A DNA stretch of 37,054 nt. It comes from a virus. The notes beneath the pieces were generated by a model. The model had not been told where the DNA came from. It ran no database searches and saw only the letters and a list, made by a program, of their open reading frames with translations. How positions within the stretch are numbered: position 1 is the first letter of the stretch; the number at the start of each line of letters is the position of its first letter. The stretch spans positions 1-37,054 of the IMG/VR virus record IMGVR_UViG_3300045988_168372; one strand, 5' to 3'. The position numbers were made by a program, and so were the translations under genes. Positions 1-37,054 of the stretch are shown here, one piece after another.

Positions 1-55
1 AATAATTTTAAAGGAGAGAGGTTAATAATGAAAAAAATAATATTAAGTGCAGACA
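1..55. repeat. Terminal overlap copy 1, identical to 37000-37054 (circular-closure signature)
   Basis: Direct read: both ends read aataattttaaaggagagaggttaataatgaaaaaaataatattaagtgcagaca. Confidence 0.9.
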
Positions 56-1011
56 TAGGGAAATATGAAACGGAGCTTACAGGAAGAGATATAGATTTAA
101 CTTCAGATGATAGAAAGGTAGTTAGATTTAGAACTAAGATGTATGATCTTGCAGATGGAGATATAGATGTTGAAGGTAATAGTCATTTAGTTGAGTTTAA
201 TAAGAAAAAATATATAGTTGGAGAGCAAGGTCAAGAAAAAAGTGAAGATACTTCAAAAACAGAATTCTTACACCAATTAGCATGTTATACTGCTATAACA
301 CAATTTTTAGAACCAGGAACTAAAGACAATGAAATATATATGGTATTAGCATGTCCTATGAGTGTTTTACTTATTAAAGAAGCTAAAGAAGAATATAAGA
401 ATTTCATAAAAGGTGACGGAGTTATAAAAATAACTGTAGATGGTAATAATTATGAGTTTGAAATAAAAGATATAACTATAAAGGCAGAAGGTAGTGGAAT
501 ATTATATTTAGAACCTAATTTATTTAAGGATCAAACTGTAGCCATAGTAGATTTAGGTGGATTAAATATGGGAATGAGTCTATATGTTAATATGGTTTGT
601 AAAAAGGATGATAGATTCATAGAAGAATGTGGAACAGATAGATTAATAGAAATAACAAGAGAGCAGCTTTCAGTATATAAAAATGGTAATTTAGTTAAGA
701 GAGATATAGCTGAAAAAGCATTAAAAGAAGGTGGACTTAAGAAAGCAGGTAAATTAGATACTGAGAGTGTAGAGTATATTAAAAAGACAAAGGAAGAATA
801 TTACAAAGAAGTAATGAAGATTATAAAAGAGCATAAGGTGGATGTAGACCAACTAGATAGAGTTATATTTGTTGGAGGAACGACAGAACATATAAAAGAA
901 AATATAAGTAAGAATTTAGAACATGCTTATATTCCTTCAAATCCTCAATTAAGTACAGTAGAAGGATTATATAAAGTAGCATTTAAGAAATATGGTAAGG
1001 AGAGTAAATAA
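28..1011 (+). CDS. parM: ParM/Alp-family actin-like plasmid segregation ATPase
   Basis: Actin-fold ATPase motifs in order: SADIGKYETE (phosphate 1), IVDLGGLNMG (phosphate 2), VIFVGGTTEHI (adenosine). RBS aaaggagagagg sits 8 nt upstream. Followed by an RHH gene and preceded by 11-bp iterons. Confidence 0.8.
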   Translation: MKKIILSADIGKYETELTGRDIDLTSDDRKVVRFRTKMYDLADGDIDVEGNSHLVEFNKKKYIVGEQGQEKSEDTSKTEFLHQLACYTAITQFLEPGTKDNEIYMVLACPMSVLLIKEAKEEYKNFIKGDGVIKITVDGNNYEFEIKDITIKAEGSGILYLEPNLFKDQTVAIVDLGGLNMGMSLYVNMVCKKDDRFIEECGTDRLIEITREQLSVYKNGNLVKRDIAEKALKEGGLKKAGKLDTESVEYIKKTKEEYYKEVMKIIKEHKVDVDQLDRVIFVGGTTEHIKENISKNLEHAYIPSNPQLSTVEGLYKVAFKKYGKESK

Positions 1012-1196
1012 TGAATTTAAATATAGAAGAGTTAAAAATTTGTAGGATAGCACTTCAAGAGTATAATAATAGGATTAGAAAAACAAGAGACGCTTTAACT
1101 GATGATATGCCAGAAATAAAAAAAGAGTTGGGAAATTTAATTAGTCTAGCTGAAAGTTCATTAAAAGAGGTAGATAGGGAGCTTTTTGGAAGATAA
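1011..1196 (+). CDS. Small all-helical hypothetical protein inside the par operon
   Basis: 61-aa ORF. Its ATG overlaps the parM stop (taATGa) and its end overlaps the next ORF. No recognisable motif. Confidence 0.45.
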   Translation: MNLNIEELKICRIALQEYNNRIRKTRDALTDDMPEIKKELGNLISLAESSLKEVDRELFGR

Positions 1197-1215
1197 AAGA
1201 CTAGGAGGTAATACA

Positions 1216-1524
1216 ATGCCGAGTGTAAGACAAGGTGGAGGATATACTTTAACTTTCTCCAGAAAGAATGAAGATGTTAAAGATATATTAGATAAAAAGA
1301 AAAATAAAGGCATTATAATAACAGATTATTTATGCCAGGCAGTTAGATTCTATGAGGAAAATAAAGAAAAGAATTTAAATAATAGTAGTAATATAGATAT
1401 AACTGATTTAGTAAGAAAAGAGATGGAAAAAATATTAAATGCAAAAGAAGTTTCAGAATCCGTAGAAAAAAATATGGATCTTGAGGAAAATTTAGATTTT
1501 ATAGAAGATGTAGATGATGATTAA
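1216..1524 (+). CDS. parR: Ribbon-helix-helix DNA-binding protein, ParR-like centromere-binding adaptor
   Basis: I prefer the ATG at 1216 (RBS aggaggt at 1204-1210) over the track start at 1186. N-terminus reads as beta-strand YTLTFS, then helices EDVKDILDKKKN and ITDYLCQAVRFYEE. Acidic C-terminal tail LEENLDFIEDVDDD. Located downstream of parM. Confidence 0.55.
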   Translation: MPSVRQGGGYTLTFSRKNEDVKDILDKKKNKGIIITDYLCQAVRFYEENKEKNLNNSSNIDITDLVRKEMEKILNAKEVSESVEKNMDLEENLDFIEDVDDD

Positions 1525-1545
1525 TATAAGGGAGGATATAAAATA

Positions 1546-1806
1546 ATGAGCATGGGAGCTATGAGGTGCAATAGGAAAGGGTGTAATGGATTAGTTGTAT
1601 ATGAAGATGCTGATTATGATTACAGAGAGGCTGTTTTAAATGGAGATTATATTGTAGATAATGATTTAGTATGTGATACATGTGGTAGAAAGTTCAAAGC
1701 AGTTGTTACACACACATTTATTTATGATGATGAAGAGCTTGGAGAAGTTGAAGAGTTAGAACATGCTTGTATAACAGAATGGTTAAGGAAACGTAATAAA
1801 CATTAA
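1546..1806 (+). CDS. Small zinc-ribbon-like protein
   Basis: Cys pairs CNRKGC and CDTCGRKF. RBS aagggagga. Last gene of the par operon, followed by a terminator. Confidence 0.5.
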   Translation: MSMGAMRCNRKGCNGLVVYEDADYDYREAVLNGDYIVDNDLVCDTCGRKFKAVVTHTFIYDDEELGEVEELEHACITEWLRKRNKH

Positions 1807-1832
1807 AAGAGTAGGGATACTACTCTTTTTTT
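1805..1832 (+). terminator. Intrinsic terminator of the par operon
   Basis: Stem AGAGTAG (1808-1814) / CTACTCT (1820-1826), 5-nt loop, then a T-run to 1832. Confidence 0.8.
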
Positions 1833-1845
1833 AATTTGAGAAAAT

Positions 1846-1879
1846 TTATCCACAGAAAATTGTTGTTATATGTGGATAA
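1846..1879. promoter_or_regulatory. Two perfect DnaA boxes in inverted orientation
   Basis: TTATCCACA at 1846-1854 and TGTGGATAA at 1871-1879. Both match the 9-mer consensus TTATCCACA exactly. They are 16 bp apart. Confidence 0.65.
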
Positions 1880-1886
1880 TTGATGT

Positions 1887-1919
1887 AAAATATTATTAAA
1901 ATATTATTCAAATATTTTT
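1887..1919. repeat. Three tandem AT-rich 11-mers (possible DNA-unwinding element)
   Basis: aaaatattatt (1887-1897), aaaatattatt (1898-1908), caaatattttt (1909-1919, 9/11 match), immediately after the DnaA-box pair. Confidence 0.5.
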
Positions 1920-1931
1920 AAGAAAAAATAC

Positions 1932-1961
1932 TTTACACTAATTGGTGACATGGTGTATAAT
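1932..1961 (+). promoter_or_regulatory. Sigma-A-type promoter facing the ORF-free region
   Basis: TTTACA (1932-1937), 18-nt spacer, TATAAT (1956-1961). No ORF of 60 aa or more lies downstream for ~800 nt. Confidence 0.6.
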
Positions 1962-1967
1962 AAGTAC

Positions 1968-2172
1968 ATAAATTAAATAAAAAAAAGTCCTCAACTCTTA
2001 TCTGACCGTTTGGCGACAGTTAGATAAGCCGAAACTTAATGGTACCGAAACTACCAAAAAGCTTGTTAGAGAACTCTTTAATATAATTCAAAATATAATA
2101 GAATTATATCAAAGTGTTATAGAATTTTCAAGTCATTTTTGCGTGGAATACCATGTGAAAATGACTTTTTTT
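1968..2172 (+). ncRNA. Candidate ~200-nt structured leader or small RNA ending at an intrinsic terminator
   Basis: Outer helix CTCAAC (1990-1995) / GTT(A)GAG (2065-2071). It encloses a 10-bp hairpin CTTATCTGAC (1997-2006) / GTTAGATAAG (2019-2028, one G-U pair) and hairpin GGTA/TACC (2041-2055). CCGAAAC occurs twice (2029, 2045). The 5' end is inferred from the promoter only. Confidence 0.45.
2130..2172 (+). terminator. Intrinsic terminator or attenuator inside the ORF-free region
   Basis: Stem AGTCATTTT (2131-2139) / AAAATGACT (2158-2166), inner GTGG/CCAT pairing, then a T-run 2167-2172. Confidence 0.65.
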
Positions 2173-2780
2173 ATTTAGTTTTTGAAAACTTAATATAGAA
2201 GCAACTGGAAATACAGAAAAACAGGATAAATAATCTGTGGATTAGTGACCGATATAAAAATCACTCGGCGTAGGATCATTACTCTCCATATGGTGCTATG
2301 TCGTCAGTTGAGTTTTCTTTATTCTCAACACCTACAGGATAGGTAAACAAAAATAAAGGGGTGGAACGCTAGGTACGGAAGTACGGAACTAAGACAAGCC
2401 TTTAGGTGCAGGTTGTGGGCTAGATGCAACTTGTTAAAGTCTTTTTTATTACAAGGAGAGTGCTAACCGAGGGAAACAATTCAGTAAACCCAACGTAAGT
2501 TTGTAACCCGTTTTTTTAGGGTTACTGCGTCCTCGGAAGTGTCCACAGTTCCCCAACGATAAGCCTTCGGCACTTAAATAGCAAGTGTTTACTTAAAGTT
2601 TTTTCTTAGGAACGCAGTTTAAAACTATTAGTTTTAGATTTATATAGGATATAAATTAGAAAGTATAGATTTTATAGAGATTAGTGTAAAGAGAATAAGA
2701 ATGGTGGTGATTATGAATAGGATAAGATACCAGGAATGAAAGTGTAGAAGGAGAGTGAAGGTGCCACTCTTCTTTTTTTT
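2173..2780 (+). ncRNA. Candidate large (~600 nt, or ~810 nt with leader) structured non-coding RNA of unknown class
   Basis: No ORF in either strand. Hand-counted G+C is 27/60 (2341-2400), 24/60 (2461-2520) and 30/60 (2521-2580), against 14/60 in coding line 4441-4500. Many helices are listed in the findings. G-U pairs only work on the plus strand. It ends at a plus-strand terminator at 2747-2780. Boundaries are approximate. Confidence 0.45.
2747..2780 (+). terminator. Intrinsic terminator closing the ORF-free region
   Basis: Stem GAAGGAGAGTG (2747-2757) / CACTCTTCTTT (2765-2775) with two G-U pairs, loop aaggtgc, T-run 2773-2780. No matching U-tract on the minus strand. Confidence 0.7.
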
Positions 2781-2781
2781 G

Positions 2782-3060
2782 TTACTCTAGTGCCTTATAT
2801 GTGGGAGCTTTAAAGCAATCATGCTTACAAAACTTACTATAAGGACAATTAGGACATAAAAAATGTACAAGTATTTCATCTGGGCAAACCTTTAACCATT
2901 TAGATAGTTCAAGGATCATTGGAACAGATGGAATAACCTCATAATGTTCTAACTGAGATATATAGGCTTGAGATACATTGCATCTTATGGCCAGCTCAGA
3001 TTGAGTAAGCTTTCTTTTTTTTCTTAGTTTTCTTATTACATTATTCAAAATAATCACCAC
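2782..3060 (-). CDS. XRE-family HTH regulator with Cys/His-rich C-terminal tail
   Basis: HTH KLTQSELAIRCNVSQAYISQLE, then CPDEILVHFLCPNCPYSKFCKHDC. Confidence 0.7.
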   Translation of the reverse strand: MVIILNNVIRKLRKKRKLTQSELAIRCNVSQAYISQLEHYEVIPSVPMILELSKWLKVCPDEILVHFLCPNCPYSKFCKHDCFKAPTYKALE

Positions 3061-3210
3061 GTCTAAATTTACTATATATAGTATCAGGTTATAAATAGTG
3101 AGTTAGTGGTAATTTTGTAGGAATATGTCGAGCGATATAAGTACCAGTTATATTTAGTCATGTTAAAATATTTTTGAAGTTAAAAAATATTTAGAGGTGG
3201 TAATATATAC

Positions 3211-3300
3211 ATGAAATTTAGGGAAATAATAATAGAACAAGAATTATTGTATGTAAAAATCATTAAGGAAATATTAAAAAATAAGAAGAGTAAAAATTAA
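3211..3300 (+). CDS. Possible 29-aa micro-ORF between the two repressor-like genes
   Basis: ATG at 3211 with RBS agaggtgg about 9 nt upstream. Peptide MKFREIIIEQELLYVKIIKEILKNKKSKN. Followed by hairpin 3324-3359. Below the ORF-track cutoff and speculative. Confidence 0.25.
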   Translation: MKFREIIIEQELLYVKIIKEILKNKKSKN

Positions 3301-3323
3301 GTTATTAAAGTATTAGGGAAATG

Positions 3324-3359
3324 AAAAAGACAAGGTATTAATTACCTTGTCTTTTTTTT
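3324..3359. terminator. Bidirectional intrinsic terminator
   Basis: Stem AGACAAGGTA (3328-3337) / TACCTTGTCT (3343-3352), flanked by an A-run and a T-run. It overlaps the last codons of the minus-strand repressor gene. Confidence 0.65.
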
Positions 3360-3772
3360 AATAGAATGTGATAAATATCAGCATTCAGAGCAGTATTAAT
3401 TAATTTCTTTGCTATTGTTTCGTTTTGAGCTGATGTGTAATTACCATCTAAATCTAATAGCCCAAGATCTACTACATCATCAATTGCTTTTTTTAGCATT
3501 TTAAAATCTTCTCTTGCCTTAGCATATTGATTATCATCTTCCACACCATAAACCCAAAACTCTTCAGGTTTACCAGTTTTTAAAAGTAATTGATCAAAAA
3601 ACTTTTGATTTGGTGGACGATATCCAGTTTCAATCATACTGTAAGAATTTCTAGGAACTCCTAACCAGTTAGCAAATTCAGTTTTAGTTTTAAAGTCTGT
3701 AGACTCTCTAAACTTTATTAATCTGTCTCTAAAATCTTTATATTTATCACAAATTTGAGAAGTACTAGTCAT
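3338..3772 (-). CDS. CI-like prophage repressor (XRE HTH plus C-terminal domain)
   Basis: HTH KTEFANWLGVPRNSYSMIETG. Divergent from the cro-like gene. RBS aaaggagtg. Consensus promoter upstream. Confidence 0.75.
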   Translation of the reverse strand: MTSTSQICDKYKDFRDRLIKFRESTDFKTKTEFANWLGVPRNSYSMIETGYRPPNQKFFDQLLLKTGKPEEFWVYGVEDDNQYAKAREDFKMLKKAIDDVVDLGLLDLDGNYTSAQNETIAKKLINTALNADIYHILLKKRQGN

Positions 3773-3804
3773 GATAACACTCCTTTAATTTGTACCTTAA
3801 GTAT

Positions 3805-3833
3805 ATTATAGTCATTTTTTAGTGACAAATCAA
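3805..3833 (-). promoter_or_regulatory. Promoter of the CI-like gene
   Basis: The minus strand reads TTGATT, 17 nt, TATAAT. The spacer contains operator-like GTCACTAAAAAATGAC. Confidence 0.65.
3811..3826. promoter_or_regulatory. Operator-like site O3 (GTCA-N8-TGAC)
   Basis: gtcattttttagtgac shares the (A/T)GTGAC half-site with the two 16-bp repeats downstream. Confidence 0.45.
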
Positions 3834-3882
3834 TAGGTTTTGTTATTAAAGTGTGAAAAAACATGGAAAAAATTTATAAAAA

Positions 3883-3898
3883 TACACCAAAATGTGAC
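3883..3898. promoter_or_regulatory. Operator repeat O2
   Basis: tacaccaaaatgtgac, an exact 16-bp copy of 3975-3990. Confidence 0.6.
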
Positions 3899-3972
3899 TA
3901 GTAGAGAAAAAGGAAGCAAATAAGAGTAATAAAGAGATAATTTAGATAAATAAGGAAATATTAGATTGTTAT

Positions 3973-4001
3973 TTTACACCAAAATGTGACATAATTAATA
4001 T
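3973..4001 (+). promoter_or_regulatory. Promoter of the cro-like or early operon
   Basis: TTTACA (3973-3978), 17 nt, TAATAT (3996-4001). Confidence 0.55.
3975..3990. promoter_or_regulatory. Operator repeat O1, overlapping the cro-like promoter
   Basis: tacaccaaaatgtgac, an exact 16-bp copy of 3883-3898. It lies across the -35 element and spacer of the promoter at 3973-4001. Confidence 0.6.
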
Positions 4002-4006
4002 AGGGG

Positions 4007-4234
4007 GTGAGAACAATTTCATTAAGAAAATTAAGAGAAGATATAGGATTAAAAGCTTATAAAGTAGCAGAAAAACTAGGGATATCTAAAAGACAACTAA
4101 TTAGAATAGAAAACGGACAAGTTAAAACTGTTGATAATCTTAAAGATAAGTTTGCAGATATATATGGGGTATCTGTAGATGTTATAGAAAAAGCATGGGA
4201 GGGTTCTAGAAGTGGACAAGGTTATAAACTGTGA
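4007..4234 (+). CDS. Cro-like XRE HTH regulator
   Basis: HTH LKAYKVAEKLGISKRQLIRIENGQ. 75 aa. Divergent from the CI-like gene. The track start is a GTG with no room for an RBS (see findings). Confidence 0.7.
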   Translation: MRTISLRKLREDIGLKAYKVAEKLGISKRQLIRIENGQVKTVDNLKDKFADIYGVSVDVIEKAWEGSRSGQGYKL

Positions 4235-4278
4235 GAAAGAATATTTGAAGTATTTAGAGGAAATAAGGAAGCAAATAA

Positions 4279-4440
4279 ATGCAGCATCTAAATAAAGAAG
4301 ATAAGGATTATCTAAAGAAAGTTGAAAATGAATACTTTAATGGGAAGAGTTTAAAGGAATCAATTATTATTGCAAGCAGATCTTTTGGCTCCAGGAAAGA
4401 AAGGGAAGTTTCAAAATGGATTCTAGTAAATTTATCGTAG
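4279..4440 (+). CDS. Possible 53-aa hypothetical protein
   Basis: ATG at 4279 with RBS aggaag 7 nt upstream. Overlaps the start of 4416..4625. Below the track cutoff. Confidence 0.3.
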   Translation: MQHLNKEDKDYLKKVENEYFNGKSLKESIIIASRSFGSRKEREVSKWILVNLS

Positions 4441-4625
4441 GAGATACAGTAAAGCTAAACAAAAAATACTCAAGAAAAAGATATATAGTATTTTCAATAG
4501 CTGATGATAGCAATTATATTTGGATAACTACTGAGAAGGAATATAAACACAAGCGAGAAATTTTGAAAGTTAAGAGAAAAGAGTTAGTTCTTATTTCGAG
4601 AAATCAAATATTTTTAGGGGTGTAG
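4416..4625 (+). CDS. Hypothetical protein
   Basis: 69-aa ORF in the early operon. No motif recognised. Confidence 0.4.
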   Translation: MDSSKFIVGDTVKLNKKYSRKRYIVFSIADDSNYIWITTEKEYKHKREILKVKRKELVLISRNQIFLGV

Positions 4626-4628
4626 TAT

Positions 4629-4772
4629 ATGGAAAAATTAAGAGATAAGTTACATGAAGCTATAGATAAATATGGGTTAGATTACGATAAGGTTATAGAA
4701 GTTGATAAAAGACTTCATGAGGATATCATTAAGAAACAAAGATGTATATTAGGAGGGAAAGAAAATGCTTAA
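4629..4772 (+). CDS. Spo0E-like small helical protein (unlisted micro-ORF)
   Basis: 47 aa: MEKLRDKLHEAIDKYGLDYDKVIEVDKRLHEDIIKKQRCILGGKENA. Length and spacing match the Spo0E-family pattern (L-R-x-L ... G L ... V-I-E-x ... L-x-x-x-I ... Q-R). The catalytic SQELD motif position reads DKRLH. Confidence 0.45.
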   Translation: MEKLRDKLHEAIDKYGLDYDKVIEVDKRLHEDIIKKQRCILGGKENA

Positions 4773-5082
4773 AAAAATAAAAGGATTTTTAAAAAGATGC
4801 TTTTTGAAAAGTAAGCTCGGTAAAATTTATATAAGTAAGTTAGTTAAGAATGTTTATAAAGAAACAACAGAGTTACATAATGCAACTCTGTTAAGTTCAG
4901 ATATTGAAGAGAAATTAGAAGAGTTAAGCAGATATTTTGGAGAAAGGTATACTGCAGGTAAGAAGATAACTAAAGAGGAAAAATTAAAGATAAAACTAGA
5001 GCTAATAGCAAGAAGAACTAAGAGTCAGAGAATCAGAAAAAAGAATTTAAAAAGATTAGTCAATCTGTTAGGAGAGTATTAA
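4765..5082 (+). CDS. Hypothetical basic coiled-coil protein
   Basis: 105-aa ORF with RBS aggaggg upstream. Lys/Arg-rich C-terminus. Confidence 0.45.
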   Translation: MLKKIKGFLKRCFLKSKLGKIYISKLVKNVYKETTELHNATLLSSDIEEKLEELSRYFGERYTAGKKITKEEKLKIKLELIARRTKSQRIRKKNLKRLVNLLGEY

Positions 5083-5243
5083 TGAGTTGTAAAGAATGCA
5101 AAGAAAGAATAAAAGAACTTGAAAATGAAAATAGAGACTTAAAGAGTAGTTTGCTATTTACAAATGGTATCCTTAAAGAGTTTAGAAAGCGGTTAAATAA
5201 AGCTAATAAGGAGTTAAGAAAGTATGAGAAGAAACATGAGTAA
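5082..5243 (+). CDS. Possible 53-aa coiled-coil protein
   Basis: ATG overlaps the previous stop (TAATG). MSCKECKERIKELENENRDLK... Below the track cutoff. Confidence 0.35.
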   Translation: MSCKECKERIKELENENRDLKSSLLFTNGILKEFRKRLNKANKELRKYEKKHE

Positions 5244-5331
5244 AGGATGTCTATGGATATTATTGTTTTTAATATGTTTAGTATTTTGGATAAGCATTAT
5301 AACTATAGTTTGCAATTTTATTTGGATTTAG
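5224..5331 (+). CDS. Possible 35-aa hydrophobic peptide
   Basis: MRRNMSKGCLWILLFLICLVFWISIITIVCNFIWI: basic N-terminus plus one predicted TM helix. No clear RBS. Confidence 0.25.
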   Translation: MRRNMSKGCLWILLFLICLVFWISIITIVCNFIWI

Positions 5332-5344
5332 AAAGGAAAATTAT

Positions 5345-5725
5345 ATGAGTAAAACATGGAAATTAGTGAAAAAATCGGTTGAATCTGATTTATTTAACTT
5401 CCCACTTTGGCTTATTAATGCTGAACTATCAGGTTTAGGGAGTGCTACTGATTGGAATAAAGTTTATAACAAGGTGCATCATCCAAGTTCTCCAACTGAG
5501 AAAATTGTGATAGAAAATGAGGAGTATAAAGGTAAAGTAGAGAAGATATTAAATGTATTGGTAATCTTATCTGGATTACAAAAGAGCATAATAGAAGAAT
5601 GGTATTTTAAAGATATGAAATGTAGAGAGCAAATACTAGAAGAGCTAAAAATATCAGAGAGTGTTTTCTATAGAGAAAGAAATAAAGCATTAGAAAAATT
5701 TGCGGTTGCATTAGGATATAAATAA
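5345..5725 (+). CDS. ArpU/RinA-like sigma-70 region-4-type phage transcriptional regulator
   Basis: C-terminal HTH-like ISESVFYRERNKALEKFAVALGY. About 126 aa. Followed by hairpin AATAAGCAG/CTGCTTATT (5727-5760). Confidence 0.5.
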   Translation: MSKTWKLVKKSVESDLFNFPLWLINAELSGLGSATDWNKVYNKVHHPSSPTEKIVIENEEYKGKVEKILNVLVILSGLQKSIIEEWYFKDMKCREQILEELKISESVFYRERNKALEKFAVALGYK

Positions 5726-5769
5726 AATAAGCAGTTACTTAAATGTAGCTGCTTATTTTATAAAGAAAG

Positions 5770-6501
5770 GTGATTATATTGGGTGGGAAATTATGGAGTG
5801 AAGATGAAGTAATTAAACTTATAGAAATGTCAGACAAACTTAAAACTTCAACAATAGCTAAATCATTAGGAAGAACAGAAGAAGCTGTAAAGAAAAAATT
5901 AATGAGGTTAAATATTTCAACTTCAATAAATTCTATAGATGCTATTACAGTAAGCAATCTTGCATCTATATGCAAAGTAGGAGGAGGAAGGGTAAGAACT
6001 TGGATAAAAAAAGGATTGAAAACAACAAAATTTAAAAAGTATAAATCTTCTGTTTTTACGTTTATAAAAATAGAAGACTTTTGGGATTTTGCTGAGAAGA
6101 ATAAAGATTTAATAAACTTTGCTAACATAGATAGAAATATTTTAGGGAGAGAGCCTGATTGGGTTAGAGAAAAACGCTTAAATGATATTAAATATAGTAA
6201 GAAAAAGAATGCTAGATGGACTAAAAAAGAAGATGATGTTTTAAGGAGAATGTATAAATATTATTCACTTAAAGAAATTAGGGAAGTAGTAGGGAGAACT
6301 GAAGAAGCAATATCTATTAGGATTAGAAAGCTTGGGCTTAAGAGAAGAGTTGTAATTAGGTGGTCAGATAAAGAAATTAAAATGCTTTTGAAAATGAAAA
6401 AGAAAGGCATGAGTGAAAATAAAATTGCAATTGAATTAGGAAGGTCATCGGGATCTGTAAATAAAAAATATAAAGAGTTAGTTATGGAGGGTATAGTGTG
6501 A
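5770..6501 (+). CDS. DNA-binding protein with three Myb/SANT-like repeats (RsfA-like architecture)
   Basis: Repeats LWSEDEVIKL...GRTEEAVKKKLMRL, RWTKKEDDVLRRM...GRTEEAISIRIRKL and RWSDKEIKMLLKM...GRSSGSVNKKYKEL. Confidence 0.55.
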   Translation: MIILGGKLWSEDEVIKLIEMSDKLKTSTIAKSLGRTEEAVKKKLMRLNISTSINSIDAITVSNLASICKVGGGRVRTWIKKGLKTTKFKKYKSSVFTFIKIEDFWDFAEKNKDLINFANIDRNILGREPDWVREKRLNDIKYSKKKNARWTKKEDDVLRRMYKYYSLKEIREVVGRTEEAISIRIRKLGLKRRVVIRWSDKEIKMLLKMKKKGMSENKIAIELGRSSGSVNKKYKELVMEGIV

Positions 6502-6797
6502 TGAATGGATTTGTAAAGGAAGCAAGAAGTAGAATTGATGCAGCTAATAATATAAAGGATTTAACTGATAATTATGATAAGTTATTATTATTTTTCGCTT
6601 ATTTAGATGATGGTTTTAAGGAAAATGTAGAGATTGAGTTAATAAATGGTGAGATTATAACTTTATCAAAAGAAAGCAGAGTGGCATATGACCATGGATA
6701 TAATTGCTTAATACTAAGTAATACTAATGGGAATTTGAAGAGTAAAGATTGGCATAGAACTATTCCTTTAAAAAATATAAAAGGATTTAATTTATAA
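6498..6797 (+). CDS. Hypothetical protein
   Basis: 99-aa ORF, translationally coupled (GTGATG overlap). Confidence 0.45.
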   Translation: MMNGFVKEARSRIDAANNIKDLTDNYDKLLLFFAYLDDGFKENVEIELINGEIITLSKESRVAYDHGYNCLILSNTNGNLKSKDWHRTIPLKNIKGFNL

Positions 6798-6809
6798 GGA
6801 GTATTTATT

Positions 6810-6956
6810 ATGGGAATGAGTAAAGAAGAATTTGTGAGAAGATATATGGCTGATATTAAGAGAAAACAAAGAAATAAAGAAAGATTATTCTATAACTATA
6901 AATATGATGTGATAAAAGATTCTAAGGCAAAGTATCACAAGAAATTTTATAGATAA
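6810..6956 (+). CDS. Possible 48-aa basic protein
   Basis: ATG at 6810 with RBS aaggag 8 nt upstream. Below the track cutoff. Confidence 0.4.
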   Translation: MGMSKEEFVRRYMADIKRKQRNKERLFYNYKYDVIKDSKAKYHKKFYR

Positions 6957-6971
6957 TATACGGAGGGAAAA

Positions 6972-7904
6972 ATGATAAAGATATTAGAGTTATTTGGCGG
7001 AATTGGTTCTCCTCGTAAAGCTTTAGTTAATCTAGGGGTTCCTGTGAAGTCGATAGACTATGTGGAAATAGATAGAAAAGCAGTAAGAAGTTACAATGAA
7101 ATGTTTAAGAAAGATTTAGAATATAAAACTCAATCGGTAGTTGGGTATAATCTTAAACCTGACATTCTTATACATGGGAGTCCTTGCCAGAGTTTCAGTA
7201 TAGCCGGTAAGCAAGAGGGAGCTGATGAAGGCTCAGGAACAGAAAGTAGTCTTATGTGGGAAACTCTTAATATTATTAAACAAATGGGAGTTTGGAAGCC
7301 AAGAATAGTTATATGGGAGAATGTTAAAAATGTTCTCTCAAAGCATATGAGACATAATTTTAATAGATATTTAGATGAAATGGAGAAATTAGGGTATAAA
7401 AATAAATTTGATGTTTTAAATGCTATGGATTTTGGATTGCCACAAGATAGAAATAGGGTTTTTACAATATCTATTTTAGGTGAAAATTTATTTGATTTTG
7501 AGAAGTTAGAAAAAAAGGAAACACCACATATAAAAGAATTTTTAGAAGAAAATGTAGAAGAAAAATATATAGTTAAACAACCGAGTATGCTTAGAAGAAT
7601 AGGGGGAAGCGGAAGTTTTAAAGGTAGATTAGAAATAATAGAAGACCATTGTAAAACAATAACTTGTAAGCAGATGCGCTGCCCTAATTCAGGAATCGTT
7701 GACTTAGGAAATGGACTATATAGATATTTAACGGAAAAAGAATGTTGGAGACTACAAGGCTATTCTGATGAAGATTTTAATGCTGCTTTAAAGGTGCATC
7801 CAGGAAGAGAAGGTAAACTCAATGGAGCATTATATAAACAAGCTGGAAATAGTATTCCAGTAACTATATTTGAAAGTATATTTAAGCAGATATTGGATAT
7901 TTAG
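6972..7904 (+). CDS. DNA (cytosine-5)-methyltransferase, orphan
   Basis: Canonical C5-MTase motifs in order: ELFGGIGS (I), GSPCQSFS (IV), WENV (VI), QDRNRVF (VIII), GNSIPV (X). No adjacent endonuclease. Confidence 0.95.
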   Translation: MIKILELFGGIGSPRKALVNLGVPVKSIDYVEIDRKAVRSYNEMFKKDLEYKTQSVVGYNLKPDILIHGSPCQSFSIAGKQEGADEGSGTESSLMWETLNIIKQMGVWKPRIVIWENVKNVLSKHMRHNFNRYLDEMEKLGYKNKFDVLNAMDFGLPQDRNRVFTISILGENLFDFEKLEKKETPHIKEFLEENVEEKYIVKQPSMLRRIGGSGSFKGRLEIIEDHCKTITCKQMRCPNSGIVDLGNGLYRYLTEKECWRLQGYSDEDFNAALKVHPGREGKLNGALYKQAGNSIPVTIFESIFKQILDI

Positions 7905-7932
7905 AAATAAAAATAACAAGGAAGGTATAAGT

Positions 7933-8667
7933 ATGAGTAATTTAATTGAATTTAATAATATAGATTTGGGAGTAAGTGTAAAAGCTATTAAAAATATGGA
8001 TGGTAGCATTTCTATTAATGCTGAGGATGTAGCAATAGGATTAGGATGGTCTTTTTTAGAAGAGAAAAATGGAAGAGTATATAGAAGTATAAGATGGTCT
8101 GCAATAAATAATTATTGCAAGGAATTTGGTTTCTGCAGTAAGTTGCAGAAAGATGATTTTATTCCAGAAAGTTTATTTTATTTATTGGCAATGAAAGCAA
8201 ATAATGATTCAGCTAAAAAATTTCAGATGTGGTTAGCGGTAGATGTAATACCTGAAATAAGAAAAGATGGTCAATATATATCAAAACAAAAATCAAATTT
8301 AGAATTATTAGAATTACAAGTTAAAGCTTTAAAAGAAGTTGAAGAGAAAGTTGTGAACTTAGATGAAAAATTTAATGATTTTAAAGATGATTTACCATTA
8401 ATAGGTGATGAACCTGAAGAATTATCAGCGTTAGTAAGGAGTGTAGGAATAAAGGTTTTAGGAGGAAAGGAAGCTAATGCATATAAAGATAAATCTTTGA
8501 GAAGTAAAGTTTACTCAGATATTTGGGGAGAAGTTAAAAGACAGTTTAGAGTTAAAAAGTATAAAGCAATAAAAAGAAGATATCTTGATAGAGCTAAAGG
8601 AATAATTAAAAATTATATACCAACAGTAGCATTGGAAGAAGAAATACAAATATTAAATAATTATTAG
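7933..8667 (+). CDS. Phage antirepressor (Bro-N/AntA-like N-terminus)
   Basis: I prefer the ATG at 7933 (RBS aaggaagg) over the track start at 7870, which lies inside the methylase gene. Bro-N-like KKFQMWLAVDVIPEIRKDGQY. Coiled C-terminal half. Confidence 0.6.
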   Translation: MSNLIEFNNIDLGVSVKAIKNMDGSISINAEDVAIGLGWSFLEEKNGRVYRSIRWSAINNYCKEFGFCSKLQKDDFIPESLFYLLAMKANNDSAKKFQMWLAVDVIPEIRKDGQYISKQKSNLELLELQVKALKEVEEKVVNLDEKFNDFKDDLPLIGDEPEELSALVRSVGIKVLGGKEANAYKDKSLRSKVYSDIWGEVKRQFRVKKYKAIKRRYLDRAKGIIKNYIPTVALEEEIQILNNY

Positions 8668-8690
8668 ATATTTAAGAAAAATATAGGGAT

Positions 8691-9050
8691 GTGTTAGAAA
8701 TGGATAAAATAAAAAATTTTCTTTATGCATGTTCAGAGGAAGAAAAAGATTATGTTATACGAGAATTAGTTCATAGGTTTAACCTTTCTAAAGAAGATTC
8801 TGAAGATGTATATAAACAATGGAGAAATTCATATGTAAATAAATCTATTCCAAATGAATTTAAAAATATAAGACAAATAAATTTTGTTAAGGAAAAGAAA
8901 AGTGGTTATTTACCTAATCTTATAGAAAGCATTGATGAAATAGGTGTATGTGCTACAGCTAAAAAATTTAAAGTTAATGCAAAAAGGTTATTAAATATAT
9001 ACCTTAAAGTTAAAAGGAGGGATAAGCATGAAAGTAAGAAGTTTAGTTGA
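8691..9050 (+). CDS. Hypothetical protein
   Basis: 119-aa ORF. An alternative ATG is at 8700. Confidence 0.4.
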   Translation: MLEMDKIKNFLYACSEEEKDYVIRELVHRFNLSKEDSEDVYKQWRNSYVNKSIPNEFKNIRQINFVKEKKSGYLPNLIESIDEIGVCATAKKFKVNAKRLLNIYLKVKRRDKHESKKFS

Positions 9051-9378
9051 TAAATTTACCTTAAAAGGAAAAAGAAAATATATAGCTAAAGGTGAAATAT
9101 ATGATGTTTTACATGAAGAGGAAAGAGGATATTGCGTAGTAGATATAGATGGAGATGAAGTCATTTTACAATTATCAGAGTGTGAAGTGTTAGAATATGA
9201 CAATTTACATCAAACTAAAAAAATAAAGTGTGAAGTATTAAAGCAAAAATATGGTCATAGGTTAAGAGAAGATATACAATGCTTTTTGGAAGAAAATAAA
9301 ATAGAGAGAATAGAGGGATTATCTTGTTATTTTGATTCAAGTATAGATATACACGTAGCAGTTATTATTTATTGGTGA
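9028..9378 (+). CDS. Hypothetical protein
   Basis: 116-aa ORF with RBS aaaaggaggg. Confidence 0.45.
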   Translation: MKVRSLVDKFTLKGKRKYIAKGEIYDVLHEEERGYCVVDIDGDEVILQLSECEVLEYDNLHQTKKIKCEVLKQKYGHRLREDIQCFLEENKIERIEGLSCYFDSSIDIHVAVIIYW

Positions 9379-9436
9379 TAATGAGGATAAAAGGTAGAGA
9401 TAAACTTTAGTTTAAAGTAAGAAAGGGTGGGGATAA

Positions 9437-9682
9437 ATGATTATAAGAAAGAAGTATAAAGAAGAACATCACAGAGGGACTATTATAGAAGAGATTTCTT
9501 TAACTAAAGAGCAAGAATTAAAGAGAATTTTTAAAGAATTGGACAACTTAGGATACAAGTGGAGAAATGGCGAAAAGTTAAATGAAGATAGCTATATAAA
9601 CACTTATATGCTTTGGTATGTGGTTAAGTACAAAGAAATTAAGTTGTACTTATTAAATGATAAAACAGTTTTATTTAACTAA
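9437..9682 (+). CDS. Hypothetical protein
   Basis: 81-aa ORF with RBS aagggtgggg. Confidence 0.45.
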   Translation: MIIRKKYKEEHHRGTIIEEISLTKEQELKRIFKELDNLGYKWRNGEKLNEDSYINTYMLWYVVKYKEIKLYLLNDKTVLFN

Positions 9683-9825
9683 GTTTAAAATAAGAAAAGG
9701 TAGAAATGGATGTCAATAGAATTAAAGCTTATAAATATTAGTAGAATACAGTTAAAAGAAAGTTTTAACAAAAAAGGGAATATATCAAAAAATAAAAATA
9801 TGTTGGGGATTTATTAGGAGGATTT

Positions 9826-10215
9826 ATGAGAAGTAAAAATAGAATTAGAAAACTTTATAAAGGATATGACAAGTCTTTAAAGCCTTTTAAAAGAGAAATG
9901 GTTGAGTTAATGGAGAACAACAAGGCTTTAGCAGTTGCAATATGTGAAACTTGGAGAGCAGATCAATACAAATCTCAATACTGGAGGGTTATAGGTTATT
10001 TTGGGAGGAATCATAAATTTGCTTATAGGGAATTTTGTAATACTGGATTATCAGGGAAAATTCTTTGTGGAAGAGATGAGTTTTGGCTAACTTTAAGATT
10101 TTGTGGGTATGAGAATATTTATGAAAAGTATAAAAATTCTATTCCAGAAAGAAAAGCATTTGGTTTGATATTTGCGAATGCATTGAGTATTATTAATAAC
10201 AATAATAACATTTAA
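9826..10215 (+). CDS. Hypothetical protein
   Basis: 129-aa ORF with RBS taggagg. Asn-rich C-terminus. Confidence 0.45.
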   Translation: MRSKNRIRKLYKGYDKSLKPFKREMVELMENNKALAVAICETWRADQYKSQYWRVIGYFGRNHKFAYREFCNTGLSGKILCGRDEFWLTLRFCGYENIYEKYKNSIPERKAFGLIFANALSIINNNNNI

Positions 10216-10370
10216 AATAAAAAGGGAAAATAATGAAAAAATAATAAAAATAATTTAAGGACAAGCAGAAAAAAATAATGTAGTATAAGGGTATAGGGAA
10301 AAAAGGCACACAAGCCTTAATAAAATAATTCTAATATTTAAAAGACCTCTCGACGAAAAATGGGATTACA

Positions 10371-10407
10371 AAAAAGAACTTTAGTATTTAACTAAGGTTC
10401 TTTTTTT
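10371..10407 (+). terminator. Intrinsic terminator ending the early operon
   Basis: Stem AGAACTTTAG (10375-10384) / CTAAGGTTCT (10392-10401) with one G-U pair, then a T-run. Confidence 0.7.
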
Positions 10408-10434
10408 GTTGCTATTTATAAGTGGGGTGATTGA

Positions 10435-10590
10435 ATGAAAATAAGAGAAATAGTTAAAGGAAAACAACCTAAGGAATTTAATAAAATTAATAAACTTAGG
10501 GATAAGAAATTTAATGAAAATGAACTGAAAGACCTTATGAGCCATAGTTCTTATAAGAGAAAAAATGGAGCGTTAAGACAAATAAAATGA
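10435..10590 (+). CDS. Possible 51-aa basic protein coupled to the recombinase gene
   Basis: ATG at 10435 with RBS ggggtga. Its stop overlaps the recombinase start (ATGA). Excisionase or accessory role is only a guess. Confidence 0.35.
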   Translation: MKIREIVKGKQPKEFNKINKLRDKKFNENELKDLMSHSSYKRKNGALRQIK

Positions 10591-11234
10591 ATTCCATAAA
10601 CAATCGAGGGGAGAAGGTGCCAGCAGTTCCTATACCAGAAGATAAGTATGAACAGTTTAAGTATAGGCTTGAAGAATTAAGTGGGAAATATGCAGAAAGA
10701 AATATGATGCTATTTTTTTTAGGAGTAGCAACTGGATATAGAACTCAAGATATTGTAAGGCTTACTGTAGGAGAAATTAAAGAAGCTTTAGAAGAAGATA
10801 GATTTTTAATACAGGAGCAGAAACAATACAAAGCGTGGTTAAAACATATAAGAGAAAATCCAGGGTCTACTAGAAAAGCACCTAAAAAGAGAGAAGTTCC
10901 AATAAAGAGTAGATTAAGAAAGTTACTAAGAGAATTTATTAAAGGGAAAAGTAAATCTCAGTATGCTTTTCCATCTAATAAAGGGAGTTCTCACATATCT
11001 GCTAAGAGTTTTAGTAATATTTTAGCTGAAGTTGGTAAGTCTTTAGGAATTAAAAATATATCAGGTCATAGTATGAGGAAGACTTATGCGACTAGATATT
11101 GGATAGCTAAAAGAGATCTGGAAGGATTAAGAAGAGCATTAGGTCATAAAAGTATAGAGACAACGAAAAATTATTTAGGATTAGATGAAAAAGTCTTTGA
11201 TTCTGCAGCAACAATAGCAGATGATAAGCTTTGA
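10587..11234 (+). CDS. Tyrosine site-specific recombinase, catalytic domain only (215 aa)
   Basis: Catalytic signature: GYRTQD (Arg I), GHSMRKTYATRYW (H-x-x-R), LGHKSIETTKNYL (His...Tyr nucleophile). No N-terminal core-binding or arm-binding domain. Confidence 0.85.
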   Translation: MNSINNRGEKVPAVPIPEDKYEQFKYRLEELSGKYAERNMMLFFLGVATGYRTQDIVRLTVGEIKEALEEDRFLIQEQKQYKAWLKHIRENPGSTRKAPKKREVPIKSRLRKLLREFIKGKSKSQYAFPSNKGSSHISAKSFSNILAEVGKSLGIKNISGHSMRKTYATRYWIAKRDLEGLRRALGHKSIETTKNYLGLDEKVFDSAATIADDKL

Positions 11235-11514
11235 TTTTTTTTATTGATAAATAAGCCAAAAAGTACACTAGGTTTATTCTATTAGTTAATAAAAAATATC
11301 TACTAATATATGCACTTAAAAATAGGAATCGTTAATCTATACAGTTATTACCTATTTAGGTGTTTTAAATGAATTAGGTTTTAAGTATTGGAATTACTTG
11401 CTTAGAAGTGGTTTTAATGCTTTATTTGGTTTTTACCTATTTAAAGCCCTTAAAAAATAAAAGTACTTTAAAAAACTGAAGGCTATTTATTTTAAGAAAA
11501 AAAGAGGTGATTTA

Positions 11515-11994
11515 GTGGGAAGACAAAACTATGATGAGTTCTTAGAAGGTGCTGTAGACCGCATAAAGACTATGGTTAGTGATGGTTTGACCGATAAAGA
11601 AATAGCGGAAAAACTTGGTATAAGTTACTCAACATGGAAAAATAAAAAGGCTAAAAATAAAGTCGTTAGAGATGCAATAGAAGAGGTTAAAGATACCAGG
11701 AATCAAGAAGTAGAAGAAGCACTCTTTAAAAACTGCAAGGGATATCATTACTATGAGCAAGTTCCAACTAAGGTTAAAGAAGAGGTTGTAAATGAAAAAG
11801 GTACTGTATTAACAGTAGAGAGAGTTGTGGTATCTAATGTTAAGAAGTGGAAGCCTGCTGATTTAGCAGCACAAAAGTATTGGTTAAATAATAGAAAGAA
11901 GGCTACATGGAAAGAAGATCCTAATAAAGTAGAGAATGATAGGAAAGCACTTAAGCTTAAAGAGAAAGAATTAAATAGTAAGATTATAGAGTAG
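11515..11994 (+). CDS. HTH protein resembling a terminase small subunit or late regulator
   Basis: HTH LTDKEIAEKLGISYSTWKN. The segment ALFKNCKGYHYYE ... PADLAAQKYWLNNRKKATWKE resembles HTH-type TerS proteins of Firmicute phages. GTG start with RBS agaggtga. Confidence 0.4.
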   Translation: MGRQNYDEFLEGAVDRIKTMVSDGLTDKEIAEKLGISYSTWKNKKAKNKVVRDAIEEVKDTRNQEVEEALFKNCKGYHYYEQVPTKVKEEVVNEKGTVLTVERVVVSNVKKWKPADLAAQKYWLNNRKKATWKEDPNKVENDRKALKLKEKELNSKIIE

Positions 11995-12009
11995 AGGAGT
12001 TGAGTTATT

Positions 12010-12180
12010 ATGAAGAGGCGCTTAAATAAGTTAATTAGAATATTTAGAAAGCCTTTAATATTGCAGTTAAAGTATAAGTTACCTACTGAAGAATTGAATA
12101 AGCTTCAAGATACATTGGATAAAGAATCAAATAGAAAGATAATTATAGTTCCAAGTTATTTGGATGTTATTGATTATTAA
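12010..12180 (+). CDS. Possible 56-aa hypothetical protein
   Basis: ATG at 12010. Ends exactly at the HNH start codon. Below the track cutoff. Confidence 0.35.
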   Translation: MKRRLNKLIRIFRKPLILQLKYKLPTEELNKLQDTLDKESNRKIIIVPSYLDVIDY

Positions 12181-12594
12181 ATGGGTAGGTTAGTTAGTTG
12201 TAGTAGTTGTGGGAGAATACATGAAGCTACTTATATATGTGATAAGAAGAAAGCTAACATGAAAAGAAATAGAGGTAGATATAAAGAGAAGTTGAAAGGT
12301 ACTAAGGATATAAGAAGTACTGGAAGATGGAAAAGGAAAGCTAGTGATATAAAGGCTAGAGATTTAGGGTTATGTCAGATGTGTAAGCATAACATAGACA
12401 TGCTTAGTGGCATGAGATTATTTAATGCTATAAATGTTCAAGTGCATCACATAATTAAGATAAAAGATAATCCAGATCTAGCATTTGAAGATAGCAATTT
12501 AATAACTCTATGTAGATATCATCATGAATTAGTTGAAGATAAACCTAAATATATAAAGATACTTCAGGATTTGATAGCCCCCCCTACTTATTAG
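12181..12594 (+). CDS. HNH endonuclease (packaging-associated)
   Basis: Motif VHHIIKIKDNPDLAFEDSNLITLCRYHHELVED, plus N-terminal CSSCGR and CQMCKH Cys pairs. Sits directly upstream of terS/terL. Confidence 0.85.
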   Translation: MGRLVSCSSCGRIHEATYICDKKKANMKRNRGRYKEKLKGTKDIRSTGRWKRKASDIKARDLGLCQMCKHNIDMLSGMRLFNAINVQVHHIIKIKDNPDLAFEDSNLITLCRYHHELVEDKPKYIKILQDLIAPPTY

Positions 12595-12713
12595 ACTCAA
12601 AAAAATAAAAAACTATCTAGTTAACAGCCCTCAGTAATAAAAATTTTTTCTGTAAAATGAAGTTTTAAAATTTAAAACTAATATTTATTTTAATTTTAGA
12701 AGGAGGCAAAAAA

Positions 12714-13178
12714 ATGGCTAGACCTTGTAAAAGTGCTAAGGTTCTAACTGAATGTTCTCAGACTAAAGAAGAGATTGAAGCAAGAGCAGAGTTTGAAGAT
12801 ACATTAAAAGGAAATGATGATAATCTTATAGCACCTGATTATTTAACTGATAATCAAAAATTATTATTTAACTATATAAAGTCAGAGCTTAAAGCTAGTG
12901 AGATATTAGGGAATTTAGATGTTTATATCTTAGCTAAGTGTTCTATTGCTATTGATAGACTCCAGGAGTTAGAGAAGAAAGCAAATAAAAGACCAGGGTT
13001 AATATTTAATAAAGATTTTATAAGTTCTAAAAAATTGTATGATTCAGATTTCTATAGATGCTGCAATGAATTATCGTTAAGTCCTCAATCTAGAGCTAAG
13101 ATTAGTAATCTTAATTTACAAGCTAAAGAAGATAGTCAAGATCTTTTATTACAAGCTTTAGCTGGTGATTATGATTGA
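12714..13178 (+). CDS. terS: Terminase small subunit, P27 family-like
   Basis: C-terminal CNELSLSPQSRAKI motif typical of the P27 family. Overlaps the terL start. Confidence 0.7.
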   Translation: MARPCKSAKVLTECSQTKEEIEARAEFEDTLKGNDDNLIAPDYLTDNQKLLFNYIKSELKASEILGNLDVYILAKCSIAIDRLQELEKKANKRPGLIFNKDFISSKKLYDSDFYRCCNELSLSPQSRAKISNLNLQAKEDSQDLLLQALAGDYD

Positions 13179-14860
13179 TATTATTAGATAGAGCTATAAG
13201 ATATGCTGAAAATGTAATATCAGGTAAAGAAATAACTACTTGGGAAGTTGAAGAACAATGCAAAATCTTTTTAGATGATTATAAAGAAAATCAGTTCCAA
13301 GAGGATTTTGAATTTATATTTGATGAAAAAAGATTGTTAAGAATAAATAATATACTTAAACTTATGAATTTTGCAACTGGACATGTAGAAGGTAAAGAGG
13401 TATTGGAAAACTTAGCTGATTTTCAATGCTTTTTTTTAGCTAATATTTTTGGTTGGAGATATAAAAATAATAGAAAAAAGTTTAGGTATAGGGAAGCAAC
13501 TCTTTATATAGCTAGAAAAAATGCTAAAACTGCACTTATAGCTATAGTATTTATATTGCTTATGCTTACAGAGCAACAGTTTAGTGAGTTTTATTCTATA
13601 TGTCTTACTAAAGAATTAGCATCAGAAATTAAAAAAGCTATGAGTCAAATAATAAATGCTAGTCCACTACTAAAAAAGAGATTTAAAATTTCTCAAACGA
13701 AAACTGGTGTAATAAAGTGTAAATTAACTGAAAGTTTCTTTGAGCCAAGGGTTGCAGAAGCTGGTAAGAATAACTCTATAAGACCATCAGCTTTTGTTAG
13801 TGATGAACATGCTAATTTTAAAGAAAATAGTAATTTTAATGCTATGAAATCAGGACAAAGGAATGTTATAAATCCATTATTATTTAGAACTACAACTGCA
13901 TATGCAATAGATAACTCTATAATGTTAGAGGATTTAGAGTATATAAGAAAAGTTTTAAAAGGTAGTGTTAAAGATAGAAGAATGTTTGCACTTATTTATT
14001 ATGCATATGAAGAAAATCTTTGGAATGACATAGGTTTATATCAAGCTAATCCTTTAAGAATTGAAGAAAACTATCAATTAATTAGAGAAGATAGAGAGAA
14101 AGCTAGAATTAAAGAAGATGAACAGGAAGAGTATTTAACTAAATCTATGAATCATTTTGTACCAGAAAATTGTGGGGAAGAGTATGTAACTGAGGAACAA
14201 ATTAAAGCATGTGAAGTTGAAGATATAGATTGGACTGGAAGAGATGTATATTTAGGATTAGATGTAGCTGAAACTGATGATAATACTGCATTAGCTATGC
14301 TAGCATATGATTCTGATAATGATGAGATACTTAGCGAGGTATTTGCTATAATTCCACAGGACAAAATAGAAATTAAAAGCTTTAAGGAAAAAGTTGATTA
14401 TAAAGCATTTATTAAAAAAGGAAATTGTTATGGGTGTGGAGATACAGTAATATCCTATGAATTTATTATAGATCTTATTCTTGAAGTTGAAGAGAAGTTT
14501 AATTGTAATGTCATTCAATTTGGATATGATATTAGGAATGCAAGAGCAATAGCTCAAAGACTAGATAAGGAAGGAATGACTACTGTTGAAGTGAAACAGC
14601 ATAGTTCAATCTTACATGCACCTATAAAGTTAATCAAAGAGTATATACTTAGGAAAAAATTTAAGTATAAGGAAAATGATTTATTGAAAATTAACTTTGT
14701 AAATTGCAGAGCAACTAAAGATACAAATTTAAATAAGTATCTTAATAAGAAAAAATCTATAGGAAAAATAGATATGGTAATGAGTATAATTGATGCAGCT
14801 TATTTGCTACAAGAGAATGAAATGTTAGCAGAAGATGATTGGGCAGTTCAAACTACCTAG
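13175..14860 (+). CDS. terL: Terminase large subunit
   Basis: 561 aa. Walker-A-like YIARKNAKTAL. DE-rich nuclease half. Position between terS and portal. Confidence 0.85.
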   Translation: MILLDRAIRYAENVISGKEITTWEVEEQCKIFLDDYKENQFQEDFEFIFDEKRLLRINNILKLMNFATGHVEGKEVLENLADFQCFFLANIFGWRYKNNRKKFRYREATLYIARKNAKTALIAIVFILLMLTEQQFSEFYSICLTKELASEIKKAMSQIINASPLLKKRFKISQTKTGVIKCKLTESFFEPRVAEAGKNNSIRPSAFVSDEHANFKENSNFNAMKSGQRNVINPLLFRTTTAYAIDNSIMLEDLEYIRKVLKGSVKDRRMFALIYYAYEENLWNDIGLYQANPLRIEENYQLIREDREKARIKEDEQEEYLTKSMNHFVPENCGEEYVTEEQIKACEVEDIDWTGRDVYLGLDVAETDDNTALAMLAYDSDNDEILSEVFAIIPQDKIEIKSFKEKVDYKAFIKKGNCYGCGDTVISYEFIIDLILEVEEKFNCNVIQFGYDIRNARAIAQRLDKEGMTTVEVKQHSSILHAPIKLIKEYILRKKFKYKENDLLKINFVNCRATKDTNLNKYLNKKKSIGKIDMVMSIIDAAYLLQENEMLAEDDWAVQTT

Positions 14861-14875
14861 AGAGGAGGTGAGAAC

Positions 14876-16108
14876 TTGAGATTCTTTAGAAGAAACAAGG
14901 AAGTTGTTAAAGAAGAGGATTTAGCTAAAGATTTATTTTTGCAAGGTTCATCTAGTGATACTGTAATTGGAAGAAGTGAAGCTTTAAAGATACCTTCTAT
15001 TTCATCTGGAGTTAATTTAATAAGTGATATTATTGCTAGTTTAGAAATTAAATTATATAAAGATGAAGGTGGAAATATTGAAGAGGTAAAAGATGATATT
15101 AGAACTAAGCTTTTAAATGATGAGACTGGAGATATTTTAACTGGTTTTGAAATGAAAAAAGCTATGGTAGAGGATTACCTACTTGATGGGAACGGATATG
15201 TTTATATCAATAAGAAGGGGAATAATGTGGCTTCACTTCACTATGTAAAAGCTAATGATGTATCTGTTAATGAAGGACAAGATCCTATCTTCAAAGAAAA
15301 TGTTATTGTTGTAGCTGGTGAAGAGTATAAGCATTATGAGTTTATAACACTAAATAGAAAGAGTAAAAATGGTTCTGAAGGTATTGGAATAATACAAGAA
15401 AGTAATTTGATACTTTCTACAATGTATAATGCTTTAGAATTTGAAAATTCACAAGTTAAAACTGGTGGAATTAAAAAGGGTGTTATTAAAAGCGTGAAAA
15501 AATTATCTCAAGAGGCTTTAGATAAGCTTAAGGAGAGTTGGAATAAGCTTTATGGAAAACATTCAAAGGAAACATGTGTAATACTTAATGATGGATTAGA
15601 CTATAAAGAGCTACAACAAACATCAGTAGAAATGCAATTAATAGAAAATAAAAAAATAAATTCAGCGGATGGATATAGATTGTTAAATATACCATCAGGT
15701 TTATTTGATAATCCAAGTGAGAAAATTGAAAATCAGTTTATAAAAGGAGCTATAAATCCTATAATAACAAATCTACAATCTGCTTTAAATAAAAGTCTTA
15801 TTCTTGAAAAAGAAAAAGGGAAATTATTTTTTGCAGTTGATACTAAGGATTTAAACCGAGGAGATATAGAGAAAAGATATAGAGCTTATGAAATTGGACT
15901 TAAAAATGGTTTTATATTAACAAACGAAGTCAGATATTTAGAGGATTTACCTGAAATAGCTGACTTTAATTATTTGAGAATGAATTTAGGTGAGGTTTTA
16001 TATGACGTTAAAAACAAAACTATTTTCACACCAAATACTGGTCAAACTCATAAATCAGATGATTTGAAAGGGGGTGAATTAAATGAGAGTGGAAATAAGG
16101 AACAATAG
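14876..16108 (+). CDS. Portal protein (HK97-type)
   Basis: 410 aa, immediately after terL and before the prohead protease. TTG start with RBS agaggaggtga. Confidence 0.8.
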   Translation: MRFFRRNKEVVKEEDLAKDLFLQGSSSDTVIGRSEALKIPSISSGVNLISDIIASLEIKLYKDEGGNIEEVKDDIRTKLLNDETGDILTGFEMKKAMVEDYLLDGNGYVYINKKGNNVASLHYVKANDVSVNEGQDPIFKENVIVVAGEEYKHYEFITLNRKSKNGSEGIGIIQESNLILSTMYNALEFENSQVKTGGIKKGVIKSVKKLSQEALDKLKESWNKLYGKHSKETCVILNDGLDYKELQQTSVEMQLIENKKINSADGYRLLNIPSGLFDNPSEKIENQFIKGAINPIITNLQSALNKSLILEKEKGKLFFAVDTKDLNRGDIEKRYRAYEIGLKNGFILTNEVRYLEDLPEIADFNYLRMNLGEVLYDVKNKTIFTPNTGQTHKSDDLKGGELNESGNKEQ

Positions 16109-16667
16109 CATTATCATAGACGGTTATGTTAATGCAGTTGCTAGAGATAGTAGGCTTATTCCAGATGTAAAAGGCAGTTTTAGAGAACAAATAGTACCTA
16201 AAGCCTTTCAAAGAGCATTAGAAAAAGCAGAAAATGTAGATATTCTTCTTAATCATGATAAAAATAGAAAGTTAGGAAGTACTACAGAAGGAAATTTAGA
16301 GCTTTTTGAGGATAACATTGGATTAAGAGCTATAGCTACAATAACTGATGCAGAAGTTATTGAAAAAGCTAAAAGGAATGAACTAAGAGGATGGTCATTT
16401 GGATTTTACTCAGTAAAAGACAGATGGGAAGACATCGAGGAAGGTGTTCAGCGTAGATACGTTGAAGATTTAGAGTTAACAGAAGTATCTATTGTTGATA
16501 ATACAAAGGTTCCTGCTTATAGTGCTACTTCAATAGAGACTAGGGCAAATGAAGAGGTGTTAACTGAAACAAGGGCATTAGATTCAGTTGTTAAAATAGC
16601 AGATAATACTAATAAAGTTGATAACTCTAAATACAAAGAAGAAATTAAAAGTTTAAAAAGAAAATAG
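16083..16667 (+). CDS. HK97-family prohead maturation protease
   Basis: Motifs LLNHD and GWSFGF. Position between the portal and capsid genes. Confidence 0.8.
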   Translation: MRVEIRNNSIIIDGYVNAVARDSRLIPDVKGSFREQIVPKAFQRALEKAENVDILLNHDKNRKLGSTTEGNLELFEDNIGLRAIATITDAEVIEKAKRNELRGWSFGFYSVKDRWEDIEEGVQRRYVEDLELTEVSIVDNTKVPAYSATSIETRANEEVLTETRALDSVVKIADNTNKVDNSKYKEEIKSLKRK

Positions 16668-16681
16668 GAGGCTTAATAAGT

Positions 16682-17851
16682 ATGATAAAAAGAAGACTTG
16701 AGTTAAGAACTATAGTTGAAAAGGGATTAGAGGAAAGAAGAAATGATCTAATAGCTGATATGGAAGCTATTGTTAATAAAGCTGATGAAGAAACAAGAGC
16801 ATTAAGTACAGAGGAAGTTGAAAAGTACAATAATTTAAAGCAAGAAATAGCTGAGATTGATGAAACTTTAAGAATAAAAGAAGAGTCAAGAACATTAGTT
16901 ACTAGAAAGTCTAAAGAGAATAAAGATAAGAAACAAGAAGAGAGAACTGCTGAAGAAATTCAAGAGGAAGAATTAAGAACTGCGTTAAACACTGGAACAC
17001 AAAATCAAGGTGGAGTAGCTGTAGGAGAAACTTTATCTAAGGATATAATTAAAGAGTTAAAAGATAGATCAGCAGTATATGCGTTCTTTGATGCAACAAG
17101 TGTAAAGGGAGATTATAAAATATTAAAGAAGGCTTCTAGTTGTCAAGCGAGTTGGTTACAAGAGGGAACTACACCAGATACAAGTGATAAAGCTACTGCA
17201 CCAACTTTAGAGAGTGTAATATTAAAGCAGCATAGATTATATAGAGAAAGTGCAATAACTCAGCAAATGTTAAATTCACAAGAAGTTAATTTAACTGCAT
17301 TTTTAAAAGAAGATATAGCAGAAAGTATGGTGGATGCAATTGAAGAAGCAATATTTAAAGGGACTGGTTCAAATCAACCTACTGGATTAATTCAGGGTAT
17401 AACTAAAAAACATACATTAGAAACAAGAGGAAAAATAGGTATTGATGATTTAAAGAAAGCTAAAGCTAAAATAAAAAAATCAGGACTTAAGAAAGCAAAA
17501 TGGTTTATGCATTCAGACACTTTATTAGAATTAGATCTACTAAAAGATGCTGATGGTAGACCTTTATTACAGCCTGATTTAACTAAAGAGTCAGATTATA
17601 CTCTGTTAGGATTACCAGTTGACTGTTCTGATACATTAGCTACCTTAGAAACTTCAGGGGAAAATTGTGTAATAATATTAGCTAATAAAGGTGCTTATCA
17701 TACTAATACCCAAAAGCAAATTGTTATAAATACTTATGATGATTCCACTTATAAGAGAGCTGGACTTATAGGATACGGTTCAGATGTTTATATGGATGGA
17801 AAAACAAAAAATCCTGATGTTGTAGCTGGAATATTTAATCCAGCTTCTTAA
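16682..17851 (+). CDS. Major capsid protein (HK97 fold) with N-terminal scaffold-like delta domain
   Basis: 389 aa. Coiled-coil, charged first ~100 aa followed by a globular domain. Position after the protease. Confidence 0.85.
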   Translation: MIKRRLELRTIVEKGLEERRNDLIADMEAIVNKADEETRALSTEEVEKYNNLKQEIAEIDETLRIKEESRTLVTRKSKENKDKKQEERTAEEIQEEELRTALNTGTQNQGGVAVGETLSKDIIKELKDRSAVYAFFDATSVKGDYKILKKASSCQASWLQEGTTPDTSDKATAPTLESVILKQHRLYRESAITQQMLNSQEVNLTAFLKEDIAESMVDAIEEAIFKGTGSNQPTGLIQGITKKHTLETRGKIGIDDLKKAKAKIKKSGLKKAKWFMHSDTLLELDLLKDADGRPLLQPDLTKESDYTLLGLPVDCSDTLATLETSGENCVIILANKGAYHTNTQKQIVINTYDDSTYKRAGLIGYGSDVYMDGKTKNPDVVAGIFNPAS

Positions 17852-17856
17852 TTTGT

Positions 17857-17878
17857 GGAGGGTAAATTCCCTCCTTTT
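17857..17878 (+). terminator. GC-rich hairpin or attenuator after the capsid gene
   Basis: GGAGGG (17857-17862), taaatt, CCCTCC (17869-17874), tttt. Confidence 0.5.
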
Positions 17879-17894
17879 AATGGAGGTAAATAAT

Positions 17895-18170
17895 TTGTTT
17901 GGATCAAATTTTAGCAAAATTTCACTTGAAGACATAAAAAATTATTTAAATGTTTTTGATGGTGATAGTGATTTATTAATTCAAACTTTTTTAGATAGCT
18001 CAAAAGACTATATAAGAAATCACACAGGACAAAGTGATTCATATTTAGATGAAAAACAAGAGATAGTTGCTGCTTTATATATGCTTGTTGAACAATTTTA
18101 TGATGGCCATAATAATCATGAGAAAAGCATTGAAAATATTTTAAGTTTACACCCTAACAATTTGCTTTAA
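17895..18170 (+). CDS. gp6-like head-tail connector protein
   Basis: I prefer the TTG at 17895 (RBS ggaggt 8 nt upstream), because the track start at 17853 runs through the hairpin. ISLEDIKNYLNV...DSDLLIQTFLDSSKDYIRNHTG is typical of the family. Confidence 0.6.
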   Translation: MFGSNFSKISLEDIKNYLNVFDGDSDLLIQTFLDSSKDYIRNHTGQSDSYLDEKQEIVAALYMLVEQFYDGHNNHEKSIENILSLHPNNLL

Positions 18171-18183
18171 TAGGGAGGAATAA

Positions 18184-18510
18184 ATGAATTGCAGAAGTTA
18201 TAAGCATAAAATAATAATAAAGAGAGCTATTGGAGTTAAAAAAAATGATGATGGTTTACCAATTCCAGATTATAAAGAAATTTTAACTTGTAGAGCTAGA
18301 ATATCTAACACCAGTGGTAAAGAAATAAATTTTGCTGATGGTGAAGGTTCTGTTATAACTACTAGGTTTTATATTAGGTATATAAGAGATTTAAATTTAA
18401 CTAATAAGGATATTTTAATATACAATGGCAAAGAATTTAATATTGTTTATTGTAGTAATATTAAAGAAGAAAATAAAGAGTATGAAATTGTAGGTGAATA
18501 TAATGGCTAG
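18184..18510 (+). CDS. Head closure / head-tail adaptor protein
   Basis: 108 aa. Synteny in an HK97/SPP1-like head-tail joining cluster. Confidence 0.5.
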   Translation: MNCRSYKHKIIIKRAIGVKKNDDGLPIPDYKEILTCRARISNTSGKEINFADGEGSVITTRFYIRYIRDLNLTNKDILIYNGKEFNIVYCSNIKEENKEYEIVGEYNG

Positions 18511-18904
18511 TGGATTTAATGATTTATATAAAACATTAGATGCGTTAGGGAATGTTGGTAAAAAAGCAAGTAAAAAAATACTTACTGAACAAGCTAAAAA
18601 AGTTTTAGATCAACAAAAGGTTGATGCACCTAAAAATTCTGAAAACTCATATAGATACTTAGAAGCAGGAAAAGTTAAAAGCAAAGGGAATACAAGTTTT
18701 ATTAAAGTTGGGATAACTAAAGAAAATTGGGATAAATGTAAACAACTTTATTTTCAACATTATGGATATACTTTATGGTTAAATGGTAAGTATTATAATC
18801 CTAATTTTTTATGGATGGACAAAAGTTTTAAAAAAATAGAGAGTAAGATTCTTGATAATATTTATAAAGATTTAGAAAAAGAACTTAATAAAATTTTAAA
18901 TTAA
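18503..18904 (+). CDS. HK97 gp10-like tail-component protein
   Basis: Size and synteny. ATG at 18503 after aggtga. Confidence 0.45.
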   Translation: MASGFNDLYKTLDALGNVGKKASKKILTEQAKKVLDQQKVDAPKNSENSYRYLEAGKVKSKGNTSFIKVGITKENWDKCKQLYFQHYGYTLWLNGKYYNPNFLWMDKSFKKIESKILDNIYKDLEKELNKILN

Positions 18905-18915
18905 AGGAGGTATTT

Positions 18916-19227
18916 ATGAAAGATATTTTTGATAAGTTAGAAAATAGCATTAAAATACCTACTTTTTTTATAAGAAGACCTAGTGGAGCTACTGAATGTA
19001 TTACATATAAATTCAGGCAAGATTCAATTTTAGCAGATGCAAAAGAAGAGTTTACTGATAATGAAGTATTTATAAATCTTATAGTAAAAAATGATATTAC
19101 TAAAAAGATTAAAGAGTTAAAAAAATTCTTAATTGAAAATGGATTTAGAAATATAAAAGTACTAGAAACTATAGAGCAAAAAGATTTATTTGAAACAGTT
19201 ATAACTTGTAATAAATCAATTTATTAA
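18916..19227 (+). CDS. Putative tail terminator/completion protein
   Basis: Synteny only (last small gene before the major tail protein). Confidence 0.3.
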   Translation: MKDIFDKLENSIKIPTFFIRRPSGATECITYKFRQDSILADAKEEFTDNEVFINLIVKNDITKKIKELKKFLIENGFRNIKVLETIEQKDLFETVITCNKSIY

Positions 19228-19254
19228 CATTTTTATGAACAATATGTTTTAGTA

Positions 19255-19283
19255 TTGATAAGTAAATTGCTTTTACATATAGT
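19255..19283 (+). promoter_or_regulatory. Promoter of the moron
   Basis: TTGATA (19255-19260), 17 nt, TATAGT (19278-19283). Confidence 0.5.
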
Positions 19284-19319
19284 ATAAACATAGAGTTGTT
19301 AATGAGGAGATTAATCTAT

Positions 19320-19652
19320 ATGTTAAATTTTATAAGTAGAAGATGCCCGAAATGTGGTCATTTTAAAGGGTGGAGGAAGTTAATTTGGAAACAAATAGGA
19401 AAGAGATTACTTATTTGTTGTGGTTTGATAGTTGCTTCAATGCTTTTATTTGCACCATTAACTATGTTTAATATGTTTTTGGGAGTTTTAGATGGCTTGT
19501 TTTTTGTAGGCTTAGTTATAGTTACACCATTTTATACTGTTGGAGTAGGTAAAAATGATAAATATATATATTATCAATGTAATACTTGTAAGTATAAATG
19601 GAAAGAAAAGAATTGGAAAAACAAAGAAATTCAAGAGAGTTACCAGAAGTAA
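19320..19652 (+). CDS. Moron: two-TM membrane protein flanked by CxxC zinc-ribbon halves
   Basis: CPKCGH ... two hydrophobic helices ... CNTCKYKW. ATG at 19320 with RBS aggag. Has its own promoter and terminator inside the structural operon. Confidence 0.6.
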   Translation: MLNFISRRCPKCGHFKGWRKLIWKQIGKRLLICCGLIVASMLLFAPLTMFNMFLGVLDGLFFVGLVIVTPFYTVGVGKNDKYIYYQCNTCKYKWKEKNWKNKEIQESYQK

Positions 19653-19686
19653 AAGATAGTTTTTAATTAAAAACTATCTTTTTTTA
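19651..19686 (+). terminator. Intrinsic terminator of the moron
   Basis: Perfect 12-bp palindromic stem AAGATAGTTTTT / AAAAACTATCTT (19653-19680), then a T-run. Confidence 0.75.
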
Positions 19687-19713
19687 TTATATAAAATAAG
19701 GAGTGGGCTTAAT

Positions 19714-20277
19714 ATGGCAAGAGAATTAGGTATAAGAAAAGTAACATTTTTCCCATCAACTGGCGATAATCAATATGGTTCGCCTATACCTTTAGAATGG
19801 GCTGTAAACTTAGAAACTAAGAACAATTATAAAGAAAAAGAATATAAGGGAGATATGAAAATAGAACGATCTACAAAGGTATTGGAAAGTGTAGATATTA
19901 CTTTAGGAGTATCTTCAAATTTACCACCTAAGGTAGAAAGTCAAATAACTGGTGCAGAGTATAGTCATTGCATGAAGATAACTAAAACATCTACTATACC
20001 AGTTTCTGGAGCGTTAGCTTATGAAATTGTTATGGATGATTCTACGGTTAGAAGAAGATGTCTAAAATATTGTTCATTAGCTAAAGATGAACAAAAAAAT
20101 GATGTTGATTCGGAAGGGGAAGTATTTACTTTTAGTGGTAAAGCAATTTCAGATTCTCTTGATAATGTTGATATTTTAATGGATCAAAAAGAAGTTGAGG
20201 CAGCAAGTGGGGATAGTGAAGCTAAAACAGCTTGGGATAATTTTTTCACAAAAGTTCCAACTGCAAACCAGGAATAA
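19714..20277 (+). CDS. Major tail protein
   Basis: 187 aa, directly upstream of the G/G-T chaperone pair, followed by a terminator. Confidence 0.7.
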   Translation: MARELGIRKVTFFPSTGDNQYGSPIPLEWAVNLETKNNYKEKEYKGDMKIERSTKVLESVDITLGVSSNLPPKVESQITGAEYSHCMKITKTSTIPVSGALAYEIVMDDSTVRRRCLKYCSLAKDEQKNDVDSEGEVFTFSGKAISDSLDNVDILMDQKEVEAASGDSEAKTAWDNFFTKVPTANQE

Positions 20278-20289
20278 TTTTTACTATTA

Positions 20290-20323
20290 AAAGAGTGTCT
20301 TTTTAGATACTCTTTTATTTTTT
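20290..20323 (+). terminator. Intrinsic terminator or attenuator after the major tail gene
   Basis: Stem AGAGTGTCT / AGATACTCT (one G-U pair), loop tttt, T-rich tail. Confidence 0.6.
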
Positions 20324-20351
20324 AACAATTTACCATAAAGGAGGCTTTAAA

Positions 20352-20696
20352 ATGGCACATGTAATTAATGTAGGAAAACAAAAAAGAGTTGAATTAGTTT
20401 TAAATGGAGAAGAATGTTATATGTCTTTAGATATAAAGTCAATTCAACATTTCCAATCAAATGCAAAAATGGGGCTTTTAAAAGCATTAAATAAAATAGA
20501 AAAAGAACAAGATATGGACCTTATTTATAATTTAATCCTTAGTACAGTTAAGAGTAAAAAAACAGGTGCCATATTAGGTAAAAGAAAGCTCGGACAATAC
20601 GATGATTTTGACCTTATAACTGCATTAGGAAATCCACTAATGGAGTTAACTGGAAGGTCTATGCCAACTGCGGATGGTGAAGAAGAAAAAAAGTAG
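20352..20696 (+). CDS. Tail assembly chaperone (G-like)
   Basis: 114 aa between the major tail and tape measure genes. Ends just after the slippery site. Confidence 0.7.
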   Translation: MAHVINVGKQKRVELVLNGEECYMSLDIKSIQHFQSNAKMGLLKALNKIEKEQDMDLIYNLILSTVKSKKTGAILGKRKLGQYDDFDLITALGNPLMELTGRSMPTADGEEEKK

Positions 20697-20905
20697 ATGA
20701 TGATGGCTATATAGATATAGACCATCTATATTATTTAGCAAGTACTGTTTTAAAGTGGAATGATATTGATATTTGGGAAACTGATTTAAATTTTCTATTT
20801 AAACAATTAGATATACATGTCAAATACAACAAGGTAGATAATAAAAAATCTAATAAGGTTGTTAATACTGAAGGAGATACAAAGAAATATAAAGTTTTAG
20901 ATTAA
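20352..20905 (+). CDS. Tail assembly chaperone -1 frameshift product (G-T-like)
   Basis: Slippery heptamer A_AAA_AAG at 20687-20693. The -1 frame stays open from 20693 (VDDDGYIDIDHLYYLAS...) to TAA at 20903-20905. Confidence 0.65.
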
Positions 20906-20921
20906 ATGGAGGATGTAAGGT

Positions 20922-23549
20922 ATGGCTGAAAAGCAATTGGTAGTAGATTTAGCCTTGAAAAATTCTGGTTTTGATAAGCAATTAAAATCAATTACATCTG
21001 AAATGAAACTTTTGGAAAGTAATTTTAAGAAAGCAGAAGCAGGTAGCGATGATTTTTCTAATAGCTTAGAAGGTCAGAAAGCTAAATTAGATTTACTTGA
21101 AGGTCAATATGGCTTACTACAAAAGAAAATAAATGTTTATAATCAACAGCTCGAAAAGGCTAAAGAAACCCTTGATAAAAGTACAACAGGTTATATTAAA
21201 GCGGAAGAAAAGCTAAAGGGACTTAAAGAAGAACTTATAAAAGCAGAAAATGAGTTTGGTAAAAGCAGTAAAGAAGTTACAGAGCTTAAAGAAAAAATCA
21301 AGGATGCAGAAAAGGCTTTTGAGACTAAAGCAAATGCGGTTGTAAATGCTAATAATAAACTTATAACAATACAGTCTACAATAAATAAAACTGAAGCAGA
21401 AGCAGGTAAATTACAAAATGAAATAAAGAAGCTCAATAGTGAGATGAATGATATAGAATCTCCTAAAGGATTAGATGATTTTAAAGAAGAGTTAGAAACT
21501 TCAGCTAAAGAAAGTGTTGATTTTGCAGCTAAACTAACTATTGTTGGAGAAGGTATGCAAAATGTAGGTGAAAAAGCTTCTGAAGCTGGAGATGCAATAT
21601 TAAATGGATATGGTGAAGCTATTAAAACTGTAAATGAATTTGATAGTGCTATGAACCAAATTCAAGCTTCTACAATGTTAACTAAAGAAGAAATGGAAGA
21701 AATAGAACCTATAGTTAAAAATGTCTTTGCAGGTAACTATGGAGATAGCTTTGATGATGTAGCTAATGCAGTTGGTTCTATAAACAAATATTTATGGTTA
21801 ACTGGTGAAGAATTACAAAATGCAACAGAAAAAGCATTCTTAATGAGAGATACTTTTGACTATGATATCAATGAAAGTGTAAGAACTGTAAATACATTAA
21901 TGAAAAACTTTGGTGTGAGTTCTGATGAAGCTTTTAATTTAATATCTCAAGGAGCTAAACAAGGACTTGATTTTTCAGATGAGTTACTAGATTCTATCAA
22001 TGAATATTCTCCACAATTTAAAAAGGCTGGTCTTGATGCAGAAGATATGTTTAATATTTTTTATGATGGAACTCAAGCAGGGGCGTGGAATCTAGATAAA
22101 ATTGGTGATGCTGTTAAAGAATTTAATATAAGGCTAACTGATGGTTCAACTGGATCAGCAGAAGCTTTAAAAACACTTGGTTTAAATGCTGATGAAGTAG
22201 CAACTGCCATGACTAATGGTGGAGAAAAGGCTAAAGAAACCTATACTGGAATAATAGAAAAAATAATGAGCATGACTGATAAACAAGAGCAAAACTTAGT
22301 TGGAACAGCTTTATTTGGAACTATGTGGGAAGATTTAAGTCCAGAAGTTATAGGAGCTTTAGGTGAAATAGGAGATAATTTTAATAAAACTATAGATACT
22401 GCTAATGAAATGAATTCTATTAAGTATGATGATTTAGGAAGTGCTTTAGAAAGTCTTAAAAGAAGTACAACAACAAATATTGTGATGCCACTTACTGAAA
22501 GTGTAATGCCAATAATAAATGAACTTATGCCATATATACAAAAGATTATAGATGCTATTTCAAATTGGGTTCAAGAAAATCCAAAACTAGCAGGGACTTT
22601 GGTTATAGTAGTTGGAGTAATTGGAGTTTTATTATCTATTTTAGGTATGGTTGTACCGATTATAGGTAGTATGGCTATTGCAGCAGGTGCTTTAAATATA
22701 GCTATGCTACCACTTACAGGAACAATCTTATTAGTTATTGCTGCTATAGCTGCTTTAATAGCAATAGTTGTATTAGTAATAGCGAAATGGGATGAAATTA
22801 AACAATGTTGGGCTAATTTTTGTGATTGGGCTATTCAAAAGTGGACTCAGTTTAAGGAGTGGATGAGTCAATGCTGGTCTGGTATAAAGCAAAAATGTAG
22901 TGAACTTGCACAAGCTATGGTTGATTGGATAATTCAAAAGTGGAATTCTTTTGTTGATTGGATATTTGGTTGGGGTTCTAGAATTCAATCAAGTGTAAGT
23001 AATATATGGTCTAATATAAAAAATACATGTTCTAACTTAGCACAAGGAGTAGTTGATGGAGTTAGAAATGCATTTTCTAGAGTGTATGATTTTATAACTT
23101 CTCCATTTAAAAGAGCATGGGATTATATATCTGGTATAGGTAGTAAAATAGGTGGAATTATATCTAAAATTAATCCTTTTAACTGGTTTAGTTTAGGGAA
23201 TGAAGGTGATTTAACTCCAGTTCTAGAAGGTAATATAAGTCCTTTAAGCGATATAGCAAAAAGTGGACAATATTATACTATTTCTAATAATGCTAGAAGT
23301 AGTATGATGACTGATTTTATAAGAGCTACTAATAATTTACCTAATGTAAATTCAAAATCTGATATTAATTTAGGTGTGGATTTTGGTCAATTTGGAACTT
23401 TGATAGCACAAGCTATAGTTTCTGGCTTGCAAAACATTACACTAAATGCAGAGATAGTAACAAAGTTGAATAGTAGGGAATTAACAAATCAACTTACTAG
23501 CAGTGTAATTAAAAATGTAGATAAGAATATTTCAAAGAGGAGGTTTTAA
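20922..23549 (+). CDS. Tape measure protein
   Basis: 875 aa. N-terminal coiled coil and a central hydrophobic block (LAGTLVIVVGVIGVLLSILGMVVPIIG...). Canonical position. Confidence 0.85.
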   Translation: MAEKQLVVDLALKNSGFDKQLKSITSEMKLLESNFKKAEAGSDDFSNSLEGQKAKLDLLEGQYGLLQKKINVYNQQLEKAKETLDKSTTGYIKAEEKLKGLKEELIKAENEFGKSSKEVTELKEKIKDAEKAFETKANAVVNANNKLITIQSTINKTEAEAGKLQNEIKKLNSEMNDIESPKGLDDFKEELETSAKESVDFAAKLTIVGEGMQNVGEKASEAGDAILNGYGEAIKTVNEFDSAMNQIQASTMLTKEEMEEIEPIVKNVFAGNYGDSFDDVANAVGSINKYLWLTGEELQNATEKAFLMRDTFDYDINESVRTVNTLMKNFGVSSDEAFNLISQGAKQGLDFSDELLDSINEYSPQFKKAGLDAEDMFNIFYDGTQAGAWNLDKIGDAVKEFNIRLTDGSTGSAEALKTLGLNADEVATAMTNGGEKAKETYTGIIEKIMSMTDKQEQNLVGTALFGTMWEDLSPEVIGALGEIGDNFNKTIDTANEMNSIKYDDLGSALESLKRSTTTNIVMPLTESVMPIINELMPYIQKIIDAISNWVQENPKLAGTLVIVVGVIGVLLSILGMVVPIIGSMAIAAGALNIAMLPLTGTILLVIAAIAALIAIVVLVIAKWDEIKQCWANFCDWAIQKWTQFKEWMSQCWSGIKQKCSELAQAMVDWIIQKWNSFVDWIFGWGSRIQSSVSNIWSNIKNTCSNLAQGVVDGVRNAFSRVYDFITSPFKRAWDYISGIGSKIGGIISKINPFNWFSLGNEGDLTPVLEGNISPLSDIAKSGQYYTISNNARSSMMTDFIRATNNLPNVNSKSDINLGVDFGQFGTLIAQAIVSGLQNITLNAEIVTKLNSRELTNQLTSSVIKNVDKNISKRRF

Positions 23550-23552
23550 GCT

Positions 23553-24251
23553 ATGTTTAATGTAACTTTTAATAATACAGATTGTTTTGATTTAGGTATA
23601 AAAGCTATTGCAAGACATAGCTTACCTATTCCTTCTTTTAAATATAAAGAAGATAAGGCAGAAGGAATAAATGGAGGTTATATAACTGAATATGAAAATG
23701 TTGAAGATATAGAGATAACTATATCTTTTAATTTTCTATATATAAATGATGACGATTTTAATTATAAAAAAAGATTAATTAAAAATTGGTTAAGAAAAGT
23801 AAAGGATAATAAATTATCTTTTAGTGAAGATGAAGATTATTACTATAAAGTAAAAAGATTAGAAGTTAGTAATATTGAAAGAGAAATAGGAGTTGCAGAT
23901 TTTGAAGTTAAATTTATATGTGAAGGATATGAGTATTCTGCATATGGATGCAGAGAAATTAAAATAAATAAAAATTATATTGTTTTTAATACTGGTGTTA
24001 AATCATTTCCTATTTTAAGAGTGGTTGGAGAAGGTAATACAACTATAACTTTTAATGATAAGAGTTTTTCTTTAAATGTTGGGCAAGAAGTTATTGTAGA
24101 TTCTGAGGAAGAACTTTGCTATAAAGATGGAAGAATAGTAACTAATATAATGAGTGGTAAATTTCCTTTTTTAGAGGAAGGGGAAAATATAATAAATTGG
24201 ACTGGAGAAAACATTCAGATTTATCTTAAAACTAATTTGAGAGATTATTAA
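23553..24251 (+). CDS. Distal tail protein (Dit-like)
   Basis: 232 aa, immediately after the tape measure gene. Confidence 0.55.
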   Translation: MFNVTFNNTDCFDLGIKAIARHSLPIPSFKYKEDKAEGINGGYITEYENVEDIEITISFNFLYINDDDFNYKKRLIKNWLRKVKDNKLSFSEDEDYYYKVKRLEVSNIEREIGVADFEVKFICEGYEYSAYGCREIKINKNYIVFNTGVKSFPILRVVGEGNTTITFNDKSFSLNVGQEVIVDSEEELCYKDGRIVTNIMSGKFPFLEEGENIINWTGENIQIYLKTNLRDY

Positions 24252-24269
24252 AAGAAAAGAGGTGAGTAA

Positions 24270-26279
24270 ATGATACAACTATATAAGCAAAATAATAAGG
24301 ATTACAATATGAATGGTGATATGATATTAAAACCTATAGAAGCTACAATAAGAATTGAGTTAAATGGTCTTTGGGAAGTAAATTTAGTGCATCCATTTGA
24401 TGAAAAAGGTAGATGGAAGAGTATAGGGGTTAATGATGTAATAAAGGTAGATTTACCTTGGGGAGAAGATTTATATTATATCTATGATTTAGATGATAGT
24501 TCAGATGAAGGGATTATTGTAAATTGTAAACATATATTTTTCAAATTAAATAAAACATATTGTAAAAATGTAAATGACACTAAGAATTTATATGATGTAA
24601 GACCTACTAATTGTAATGCAAAAGTAGCTTTGAATACTGTTTTTGCAGGTACAAATTTTAGAGGGGAAAGTAATATTACTAATACTAATACTTCATATTT
24701 TATAAGAAAAAGTATTTTAGAAGCTGTCGTAGGAAATGATGATAACAGTATTTTAAATAGATGGGGCGGAGAATTATTTTTAAATAACTATACTGTAACA
24801 CTAAATCATAGAATAGGTGCAGATCATGGAGTTAAATGTAAGTATGGAAATAATTCTGTGTCTTTTAAAAGAAATAGAAACAGTGAAGATATTATAACAA
24901 GAGCTATTATAGTTATGTATGATGGTTTAATGTTGCCTGAACAATACGTTGATTCACCTTTAATTAATAATTATCCTGAAATTTACGAAGGTATAGTTGA
25001 ATTTGATGATATAAAGGTAAAAGAAAGCCCTGAAGACGAAGAAGGATTTAATACTAAAGAAGAAGCTTTTGAAGAAGCAAGAAAAAGGATTAAAGAAGTG
25101 TTTAAAAATAATCATATAGACTTACCTAAAATTACTTTTGAAGTAGACATGATTAATAAATCAAACTCTCTTAAAGGTATAGTTAAAGATGGATATATAG
25201 TTAATTTAGGCGATACGATAACAGCAGAGCATGAAATGTTAGGAATAGATATAAAAACTAGAGCAATTGCAATAGAAATGGATTTATTAACTCAAAAATA
25301 TACGAATATCACACTTAGTAATGAAAGCTTACCAAAAAGTAATTTGATTGATAGTGTAAATACTATAGATAAGATTACAACATCAAATGGTGGGGTTAAA
25401 GCAAATACTCTAGAAGGTATAGTTGATGCTTTAAAAACTAAGTTTGGAGCTTTAAGAGATATTGCACAACCACAGGAAGTAAGAGCAATTTTATTTGAAG
25501 ATAAAATAAAAGGATCCAGAACCTATGGAGCATTAGCATTAGGTACAAGTGGGATTATGATTGCTAGTAAAAGACTTCCTGATGATAGTGATTGGGATTG
25601 GAGAACTTTTATTGGTGGTGGCTATGCTTATGCAGATGAATTAATAGGTATTTTAAGAACTGTATTAATAACTAATATGGACAAAAGTTTTGAATTAGAT
25701 TTAAATAAATCTGGCGGAGCCATTTTCAGAAATAATGGTAAGAAGGCTATGGAAATAGCTAATAACAAAATTGGATTATTTAATTATCTTAAAGAAGATG
25801 ATTATATAGGTGGATTATTATCTTTAATAAATAAAAAAGATCCTAATAAACCTATGGTTTGTCTAGCAAATGATGCTGATAGTGCTATGTCATTAGGATA
25901 TGAGATAGCAGGAAGTCGAGTAGTTCCAGCGTATGGTGAATTTGATAAATACGGTATATTAGGAAACACATATCCTATAACATGGTTGGAAGAATCTGAG
26001 TTTAAGAAAAATATTCATTTGTTTGGAGCTTTTTTTGGTAAACATTTATTTTTTGATAGTACAAATAAGGATATGGTTATAAAAATTGGAGAAACAGATA
26101 AAAAGTTTATGGTTGCAGATAGTAATTCTAAAGTATTATTTGAAATTGGAGATGATGAGTTTACTATATATAATAGTTCTGGCACTACATTACTTTATAA
26201 AATGAAAGGTGGAAGTATTACTGTAAATGGGAATTTAAATGTTAATGGTAATGTGTACGCAGTAAATATTACAACTTAA
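24270..26279 (+). CDS. Tail-associated lysin / Tal-like minor structural protein
   Basis: 669 aa. Position after Dit. Confidence 0.5.
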   Translation: MIQLYKQNNKDYNMNGDMILKPIEATIRIELNGLWEVNLVHPFDEKGRWKSIGVNDVIKVDLPWGEDLYYIYDLDDSSDEGIIVNCKHIFFKLNKTYCKNVNDTKNLYDVRPTNCNAKVALNTVFAGTNFRGESNITNTNTSYFIRKSILEAVVGNDDNSILNRWGGELFLNNYTVTLNHRIGADHGVKCKYGNNSVSFKRNRNSEDIITRAIIVMYDGLMLPEQYVDSPLINNYPEIYEGIVEFDDIKVKESPEDEEGFNTKEEAFEEARKRIKEVFKNNHIDLPKITFEVDMINKSNSLKGIVKDGYIVNLGDTITAEHEMLGIDIKTRAIAIEMDLLTQKYTNITLSNESLPKSNLIDSVNTIDKITTSNGGVKANTLEGIVDALKTKFGALRDIAQPQEVRAILFEDKIKGSRTYGALALGTSGIMIASKRLPDDSDWDWRTFIGGGYAYADELIGILRTVLITNMDKSFELDLNKSGGAIFRNNGKKAMEIANNKIGLFNYLKEDDYIGGLLSLINKKDPNKPMVCLANDADSAMSLGYEIAGSRVVPAYGEFDKYGILGNTYPITWLEESEFKKNIHLFGAFFGKHLFFDSTNKDMVIKIGETDKKFMVADSNSKVLFEIGDDEFTIYNSSGTTLLYKMKGGSITVNGNLNVNGNVYAVNITT

Positions 26280-26291
26280 GGAGATTTTAAT

Positions 26292-28163
26292 ATGGCTTTA
26301 AATACAAAAATAATAGATATAAATGTAGATAAAAAGTATTTAAAAAAGATAGTTGCTAAACAAGGTGATGTTAAAAGTAGATACTTATTATTTAGATTTT
26401 TTAATGATTATGGAGTTATAAATTTAAAGAAAGCTTCAGTAATTATATATATAGATAAACCAGATGGTACTCAAATCTTTAATAATCTTACTATTGATAA
26501 CATTAATAATTTAGCAGAGTTAGAACTTACTACTCAAGCTTTAGCCATACCAGGCAAATTAAAATGTGAGCTATTTATAAATGAAAATGAATCTATACTT
26601 TCAAATATACCTTTTGAAATTGAGGTTATAAAAAAATTGAAAAATGATAGTGCAATAGAAAGTACAAATGAGTTTTCAGCATTAACTGAAGCATTAAAAA
26701 AAGTTACTGGAATTGATAATTTATATAGAGATATAGAAAAAAACTCTAATGATATAGCTTCTTTAGAAGTAAATTTAGATTATACAACAGAAAAAGCTGA
26801 AGATAATACTGAAACTATTATTTATAACTTAAAAAACCGAGAGGGTTCTTATGGGGATTGTATAATAATAAAAGCTGATGATGGAAGTTTTAGCATGATT
26901 GATTGTTTCATGGAAGAAAACTATCAAAATATGATAGAACAATTGGATAAAATTGGAGTGAAAAAACTAAAGTATTTCTTTGCTACCCACGATCACAGCG
27001 ACCACATAGGGAATGCACCAAAGGTATTGGAGAAGTATAGACCTCAATTTATTGTGTATAAGGATGGGATAGATTATTCTAGGTTGCCATCCCAAGAAGT
27101 TGAGTGGGATACTAAAGGGTACCATGATAGAATGTTAGCGGCAGCAGATAGATTTGGAGTACAAAAGATAGTTGCAAATGACCAGAGGTTCACTATAGGA
27201 AAAAATGATTATATAGAAGTATTTGCAAGTAAATTTTATGGAGATTACACTAATTTAAACTCTCTTAGTGTTAATTATCTATTAGTAAGCCATGGAACTA
27301 AAAGCCTATTTCCAGGAGATAGCACAACTGCAACAGAAAATTTTCTTGCAGGAAGAATAGGGAAAATAGACCTGTATAAATTAAGTCACCATGGCGCGGA
27401 TGGCGGGAATAGTGATAAAAGGTTTGAAGAATTACAAGCTAGATACTGCTTAATAGATAGACTAGAAGTGTATAAGAAAGATATAATAAAGAACTTTGCT
27501 TTAAAGTGTTTAAAGTATAATGGTAAAGTTTTTTCGAATGATAATAATGATATGACGGTGTTTAAAATAACAAAAGGAGCTATCTATCCTTGTTGCTTGG
27601 AATACATTATGCCTTTTGAATTTTTAGATTACTATGGAAAATATAAAATGACAGATGGAGCTGGCAAGGTTGCTACTACTGGAATTTATCAAAATAAAGT
27701 TGATTTTTACTTTGTTAAAGAAGATGGTTTTATAGCACAGAATGAATGGGCTAAGTTGGGTGGATATGATTATCACGCTAGCGAAACTGGGGCATTGGAT
27801 AGAAATAAATTCATTGCAGGTACTTATAATGATAAAGTAGTATATTACTGGGTTGATGAATACGGAAGAATGGTAATAAAACCTACTTTGATTTATTACA
27901 ATAATAATACTTATTTAATTAAAGATAATACCATGATGGCAGAAGAAGAATTTTATTCTTATCAGGCTAATTGGTATTATGCAGGGCGTGGAGGAGCTTT
28001 GTTAAAAAACGATTGGCTACACAAAGAGTCTAATTATTATTGGTTAAAATTTAATGGGATAATGGCTTACGATGAAACTATATTTATAAATGGAAAGTGG
28101 TATGATTTCGATGGGTCTGGGATATGCACTAATCCAGATGGTAGGGATACTAAAGAAATTTAA
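26292..28163 (+). CDS. Tail/baseplate protein: BppU-like N-terminus + MBL-fold hydrolase + cell-wall-binding repeats
   Basis: N-terminus KIVAKQGDVKSRYLLFRF. MBL motifs THDHSDH, LFPGDS and KLSHHGADGG. C-terminal ~20-aa repeats FYFVKEDGFIAQNEW, VYYWVDEYGRMV, WYYAGRGGALLKNDW, YYWLKFNGIMAYD and GKWYDFDGSGI. Confidence 0.7.
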   Translation: MALNTKIIDINVDKKYLKKIVAKQGDVKSRYLLFRFFNDYGVINLKKASVIIYIDKPDGTQIFNNLTIDNINNLAELELTTQALAIPGKLKCELFINENESILSNIPFEIEVIKKLKNDSAIESTNEFSALTEALKKVTGIDNLYRDIEKNSNDIASLEVNLDYTTEKAEDNTETIIYNLKNREGSYGDCIIIKADDGSFSMIDCFMEENYQNMIEQLDKIGVKKLKYFFATHDHSDHIGNAPKVLEKYRPQFIVYKDGIDYSRLPSQEVEWDTKGYHDRMLAAADRFGVQKIVANDQRFTIGKNDYIEVFASKFYGDYTNLNSLSVNYLLVSHGTKSLFPGDSTTATENFLAGRIGKIDLYKLSHHGADGGNSDKRFEELQARYCLIDRLEVYKKDIIKNFALKCLKYNGKVFSNDNNDMTVFKITKGAIYPCCLEYIMPFEFLDYYGKYKMTDGAGKVATTGIYQNKVDFYFVKEDGFIAQNEWAKLGGYDYHASETGALDRNKFIAGTYNDKVVYYWVDEYGRMVIKPTLIYYNNNTYLIKDNTMMAEEEFYSYQANWYYAGRGGALLKNDWLHKESNYYWLKFNGIMAYDETIFINGKWYDFDGSGICTNPDGRDTKEI

Positions 28164-28203
28164 ATAGATGAAAAATAGCTTATAATACAAAAGGAGGTAA
28201 TAT

Positions 28204-31131
28204 ATGATAAACAAACTTTTTCTTGATTTAAACAACTTTAAGCCTAATCTAGGTAGTGTTGAACGTGGAGATAGTATAGAACTTAATATTAAGTTATTAA
28301 ACGATGAGGATTACTCTAGAAGTAAATTTAGATTGTTAGGGGCTAAATCTGATGGAAAATCTGTAGAGCAAATTGAAGGATTAAACTTAGAAGAAAAAGA
28401 CTTGAAAGTTGTTTTAGAAGATCAATTTGTTAATTGTGAAGGCATAGTTAAATTAGAACTTAATGTAGTATCTGGAGAAACAGAAATTACTACTAAAGAG
28501 TTCTATTTTTTTGTATCAAATACAATGAATGCAGAAATAATTGATAGCGCTGATTCAATTCCAACTTTAGAAAAAGTATCTAAATATGTTGATGATGCTG
28601 TTAATAATTTAGATGCTTTAAAAGAAGCTAGTGAAGATATAACAATTATAAATTCTGAATTTAAAGAGAATGAGATAAAAAGAAAAGCTAATGAAATGTT
28701 AAGAGAAAAAAATGAAAAAGCTAGATTGCAATCAGAGGATATTAGAATTACAGAAGAAGAGGAAAGAGTAGCAAATGAACTTGAAAGAATAAAAGCTGAA
28801 AATAATAGAAAAGTTTCTGAAAGTAATAGAAAAGTTTCTGAGAATACTAGAGTAACTAATGAAAGAGCTAGAGAGGAAGCTGAGCTTAGCAGGCAATCAA
28901 CTTTTGAAGAAAATGAAGAGATAAGAAATTCAAATGAAAATTTAAGAATAGAATCCGAAAAAGAAAGAATTAAATTTAATAATAAAGCTAAAACTGATGA
29001 AGTGAATAGGAAGGAAGCTGAGACTAAAAGAGTTGAGGCGGAAAAAACTAGGGTTATAGCAGAAGATGAAAGAAAAAAAGCTGAAACTTCAAGACAAGAG
29101 GCAGAAGATATAAGACAAAATACTTATACTAATTTCAATGAAGCTGAAGAAGAAAGAAGAAATAATGAAATTAGCAGGCAAGAGGCTGAAGCTTTAAGAA
29201 CTGAAGCTGAAAAAAGAAGAGATGATCTTTACAGTCAGAAAGAAGAAGAAAGAAATGCTGCATTCCTTGAAAGTGAAAGAACTAGAGGTACAGCTTTTAA
29301 TGAAGCTCAAAACGATAGAAATCTAACTTTTGAAGAAAGTGAGAGAGTTAGAGAAGAGGCTTTTAAAGTAAGTGAAGCAGCAAGGAATGAGGCAGAAGAG
29401 GGAAGAGTAGCAGCAGAACTTTTAAGAGCTGAAGCTGAAAAGCTTAGAGTTGCAGGAGAAGAAAATAGAAATAATACTTTTACTCAGAATGAAGAAGAAA
29501 GACAAGGCATTTTTGAAGAAGCTGAGAATGCTAGAAAAGTAGCTGAGAGTAAAAGAGTTGCTGCGGAAACTGGAAGAGTAGAAGCGGAAAAGCTTAGAGT
29601 AACAGCAGAAACTGGAAGAGTAGAGGCTGAGAATTTAAGAGTTACAGCAGAAGAGGGAAGAGTAGCTGCGGAGACTAAAAGAGAAGAAGGATTCAATGCG
29701 TTCGAGGGTAAAATAAATGCTAATACAGAAGAGTTAAAGAACGCTAGATCCGCAACAACTGGAGAGAAATTTAATAGCTTAGACGAAAGAATTGATTGTG
29801 AAGTAGATAGACTTAATAAGAAAATAGAAGTTTCTATGCTGCAACAAGAAGATAAAGAAAGTCATGCTATAGAAAATTCTATTGAGGGTATGACAACTAA
29901 TATGATTGTTAAGGGTAGGACTTTACAAAATTTTAAAGCTGATATCAAAAATGCAATCTCAAAATGGGTAGATAGTGGAGATAATTACTCTTTAAATTTG
30001 CCTAGTGGAAGTGGACAACCATCTATTTTATATGGATTAACTCAAACGTTAAAAGAAAATCAAAAATATACGGTTATAGTCAATTTAATAGAATATACTT
30101 CAGGAGCTCTTCATTTTTCTTTTATGAATAGTGATGGAAATAAATTAGCATCAACAACTGAATTAGTGGCAGAATCTAAAGGGTTAAAAAAGTTTGTTTT
30201 TACTATAAATAACACAATAAAGGCTGAAACTTTAAGGCTTTTACCTAGAAATGGCATTAATAATATCTATTCTGTTAGTAAAAATATATTGATATTAGAA
30301 GGTGATTGGACAAATAAGCCTATTCCTCAATATTTTGAGGACATAAAATCCTTTGGACAACAAGAAGATAAAATTAGTATTTTAAGTCATAATGAAGGTT
30401 CTATAAAACAAAATAAAAAAGATATTTTATTGCAAAATTTAGGGTTTGATGAAGGACTTAGAGGAATAAATTATATAAGTGATGAACTTAATTCTTTAAG
30501 AAATGTTGCTATAAAAAGAATAGATAAAAGAGAGTATAGAGAAGGTGATGAATCGCTAGAAAATATAATAACAGATAAAACGAATACTTATTATGTTTTA
30601 GAAGAACCAATAGAAACCCCTTTAACTAAAAACATTAACGTAAAATCTTTTAATGAAAAAACTTATGTTAGATTTGAAAATGCTATAAGTGGTACAAGTA
30701 GTTTTAAAGCACCAGTTAACGCAGCAGCTACTATTTCTCGCTTGAATAGAGAGAATAGAGCTTTAGAAGAAGAAAATAAAAATTTAAGACAAGATTTTGA
30801 ATCAACTACATTAACACTAACTGATAGTGATTTAGAACTTGTAAAGCAAAATGTAGATATGGACTTCAGGTTAATGGAAGTAGAATTTGCTTTAGATATT
30901 CCACAAGCAATTCTAAGTTCAGATATAAAATTTAAAAATAAGAAAGGTGAAGTGAAAAGTATGGCAAGAACTCCTTATGAAATGATGAAAATAGTTATCT
31001 TAAGCGGAGATTATGACAGAGAGGATTATATGCACAAAGTTGGAAAGTACTACGAAAGAAGAAGAATGACTAAAGAAGAGCATGATGAATTAATGAGTTT
31101 AATGACAGCGGATGAAGTAATAAGTAAGTAG
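28204..31131 (+). CDS. Tail fibre with long Glu/Arg-rich coiled-coil repeat region
   Basis: 975 aa. BppU-like N-terminus. About 350 aa of AE..R / RxEAE repeats. Globular distal region. Confidence 0.7.
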   Translation: MINKLFLDLNNFKPNLGSVERGDSIELNIKLLNDEDYSRSKFRLLGAKSDGKSVEQIEGLNLEEKDLKVVLEDQFVNCEGIVKLELNVVSGETEITTKEFYFFVSNTMNAEIIDSADSIPTLEKVSKYVDDAVNNLDALKEASEDITIINSEFKENEIKRKANEMLREKNEKARLQSEDIRITEEEERVANELERIKAENNRKVSESNRKVSENTRVTNERAREEAELSRQSTFEENEEIRNSNENLRIESEKERIKFNNKAKTDEVNRKEAETKRVEAEKTRVIAEDERKKAETSRQEAEDIRQNTYTNFNEAEEERRNNEISRQEAEALRTEAEKRRDDLYSQKEEERNAAFLESERTRGTAFNEAQNDRNLTFEESERVREEAFKVSEAARNEAEEGRVAAELLRAEAEKLRVAGEENRNNTFTQNEEERQGIFEEAENARKVAESKRVAAETGRVEAEKLRVTAETGRVEAENLRVTAEEGRVAAETKREEGFNAFEGKINANTEELKNARSATTGEKFNSLDERIDCEVDRLNKKIEVSMLQQEDKESHAIENSIEGMTTNMIVKGRTLQNFKADIKNAISKWVDSGDNYSLNLPSGSGQPSILYGLTQTLKENQKYTVIVNLIEYTSGALHFSFMNSDGNKLASTTELVAESKGLKKFVFTINNTIKAETLRLLPRNGINNIYSVSKNILILEGDWTNKPIPQYFEDIKSFGQQEDKISILSHNEGSIKQNKKDILLQNLGFDEGLRGINYISDELNSLRNVAIKRIDKREYREGDESLENIITDKTNTYYVLEEPIETPLTKNINVKSFNEKTYVRFENAISGTSSFKAPVNAAATISRLNRENRALEEENKNLRQDFESTTLTLTDSDLELVKQNVDMDFRLMEVEFALDIPQAILSSDIKFKNKKGEVKSMARTPYEMMKIVILSGDYDREDYMHKVGKYYERRRMTKEEHDELMSLMTADEVISK
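29563..29688 (+). repeat. Tandem 42-bp (14-aa) repeats inside the fibre gene
   Basis: Units 29563-29604 and 29605-29646 plus a diverged third unit encode AETGRVEAEKLRVT / AETGRVEAENLRVT / AEEGRVAAETKRE. Confidence 0.8.
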
Positions 31132-31216
31132 AAATTTAATGAATAGATTAGCAATAAGATTAGAGCTTAAAGCTCTTTTTTTATTGCTTTTTAAAATAAT
31201 AAAAAGAGGTGTATAA

Positions 31217-31642
31217 ATGGAAAAGTTATTTGATTACATTAAATTATTAGTAATGGCATTAGGAACTGGATTAACTTGGTTGTTGGGTGTATGGGATATA
31301 CCATTAATCACTTTGGTTATTTTTATGATATTAGATCAGCTAACTGGTGTAATTAGAGGGTATGTAAATAAGGATTTAAGCAGCGATGTAGGATTAAAAG
31401 GAATAGCACGAAAATGTGTAATACTTATAGTTCTTATAGTTGCTGTATCATTAGATAGATTACTTAATACTGGAAGTTGGATGTTTAGAACAATGGTGGC
31501 ATATTTTTATATAGCAAATGAAGGAATTAGTTTATTAGAAAATTGTGCAAGTTTAGGAGCACCTATTCCAGAAAAATTAAAAAATGCATTAATACAACTT
31601 AAAGAAGGTAAGAAGAAAGAACCAATAAATGAAAATGCATAA
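31217..31642 (+). CDS. Holin (toxin-secretion/phage-lysis holin family, TcdE/phi-LC3 type)
   Basis: Three TM segments. Family-typical DQLTGVIRGY ... GLKGIARKC ... YIANEGISLLENCASLGAPIPEKL. Confidence 0.85.
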   Translation: MEKLFDYIKLLVMALGTGLTWLLGVWDIPLITLVIFMILDQLTGVIRGYVNKDLSSDVGLKGIARKCVILIVLIVAVSLDRLLNTGSWMFRTMVAYFYIANEGISLLENCASLGAPIPEKLKNALIQLKEGKKKEPINENA

Positions 31643-31705
31643 GTTGAAAGGATCTGCAAAGATCCTTTTATTATTTTAAAAATTAATTTAATAGGAGTGA
31701 TTGAT

Positions 31706-32395
31706 ATGAGTAAAATTTTTGGATTAGATGCAGGACATTGTACAAGTGGGGCAGATACTGGAGCGCAAGGAAATGGATATAAGGAGCAAGATTTAACAAG
31801 ACAAGTAGTTACTTATTTAAGTGAATACTTAGAAAAAGAAGGACATACAACTAAGTACTGTCATTGTAACAGTGCTAGTACTGTAAATGAAAGTTTAAGA
31901 TATAGAGTTAATAAAGCTAACTCTATAGGTGTAGATTATTTTGTTTCAATTCATTTTAACGCAGGTGGTGGAGTAGGAACAGAAACTTATATTTGTGCTA
32001 GAGGTGGAGAAGCAGAAAGAGTAGCTAAGAGAGTTAACTCTAAGTTAGTACATTATGGTTATAGAGATAGAGGAGTTAAGGTAGGAAACTTATATGTAAT
32101 TAAAAACACTAATGCGCCAGCTATATTAGTAGAAGTTTGTTTTATAGATTCTTCATCAGATGTAGCTAAATTTAATGCTAAGGCTATTGCTAAAGCTATT
32201 GCAGAAGGTTTATTAGATAAAACTATAGGAGAAGTTGAAAATAAGCCTGAAAGCGTTCCAGGTAATACAGAAACTTCTAACACATACTTTAGAGTTGTAG
32301 TTGGAAGCTATAAAGACAGAGAAAATGCAGTAAAGAAACAAGAAGAATTAAAAGCTAAAGGTGAGGATAGTTTCTTATTAGCTTATAAAGAATAG
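31706..32395 (+). CDS. Endolysin: N-acetylmuramoyl-L-alanine amidase (Amidase_3) with C-terminal SPOR-like domain
   Basis: GLDAGHC...GAQG, FVSIHFNAGGG, GTETY. C-terminus YFRVVVGSYKDRENAVKKQEELKAKGEDSFLLAYK. I prefer the ATG at 31706 (RBS aggag). Confidence 0.85.
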   Translation: MSKIFGLDAGHCTSGADTGAQGNGYKEQDLTRQVVTYLSEYLEKEGHTTKYCHCNSASTVNESLRYRVNKANSIGVDYFVSIHFNAGGGVGTETYICARGGEAERVAKRVNSKLVHYGYRDRGVKVGNLYVIKNTNAPAILVEVCFIDSSSDVAKFNAKAIAKAIAEGLLDKTIGEVENKPESVPGNTETSNTYFRVVVGSYKDRENAVKKQEELKAKGEDSFLLAYKE

Positions 32396-32396
32396 T

Positions 32397-32435
32397 AAAA
32401 AGCAAGGTAGGTTAATTCCTACCTTGCTTTTTTTA
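32397..32435 (+). terminator. Intrinsic terminator of the late/lysis operon
   Basis: Stem AGCAAGGTAGG (32401-32411) / CCTACCTTGCT (32418-32428), then a T-run. Confidence 0.85.
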
Positions 32436-32514
32436 TTTTCTTAAGAAATTTATTTTATTTTTTATAAAAAGCAAGAAACATTTTTTTATTTTTACATATT
32501 ATGAACTATAAAGC

Positions 32515-32537
32515 GTACAAAGTACAGTACATTGTAC
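32515..32537. promoter_or_regulatory. 23-bp GTAC-rich near-palindrome (operator-like)
   Basis: gtacaaagtac a gtacattgtac: 11-bp arms with one mismatch, directly upstream of the RBS of the accessory operon. Confidence 0.5.
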
Positions 32538-32556
32538 AACAATAGGAGGGATTTAA

Positions 32557-32718
32557 ATGTTAGATATTATTTATAATTATTGCAAAATGTTAGGGGAAGT
32601 TTTTGGATTTGGGGCATTTGAAGGAGCTGTTATATATGCAGGTATAATTTCTTATGGTTTTTTAAGAGCTTTAGGAGGTAATAAAGAAAAGAAAATAATA
32701 ATGGCTAGGAGCAAATAA
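32557..32718 (+). CDS. Possible 53-aa small hydrophobic protein
   Basis: ATG at 32557 with RBS aggaggg. MLDIIYNYCKMLGEVFGFGAFEGAVIYAGIISYGFLRALGG... Below the track cutoff. Confidence 0.45.
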   Translation: MLDIIYNYCKMLGEVFGFGAFEGAVIYAGIISYGFLRALGGNKEKKIIMARSK

Positions 32719-32720
32719 AA

Positions 32721-33056
32721 ATGTTAGGAGCTATGTTTTTTACAGCAATAACAACAACATCAAGTTGGTTTATTGCTAAGAAGATTATAAATAAAAAGAC
32801 TAATTTTGAAGCACATGTTAAAAAAAGATTCTTAAGAACTATTGAGGAAATGAAAGATCAGCAATTAACTAATAGTAATATGACTTTTGGATTAGAAGAT
32901 ATAAATCAAAATGAAACTGGATTTGAAGCAAGATTAATTATTCCAATAGGACTTTGTGAGGATAATTTTATAAAAATAATTCCATACTTAGAGAATGCTT
33001 TTTCAAGTACTATAGAGTATAAAGCTTATCATGTGAAGTTTGTAAGGAGGAGTTGA
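32721..33056 (+). CDS. Membrane-anchored hypothetical protein
   Basis: N-terminal TM helix MLGAMFFTAITTTSSWFIA. Tightly packed ahead of the ATPase gene. Confidence 0.5.
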   Translation: MLGAMFFTAITTTSSWFIAKKIINKKTNFEAHVKKRFLRTIEEMKDQQLTNSNMTFGLEDINQNETGFEARLIIPIGLCEDNFIKIIPYLENAFSSTIEYKAYHVKFVRRS

Positions 33057-33060
33057 GTTT

Positions 33061-34362
33061 ATGATACTAGAAGCGATGATAAGTGCAGCATTAGGTGGAG
33101 CGGTATATGGATATATTGAAAGTAGAAGAGAACAAAAAGAAGAAATAGAGTTAGAAAAAGAAAAAATAGAGCAATTAAATAATATTAATACATGGAAAAA
33201 GTGTTTAGAGCTTTCAGATACTAAAGGAATTAGAAATAAAATAGGAGAAACATTTTTGATAGAAAAGTATATAAAAACTGATTATGGATTTTTAGCTAAA
33301 GTAAAGGCGCCATTAGGATGTGATTGGATGGCTTTAAAAAATGTTGGAAGTGAAATAGAAACAGCATTTAAGGGAACTGTAGAAATAAAAAAAGATAAGT
33401 ATAGTGATTATATTGATATAGAAGTGATAACTAAGAAGCCAGAATTTGTTTTTAGTCCTATAAAAACAAATTGCAATGAATGGTTTGGAGGATTAAAAGC
33501 AAATGGAGAGCCATATCTAATTTCATTAGATGAAAATCCACATGTTTGTTATACAGGCACTACAGGAACAGGAAAAACATTCACTGAGTTTGTAAGTGTA
33601 ACCAATTTATTATATAACTATAAAAATGATTTTGAGGTTTATATAACTCAGTTGATAAATGGAGAGACTAAGATATTTTCTAAGTGTAAACCAGTTAAGC
33701 TTTTTGCAGATACTTTAGAAGAAGCATTAGTAATATTAAGGCAAGTAGCAGAAAAGGCTGATGCTAGAGCAAAAGAGTTAAATAAATATGGTTATGTAAG
33801 TGTAAAACATTGGAATGATGAAAATCCAGATAAAGCTTTTAAGAGAATAATTTTACTTATGGATGAATTTAGTTTCTTTAAGGTTGAAGAAGGAGATGGT
33901 GAGGAAGTTAAAAAATTAAAAAATGAATGTGAGATATATTTAAAAAGGATAGCTAAAACTGGGAGAGCTATGGCAATAAGCATTGTAATGGTATTGCAGA
34001 AAAGCACTGTAGAAAATGTAAATAGTACAATACGTTCTCAGATGTGTGTAATTAGCTTAAGGCAATTTTCAGGGCAAGATTCAAAGGTTGCAATAGGAAC
34101 AACTGAAGCAGCTAGATTAAATGAATTTGAAGCAATAATAAAAGGAAATGGAATATATGAGAAAGTATTTATACCAAGAATAAAATCAAAACAACCTCAG
34201 ATACATTTAGCTAAATATGTTCCTGAAATTGTTATACCTAAAAAAGGAGTTATTTTAAAAGAGAAAATTAAAGAAATACCAATAGAAGAAAAAACTAATA
34301 ATATAATAGTAGAGTCTAAGAAAAAGAAAATTAAAAAGAATAGAAATGTTAAGGGGGCTTAA
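33061..34362 (+). CDS. FtsK/SpoIIIE-family (TcpA/TraB-like) DNA-translocase ATPase
   Basis: N-terminal hydrophobic segment. Walker A YTGTTGTGKTF. Walker B RIILLMDEFSFF. Lys-rich tail. Confidence 0.8.
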   Translation: MILEAMISAALGGAVYGYIESRREQKEEIELEKEKIEQLNNINTWKKCLELSDTKGIRNKIGETFLIEKYIKTDYGFLAKVKAPLGCDWMALKNVGSEIETAFKGTVEIKKDKYSDYIDIEVITKKPEFVFSPIKTNCNEWFGGLKANGEPYLISLDENPHVCYTGTTGTGKTFTEFVSVTNLLYNYKNDFEVYITQLINGETKIFSKCKPVKLFADTLEEALVILRQVAEKADARAKELNKYGYVSVKHWNDENPDKAFKRIILLMDEFSFFKVEEGDGEEVKKLKNECEIYLKRIAKTGRAMAISIVMVLQKSTVENVNSTIRSQMCVISLRQFSGQDSKVAIGTTEAARLNEFEAIIKGNGIYEKVFIPRIKSKQPQIHLAKYVPEIVIPKKGVILKEKIKEIPIEEKTNNIIVESKKKKIKKNRNVKGA

Positions 34363-34364
34363 TT

Positions 34365-34973
34365 ATGCTTAAAGAAAGAGATTGGAACATTTTAAGGCAT
34401 ATAGAAATGTATGGAGCTATATCTCTTAAAAATGTAAGTAGTCTATATTTTGATGGTGAATATAAAACAGAAGAATATAGATATAGATGCGCTGCTAGAA
34501 GAATGCAGGCGTTGGAAAAGAAAGGGATACTTTTAAGCTATAGGAATAGCTATACTGAAGAAAAAATATTTTATTTAAATAAAAAAGTTTCTCCACATGA
34601 TTTATTTATACAAGATCTCTGGAGGAAGTTAAAAGAGTTGGATTTTAAAATTTTAGAGTTTAACACTAATGTTAGTTTAATGAACGGGCAATTAAAGCCA
34701 GATGCTTTAATTGTTGCTGACTATGAAGGAACTATAGTTAATTATTTTTTAGAAGTAGATTTAAATCATTACACTTCTAAGTCGAAATTAATTAAATATG
34801 AAATGTTTTATAAATCTGATGAATTTAAGAAGATTTGCAATTCAGAAAGTCCTTGTCTAATAATAGCAAGACCTACACATACCAGGGATATAAGATTAAC
34901 ATCTAAATTGTTTGATATCATTTATACAGATCTTAAATATTCTAAATTAGAGCGATTTATTTTTGAAGATTAA
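34365..34973 (+). CDS. Replication-relaxation family-like protein (winged HTH + PD-(D/E)xK-like core)
   Basis: N-terminus ERDWNILRHIEMYGAISLKNVSSLYF ... AARRMQALEKKGIL. Later KPDALIV ... YFLEVDLNHYT. Coupled to the ATPase gene. Confidence 0.55.
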   Translation: MLKERDWNILRHIEMYGAISLKNVSSLYFDGEYKTEEYRYRCAARRMQALEKKGILLSYRNSYTEEKIFYLNKKVSPHDLFIQDLWRKLKELDFKILEFNTNVSLMNGQLKPDALIVADYEGTIVNYFLEVDLNHYTSKSKLIKYEMFYKSDEFKKICNSESPCLIIARPTHTRDIRLTSKLFDIIYTDLKYSKLERFIFED

Positions 34974-35059
34974 ATTGTACAATAACTTATCTAATAGCAT
35001 ATACAATAGTTTGTCTAGGGTATTCACATTCTACAGCTTAAGAATTAGTAATAAAGCCA

Positions 35060-35159
35060 AAGGGGTTGTCCATAGTAATAATAAAAAAATAAGAAAAGAA
35101 AATAAACCCCTTATGGTTGCTACATATATATCTATATATGTCCTTATATTCATATAAGG
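35060..35159. repeat. Two inverted repeats in the intergenic region after the replication-relaxation gene
   Basis: AAGGGGTT (35060-35067) / AACCCCTT (35105-35112) around an A-rich 37-nt spacer, and CCTTATAT (35142-35149) tc ATATAAGG (35152-35159). Confidence 0.55.
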
Positions 35160-35262
35160 TTGTGCTTCAAATCATAAGAAAAGATTTTTACAAATCAAAA
35201 GAAAAACACTTATCCAGTGTTAATAAATTAGCTGATTAGCTAATAAAAAAGGAGTGACTTAA

Positions 35263-35784
35263 ATGTGGTCAAAAAAGACACATAAAATTGCTGACTTTAT
35301 AAGTCTTATTCTAGTAATAACTTTAAGTTTAATAACAATAACCTATTTACTAGATTTAGGCTTGTTAGGTAAACTTTTAGCTTTAGTAATAGCTTCTATA
35401 TTTATTAGAATATCATATTTTTATTTTTTGCAGAAAATAAAAATATGGCTAAAACCTAAAAAGGTTAAAAAGCAAACTATTACTAAAGCAAAAGTACATG
35501 AGTCAAGTTTAGATTTACAACAAAATTATTTAATTGATTTACAATCCCAAGCTAGTCAATTATTTAAGGTTGCTGTACAATCTAAAAAACTTTCTAGAGC
35601 TGAGATTATTAATGCTAAAGACTTTTTAAAGTCAAATATTAATGATCCTACTCTATCAGATAAAATATACAGCAATGAAGCACACTGTATATATAGCTAT
35701 CTTAAAAGTGAAAACATAAATGAAATTACTTTAAATAAGTTTATAAAAATCATTTTTACTTTTGCTAATAAGAAAGCTGCTTAA
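35263..35784 (+). CDS. Two-TM membrane protein, unknown function
   Basis: 173 aa. Hydrophobic N-terminal ~55 aa, basic linker, soluble C-terminal domain. RBS aaggagtga. Confidence 0.55.
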   Translation: MWSKKTHKIADFISLILVITLSLITITYLLDLGLLGKLLALVIASIFIRISYFYFLQKIKIWLKPKKVKKQTITKAKVHESSLDLQQNYLIDLQSQASQLFKVAVQSKKLSRAEIINAKDFLKSNINDPTLSDKIYSNEAHCIYSYLKSENINEITLNKFIKIIFTFANKKAA

Positions 35785-35864
35785 TATTTATTTCATATCT
35801 TTATTATTACCTTAGGGTTAATTAATTATACATATAATTTTTTAACTCTTTTTTTATTTTAAAA

Positions 35865-35890
35865 GTGTCATAAATTAACGGTTATGATAC
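35865..35890. promoter_or_regulatory. Inverted repeat, res-like or operator site upstream of the resolvase operon
   Basis: GTGTCATAA (35865-35873), 8 nt, TTATGATAC (35882-35890), one mismatch. Further GTGTCA/GTATCA half-sites at 35927-35944. Confidence 0.4.
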
Positions 35891-35906
35891 CAACAAAAGA
35901 AAGATG

Positions 35907-35916
35907 ATGATATAAT
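35907..35916 (+). promoter_or_regulatory. Extended -10 promoter element
   Basis: TGaTATAAT at 35908-35916. No good -35 element. Confidence 0.4.
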
Positions 35917-35963
35917 ACTTTTAAAGGTGTCAAAAATAAGTATCAAAAGCAAAGGGGGATTTT

Positions 35964-36212
35964 ATGTTTTCAGGAAGGATAAATAGTTATAAAGGGTATA
36001 TAAATAGTAAAAAAATATATTTAAAAAGAAAAAAACAATTAAATAGAGAAATTAAAATTATAAAAAGAAAAAAGAAGAAATCTAAATCAATAGGAAAAAA
36101 ATATTTTGGAAGGATAATAGAGAAAGGTAAAGATGACATTTATATATTAAGGATTATGTACAACAATAGGAAAAGAGAGTACAAGTTAAAAAGTAAAAGA
36201 AAAAGATTTTAA
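35964..36212 (+). CDS. Extremely basic 82-aa protein
   Basis: Visibly dominated by Lys/Arg runs (KRKKQ, KRKKKKSK, KLKSKRKRF). RBS aaaggggga. Directly upstream of the resolvase. Confidence 0.4.
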   Translation: MFSGRINSYKGYINSKKIYLKRKKQLNREIKIIKRKKKKSKSIGKKYFGRIIEKGKDDIYILRIMYNNRKREYKLKSKRKRF

Positions 36213-36221
36213 GGAGAAAAT

Positions 36222-36809
36222 ATGATAATAGGATATTGTAGAGTATCATCTAAAGGACAAATTGATAATAATAGTTTAGAGCAGCAGGAAAGAGAAATAA
36301 TAGAAAAATATAATAATGTAGAAATATACAAAGAACAATATACTGGAACTACAATGGATAGACCAATTTTAAATGAGGTATTAGATAAATTAAATAAAGG
36401 AGATACTCTTGTAGTATCTAAACTAGATAGATTAGCCAGAACAACAAAAGAAGGTATTACTATAATTGAGATGTTATTTAATAAAAATGTAGCAGTTCAT
36501 GTTCTTAATGTTGGATTATTAGAAAATACTATAATGGGAAGATTCTTTTTAACAACTTTATTAGCAGTAGCAGAAATGGAAAGGAATATGATAATTGAAA
36601 GGACAAGATCAGGAAAGGAAATAGCTAGGACTAAAGAAGGATATAAAGAAGGTAGACCGAAGAAGTATAGTAAGAAGCAAATAGATAATGCATTATCTAT
36701 GTTAACAGTTAATGGTGGGGTATATAGCTATAAAGAAGTTGAAGAATTAGTAGGAATAAGTAAGAGTACTTTAATTAGAGCACAAAAACAAAATTTAGGT
36801 ATATATTAG
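36222..36809 (+). CDS. Serine recombinase (small resolvase/invertase type)
   Basis: IIGYCRVSSKGQ (catalytic Ser), LVVSKLDRLARTT, C-terminal HTH VEELVGISKSTLIRAQ. RBS aaggag. Confidence 0.9.
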   Translation: MIIGYCRVSSKGQIDNNSLEQQEREIIEKYNNVEIYKEQYTGTTMDRPILNEVLDKLNKGDTLVVSKLDRLARTTKEGITIIEMLFNKNVAVHVLNVGLLENTIMGRFFLTTLLAVAEMERNMIIERTRSGKEIARTKEGYKEGRPKKYSKKQIDNALSMLTVNGGVYSYKEVEELVGISKSTLIRAQKQNLGIY

Positions 36810-36933
36810 GTATAATTTAGGTGTAAAAATTAGATATATAGAGAAAAACTAAGAAAATATACCTAAAAATATTAATAATTTAGGTATATAGTATTTGCAC
36901 TTAGGTATAATTTAGGTATAATTTAGGTATAAG
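36794..36933. repeat. parC-like centromere: clusters of 11-bp TTAGGTATAAT iterons
   Basis: Copies at 36795, 36806 and 36817 (TTAGGTGTAA). One inverted copy at 36858-36866. Further copies at 36880, 36901, 36912 and 36923. The last three are exact tandem 11-mers. An embedded promoter reads TTGCAC (36895-36900), 16 nt, TATAAT (36917-36922). Confidence 0.65.
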
Positions 36934-36999
36934 TAATTTGAAAGTGTCAAATCTTTTGGAAACTCATTCAGCCATTCAGGCGGGAGTTAATATAAATAA

Positions 37000-37054
37000 A
37001 ATAATTTTAAAGGAGAGAGGTTAATAATGAAAAAAATAATATTAAGTGCAGACA
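37000..37054. repeat. Terminal overlap copy 2, identical to 1-55. It includes the RBS and first 9 codons of parM (37028-37054).
   Basis: Direct comparison of both ends. Confidence 0.9.

What the first reader, a model, noticed from the sequence alone, without database searches (positions are those of the whole stretch)
2173..2780. Candidate large ornate non-coding RNA (~600-800 nt) in the only big ORF-free gap of the genome
The replicon is almost gap-free, yet 1833-2781 has no ORF of 60 aa or more on either strand.

G+C jumps to 40-50% by hand count (27/60, 24/60 and 30/60 in three lines), against about 23% in a coding line. That is the classic signature of structured RNA in AT-rich genomes.

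Helices I can read directly:
- 2235-2241 CTGTGGA with 2542-2548 TCCACAG (long range)
- 2270-2274 GTAGG with 2331-2335 CCTAC, enclosing hairpin 2307-2312 GTTGAG / 2324-2329 CTCAAC
- 2400-2404 CTTTA / 2435-2439 TAAAG, stacked on 2409-2415 CAGGTTG / 2427-2433 CAACTTG
- 2467-2472 CCGAGG with 2531-2536 CCTCGG, enclosing the perfect hairpin 2503-2509 GTAACCC / 2519-2525 GGGTTAC
- 2526-2530 TGCGT with 2612-2616 ACGCA

The G-U pairs in these helices and in the leader would be C-A mismatches on the other strand, and both terminators are plus-oriented. The RNA therefore reads left to right.

Other features are a palindromic CCATATGG (2286-2293) and a tandem GTACGGAA GTACGGAA (2372-2387).

Large ornate RNAs of unknown function, ROOL (~580 nt) and GOLLD (~800 nt), are reported mainly in prophages of Firmicutes, so size and context fit that class. 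I cannot verify membership by eye, and it may be a new family.
Basis: partly seen in the sequence, partly recalled or inferred. Interest (0 to 1): 0.85.

Follow-up and report, generated by a model that had tools for sequence, protein, structure and literature searches.

The report
RNA-based plasmid replication module candidate
The flagged gap holds a real, conserved, plus-strand structured RNA, not ROOL or GOLLD, that sits behind a replication-control leader shared with many small Clostridium plasmids lacking any initiator gene, so it probably takes the place of a replication protein.

Summary
The gap (1807-2781), the G+C rise (about 41% against 28%) and the plus-strand orientation are real. 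No Rfam family matches, so this is not ROOL or GOLLD.

The unit is larger than flagged. It comprises DnaA boxes, two promoters, a roughly 200-nt leader ending in a terminator (about 1968-2172), a conserved antisense promoter, and a roughly 400-nt G+C-rich multi-hairpin domain (2205-2600).

Covariation across 6-7 lineages supports the leader (19 of 45 pairs compensatory) and the 3' domain (16 of 103). The "tandem repeat" is a GNRA hairpin.

A model of the leader finds it in five or six of seven small Clostridium plasmids (3.3-12.4 kb). These share no protein and have no recognisable Rep gene. There it precedes other G+C-rich RNA domains, one of them the orphan EGFOA RNA, twice followed by an RNase H1 hybrid-binding-domain gene.

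In one ParM-carrying IMG/VR viral contig the same leader precedes a DnaD-like replication initiator gene.

Best reading (about 0.5): an antisense-controlled replicon whose payload is an RNA instead of a Rep protein. Function is inferred, not shown.

The parts
1846..1854 (+). Perfect DnaA box TTATCCACA.
   Evidence: This is one of only two perfect boxes in the 37-kb window. L002 has a perfect box at the homologous place. L049, L054 and L055 have degenerate versions.
1863..1891 (+). Promoter-like P0: -35 TTGTTA (1863-1868), a 17-nt spacer holding the second perfect DnaA box TGTGGATAA (1871-1879, minus-strand TTATCCACA), and -10 TAAAAT (1886-1891).
   Evidence: The box and the -10 hexamer are invariant, the -35 is near-invariant (TTGTAG in L055), and the 17-nt spacing is kept in the sequences read base by base (window, L054, L055), as read from alignment A6. 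The scan lists it at 9 of 12 matches. L008 also has a perfect DnaA box inside a promoter spacer.
1932..1961 (+). Sense promoter P1: TTTACA, 18-nt spacer, TATAAT. The start of transcription is inferred near 1968.
   Evidence: It matches 11 of 12 consensus positions. GTGTATAAT is invariant in all 8 lineages, and the -35 is kept.
1968..2172 (+). Leader RNA, made of these elements:
- A-run 1978-1985.
- Three-way junction: P1 1987-1995/2065-2074, H1 1997-2010/2015-2028 with apical loop UGGC (2011-2014; the conserved GUUUGGCGAC motif spans 2008-2017), and H2 2040-2044/2052-2056.
- Hairpin H3 2081-2089/2101-2109.
- Intrinsic terminator 2130-2167.
   Evidence: In 7 lineages 19 of 45 pairs have compensatory changes and 97.4% of cells are paired. 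None of 500 shuffles reaches these values, and slid controls give 36-47% paired. P1 was not part of that count; it was read by eye and written into model R2. R2 finds the leader in small Clostridium plasmids and in L008.
2103..2131 (-). Antisense promoter: -35 TTGAAA (2131-2126), 17-nt spacer, extended -10 TGnTATAAT (2111-2103). It would give a countertranscript across the leader, from about 2096 leftwards.
   Evidence: It matches 11 of 12 positions with TG. The window, L054 and L055, read base by base, keep the -10 and the exact 17-nt spacing and a -35 of TTGAAA or TTGATA, while the spacer sequence differs. pSM101A has an equivalent site at 9531-9503. No RNA data exist.
2053..2144 (+). Candidate anti-terminator pairing of 2053-2065 with 2129-2144. 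It is mutually exclusive with the terminator's 5' arm.
   Evidence: It appears when the leader is folded without the terminator's 3' arm, in the window, L002 and L049. 84% of cells are paired, against 32-50% when slid, but there is no covariation. This part is inferred.
2205..2600 (+). Lineage-specific G+C-rich structured domain, the core of the finding:
- Hairpins 2212-2217/2234-2239, 2244-2248/2261-2265 and 2266-2279/2290-2303 (invariant loop UACUCUCCAU).
- Hairpins 2307-2312/2324-2329 and 2330-2334/2340-2344.
- GNRA hairpin 2373-2376/2381-2384.
- Hairpins 2398-2400/2405-2407, 2408-2417/2425-2434 and 2503-2509/2519-2525.
   Evidence: In 6 sequences 16 of 103 pairs have compensatory changes, 97.6% of cells are paired and none of 500 shuffles reaches the observed values. 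Slid controls give 37-43% paired. G+C is 0.407. Identity to L049, L050, L051 and L002 is 80-83%. There is no Rfam match.
2601..2776 (+). Non-conserved A+T-rich tail ending in a plus-oriented intrinsic terminator (2746-2776), just before the stop codon of the convergent HTH gene.
   Evidence: The terminator was found. The tail does not align between lineages, but L002 and L049 carry a hairpin at the same place.
2782..3060 (-). Convergent 92-aa XRE-family HTH protein with a Cys-rich C-terminus (CPNCPYS..C..DC). It is a possible CopR/CopG-like partner of the module.
   Evidence: Pfam HTH_3 matches at E = 2.6e-11. A homologue lies next to the RNA module in every lineage that has it: L049, L050, L051, L002, L054 and L055. 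Its role is inferred.

Best explanation
The flagged region is the 3' 'payload' domain of a two-part non-coding module that acts as the plasmid-state replication and copy-control unit of this Clostridium perfringens phage-plasmid.

How it is proposed to work:
1. Promoters P0 and P1 lie just downstream of the DnaA boxes; one box sits inside the P0 spacer. They transcribe a roughly 200-nt leader that folds into a three-way junction, a hairpin and an intrinsic terminator.
2. A conserved convergent promoter makes a countertranscript complementary to the leader.
3. As in pT181 and pIP501, pairing of the two RNAs is proposed to favour the terminator. This sets how often transcription reads through into the roughly 400-nt G+C-rich structured domain (2205-2600).
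4. That domain occupies the place that a Rep gene occupies behind the same leader in a ParM-carrying IMG/VR contig. It is proposed to act as an RNA initiator, most simply a ColE1-RNA-II-like pre-primer or R-loop former that uses only host enzymes.

What is shown: the RNA structures (by covariation), the promoters and terminators (as conserved sequence features), the distribution of the module, and the absence of a recognisable Rep gene.

What is inferred: that both RNAs are made, the attenuation step, and any role in priming or replication.
For: 1. Structure is real on the plus strand, in the leader and the 3' domain.

2. Across lineages with about 68% identity, P0 (with the DnaA box in its spacer), P1 and the antisense promoter keep their hexamers (one -35 base differs in L055 for P0 and for the antisense promoter). 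The antisense spacer keeps its 17-nt length while its sequence varies.

3. The window has no recognisable initiator, helicase, loader or primase.
- Pfam, PHROGs and NCBIfam find none.
- tblastn with two related initiators finds nothing.
- Yet a 99% identical element exists as a closed circular 36.3-kb plasmid.

4. Leader model R2 was built only from the phage-plasmid lineages.
- It finds the leader in L008 (E = 4e-4).
- There the leader comes with a perfect DnaA box in a promoter spacer and a terminator-like hairpin.
- It sits directly before the ribosome-binding site and ATG of a 278-aa protein.
- That protein matches PHROG 'DnaD-like helicase loader' (8e-23) and several 'replication initiation protein' families.

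5. R2 also finds the leader in plasmids of 3.6-12.4 kb: L180 (7.6e-6), L178 (8.8e-5), L175 (4.7e-4), L177 (2.2e-3), L176 (3.6e-3) and L181 (0.05).
- Where the 3' domain was also located by BLAST or Rfam (L175, L176, L177, L178, L180), the leader lies upstream of it and in the same orientation.
- L179 shows the leader only by BLAST; R2 gave E = 0.17 elsewhere in that record.
- These domains have G+C of 0.385-0.41 against a background of 0.24-0.29.

6. Those seven plasmids share no ORF of 50 aa or more, and no recognisable Rep was found in the larger ORFs checked.

7. In L177 and L178 the RNA domain is followed directly by a small protein that is only an RNase H1 N-terminal RNA-DNA-hybrid-binding domain (PF01693). 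This fits an R-loop intermediate.

8. Small CopG or HTH regulators lie next to the module in several cases. pMV158 and pIP501 have the same arrangement (from established knowledge).
Against: - There is no transcript, copy-number or replication data of any kind.
- The window has a 202-aa protein with weak hits to PHROG 'replication initiation' families (2e-5, 8e-5) and a faint Pfam Replic_Relax hit, next to a TraB/FtsK-like ATPase. This pair could be the real initiator.
- That protein's homologues also sit in 2-3-Mb chromosomal contigs. It was not found in the 6 kb upstream of parM in L002.
- The window's own 3' domain matches none of the small-plasmid domains, so its link to them rests only on the shared leader and position.
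- The anti-terminator shows no covariation.
- No convincing terminator was found for the countertranscript.
- DnaA boxes are absent from the pSM101A module.
- Unrecognised small initiator proteins in the small plasmids cannot be excluded.
- Most relatives found through ParM show no consistent 'replicon slot' downstream of parM.
Confidence: 0.5

Rival explanations
1. It is a trans-acting or structural RNA unrelated to replication. Like EGFOA, ROOL or GOLLD, it would be a self-assembling or regulatory RNA serving phage or plasmid biology, for example immunity, anti-defence or host manipulation. Its expression would simply be driven by a portable antisense-controlled leader cassette.
For: - In L054 and pSM101A the payload at the same position is EGFOA, an orphan RNA. 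Its only reported property is homo-oligomerisation (bioRxiv 10.64898/2026.07.01.735769).
- Three unrelated payload classes sit behind one leader, which suggests cargo exchange.
- The invariant C/U-rich loop UACUCUCCAU (2280-2289) resembles the anti-Shine-Dalgarno seed loops of Firmicute small RNAs (inference).
- The module lies next to the lysogeny switch genes.
Against: - It does not explain how plasmids of 3.3-5 kb replicate when they share nothing but this module.
- It does not explain why the same leader heads a replication-initiator gene in L008.
- It does not explain why RNase H1 hybrid-binding-domain genes follow the module.
Confidence: 0.25
2. The replicon is DNA-level only. The region is the origin, with DnaA boxes, an unwinding element and hairpins that work as DNA, for example a single-strand origin or primosome site. 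The leader RNA only regulates, and the 3' domain need not be a functional RNA.
For: - The two perfect DnaA boxes are the only ones in 37 kb and are conserved.
- An A+T-rich stretch lies at 1880-1930.
- Compensatory changes would also preserve single-stranded DNA hairpins.
Against: - There are 78 G-U cells in the 3' domain.
- A GNRA loop is kept as GNRA (GGAA to GGGA).
- A plus-oriented terminator follows the region. These features are typical of RNA.
- A single-strand origin needs a rolling-circle Rep, and none is found in the window or in the small plasmids.
- DnaA boxes are missing from the pSM101A version.
Confidence: 0.1
3. It is a long cis-regulatory 5' leader for downstream genes, as in the small plasmids where genes for an RNase H1 hybrid-binding-domain (HBD) protein and a CopG regulator follow in the same direction. 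In this phage-plasmid it would have lost its gene.
For: In L177, L178 and L175 small genes follow the RNA domain on the same strand. In L008 the leader directly precedes a gene.
Against: - In all phage-plasmid lineages with the module the next gene is convergent.
- In the window a terminator closes the unit.
- The 3' domain is conserved at 80-83% with compensatory changes and a fully invariant 95-nt core, so it is under selection itself.
- No gene remnant is present.
Confidence: 0.07

Closest known systems
[quoted passage not shown]
   Same: - It occupies the same position behind the same leader in L054 (43.3 bits; gathering score 37.7) and in pSM101A (40.6 bits).
- That 3' domain is similarly G+C-rich, at about 0.39.
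- By eye the window core 2366-2445 has a similar layout: a CUAG motif, a small capped hairpin, then a helix enclosing a short hairpin and a hairpin whose loop contains GCUAGA, followed by UAAAG.
   Different: - The Rfam model gives no match in the window, even at E up to 10 on 136 nt.
- My model of the window core does not find the EGFOA copy in L054.
- There is no sequence similarity by BLAST or nhmmer.
- It is therefore not a demonstrable member.
ColE1-type replicon (RNA II pre-primer and RNA I antisense; no plasmid initiator protein)
   Same: - No recognisable Rep gene.
- A promoter several hundred nucleotides upstream of a structured non-coding RNA.
- A convergent promoter for a countertranscript to the 5' part.
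- Multi-stem-loop 5' target.
- Genes for an RNA-DNA hybrid-binding domain lie next to related modules.
   Different: - There is no homology to RNA I or RNA II (no Rfam match).
- The host is a Firmicute.
- An intrinsic terminator lies between the target and the payload, which suggests attenuation rather than a refolding control.
- DnaA boxes lie upstream of the promoters.
- R-loop formation, RNase H cleavage and Pol I extension are all untested.
Countertranscript-driven transcription attenuation of rep leaders in pT181, pIP501 and pAMbeta1
   Same: - Convergent sense and antisense promoters about 130 nt apart.
- A terminator directly after the overlap.
- A candidate anti-terminator.
- A small HTH or CopG-type regulator nearby.
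- In L008 a replication-initiator gene follows the leader.
   Different: In the window and the small plasmids the regulated product is a structured RNA, not a rep mRNA. There is no sequence homology, and the anti-terminator is unproven.
ROOL and GOLLD large ornate RNAs
   Same: Large, G+C-rich relative to the genome, multi-hairpin, on a phage-related element of a Firmicute, and of unknown biochemical function.
   Different: There is no covariance-model match. The locus consists of a leader plus a payload, and the comparative context is plasmid replication control.
pLS20 minimal replicon of Bacillus subtilis: a 1.1-kb replicon without an ORF (recalled from Meijer et al. 1995, not checked here)
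   Same: A Firmicute plasmid replicon of about 1 kb with many dyad symmetries and no initiator ORF.
   Different: A distant BLAST search of PLSDB found no similarity. Whether pLS20 uses an RNA is not known to me.

Membership tests
ROOL (Rfam) and GOLLD (Rfam) | A match to the family covariance model | tested here: not met
   There is no match at gathering score in the whole window. Neither family appears at E up to 10 in 1780-2860.
EGFOA RNA (RF02955) | A match to the Rfam covariance model at or above 37.7 bits | tested here: not met
   The window has no match at E up to 10, even on the 136-nt core. The criterion is met in L054 (43.3 bits) and in pSM101A (40.6 bits) at the equivalent position.
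EGFOA RNA (RF02955) | Detectable homology between the window core and a bona fide EGFOA copy | tested here: not met
   Model R1 of window 2346-2452 does not find L054 2739-2835. The best unrelated match has E = 0.019.
ColE1-type RNA-primed replicon | No plasmid-encoded initiator protein | tested here: inconclusive
   Pfam, PHROGs, NCBIfam and tblastn find no Rep, DnaD-like or helicase genes. However, a 202-aa protein has weak hits to 'replication initiation' PHROG families.
ColE1-type RNA-primed replicon | An antisense RNA complementary to the 5' part of the pre-primer | tested here: inconclusive
   A conserved extended -10 promoter in antisense orientation keeps its 17-nt spacing in the sequences read base by base. 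The RNA itself has not been observed.
ColE1-type RNA-primed replicon | R-loop formation at the origin, RNase H processing and Pol I extension | not testable with these tools
   The only evidence is indirect. Genes for the RNase H1 hybrid-binding domain follow the related modules in L177 and L178.
ColE1-type RNA-primed replicon | Homology to RNA I or RNA II | tested here: not met
   No Rfam match.
pT181/pIP501-type countertranscript attenuation | Convergent promoters with overlapping transcripts, and an intrinsic terminator just downstream of the overlap | tested here: met
   P1 lies at 1932-1961, the antisense promoter at 2131-2103 and the terminator at 2130-2167. All are conserved.
pT181/pIP501-type countertranscript attenuation | A conserved alternative (anti-terminator) pairing | tested here: inconclusive
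   The pairing 2053-2065 with 2129-2144 has 84% of cells paired, against 32-50% when slid, with no compensatory change.
pT181/pIP501-type countertranscript attenuation | A rep ORF downstream of the attenuator | tested here: not met
   The window has no ORF there. The criterion is met in L008, where a 278-aa DnaD-like initiator follows the leader.

The most novel reading that the evidence does not exclude
A broad family of Clostridium plasmids and phage-plasmids replicates without any initiator protein. Behind a common antisense-controlled leader, a structured RNA does the job that a DnaD-like Rep protein does in a sister element. At least three unrelated RNA folds fill this role: the orphan EGFOA RNA, the L055/C. 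chauvoei type, and the fold in this window. This would give EGFOA its first function. It would also define a Gram-positive counterpart of ColE1 with interchangeable RNA and protein initiators.
Probability: 0.4. Interest if true: 0.9.

Novelty: new variant of a known kind. Interest (0 to 1): 0.78.

Why it matters
- If the module is a protein-free replicon, it is the first RNA-dependent replicon class described for Clostridia, as far as the held literature shows (searches found nothing).
- It would explain how a 37-kb phage-plasmid, and many plasmids of 3-12 kb with no recognisable Rep gene, are maintained.
- It would give a functional context to EGFOA. That RNA has solved quaternary structures but no known role.
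- It would offer compact new vector backbones and incompatibility groups for clostridial genetics.
- Even if the replication role is wrong, the leader and the 3' domain are two new covariation-supported RNA families. They show clear modular exchange between an RNA payload and a protein payload.

Tried and rejected
- **Known RNA families.** Rfam gave nothing in the window at gathering score or at permissive thresholds.
- **tRNA or tmRNA.** None found.
- **Thermodynamic stability.** Not significant on either strand (z = -1.35 and -1.59).
- **Coding or pseudogene.** Small ORFs are not conserved in frame between lineages (read). There are no tblastn remnants of related initiators.
- **Exact-pattern scans.** Two core motifs were scanned in viral contigs and the 18-mer also in genome and metagenome contigs. 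They found only L002's contig, one identical metagenome contig and chance hits.
- **Gapped DnaA-box/-10 pattern.** It returned only chance matches.
- **Finding relatives through proteins.** Searches through ParM and the 92-aa HTH protein gave few useful loci. The cI-like repressor was the productive route.
- **A 'replicon slot' downstream of parM.** Not consistent across ParM relatives.
- **EGFOA membership of the window core.** Rejected by two tests.
- **The 202-aa protein as a clear Rep.** There is no PDB sequence match. Its homologues are chromosomal as well. The question is left open.
- **GC skew as an origin marker.** Uninformative, because nearly all genes are co-oriented.
- **Literature.** Searches found no description of this module or of clostridial plasmids without a Rep gene. 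The supplement of the paper that defined EGFOA is not held.
Full report
**1. What the window is**

The window is a roughly 37-kb Clostridium perfringens phage-plasmid.
- The flagged region and its flanks (window 1800-3100) are 98.7-99% identical to plasmid pZ1322WCP0013-3, a 36.3-kb circular record.
- The 86-aa protein encoded at 1546-1806 occurs on near-identical contigs of 36-37 kb in gut metagenome and isolate assemblies.
- It carries a ParM-type partition operon, a resolvase, cI-like and Cro-like regulators, a terminase, structural genes, a holin and an amidase.

**2. The observation**

Between the terminator of the 86-aa gene (1805-1829) and the stop codon of a convergent HTH gene (2782) there is no ORF of 60 aa or more. 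At 975 nt this is the largest gap in the window.
- G+C reaches 0.40-0.415 over 2201-2600, against 0.285 overall.
- Two plus-oriented intrinsic terminators lie at 2130-2167 and 2746-2776.
- Folding energy alone is not significant.
- Rfam 15 gives no match at gathering score in the window. At E up to 10 it gives no match to ROOL, GOLLD or any other credible family in 1780-2860.

**3. Homologues**

DNA searches of phage and plasmid collections found only the near-identical plasmid. Exact-pattern scans found one viral contig (L002, 80% identity) and one identical metagenome contig.

Homologues of the neighbouring cI-like repressor led to more lineages:
- L049 at 83% identity.
- L050 and L051 at about 81%.
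- L054 and L055 at about 68%, where only the 5' part aligns.

The conserved block runs from about 1846 to about 2600. The stretch 2601-2745 does not align.

**4. Anatomy**

*DnaA boxes.* The only two perfect DnaA boxes in the window are at 1846-1854 and 1871-1879. The second is invariant in all 8 sequences. The L002 locus likewise has just two perfect boxes, at the homologous place.

*Promoter P0.* The second box lies inside the 17-nt spacer of a conserved promoter-like element, TTGTTA-17-TAAAAT (1863-1891).

*Promoter P1.* TTTACA-18-TATAAT (1932-1961) matches 11 of 12 consensus positions, and its GTGTATAAT is invariant.

*Leader (about 1968-2172).* It folds into a three-way junction, a hairpin and the terminator.
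- Over 7 lineages, 19 of 45 pairs show changes on both sides and 97.4% of cells are paired.
- None of 500 shuffles reaches these values. Slid controls give 36-47% paired.

*Antisense promoter.* On the minus strand an extended -10 promoter reads TTGAAA, 17 nt, TGnTATAAT (2131-2103).
- Across the most divergent lineages it keeps its -10 and 17-nt spacing, and a -35 of TTGAAA or TTGATA.
- The spacer sequence differs between them.
- It would give a countertranscript across the leader.

*Anti-terminator.* A candidate pairing (2053-2065 with 2129-2144) appears in truncated folds. It is 84% compatible across lineages but shows no covariation.

*3' domain (2205-2600).* This is a series of hairpins followed by a multi-branch core.
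- 16 of 103 pairs are compensatory and 97.6% of cells are paired. None of 500 shuffles reaches these values, and slid controls give 37-43%.
- The best supported elements are the five hairpins of 2212-2344, the GNRA hairpin at 2373-2384 (GGAA becomes GGGA with a compensating stem change in L049) and the hairpin 2408-2434.
- 78 G-U cells favour the plus strand.

**5.

- Three are confirmed: 2307/2324, 2409/2427 and 2503/2519.
- The long-range 2235/2542 pairing is contradicted by covariation for local alternatives.
- The 2270/2331 pairing is contradicted in the same way.
- 2526/2612 leaves the conserved block.
- 2467/2531 is unresolved.
- 2400/2435 was not tested.
- The 'tandem repeat' is the GNRA hairpin.
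- CCATATGG is not conserved.

**6. The region is not coding**

Small ORFs lose their frame between lineages. tblastn with related initiator proteins finds nothing in the gap or elsewhere in the window.

**7. The decisive context**

*L054.* In L054 the sequence downstream of the same leader contains an EGFOA RNA, at 43.3 bits against a gathering score of 37.7.

*Small plasmids.* The 3' parts of L054 and L055 match unannotated regions of many small Clostridium plasmids at 70-76% identity. Examples are:
- pZ1322WCP0014-3 (3.6 kb).
- A C. chauvoei plasmid (3.9 kb).
- A C. septicum plasmid (5.3 kb).
- pCP118-4k (4.0 kb).
- pZ1322HCP0005-4 (3.3 kb).
- pSM101A (12.4 kb).
- pCTK01 (62.8 kb).

pSM101A also carries EGFOA, at 40.6 bits.

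*The leader in those plasmids.* Covariance model R2, built only from the phage-plasmid leaders, finds the leader in six of seven small plasmids examined.
- E values run from 7.6e-6 to 0.0036 in five of them.
- The sixth (L181) is borderline at 0.05.
- The seventh (L179) shows the leader only by BLAST.
- In the five plasmids where the 3' domain was also located, the leader lies upstream of it and in the same orientation.
- The H1 apical-loop motif GUUUGGCGAC and the segment from H2 through AAGAAGCU are conserved.

*No shared protein.* After allowing for ORFs that cross the record start, these plasmids encode a varied set of proteins:
- A MobV relaxase.
- A restriction-modification pair.
- A toxin and CopG.
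- Small HTH proteins.
- A bacteriocin operon.

No ORF of 50 aa or more is common to all of them, and no recognisable Rep was found in the larger ORFs checked.

*Hybrid-binding domain.* In L177 and L178 the RNA domain is followed directly by a small protein that consists only of the RNase H1 N-terminal hybrid-binding domain.

*L008.* R2 also hits L008 (E = 4e-4), an IMG/VR viral contig whose ParM is 66% identical to the window's.
- There the leader comes with a perfect DnaA box inside a promoter spacer and a terminator-like hairpin.
- It directly precedes the ribosome-binding site and ATG of a 278-aa protein.
- That protein matches 'DnaD-like helicase loader' (8e-23) and several 'replication initiation protein' PHROG families.

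**8. Interpretation**

The leader is a replication-control leader.
- Its payload is an initiator protein in L008.
- Its payload is a G+C-rich structured RNA in the window, its relatives and the small plasmids.
- There are three sequence-unrelated payload classes, each with G+C of 0.385-0.41.

The window itself has no recognisable initiator. The most economical reading is therefore an antisense-controlled, attenuator-gated replicon whose effector is an RNA. It would work like ColE1 RNA II, perhaps through an R-loop. DnaA boxes would tie transcription or helicase loading to the host. The neighbouring 92-aa HTH protein, or CopG in the small plasmids, would be a CopR/CopG-like second controller. 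All functional steps are inferred.

**9. Caveats**

- A 202-aa protein has weak 'replication initiation' and Replic_Relax similarity and lies next to a TraB/FtsK-like ATPase at 33061-34973. It could be the initiator. Its homologues are also chromosomal.
- The window's own 3' domain has no relative outside its lineage.
- It is not demonstrably EGFOA.
- No RNA or replication data exist.

**10. Verdict**

The ROOL/GOLLD idea is wrong. The most likely role is plasmid replication and copy control with an RNA in place of a Rep protein (confidence about 0.5).

Noticed in passing
window 1863-1891; L008 7321-7349: A perfect DnaA box sits inside the 17-nt spacer of a conserved promoter-like element. The arrangement recurs in L008 with the box in the other orientation. 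This suggests the module's transcription is controlled by DnaA.
   Followed up: partly
window 2280-2289 and 2453-2461: The invariant apical loop UACUCUCCAU contains ACUCUCC (2281-2287). This is perfectly complementary to the invariant GGAGAGU (2455-2461). It could be a long-range pseudoknot, or alternatively an anti-Shine-Dalgarno seed. There is no covariation because both segments are invariant.
   Followed up: no
window 33061-34973: A TraB/FtsK-like ATPase (433 aa) is followed by a 202-aa protein with faint Replic_Relax and 'replication initiation' similarity. Homologues of the 202-aa protein at 70-75% identity lie in C. perfringens chromosomal contigs of 2-3 Mb, so the 202-aa gene at least also occurs on integrated elements. 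In L008 the same pair follows the leader and the rep gene.
   Followed up: partly
window 2782-3060 (minus strand): A 92-aa XRE-type HTH protein has a conserved Cys-rich tail (FLCPNCPYS..C..DCF). It is found next to the RNA module, on the opposite strand, in every lineage that has the module.
   Followed up: partly
L177 4529-4756; L178 10200-10535: These are stand-alone RNase H1 N-terminal (RNA-DNA hybrid-binding) domain proteins of 75 and 111 aa with no nuclease domain. They are encoded directly downstream of the EGFOA-type RNA domain on small Clostridium plasmids.
   Followed up: partly
L054 2739-2835 (minus strand); L178 9763-9881: EGFOA RNAs pass the Rfam gathering score and lie inside plasmid and phage-plasmid non-coding modules, behind the leader. 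This gives a genomic context for an orphan RNA family.
   Followed up: yes
L179, L180, L181 (PLSDB records): ORFs that cross the record start are missing from the PLSDB gene tables: MobV relaxases of 400 and 443 aa, and a 329-aa cytosine methyltransferase. Plasmids can therefore look emptier than they are. L179 and L181 are typed 'non-mobilizable' although they encode a MobV-type relaxase, identified by its HxDE..PHxH motif.
   Followed up: partly
PLSDB records NZ_CP148591.1, NZ_CP148655.1 and others (25.8 kb): Several 25.8-kb C. perfringens plasmid records contain the module twice, and 12.9-kb relatives contain it once. The larger records are probably head-to-tail dimers or assembly duplications.
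   Followed up: no
window 4629-4772: A 47-aa Spo0E-like aspartyl-phosphate phosphatase gene lies in the early region of the phage-plasmid and is conserved in relatives. It could let the element interfere with host sporulation.
   Followed up: no
The fold of 2460-2560 is therefore unresolved.
   Followed up: partly

Follow-up and report, generated by a model that had tools for sequence, protein, structure and literature searches.

An operon on the plasmid side of a circular Clostridium perfringens phage-plasmid encodes an FtsK/TcpA-like ATPase next to a winged-helix protein with a nuclease-like domain, and we read this module, with its small membrane-associated proteins and an adjoining conserved site, as a sequence-targeted membrane pump for the element's own DNA (probability roughly 0.6). 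The stretch analysed, here called the window, is positions 1-37,054 of IMGVR_UViG_3300045988_168372. Its ends share a 55-nt terminal overlap, and the source element is a C. perfringens phage living as a plasmid, a circle of 36,999 bp; a 99% relative of the window has been deposited as plasmid pZ1322WCP0013-3. The window also holds a gene for a Spo0E-like sporulation regulator. While the pairing of the two main genes was previously known from annotation, what is new here is the circularity, the linkage to partition and recombinase genes, the fusions, the anchoring in cis or by a separate protein, the paralogy of the 111-aa protein and the 289-nt site.

Gene content, folds and cis-acting sequences

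The initial annotation described a separate operon of four genes after the late terminator, and all of its elements are in place (Table 1), the four ORFs following the operator in tight succession with intergenic gaps of 2-4 nt. A scan of positions 31000-37054 gave six terminator-like sites against 1.1 expected. The 23-bp GTAC palindrome reported at the start of the operon is likewise present with its four GTAC, but it is imperfect: the sequence GTACAAAGTACAGTACATTGTAC (32515-32537) has one mismatched arm pair (positions 7/17) and an unpaired central base (12). There are only 55 GTAC across the whole window, and none of 300 shuffles had four within any 23-nt span. The outer GTACAA/TTGTAC boxes are kept in three further lineages (LPCPA58, L011 and L016/17) and are missing in L002-4, where an RHH gene precedes the operon, and the motif TTGTACAA is common to the operator and the repeat array downstream of the 202-aa gene. 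Between the terminator and the first ATG we saw no consensus sigma-70 promoter, the only conserved element being a TATAAA/TATAGA box 2-3 nt upstream of the operator. The module should be taken to reach 35262, so as to include the conserved intergenic site, and it probably extends to 35784, taking in the co-conserved 173-aa membrane protein.

Table 1. Features of the module and of its surroundings, in positions of the window
Feature	Position	Strand	Basis or remark
ParM-like actin-family partition ATPase	28..1011	+	ALP_N 2.9e-17, phrog_691 6e-44; adjoins the module on the circle
Intrinsic terminator closing the late (lysis) operon	32397..32432	+	15-bp stem (6 GC pairs), 6-nt loop, T-run
TATAAA, -10-like box	32507-32512		Near the operator
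Near-palindromic operator, four GTAC, outer GTACAA/TTGTAC boxes	32515..32537	.	Motif and conservation
53-aa single-TM mini-protein	32557..32718	+	KD17 1.72
111-aa protein, hydrophobic N-terminus, paralogue of the pump's N-terminal region	32721..33056	+	BLASTP, hhalign
433-aa FtsK/TcpA-like ATPase	33061..34362	+	Profile, PDB sequence and fold matches
RR, divergent Replic_Relax/MOB_C-like protein, 202 aa	34365..34973	+	Profiles of homologues, AF2 fold
Whole intergenic cis region, 289 nt	34974..35262	.	Conserved about as well as the flanking genes
Four 12-bp-phased direct repeats, core WTRTMYA	34975..35017	+	Begin 2 nt past the RR stop codon
Three conserved stem-loops	35056..35159	.	DNA fold and six-lineage comparison
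173-aa two-TM protein	35263..35784	+	Co-conserved with the module in C. perfringens lineages
Small serine recombinase, resolvase type	36222..36809	+	Pfam Resolvase 1.2e-34

The 433-aa protein consists of an N-terminal helix (a probable anchor), a small beta domain, a RecA-type core and a basic, disordered tail that closes with the conserved peptide RN[VI]KGA. Its description as an FtsK/SpoIIIE ATPase with intact Walker motifs holds: Walker A (GTTGTGKT) lies at residues 166-173 and Walker B (ILLMDE) at 264-269, the protein matches phrog_1358 'FtsK/SpoIIIE-like' at 2e-39, and its best PDB sequence match is TcpA (6o1w, 4e-7). The match to Pfam PF01580 (E 4e-4, 20.3 bits) falls under the gathering score of 24, while homologues at 34-66% identity have precomputed PF01580 matches. 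G301-R302, Q313 and Q335 are invariant in fused and unfused relatives. When the AF2 model (pLDDT 74) was compared by Foldseek, TcpA came first (5.8e-22), ahead of the FtsK motor (4.4e-18) and then EssC and HerA, and the TcpA and FtsK alignments cover the alpha/beta motor fold over about 360 columns at a TM of about 0.55-0.6. We found no C-terminal gamma winged-helix domain in this protein, residues 376-433 being disordered and basic; the wHTH comes instead from the following gene or, in relatives, is fused to the ATPase. The protein may form hexamers that use ATP to translocate DNA.

The 202-aa protein (RR) carries the motif P112-D113 ... E130-x-D132 ... H135-Y-T ... K141, in which D113 is invariant and E130 nearly so among 45 diverse relatives, and D132, H135 and K141 are invariant in 18 close homologues. 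Its AF2 model (pLDDT 87.8) has an N-terminal wHTH followed by a restriction-endonuclease-like fold; Foldseek related the first half to MecI/BlaI/MarR and the second to Bax1, McrC, BbvCI and a splicing endonuclease, all at E > 1e-3. The window's own RR gave no match to PF13814, even at E <= 1, whereas 15 of the 18 close and 33 of the 45 diverse homologues did, the best at 1.3e-10. The initial assignment of a wHTH plus PD-(D/E)xK protein of the replication-relaxation type is upheld by the fold and the homologues. Through these transitive matches RR is placed on a divergent branch within Replic_Relax/MOB_C (PF13814). That family is equated with the MOB_C relaxases (PMC5357655), in which a wHTH is combined with a PD-(D/E)xK centre and whose binding sites in oriT are direct repeats (PMC12857230).

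The membrane claims of the initial annotation stand in part. The 53-aa peptide has one clear hydrophobic segment, and LPCPA58, L002 and L007 have homologues of it ahead of the pump gene; the N-terminal segments of the 111-aa and 433-aa proteins, in contrast, are only moderately hydrophobic (KD19 1.30 and 1.48, respectively), so that tethering of these two is probable. In relatives L013, L014 and D-1873 the pump lacks an N-terminal hydrophobic helix, and a separate gene for a one-TM protein of 54-58 aa comes before each; judged from these sequences, membrane anchoring is kept across relatives, either inside the ATPase or via a small protein. The 111-aa protein aligns with pump residues 44-110 by BLASTP (E 4e-4) and with the pump's N-terminal region by hhalign (probability 89.8%, E 1.8e-6, 66 columns), and on these alignments it is a paralogue of that part of the pump. 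RHH-like small proteins occur inside the operon in L002, L005, L007, Sarcina and C. tetani, and in integrated relatives no further prophage gene separates the 173-aa gene from host mutS.

Directly 3' of RR lies a 289-nt region with 69-81% identity between lineages, compared with 71-79% for the FtsK-like and RR coding sequences, and most contexts show a gap of 276 nt or more after RR, L015 being an exception. The repeat cores at its start are TTGTACA, TTATCTA, ATATACA and TTGTCTA; the pattern, which was derived post hoc, is unique in the window and absent from 100 shuffles, and other lineages have different repeats at the same place. Further on, the first stem-loop pairs GCCAAAGGGGTT with AACCCCTTATGG around an A-rich 37-nt loop, and the second and third are ACATATATA-TC-TATATATGT and CCTTATAT-TC-ATATAAGG. 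The DNA fold of this part has z = -3.44, none of 200 shuffles folding as well, and across six lineages the stems are conserved while the loops vary, with few compensatory changes. Direct repeats and an AT-rich region beside the RR gene, together with an inverted-repeat operator sharing the repeat motif, make up a layout that fits an iteron replicon, an oriT or a centromere equally.

Partnership and distribution of the two genes

The ATPase and RR genes are adjacent or overlapping in all contexts, and at least 11 of the best 150 representative clusters are fusions of 612-676 aa with the FtsK-like part N-terminal and RR C-terminal. Adjacency and fusion together suggest that the two proteins are physical partners.

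This pairing had been called untypical of tailed phages, a view that does not survive the comparison. The module forms the last operon of chromosomal C. perfringens prophages, and phage LPCPA58, C. botulinum phage D-1873, a C. tetani phage-plasmid and plain plasmids have it too; C. botulinum phage c-st has at least an RR homologue, and FtsK/Replic_Relax-type genes have been reported for Bacillus phages (PMC11526630, PMC9658697, PMC4113786). Contigs of about 4 kb with the module are fragments of larger elements. The neighbours include ParM (the window, on the circle, LPCPA58, L005, L007 and C. tetani), ParA (L013 and Sarcina) or TubZ (D-1873 and L015), and serine recombinases lie next to the module also in pCP118-34k, C. 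tetani and L013. Every host seen forms endospores (Clostridium, Sarcina and Thermoanaerobacterium, with Bacillus from the literature).

All 21 carrier plasmid records are typed 'non-mobilizable' by MOB-suite. No recognised T4SS or relaxase was found in the elements carrying the pair, nor T4SS genes in the window, nor T4SS domains in the large ORFs of pCP118-34k.

Where the DNA would go

From the observed gene content, folds, motifs, fusions, synteny and cis-site conservation we infer a mechanism in which RR would bind TTGTACA-type boxes through its N-terminal winged helix, these forming an inverted pair in the operator, for autoregulation, and four direct repeats immediately 3' of RR. Its conserved PD-(D/E)xK centre would nick or cut in the adjoining hairpin-rich region, and RR would recruit the FtsK/TcpA-like motor, presumably a hexamer, which its own N-terminal helix and the 53-aa and 111-aa partners would keep at the membrane and which would pump phage-plasmid DNA across a membrane barrier. 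Support for a pump comes from the motor fold, closest to TcpA of pCW3 and the FtsK alpha/beta motor, and from the conserved anchoring in the pump or in a separate one-TM protein; the RR fold, the PF13814 family, the near-invariant acidic residues and the fusions with the motor speak for a pump working with a relaxase-like partner.

The initial annotation offered three functions, a replication initiator, a mobilisation module and an exclusion or defence device, and mobilisation fits best. We tentatively take the most likely destination to be horizontal, the module being a mobilisation unit of element-encoded coupling ATPase, MOB_C-like relaxase and oriT, comparable to CloDF13 mobB/mobC or to streptococcal IMEs, with which the phage-plasmid or prophage might ride the Tcp/Pcp conjugation pores common in C. 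perfringens. The RHH-like proteins in the operon, and the repeats and hairpins directly 3' of RR, support this, RHH being the commonest fold among relaxosome accessory factors (PMC12857230). The gene order of coupling protein, PF13814 protein and serine recombinase mirrors IME class 8 (PMC5357655), and C. perfringens commonly harbours several conjugative plasmids, its ftsK-bearing small plasmids being suspected to be mobilisable (PMC10210947). For an element that is mobilisable but not conjugative, and whose relaxase is too divergent for MOB-suite, one would expect just the 'non-mobilizable' typing and the lack of a T4SS described above. Against mobilisation, the window's RR has no PF13814 match of its own, the Foldseek E-values of its predicted nuclease fold exceed 1e-3, the repeat pattern was defined post hoc and hairpin covariation is sparse. 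Also, the pump has one weak hydrophobic helix, compared with two transmembrane domains in TcpA. In a survey of streptococcal IMEs the MOB_C relaxases go with VirD4-type coupling proteins and the TcpA-type ones with RCR-like relaxases (PMC5357655), so that a pairing of TcpA-type and MOB_C-like proteins is unprecedented. Moreover, relatives are reported in virulent Bacillus phages (PMC9658697, PMC3601020), where mobilisation makes little sense, and the links to ParM, ParA or TubZ and to resolvases point to vertical inheritance rather than transfer.

These links are the starting point of an alternative that we consider doubtful, namely that the module is a private SpoIIIE/FtsK with its own DNA-recognition subunit, serving inheritance by daughter cells and spores. 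RR would take the part of the gamma domain and the repeat array that of KOPS/SRS, and the low-copy phage-plasmid would be cleared or imported across a septum, either that of division or the asymmetric one of sporulation. The embedding of the pair in stable-inheritance islands (ParM, ParA or TubZ with small serine recombinases) fits this, as do the Spo0E-like regulator in the window and the lack of a gamma domain where many relatives have a C-terminally fused wHTH, as in FtsK, SpoIIIE and TraB; a sporulation or segregation role has also been speculated for Bacillus phages (PMC4113786, PMC3359378, PMC3601020). That all hosts seen form endospores agrees as well, although this restriction may just mirror the reach of homology searches. 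However, host FtsK/SpoIIIE already moves trapped DNA, gamma-like targeting needs no conserved nuclease centre, the module is kept in chromosomally integrated prophages, and no recognisable sporulation-type promoter was seen. A pump without a pore is another possibility, though an unlikely one: RR would cut the circle beside its own gene and the FtsK-like hexamer, anchored in the membrane, would force the DNA through a closed septum, with the forespore, an attached sister cell or an attached neighbour as its destination, as a Firmicutes counterpart of Streptomyces TraB-clt.

Alternatively, RR could be the missing replication initiator that the initial annotation proposed, the Rep of the plasmid form, with the four direct repeats as iterons, the A-rich tract (35078-35106) and hairpins as an unwinding or nick region, the inverted TTGTACA boxes as an autoregulatory operator and the FtsK-like protein as an accessory factor. 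The layout of operator inverted repeat, gene, direct repeats and AT-rich region is that of a classic iteron replicon, and the module sits where a rep gene would be expected, beside the partition locus. No recognisable Rep, helicase or primase was found in the window or in pZ1322WCP0013-3, nor a RepA_N homologue in the window. RR also matches phrog_2190 'replication initiation protein' (2e-5) and phrog_9381 'replication initiation by nicking' (8e-5), but these PHROG names are annotations only, and RR has no Rep-family match in Pfam or NCBIfam. The proposal is weakened by relatives with initiators of their own: LPCPA58, with the same module, has RepA_N, DnaG and SSB, in pCP118-34k two rep genes are annotated along with a helicase, and L013 encodes a DnaG/DnaB-type primase-helicase. 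A soluble initiator is hard to square with the fusion of RR to a pump anchored in the membrane and with the conservation of that anchoring, and the possible minimal replicons (the contigs of about 4 kb) proved to be fragments; we regard this role as quite improbable.

Least probable is defence or superinfection exclusion by an FtsK/HerA-type ATPase and a PD-(D/E)xK nuclease in a post-lysis 'moron' position, comparable to HerA-DUF4297 or Sir2-HerA: the right end of the prophage has variable cargo (L003 has a SocA_Panacea insert between lysin and module), and the ATPase has weak, generic PADLOC matches (SspH 8.5e-8, mad8, HerA 1e-4) and HerA defence complexes low in its Foldseek list (1e-9 to 1e-5), but RR and the small proteins have no PADLOC match, the ATPase fold is far closer to TcpA and FtsK than to HerA, the wHTH, adjacent conserved cis site and autoregulatory operator argue for recognition of own DNA, and the synteny is with partition and resolution genes, not defence islands.

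Significance and comparison with known systems

An FtsK/SpoIIIE-like gene, often followed by a 'replication-relaxation' gene, has been annotated in Bacillus and Clostridium phages for about 20 years, and the present locus represents this arrangement in compact form in a pathogen that can be handled genetically, in which the fusions, the cis/trans anchoring, the three partition-system links and the candidate cis site make defined experiments possible. If phage-plasmids are mobilised via conjugation pores or pumped into spores, they would have an extra route of transmission, one that would matter for the toxin-carrying C. botulinum group III phage-plasmids, which, like a large C. tetani plasmid, carry distant copies, and for prophage spread in C. 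perfringens. A pore-free pump, if true, would open to the phages of spore formers a way into spores or new hosts that needs no virion.

In Bacillus, both genes have been reported for RBClin15 and Novomoskovsk/Bolokhovo and the FtsK/SpoIIIE gene for gamma/W-beta-like phages, BtCS33 and phiCM3, with Replic_Relax near ParM/ParG in Izhevsk, where Xer-type recombinases are also reported, and near parABS in RBClin15 (PMC11526630, PMC9658697, PMC7685451, PMC4113786). These reports consist of annotation and speculation, and they do not describe fusions, anchors supplied in trans, a 111-aa paralogue of the pump or the cis site. BLAST matched only Clostridium phages, the Bacillus operons being too distant from the clostridial module for this method.

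Among characterised systems, TcpA of pCW3 (PDB 6o1w-6o1z) is the best sequence and fold match of the ATPase; the two are FtsK alpha/beta-type motors found in one host species, both lack a gamma domain, and both are anchored in the membrane, the 433-aa protein probably so. However, they share about 16% identity in structural alignment, and the ATPase has one weak N-terminal hydrophobic helix. In contrast to the Tcp system, the element lacks TcpC, F, G, H, M and K, and whereas TcpA's partner is TcpM, a tyrosine-recombinase-like relaxase, that of the present pump is the PF13814-like RR. With the MOB_C proteins (pAD1 TraX, CloDF13 MobC) RR shares an N-terminal winged helix, a PD-(D/E)xK domain with conserved acidic residues and, as a candidate binding site, direct repeats near the gene. 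CloDF13 is non-conjugative and carries its own coupling ATPase (mobB) next to the relaxase gene (mobC), but the partner ATPase here is of the FtsK/TcpA type, not the VirD4 type; moreover, the membership of RR in PF13814 is transitive only, and its carriers are all typed as non-mobilizable.

In Streptomyces TraB-clt, FtsK-gamma/KOPS and SpoIIIE-gamma/SRS, an FtsK-type pump is steered by a winged helix that reads short repeats, as we propose here. The repeats of the TraB system lie at the end of the pump gene, and in many relatives of the present pump the wHTH is fused C-terminally, yet the NCBIfam TraB score of the 433-aa ATPase is 25.6 bits against a cut-off of 800. In the present module the targeting part has a nuclease domain and is usually a separate protein, and the hosts are unicellular Firmicutes.

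The phage-plasmid carrying the module

The two ends of the window share an exact 55-nt overlap (1-55 and 37000-37054), which makes it a circular 36,999-bp assembly, with a GC content of about 28% and almost all genes on the + strand. On this circle the resolvase is followed by the ParM operon, and the late region is complete and of siphovirus type, running from TerS through the tail genes to the lysis genes. In addition, pZ1322WCP0013-3, a circular 36.3-kb C. perfringens plasmid record, encodes an FtsK-like protein and an RR protein (RR being the 202-aa product of the last gene of the module) that are 99% identical to those of the window. Since virion genes occur together with plasmid functions, and a relative was deposited as a circular plasmid, the element is a phage-plasmid. 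Its short tyrosine recombinase resembles a Xer-type dimer-resolution enzyme more than a full phage integrase, which fits plasmid maintenance.

No replication initiator, helicase, primase or SSB was recognisable anywhere in the window, and a tblastn search of the window with RepA_N, ParM and the proteins encoded next to them in the C. perfringens phage LPCPA58 revealed no hidden or decayed rep gene, the module proteins being the sole matches. The ParM operon is separated from the divergent repressors by about 970 nt without an ORF (GC 0.35 vs. 0.28), a gap also present in pZ1322WCP0013-3, in which one can see by eye a near-consensus promoter (TTTACA ... TGTATAAT, about 1931-1962), as well as an inverted repeat (arms 2130-2146 and 2151-2167) followed by a T-run. 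This stretch looks like an origin region or structured small RNA(s); no Rfam family was found on the whole window at gathering thresholds or on 1700-2900 in E-value mode. The early region encodes a Spo0E-like sporulation regulator of 47 aa (PF09388, 25.1 bits vs. a gathering score of 23), with which the element may perturb the phosphorylation of Spo0A, and a Dcm-type cytosine methyltransferase whose gene is 81-89% identical in nucleotides to the C. perfringens phages vB_CpeS-1181 and phiCp-B; since this region is otherwise without a close match, the gene looks like a mobile cassette. An extremely basic (K/R-rich) ORF of 82 aa, belonging to no family, could be spurious in such AT-rich DNA.

Features of the window discussed in the text
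Feature	Position	Remarks
ParM-like actin-family ATPase	28-1011	ALP_N 2.9e-17; phrog_691 6e-44
ParM operon	28-1806	
ORF-free region	1810-2780	
Spo0E-like protein	4629-4772	
Dcm-type methyltransferase	6972-7904	
Short tyrosine recombinase	10587-11234	215 aa; just upstream of TerS
Holin	31217-31642	
Amidase	31697-32395	with SPOR domain
Terminator	32397-32432	15-bp stem and T-run
Predicted operator	32515-32537	near-palindrome
FtsK/TcpA-like ATPase	33061-34362 (+)	433 aa
RR	34365-34973 (+)	202 aa
Four 12-bp-phased repeats	34975-35017	WTRTMYA core; start 2 nt past RR stop codon
Stem enclosing A-rich loop, then two AT-rich hairpins	35056-35159	
Two-TM protein	35263-35784	173 aa; downstream of module; no family assignment
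Basic ORF	35964-36212	directly upstream of resolvase
Small serine resolvase	36222-36809	

Proteins and sites of the module

The features described in the initial annotation, namely the terminator, a GTAC near-palindrome and four ORFs, are all present. The near-palindrome (GTACAAAGTACAGTACATTGTAC) has one mismatched arm pair and contains four GTAC sites, a density seen within any 23-nt span in 0 of 300 shuffles, and the four ORFs that come after it are separated by 2-4 nt. Three other lineages, likewise without an upstream regulator gene, have kept the outer GTACAA/TTGTAC boxes and, just ahead of the near-palindrome, a TATAAA/TATAGA box; this conservation supports the predicted role as an operator. 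A promoter scan found no sigma-70 consensus promoter for the operon; sigma-E/K-like boxes were sought by eye and the idea was dropped as unsupported.

The 433-aa protein was rightly read as an FtsK-type ATPase with Walker A (GTTGTGKT) and Walker B (ILLMDE) motifs. It falls just under the gathering score of Pfam FtsK_SpoIIIE (20.3 bits vs. 24), matches phrog_1358 at 2e-39, and has TcpA of pCW3 as its best PDB sequence match (4e-7). TcpA is also the best fold match of its AF2 model (pLDDT 74) in Foldseek (5.8e-22), followed by the FtsK motor (4e-18), EssC/EccC (1e-12) and HerA (1e-9). The model has a helix at its N-terminus, a small beta domain and a core of the RecA type; its basic tail, which is disordered, ends in the conserved peptide RN[VI]KGA, and the gamma domain is absent. 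Residues 44-110 of the ATPase have a paralogue in the preceding 111-aa protein (BLASTP 4e-4; hhalign probability 89.8%, E 1.8e-6), and the 53-aa protein has one hydrophobic segment. In L013, L014 and the C. botulinum phage D-1873 the ATPase has no N-terminal hydrophobic helix, and each time a small protein (54-58 aa) whose N-terminus contains a TM segment is encoded before it; a probable membrane anchor is thus kept, whether in cis or in trans.

For RR, the proposed wHTH plus PD-(D/E)xK architecture of the replication-relaxation type holds as far as the fold and the homologues go, whereas RR itself has no Pfam match: PF13814 (Replic_Relax) is matched by 15/18 close and 33/45 diverse homologues (best 1.3e-10). 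The AF2 model (pLDDT 87.8) combines a winged helix at the N-terminus, with MecI/BlaI/MarR as Foldseek matches, and a C-terminal restriction-endonuclease-like fold, matching Bax1, McrC, BbvCI and a splicing endonuclease, all of these matches having E > 1e-3; a profile search of the PDB found no solved relative of the family. The conserved motif is PD(112-113)...E130-x-D132...H-Y-T...K141, in which D113 is invariant in 45 sequences, some only 22% identical to RR of the window. Searching 1.84 billion representative proteins with a profile yielded 469 RR relatives; among the best 150, FtsK-like(N)-RR(C) fusions of 612-676 aa number at least 11, which argues that the two proteins act together. In another relative, P0179 (338 aa), the RR domain is fused not to an FtsK-like ATPase but to an N-terminal part with a Cys/His pattern that, read by eye only, resembles a zinc-finger/HNH nuclease motif, which again hints that the RR domain may serve to cut or target DNA.

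Downstream of RR there are, in most contexts, at least 276 nt of non-coding DNA, L015 being an exception in that its next gene begins 46 nt after RR. In the window this gap (34974-35262) shows about the same degree of conservation as the genes on either side (69-81% identity, vs. 71-79% for the coding sequences of the FtsK-like protein and RR). The repeat pattern at its start, defined after the repeats were seen, is found once in the window, and the hairpin region has a DNA fold z of -3.44; across six lineages the stems are kept and the loops vary, with few compensatory changes. The repeats found at this position differ in other lineages, as co-evolution of protein and site would predict. The palindrome TTGTACAA is shared by the operator (32532-32539) and the first repeat (34975-34982), and RR, as the sole recognisable DNA-binding protein of the window operon, is likely to read both the operator and the repeat array. 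The gene of the downstream 173-aa protein is 89% identical in nucleotides to LPCPA58, vs. 73-79% for the module's own genes.

Occurrence in other elements

The pairing of such an ATPase with RR had been considered not typical of tailed phages, which is wrong, since it occurs in clostridial phages and prophages and was already recorded in Bacillus phages, where the two genes lie near partition genes and their role is a matter of speculation, i.e. segregation, replication or sporulation (PMC11526630, PMC9658697, PMC7685451, PMC4113786, PMC3359378, PMC3601020). In chromosomal prophages of C. perfringens the order is HTH, RHH-like (54 aa), TM (52 aa), 107 aa, 434 aa, 202 aa and 173 aa, and these genes, which come after holin and amidase, are the last of the prophage and border directly on the host mutS. 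Prophages that are otherwise nearly identical differ in the cargo between lysin and module, which comprises a SocA_Panacea-domain gene and a 320-aa ORF in L003 (6103-7512) and a 159-aa ORF in L002 (7094-7573). A small RHH-like protein is encoded within the operons of L002, L005, L007, Sarcina and C. tetani.

LPCPA58 has the same five genes (76% nucleotide identity) plus ParM, RepA_N, DnaG, SSB and RecT. A ParM-like gene precedes the pair in L005 and L007, a resolvase and ParA lie upstream in L013, TubR/TubZ and a tyrosine recombinase lie downstream in L015, and in the c-st-type phage D-1873 the pair is divergent from TubR-TubZ. A 45.6-kb phage-plasmid of C. tetani has the order ParM, serine recombinase, RHH, TM, FtsK, wHTH. 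Finally, no phage genes are annotated on pCP118-34k, apparently an ordinary plasmid of C. perfringens, which carries two rep genes, encodes ParM and a toxin-antitoxin pair, and has a serine recombinase gene immediately upstream of the operon. No T4SS domains were found in its large hypothetical proteins, and MOB-suite typed all 21 of 21 plasmid records with the pair as non-mobilizable.

Possible functions

We consider it probable (about 0.6) that the module works as a DNA pump that is anchored in the membrane, directed to specific sequences and active on the DNA of the element itself; RR would be the loader of this pump and probably also a nickase. As for where the DNA would go, of the three roles first proposed (replication initiation, mobilisation and defence) we tentatively favour mobilisation through resident conjugation pores, since each component has a counterpart in the coupling-protein/relaxase/oriT/RHH modules of mobilisable elements, and since conjugative plasmids abound in C. 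perfringens (PMC10210947). The main rival, a vertical pump working at the septum or forespore, is somewhat less likely; in its favour are the ParM, ParA or TubZ loci and the resolvases to which the module is constantly linked, the spore-forming hosts and the Spo0E-like gene in the window. That the module is a replication initiator, as the iteron-like cis layout and the lack of a recognisable Rep in the window might suggest, is improbable: the FtsK-like-RR fusions and the membrane anchoring fit it poorly, and relatives with the same module have Rep genes of their own (RepA_N, with DnaG and SSB, in LPCPA58; annotated rep genes in pCP118-34k). Contigs of about 4-4.6 kb with the pair, which as minimal plasmids would have proved the module to be a replicon, turned out to be pieces of larger elements, their outermost genes being truncated by the contig ends. 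A defence role is very improbable, PADLOC giving weak and generic ATPase matches and no convincing defence assignment for the module.

Modules of this kind have been annotated before and never characterised. There seems to be no earlier description of the fusions, the in-trans anchors, the 111-aa paralogue and the cis site, which make the function of the module testable. MOB_C relaxases correspond to PF13814 (PMC5357655); TraX, their prototype, combines a wHTH with a PD-(D/E)xK centre and recognises a set of five direct repeats within oriT (PMC12857230). Mobilisation is also favoured by gene order, which recalls that of streptococcal IME class 8, i.e. coupling protein, PF13814 protein and serine recombinase (PMC5357655).
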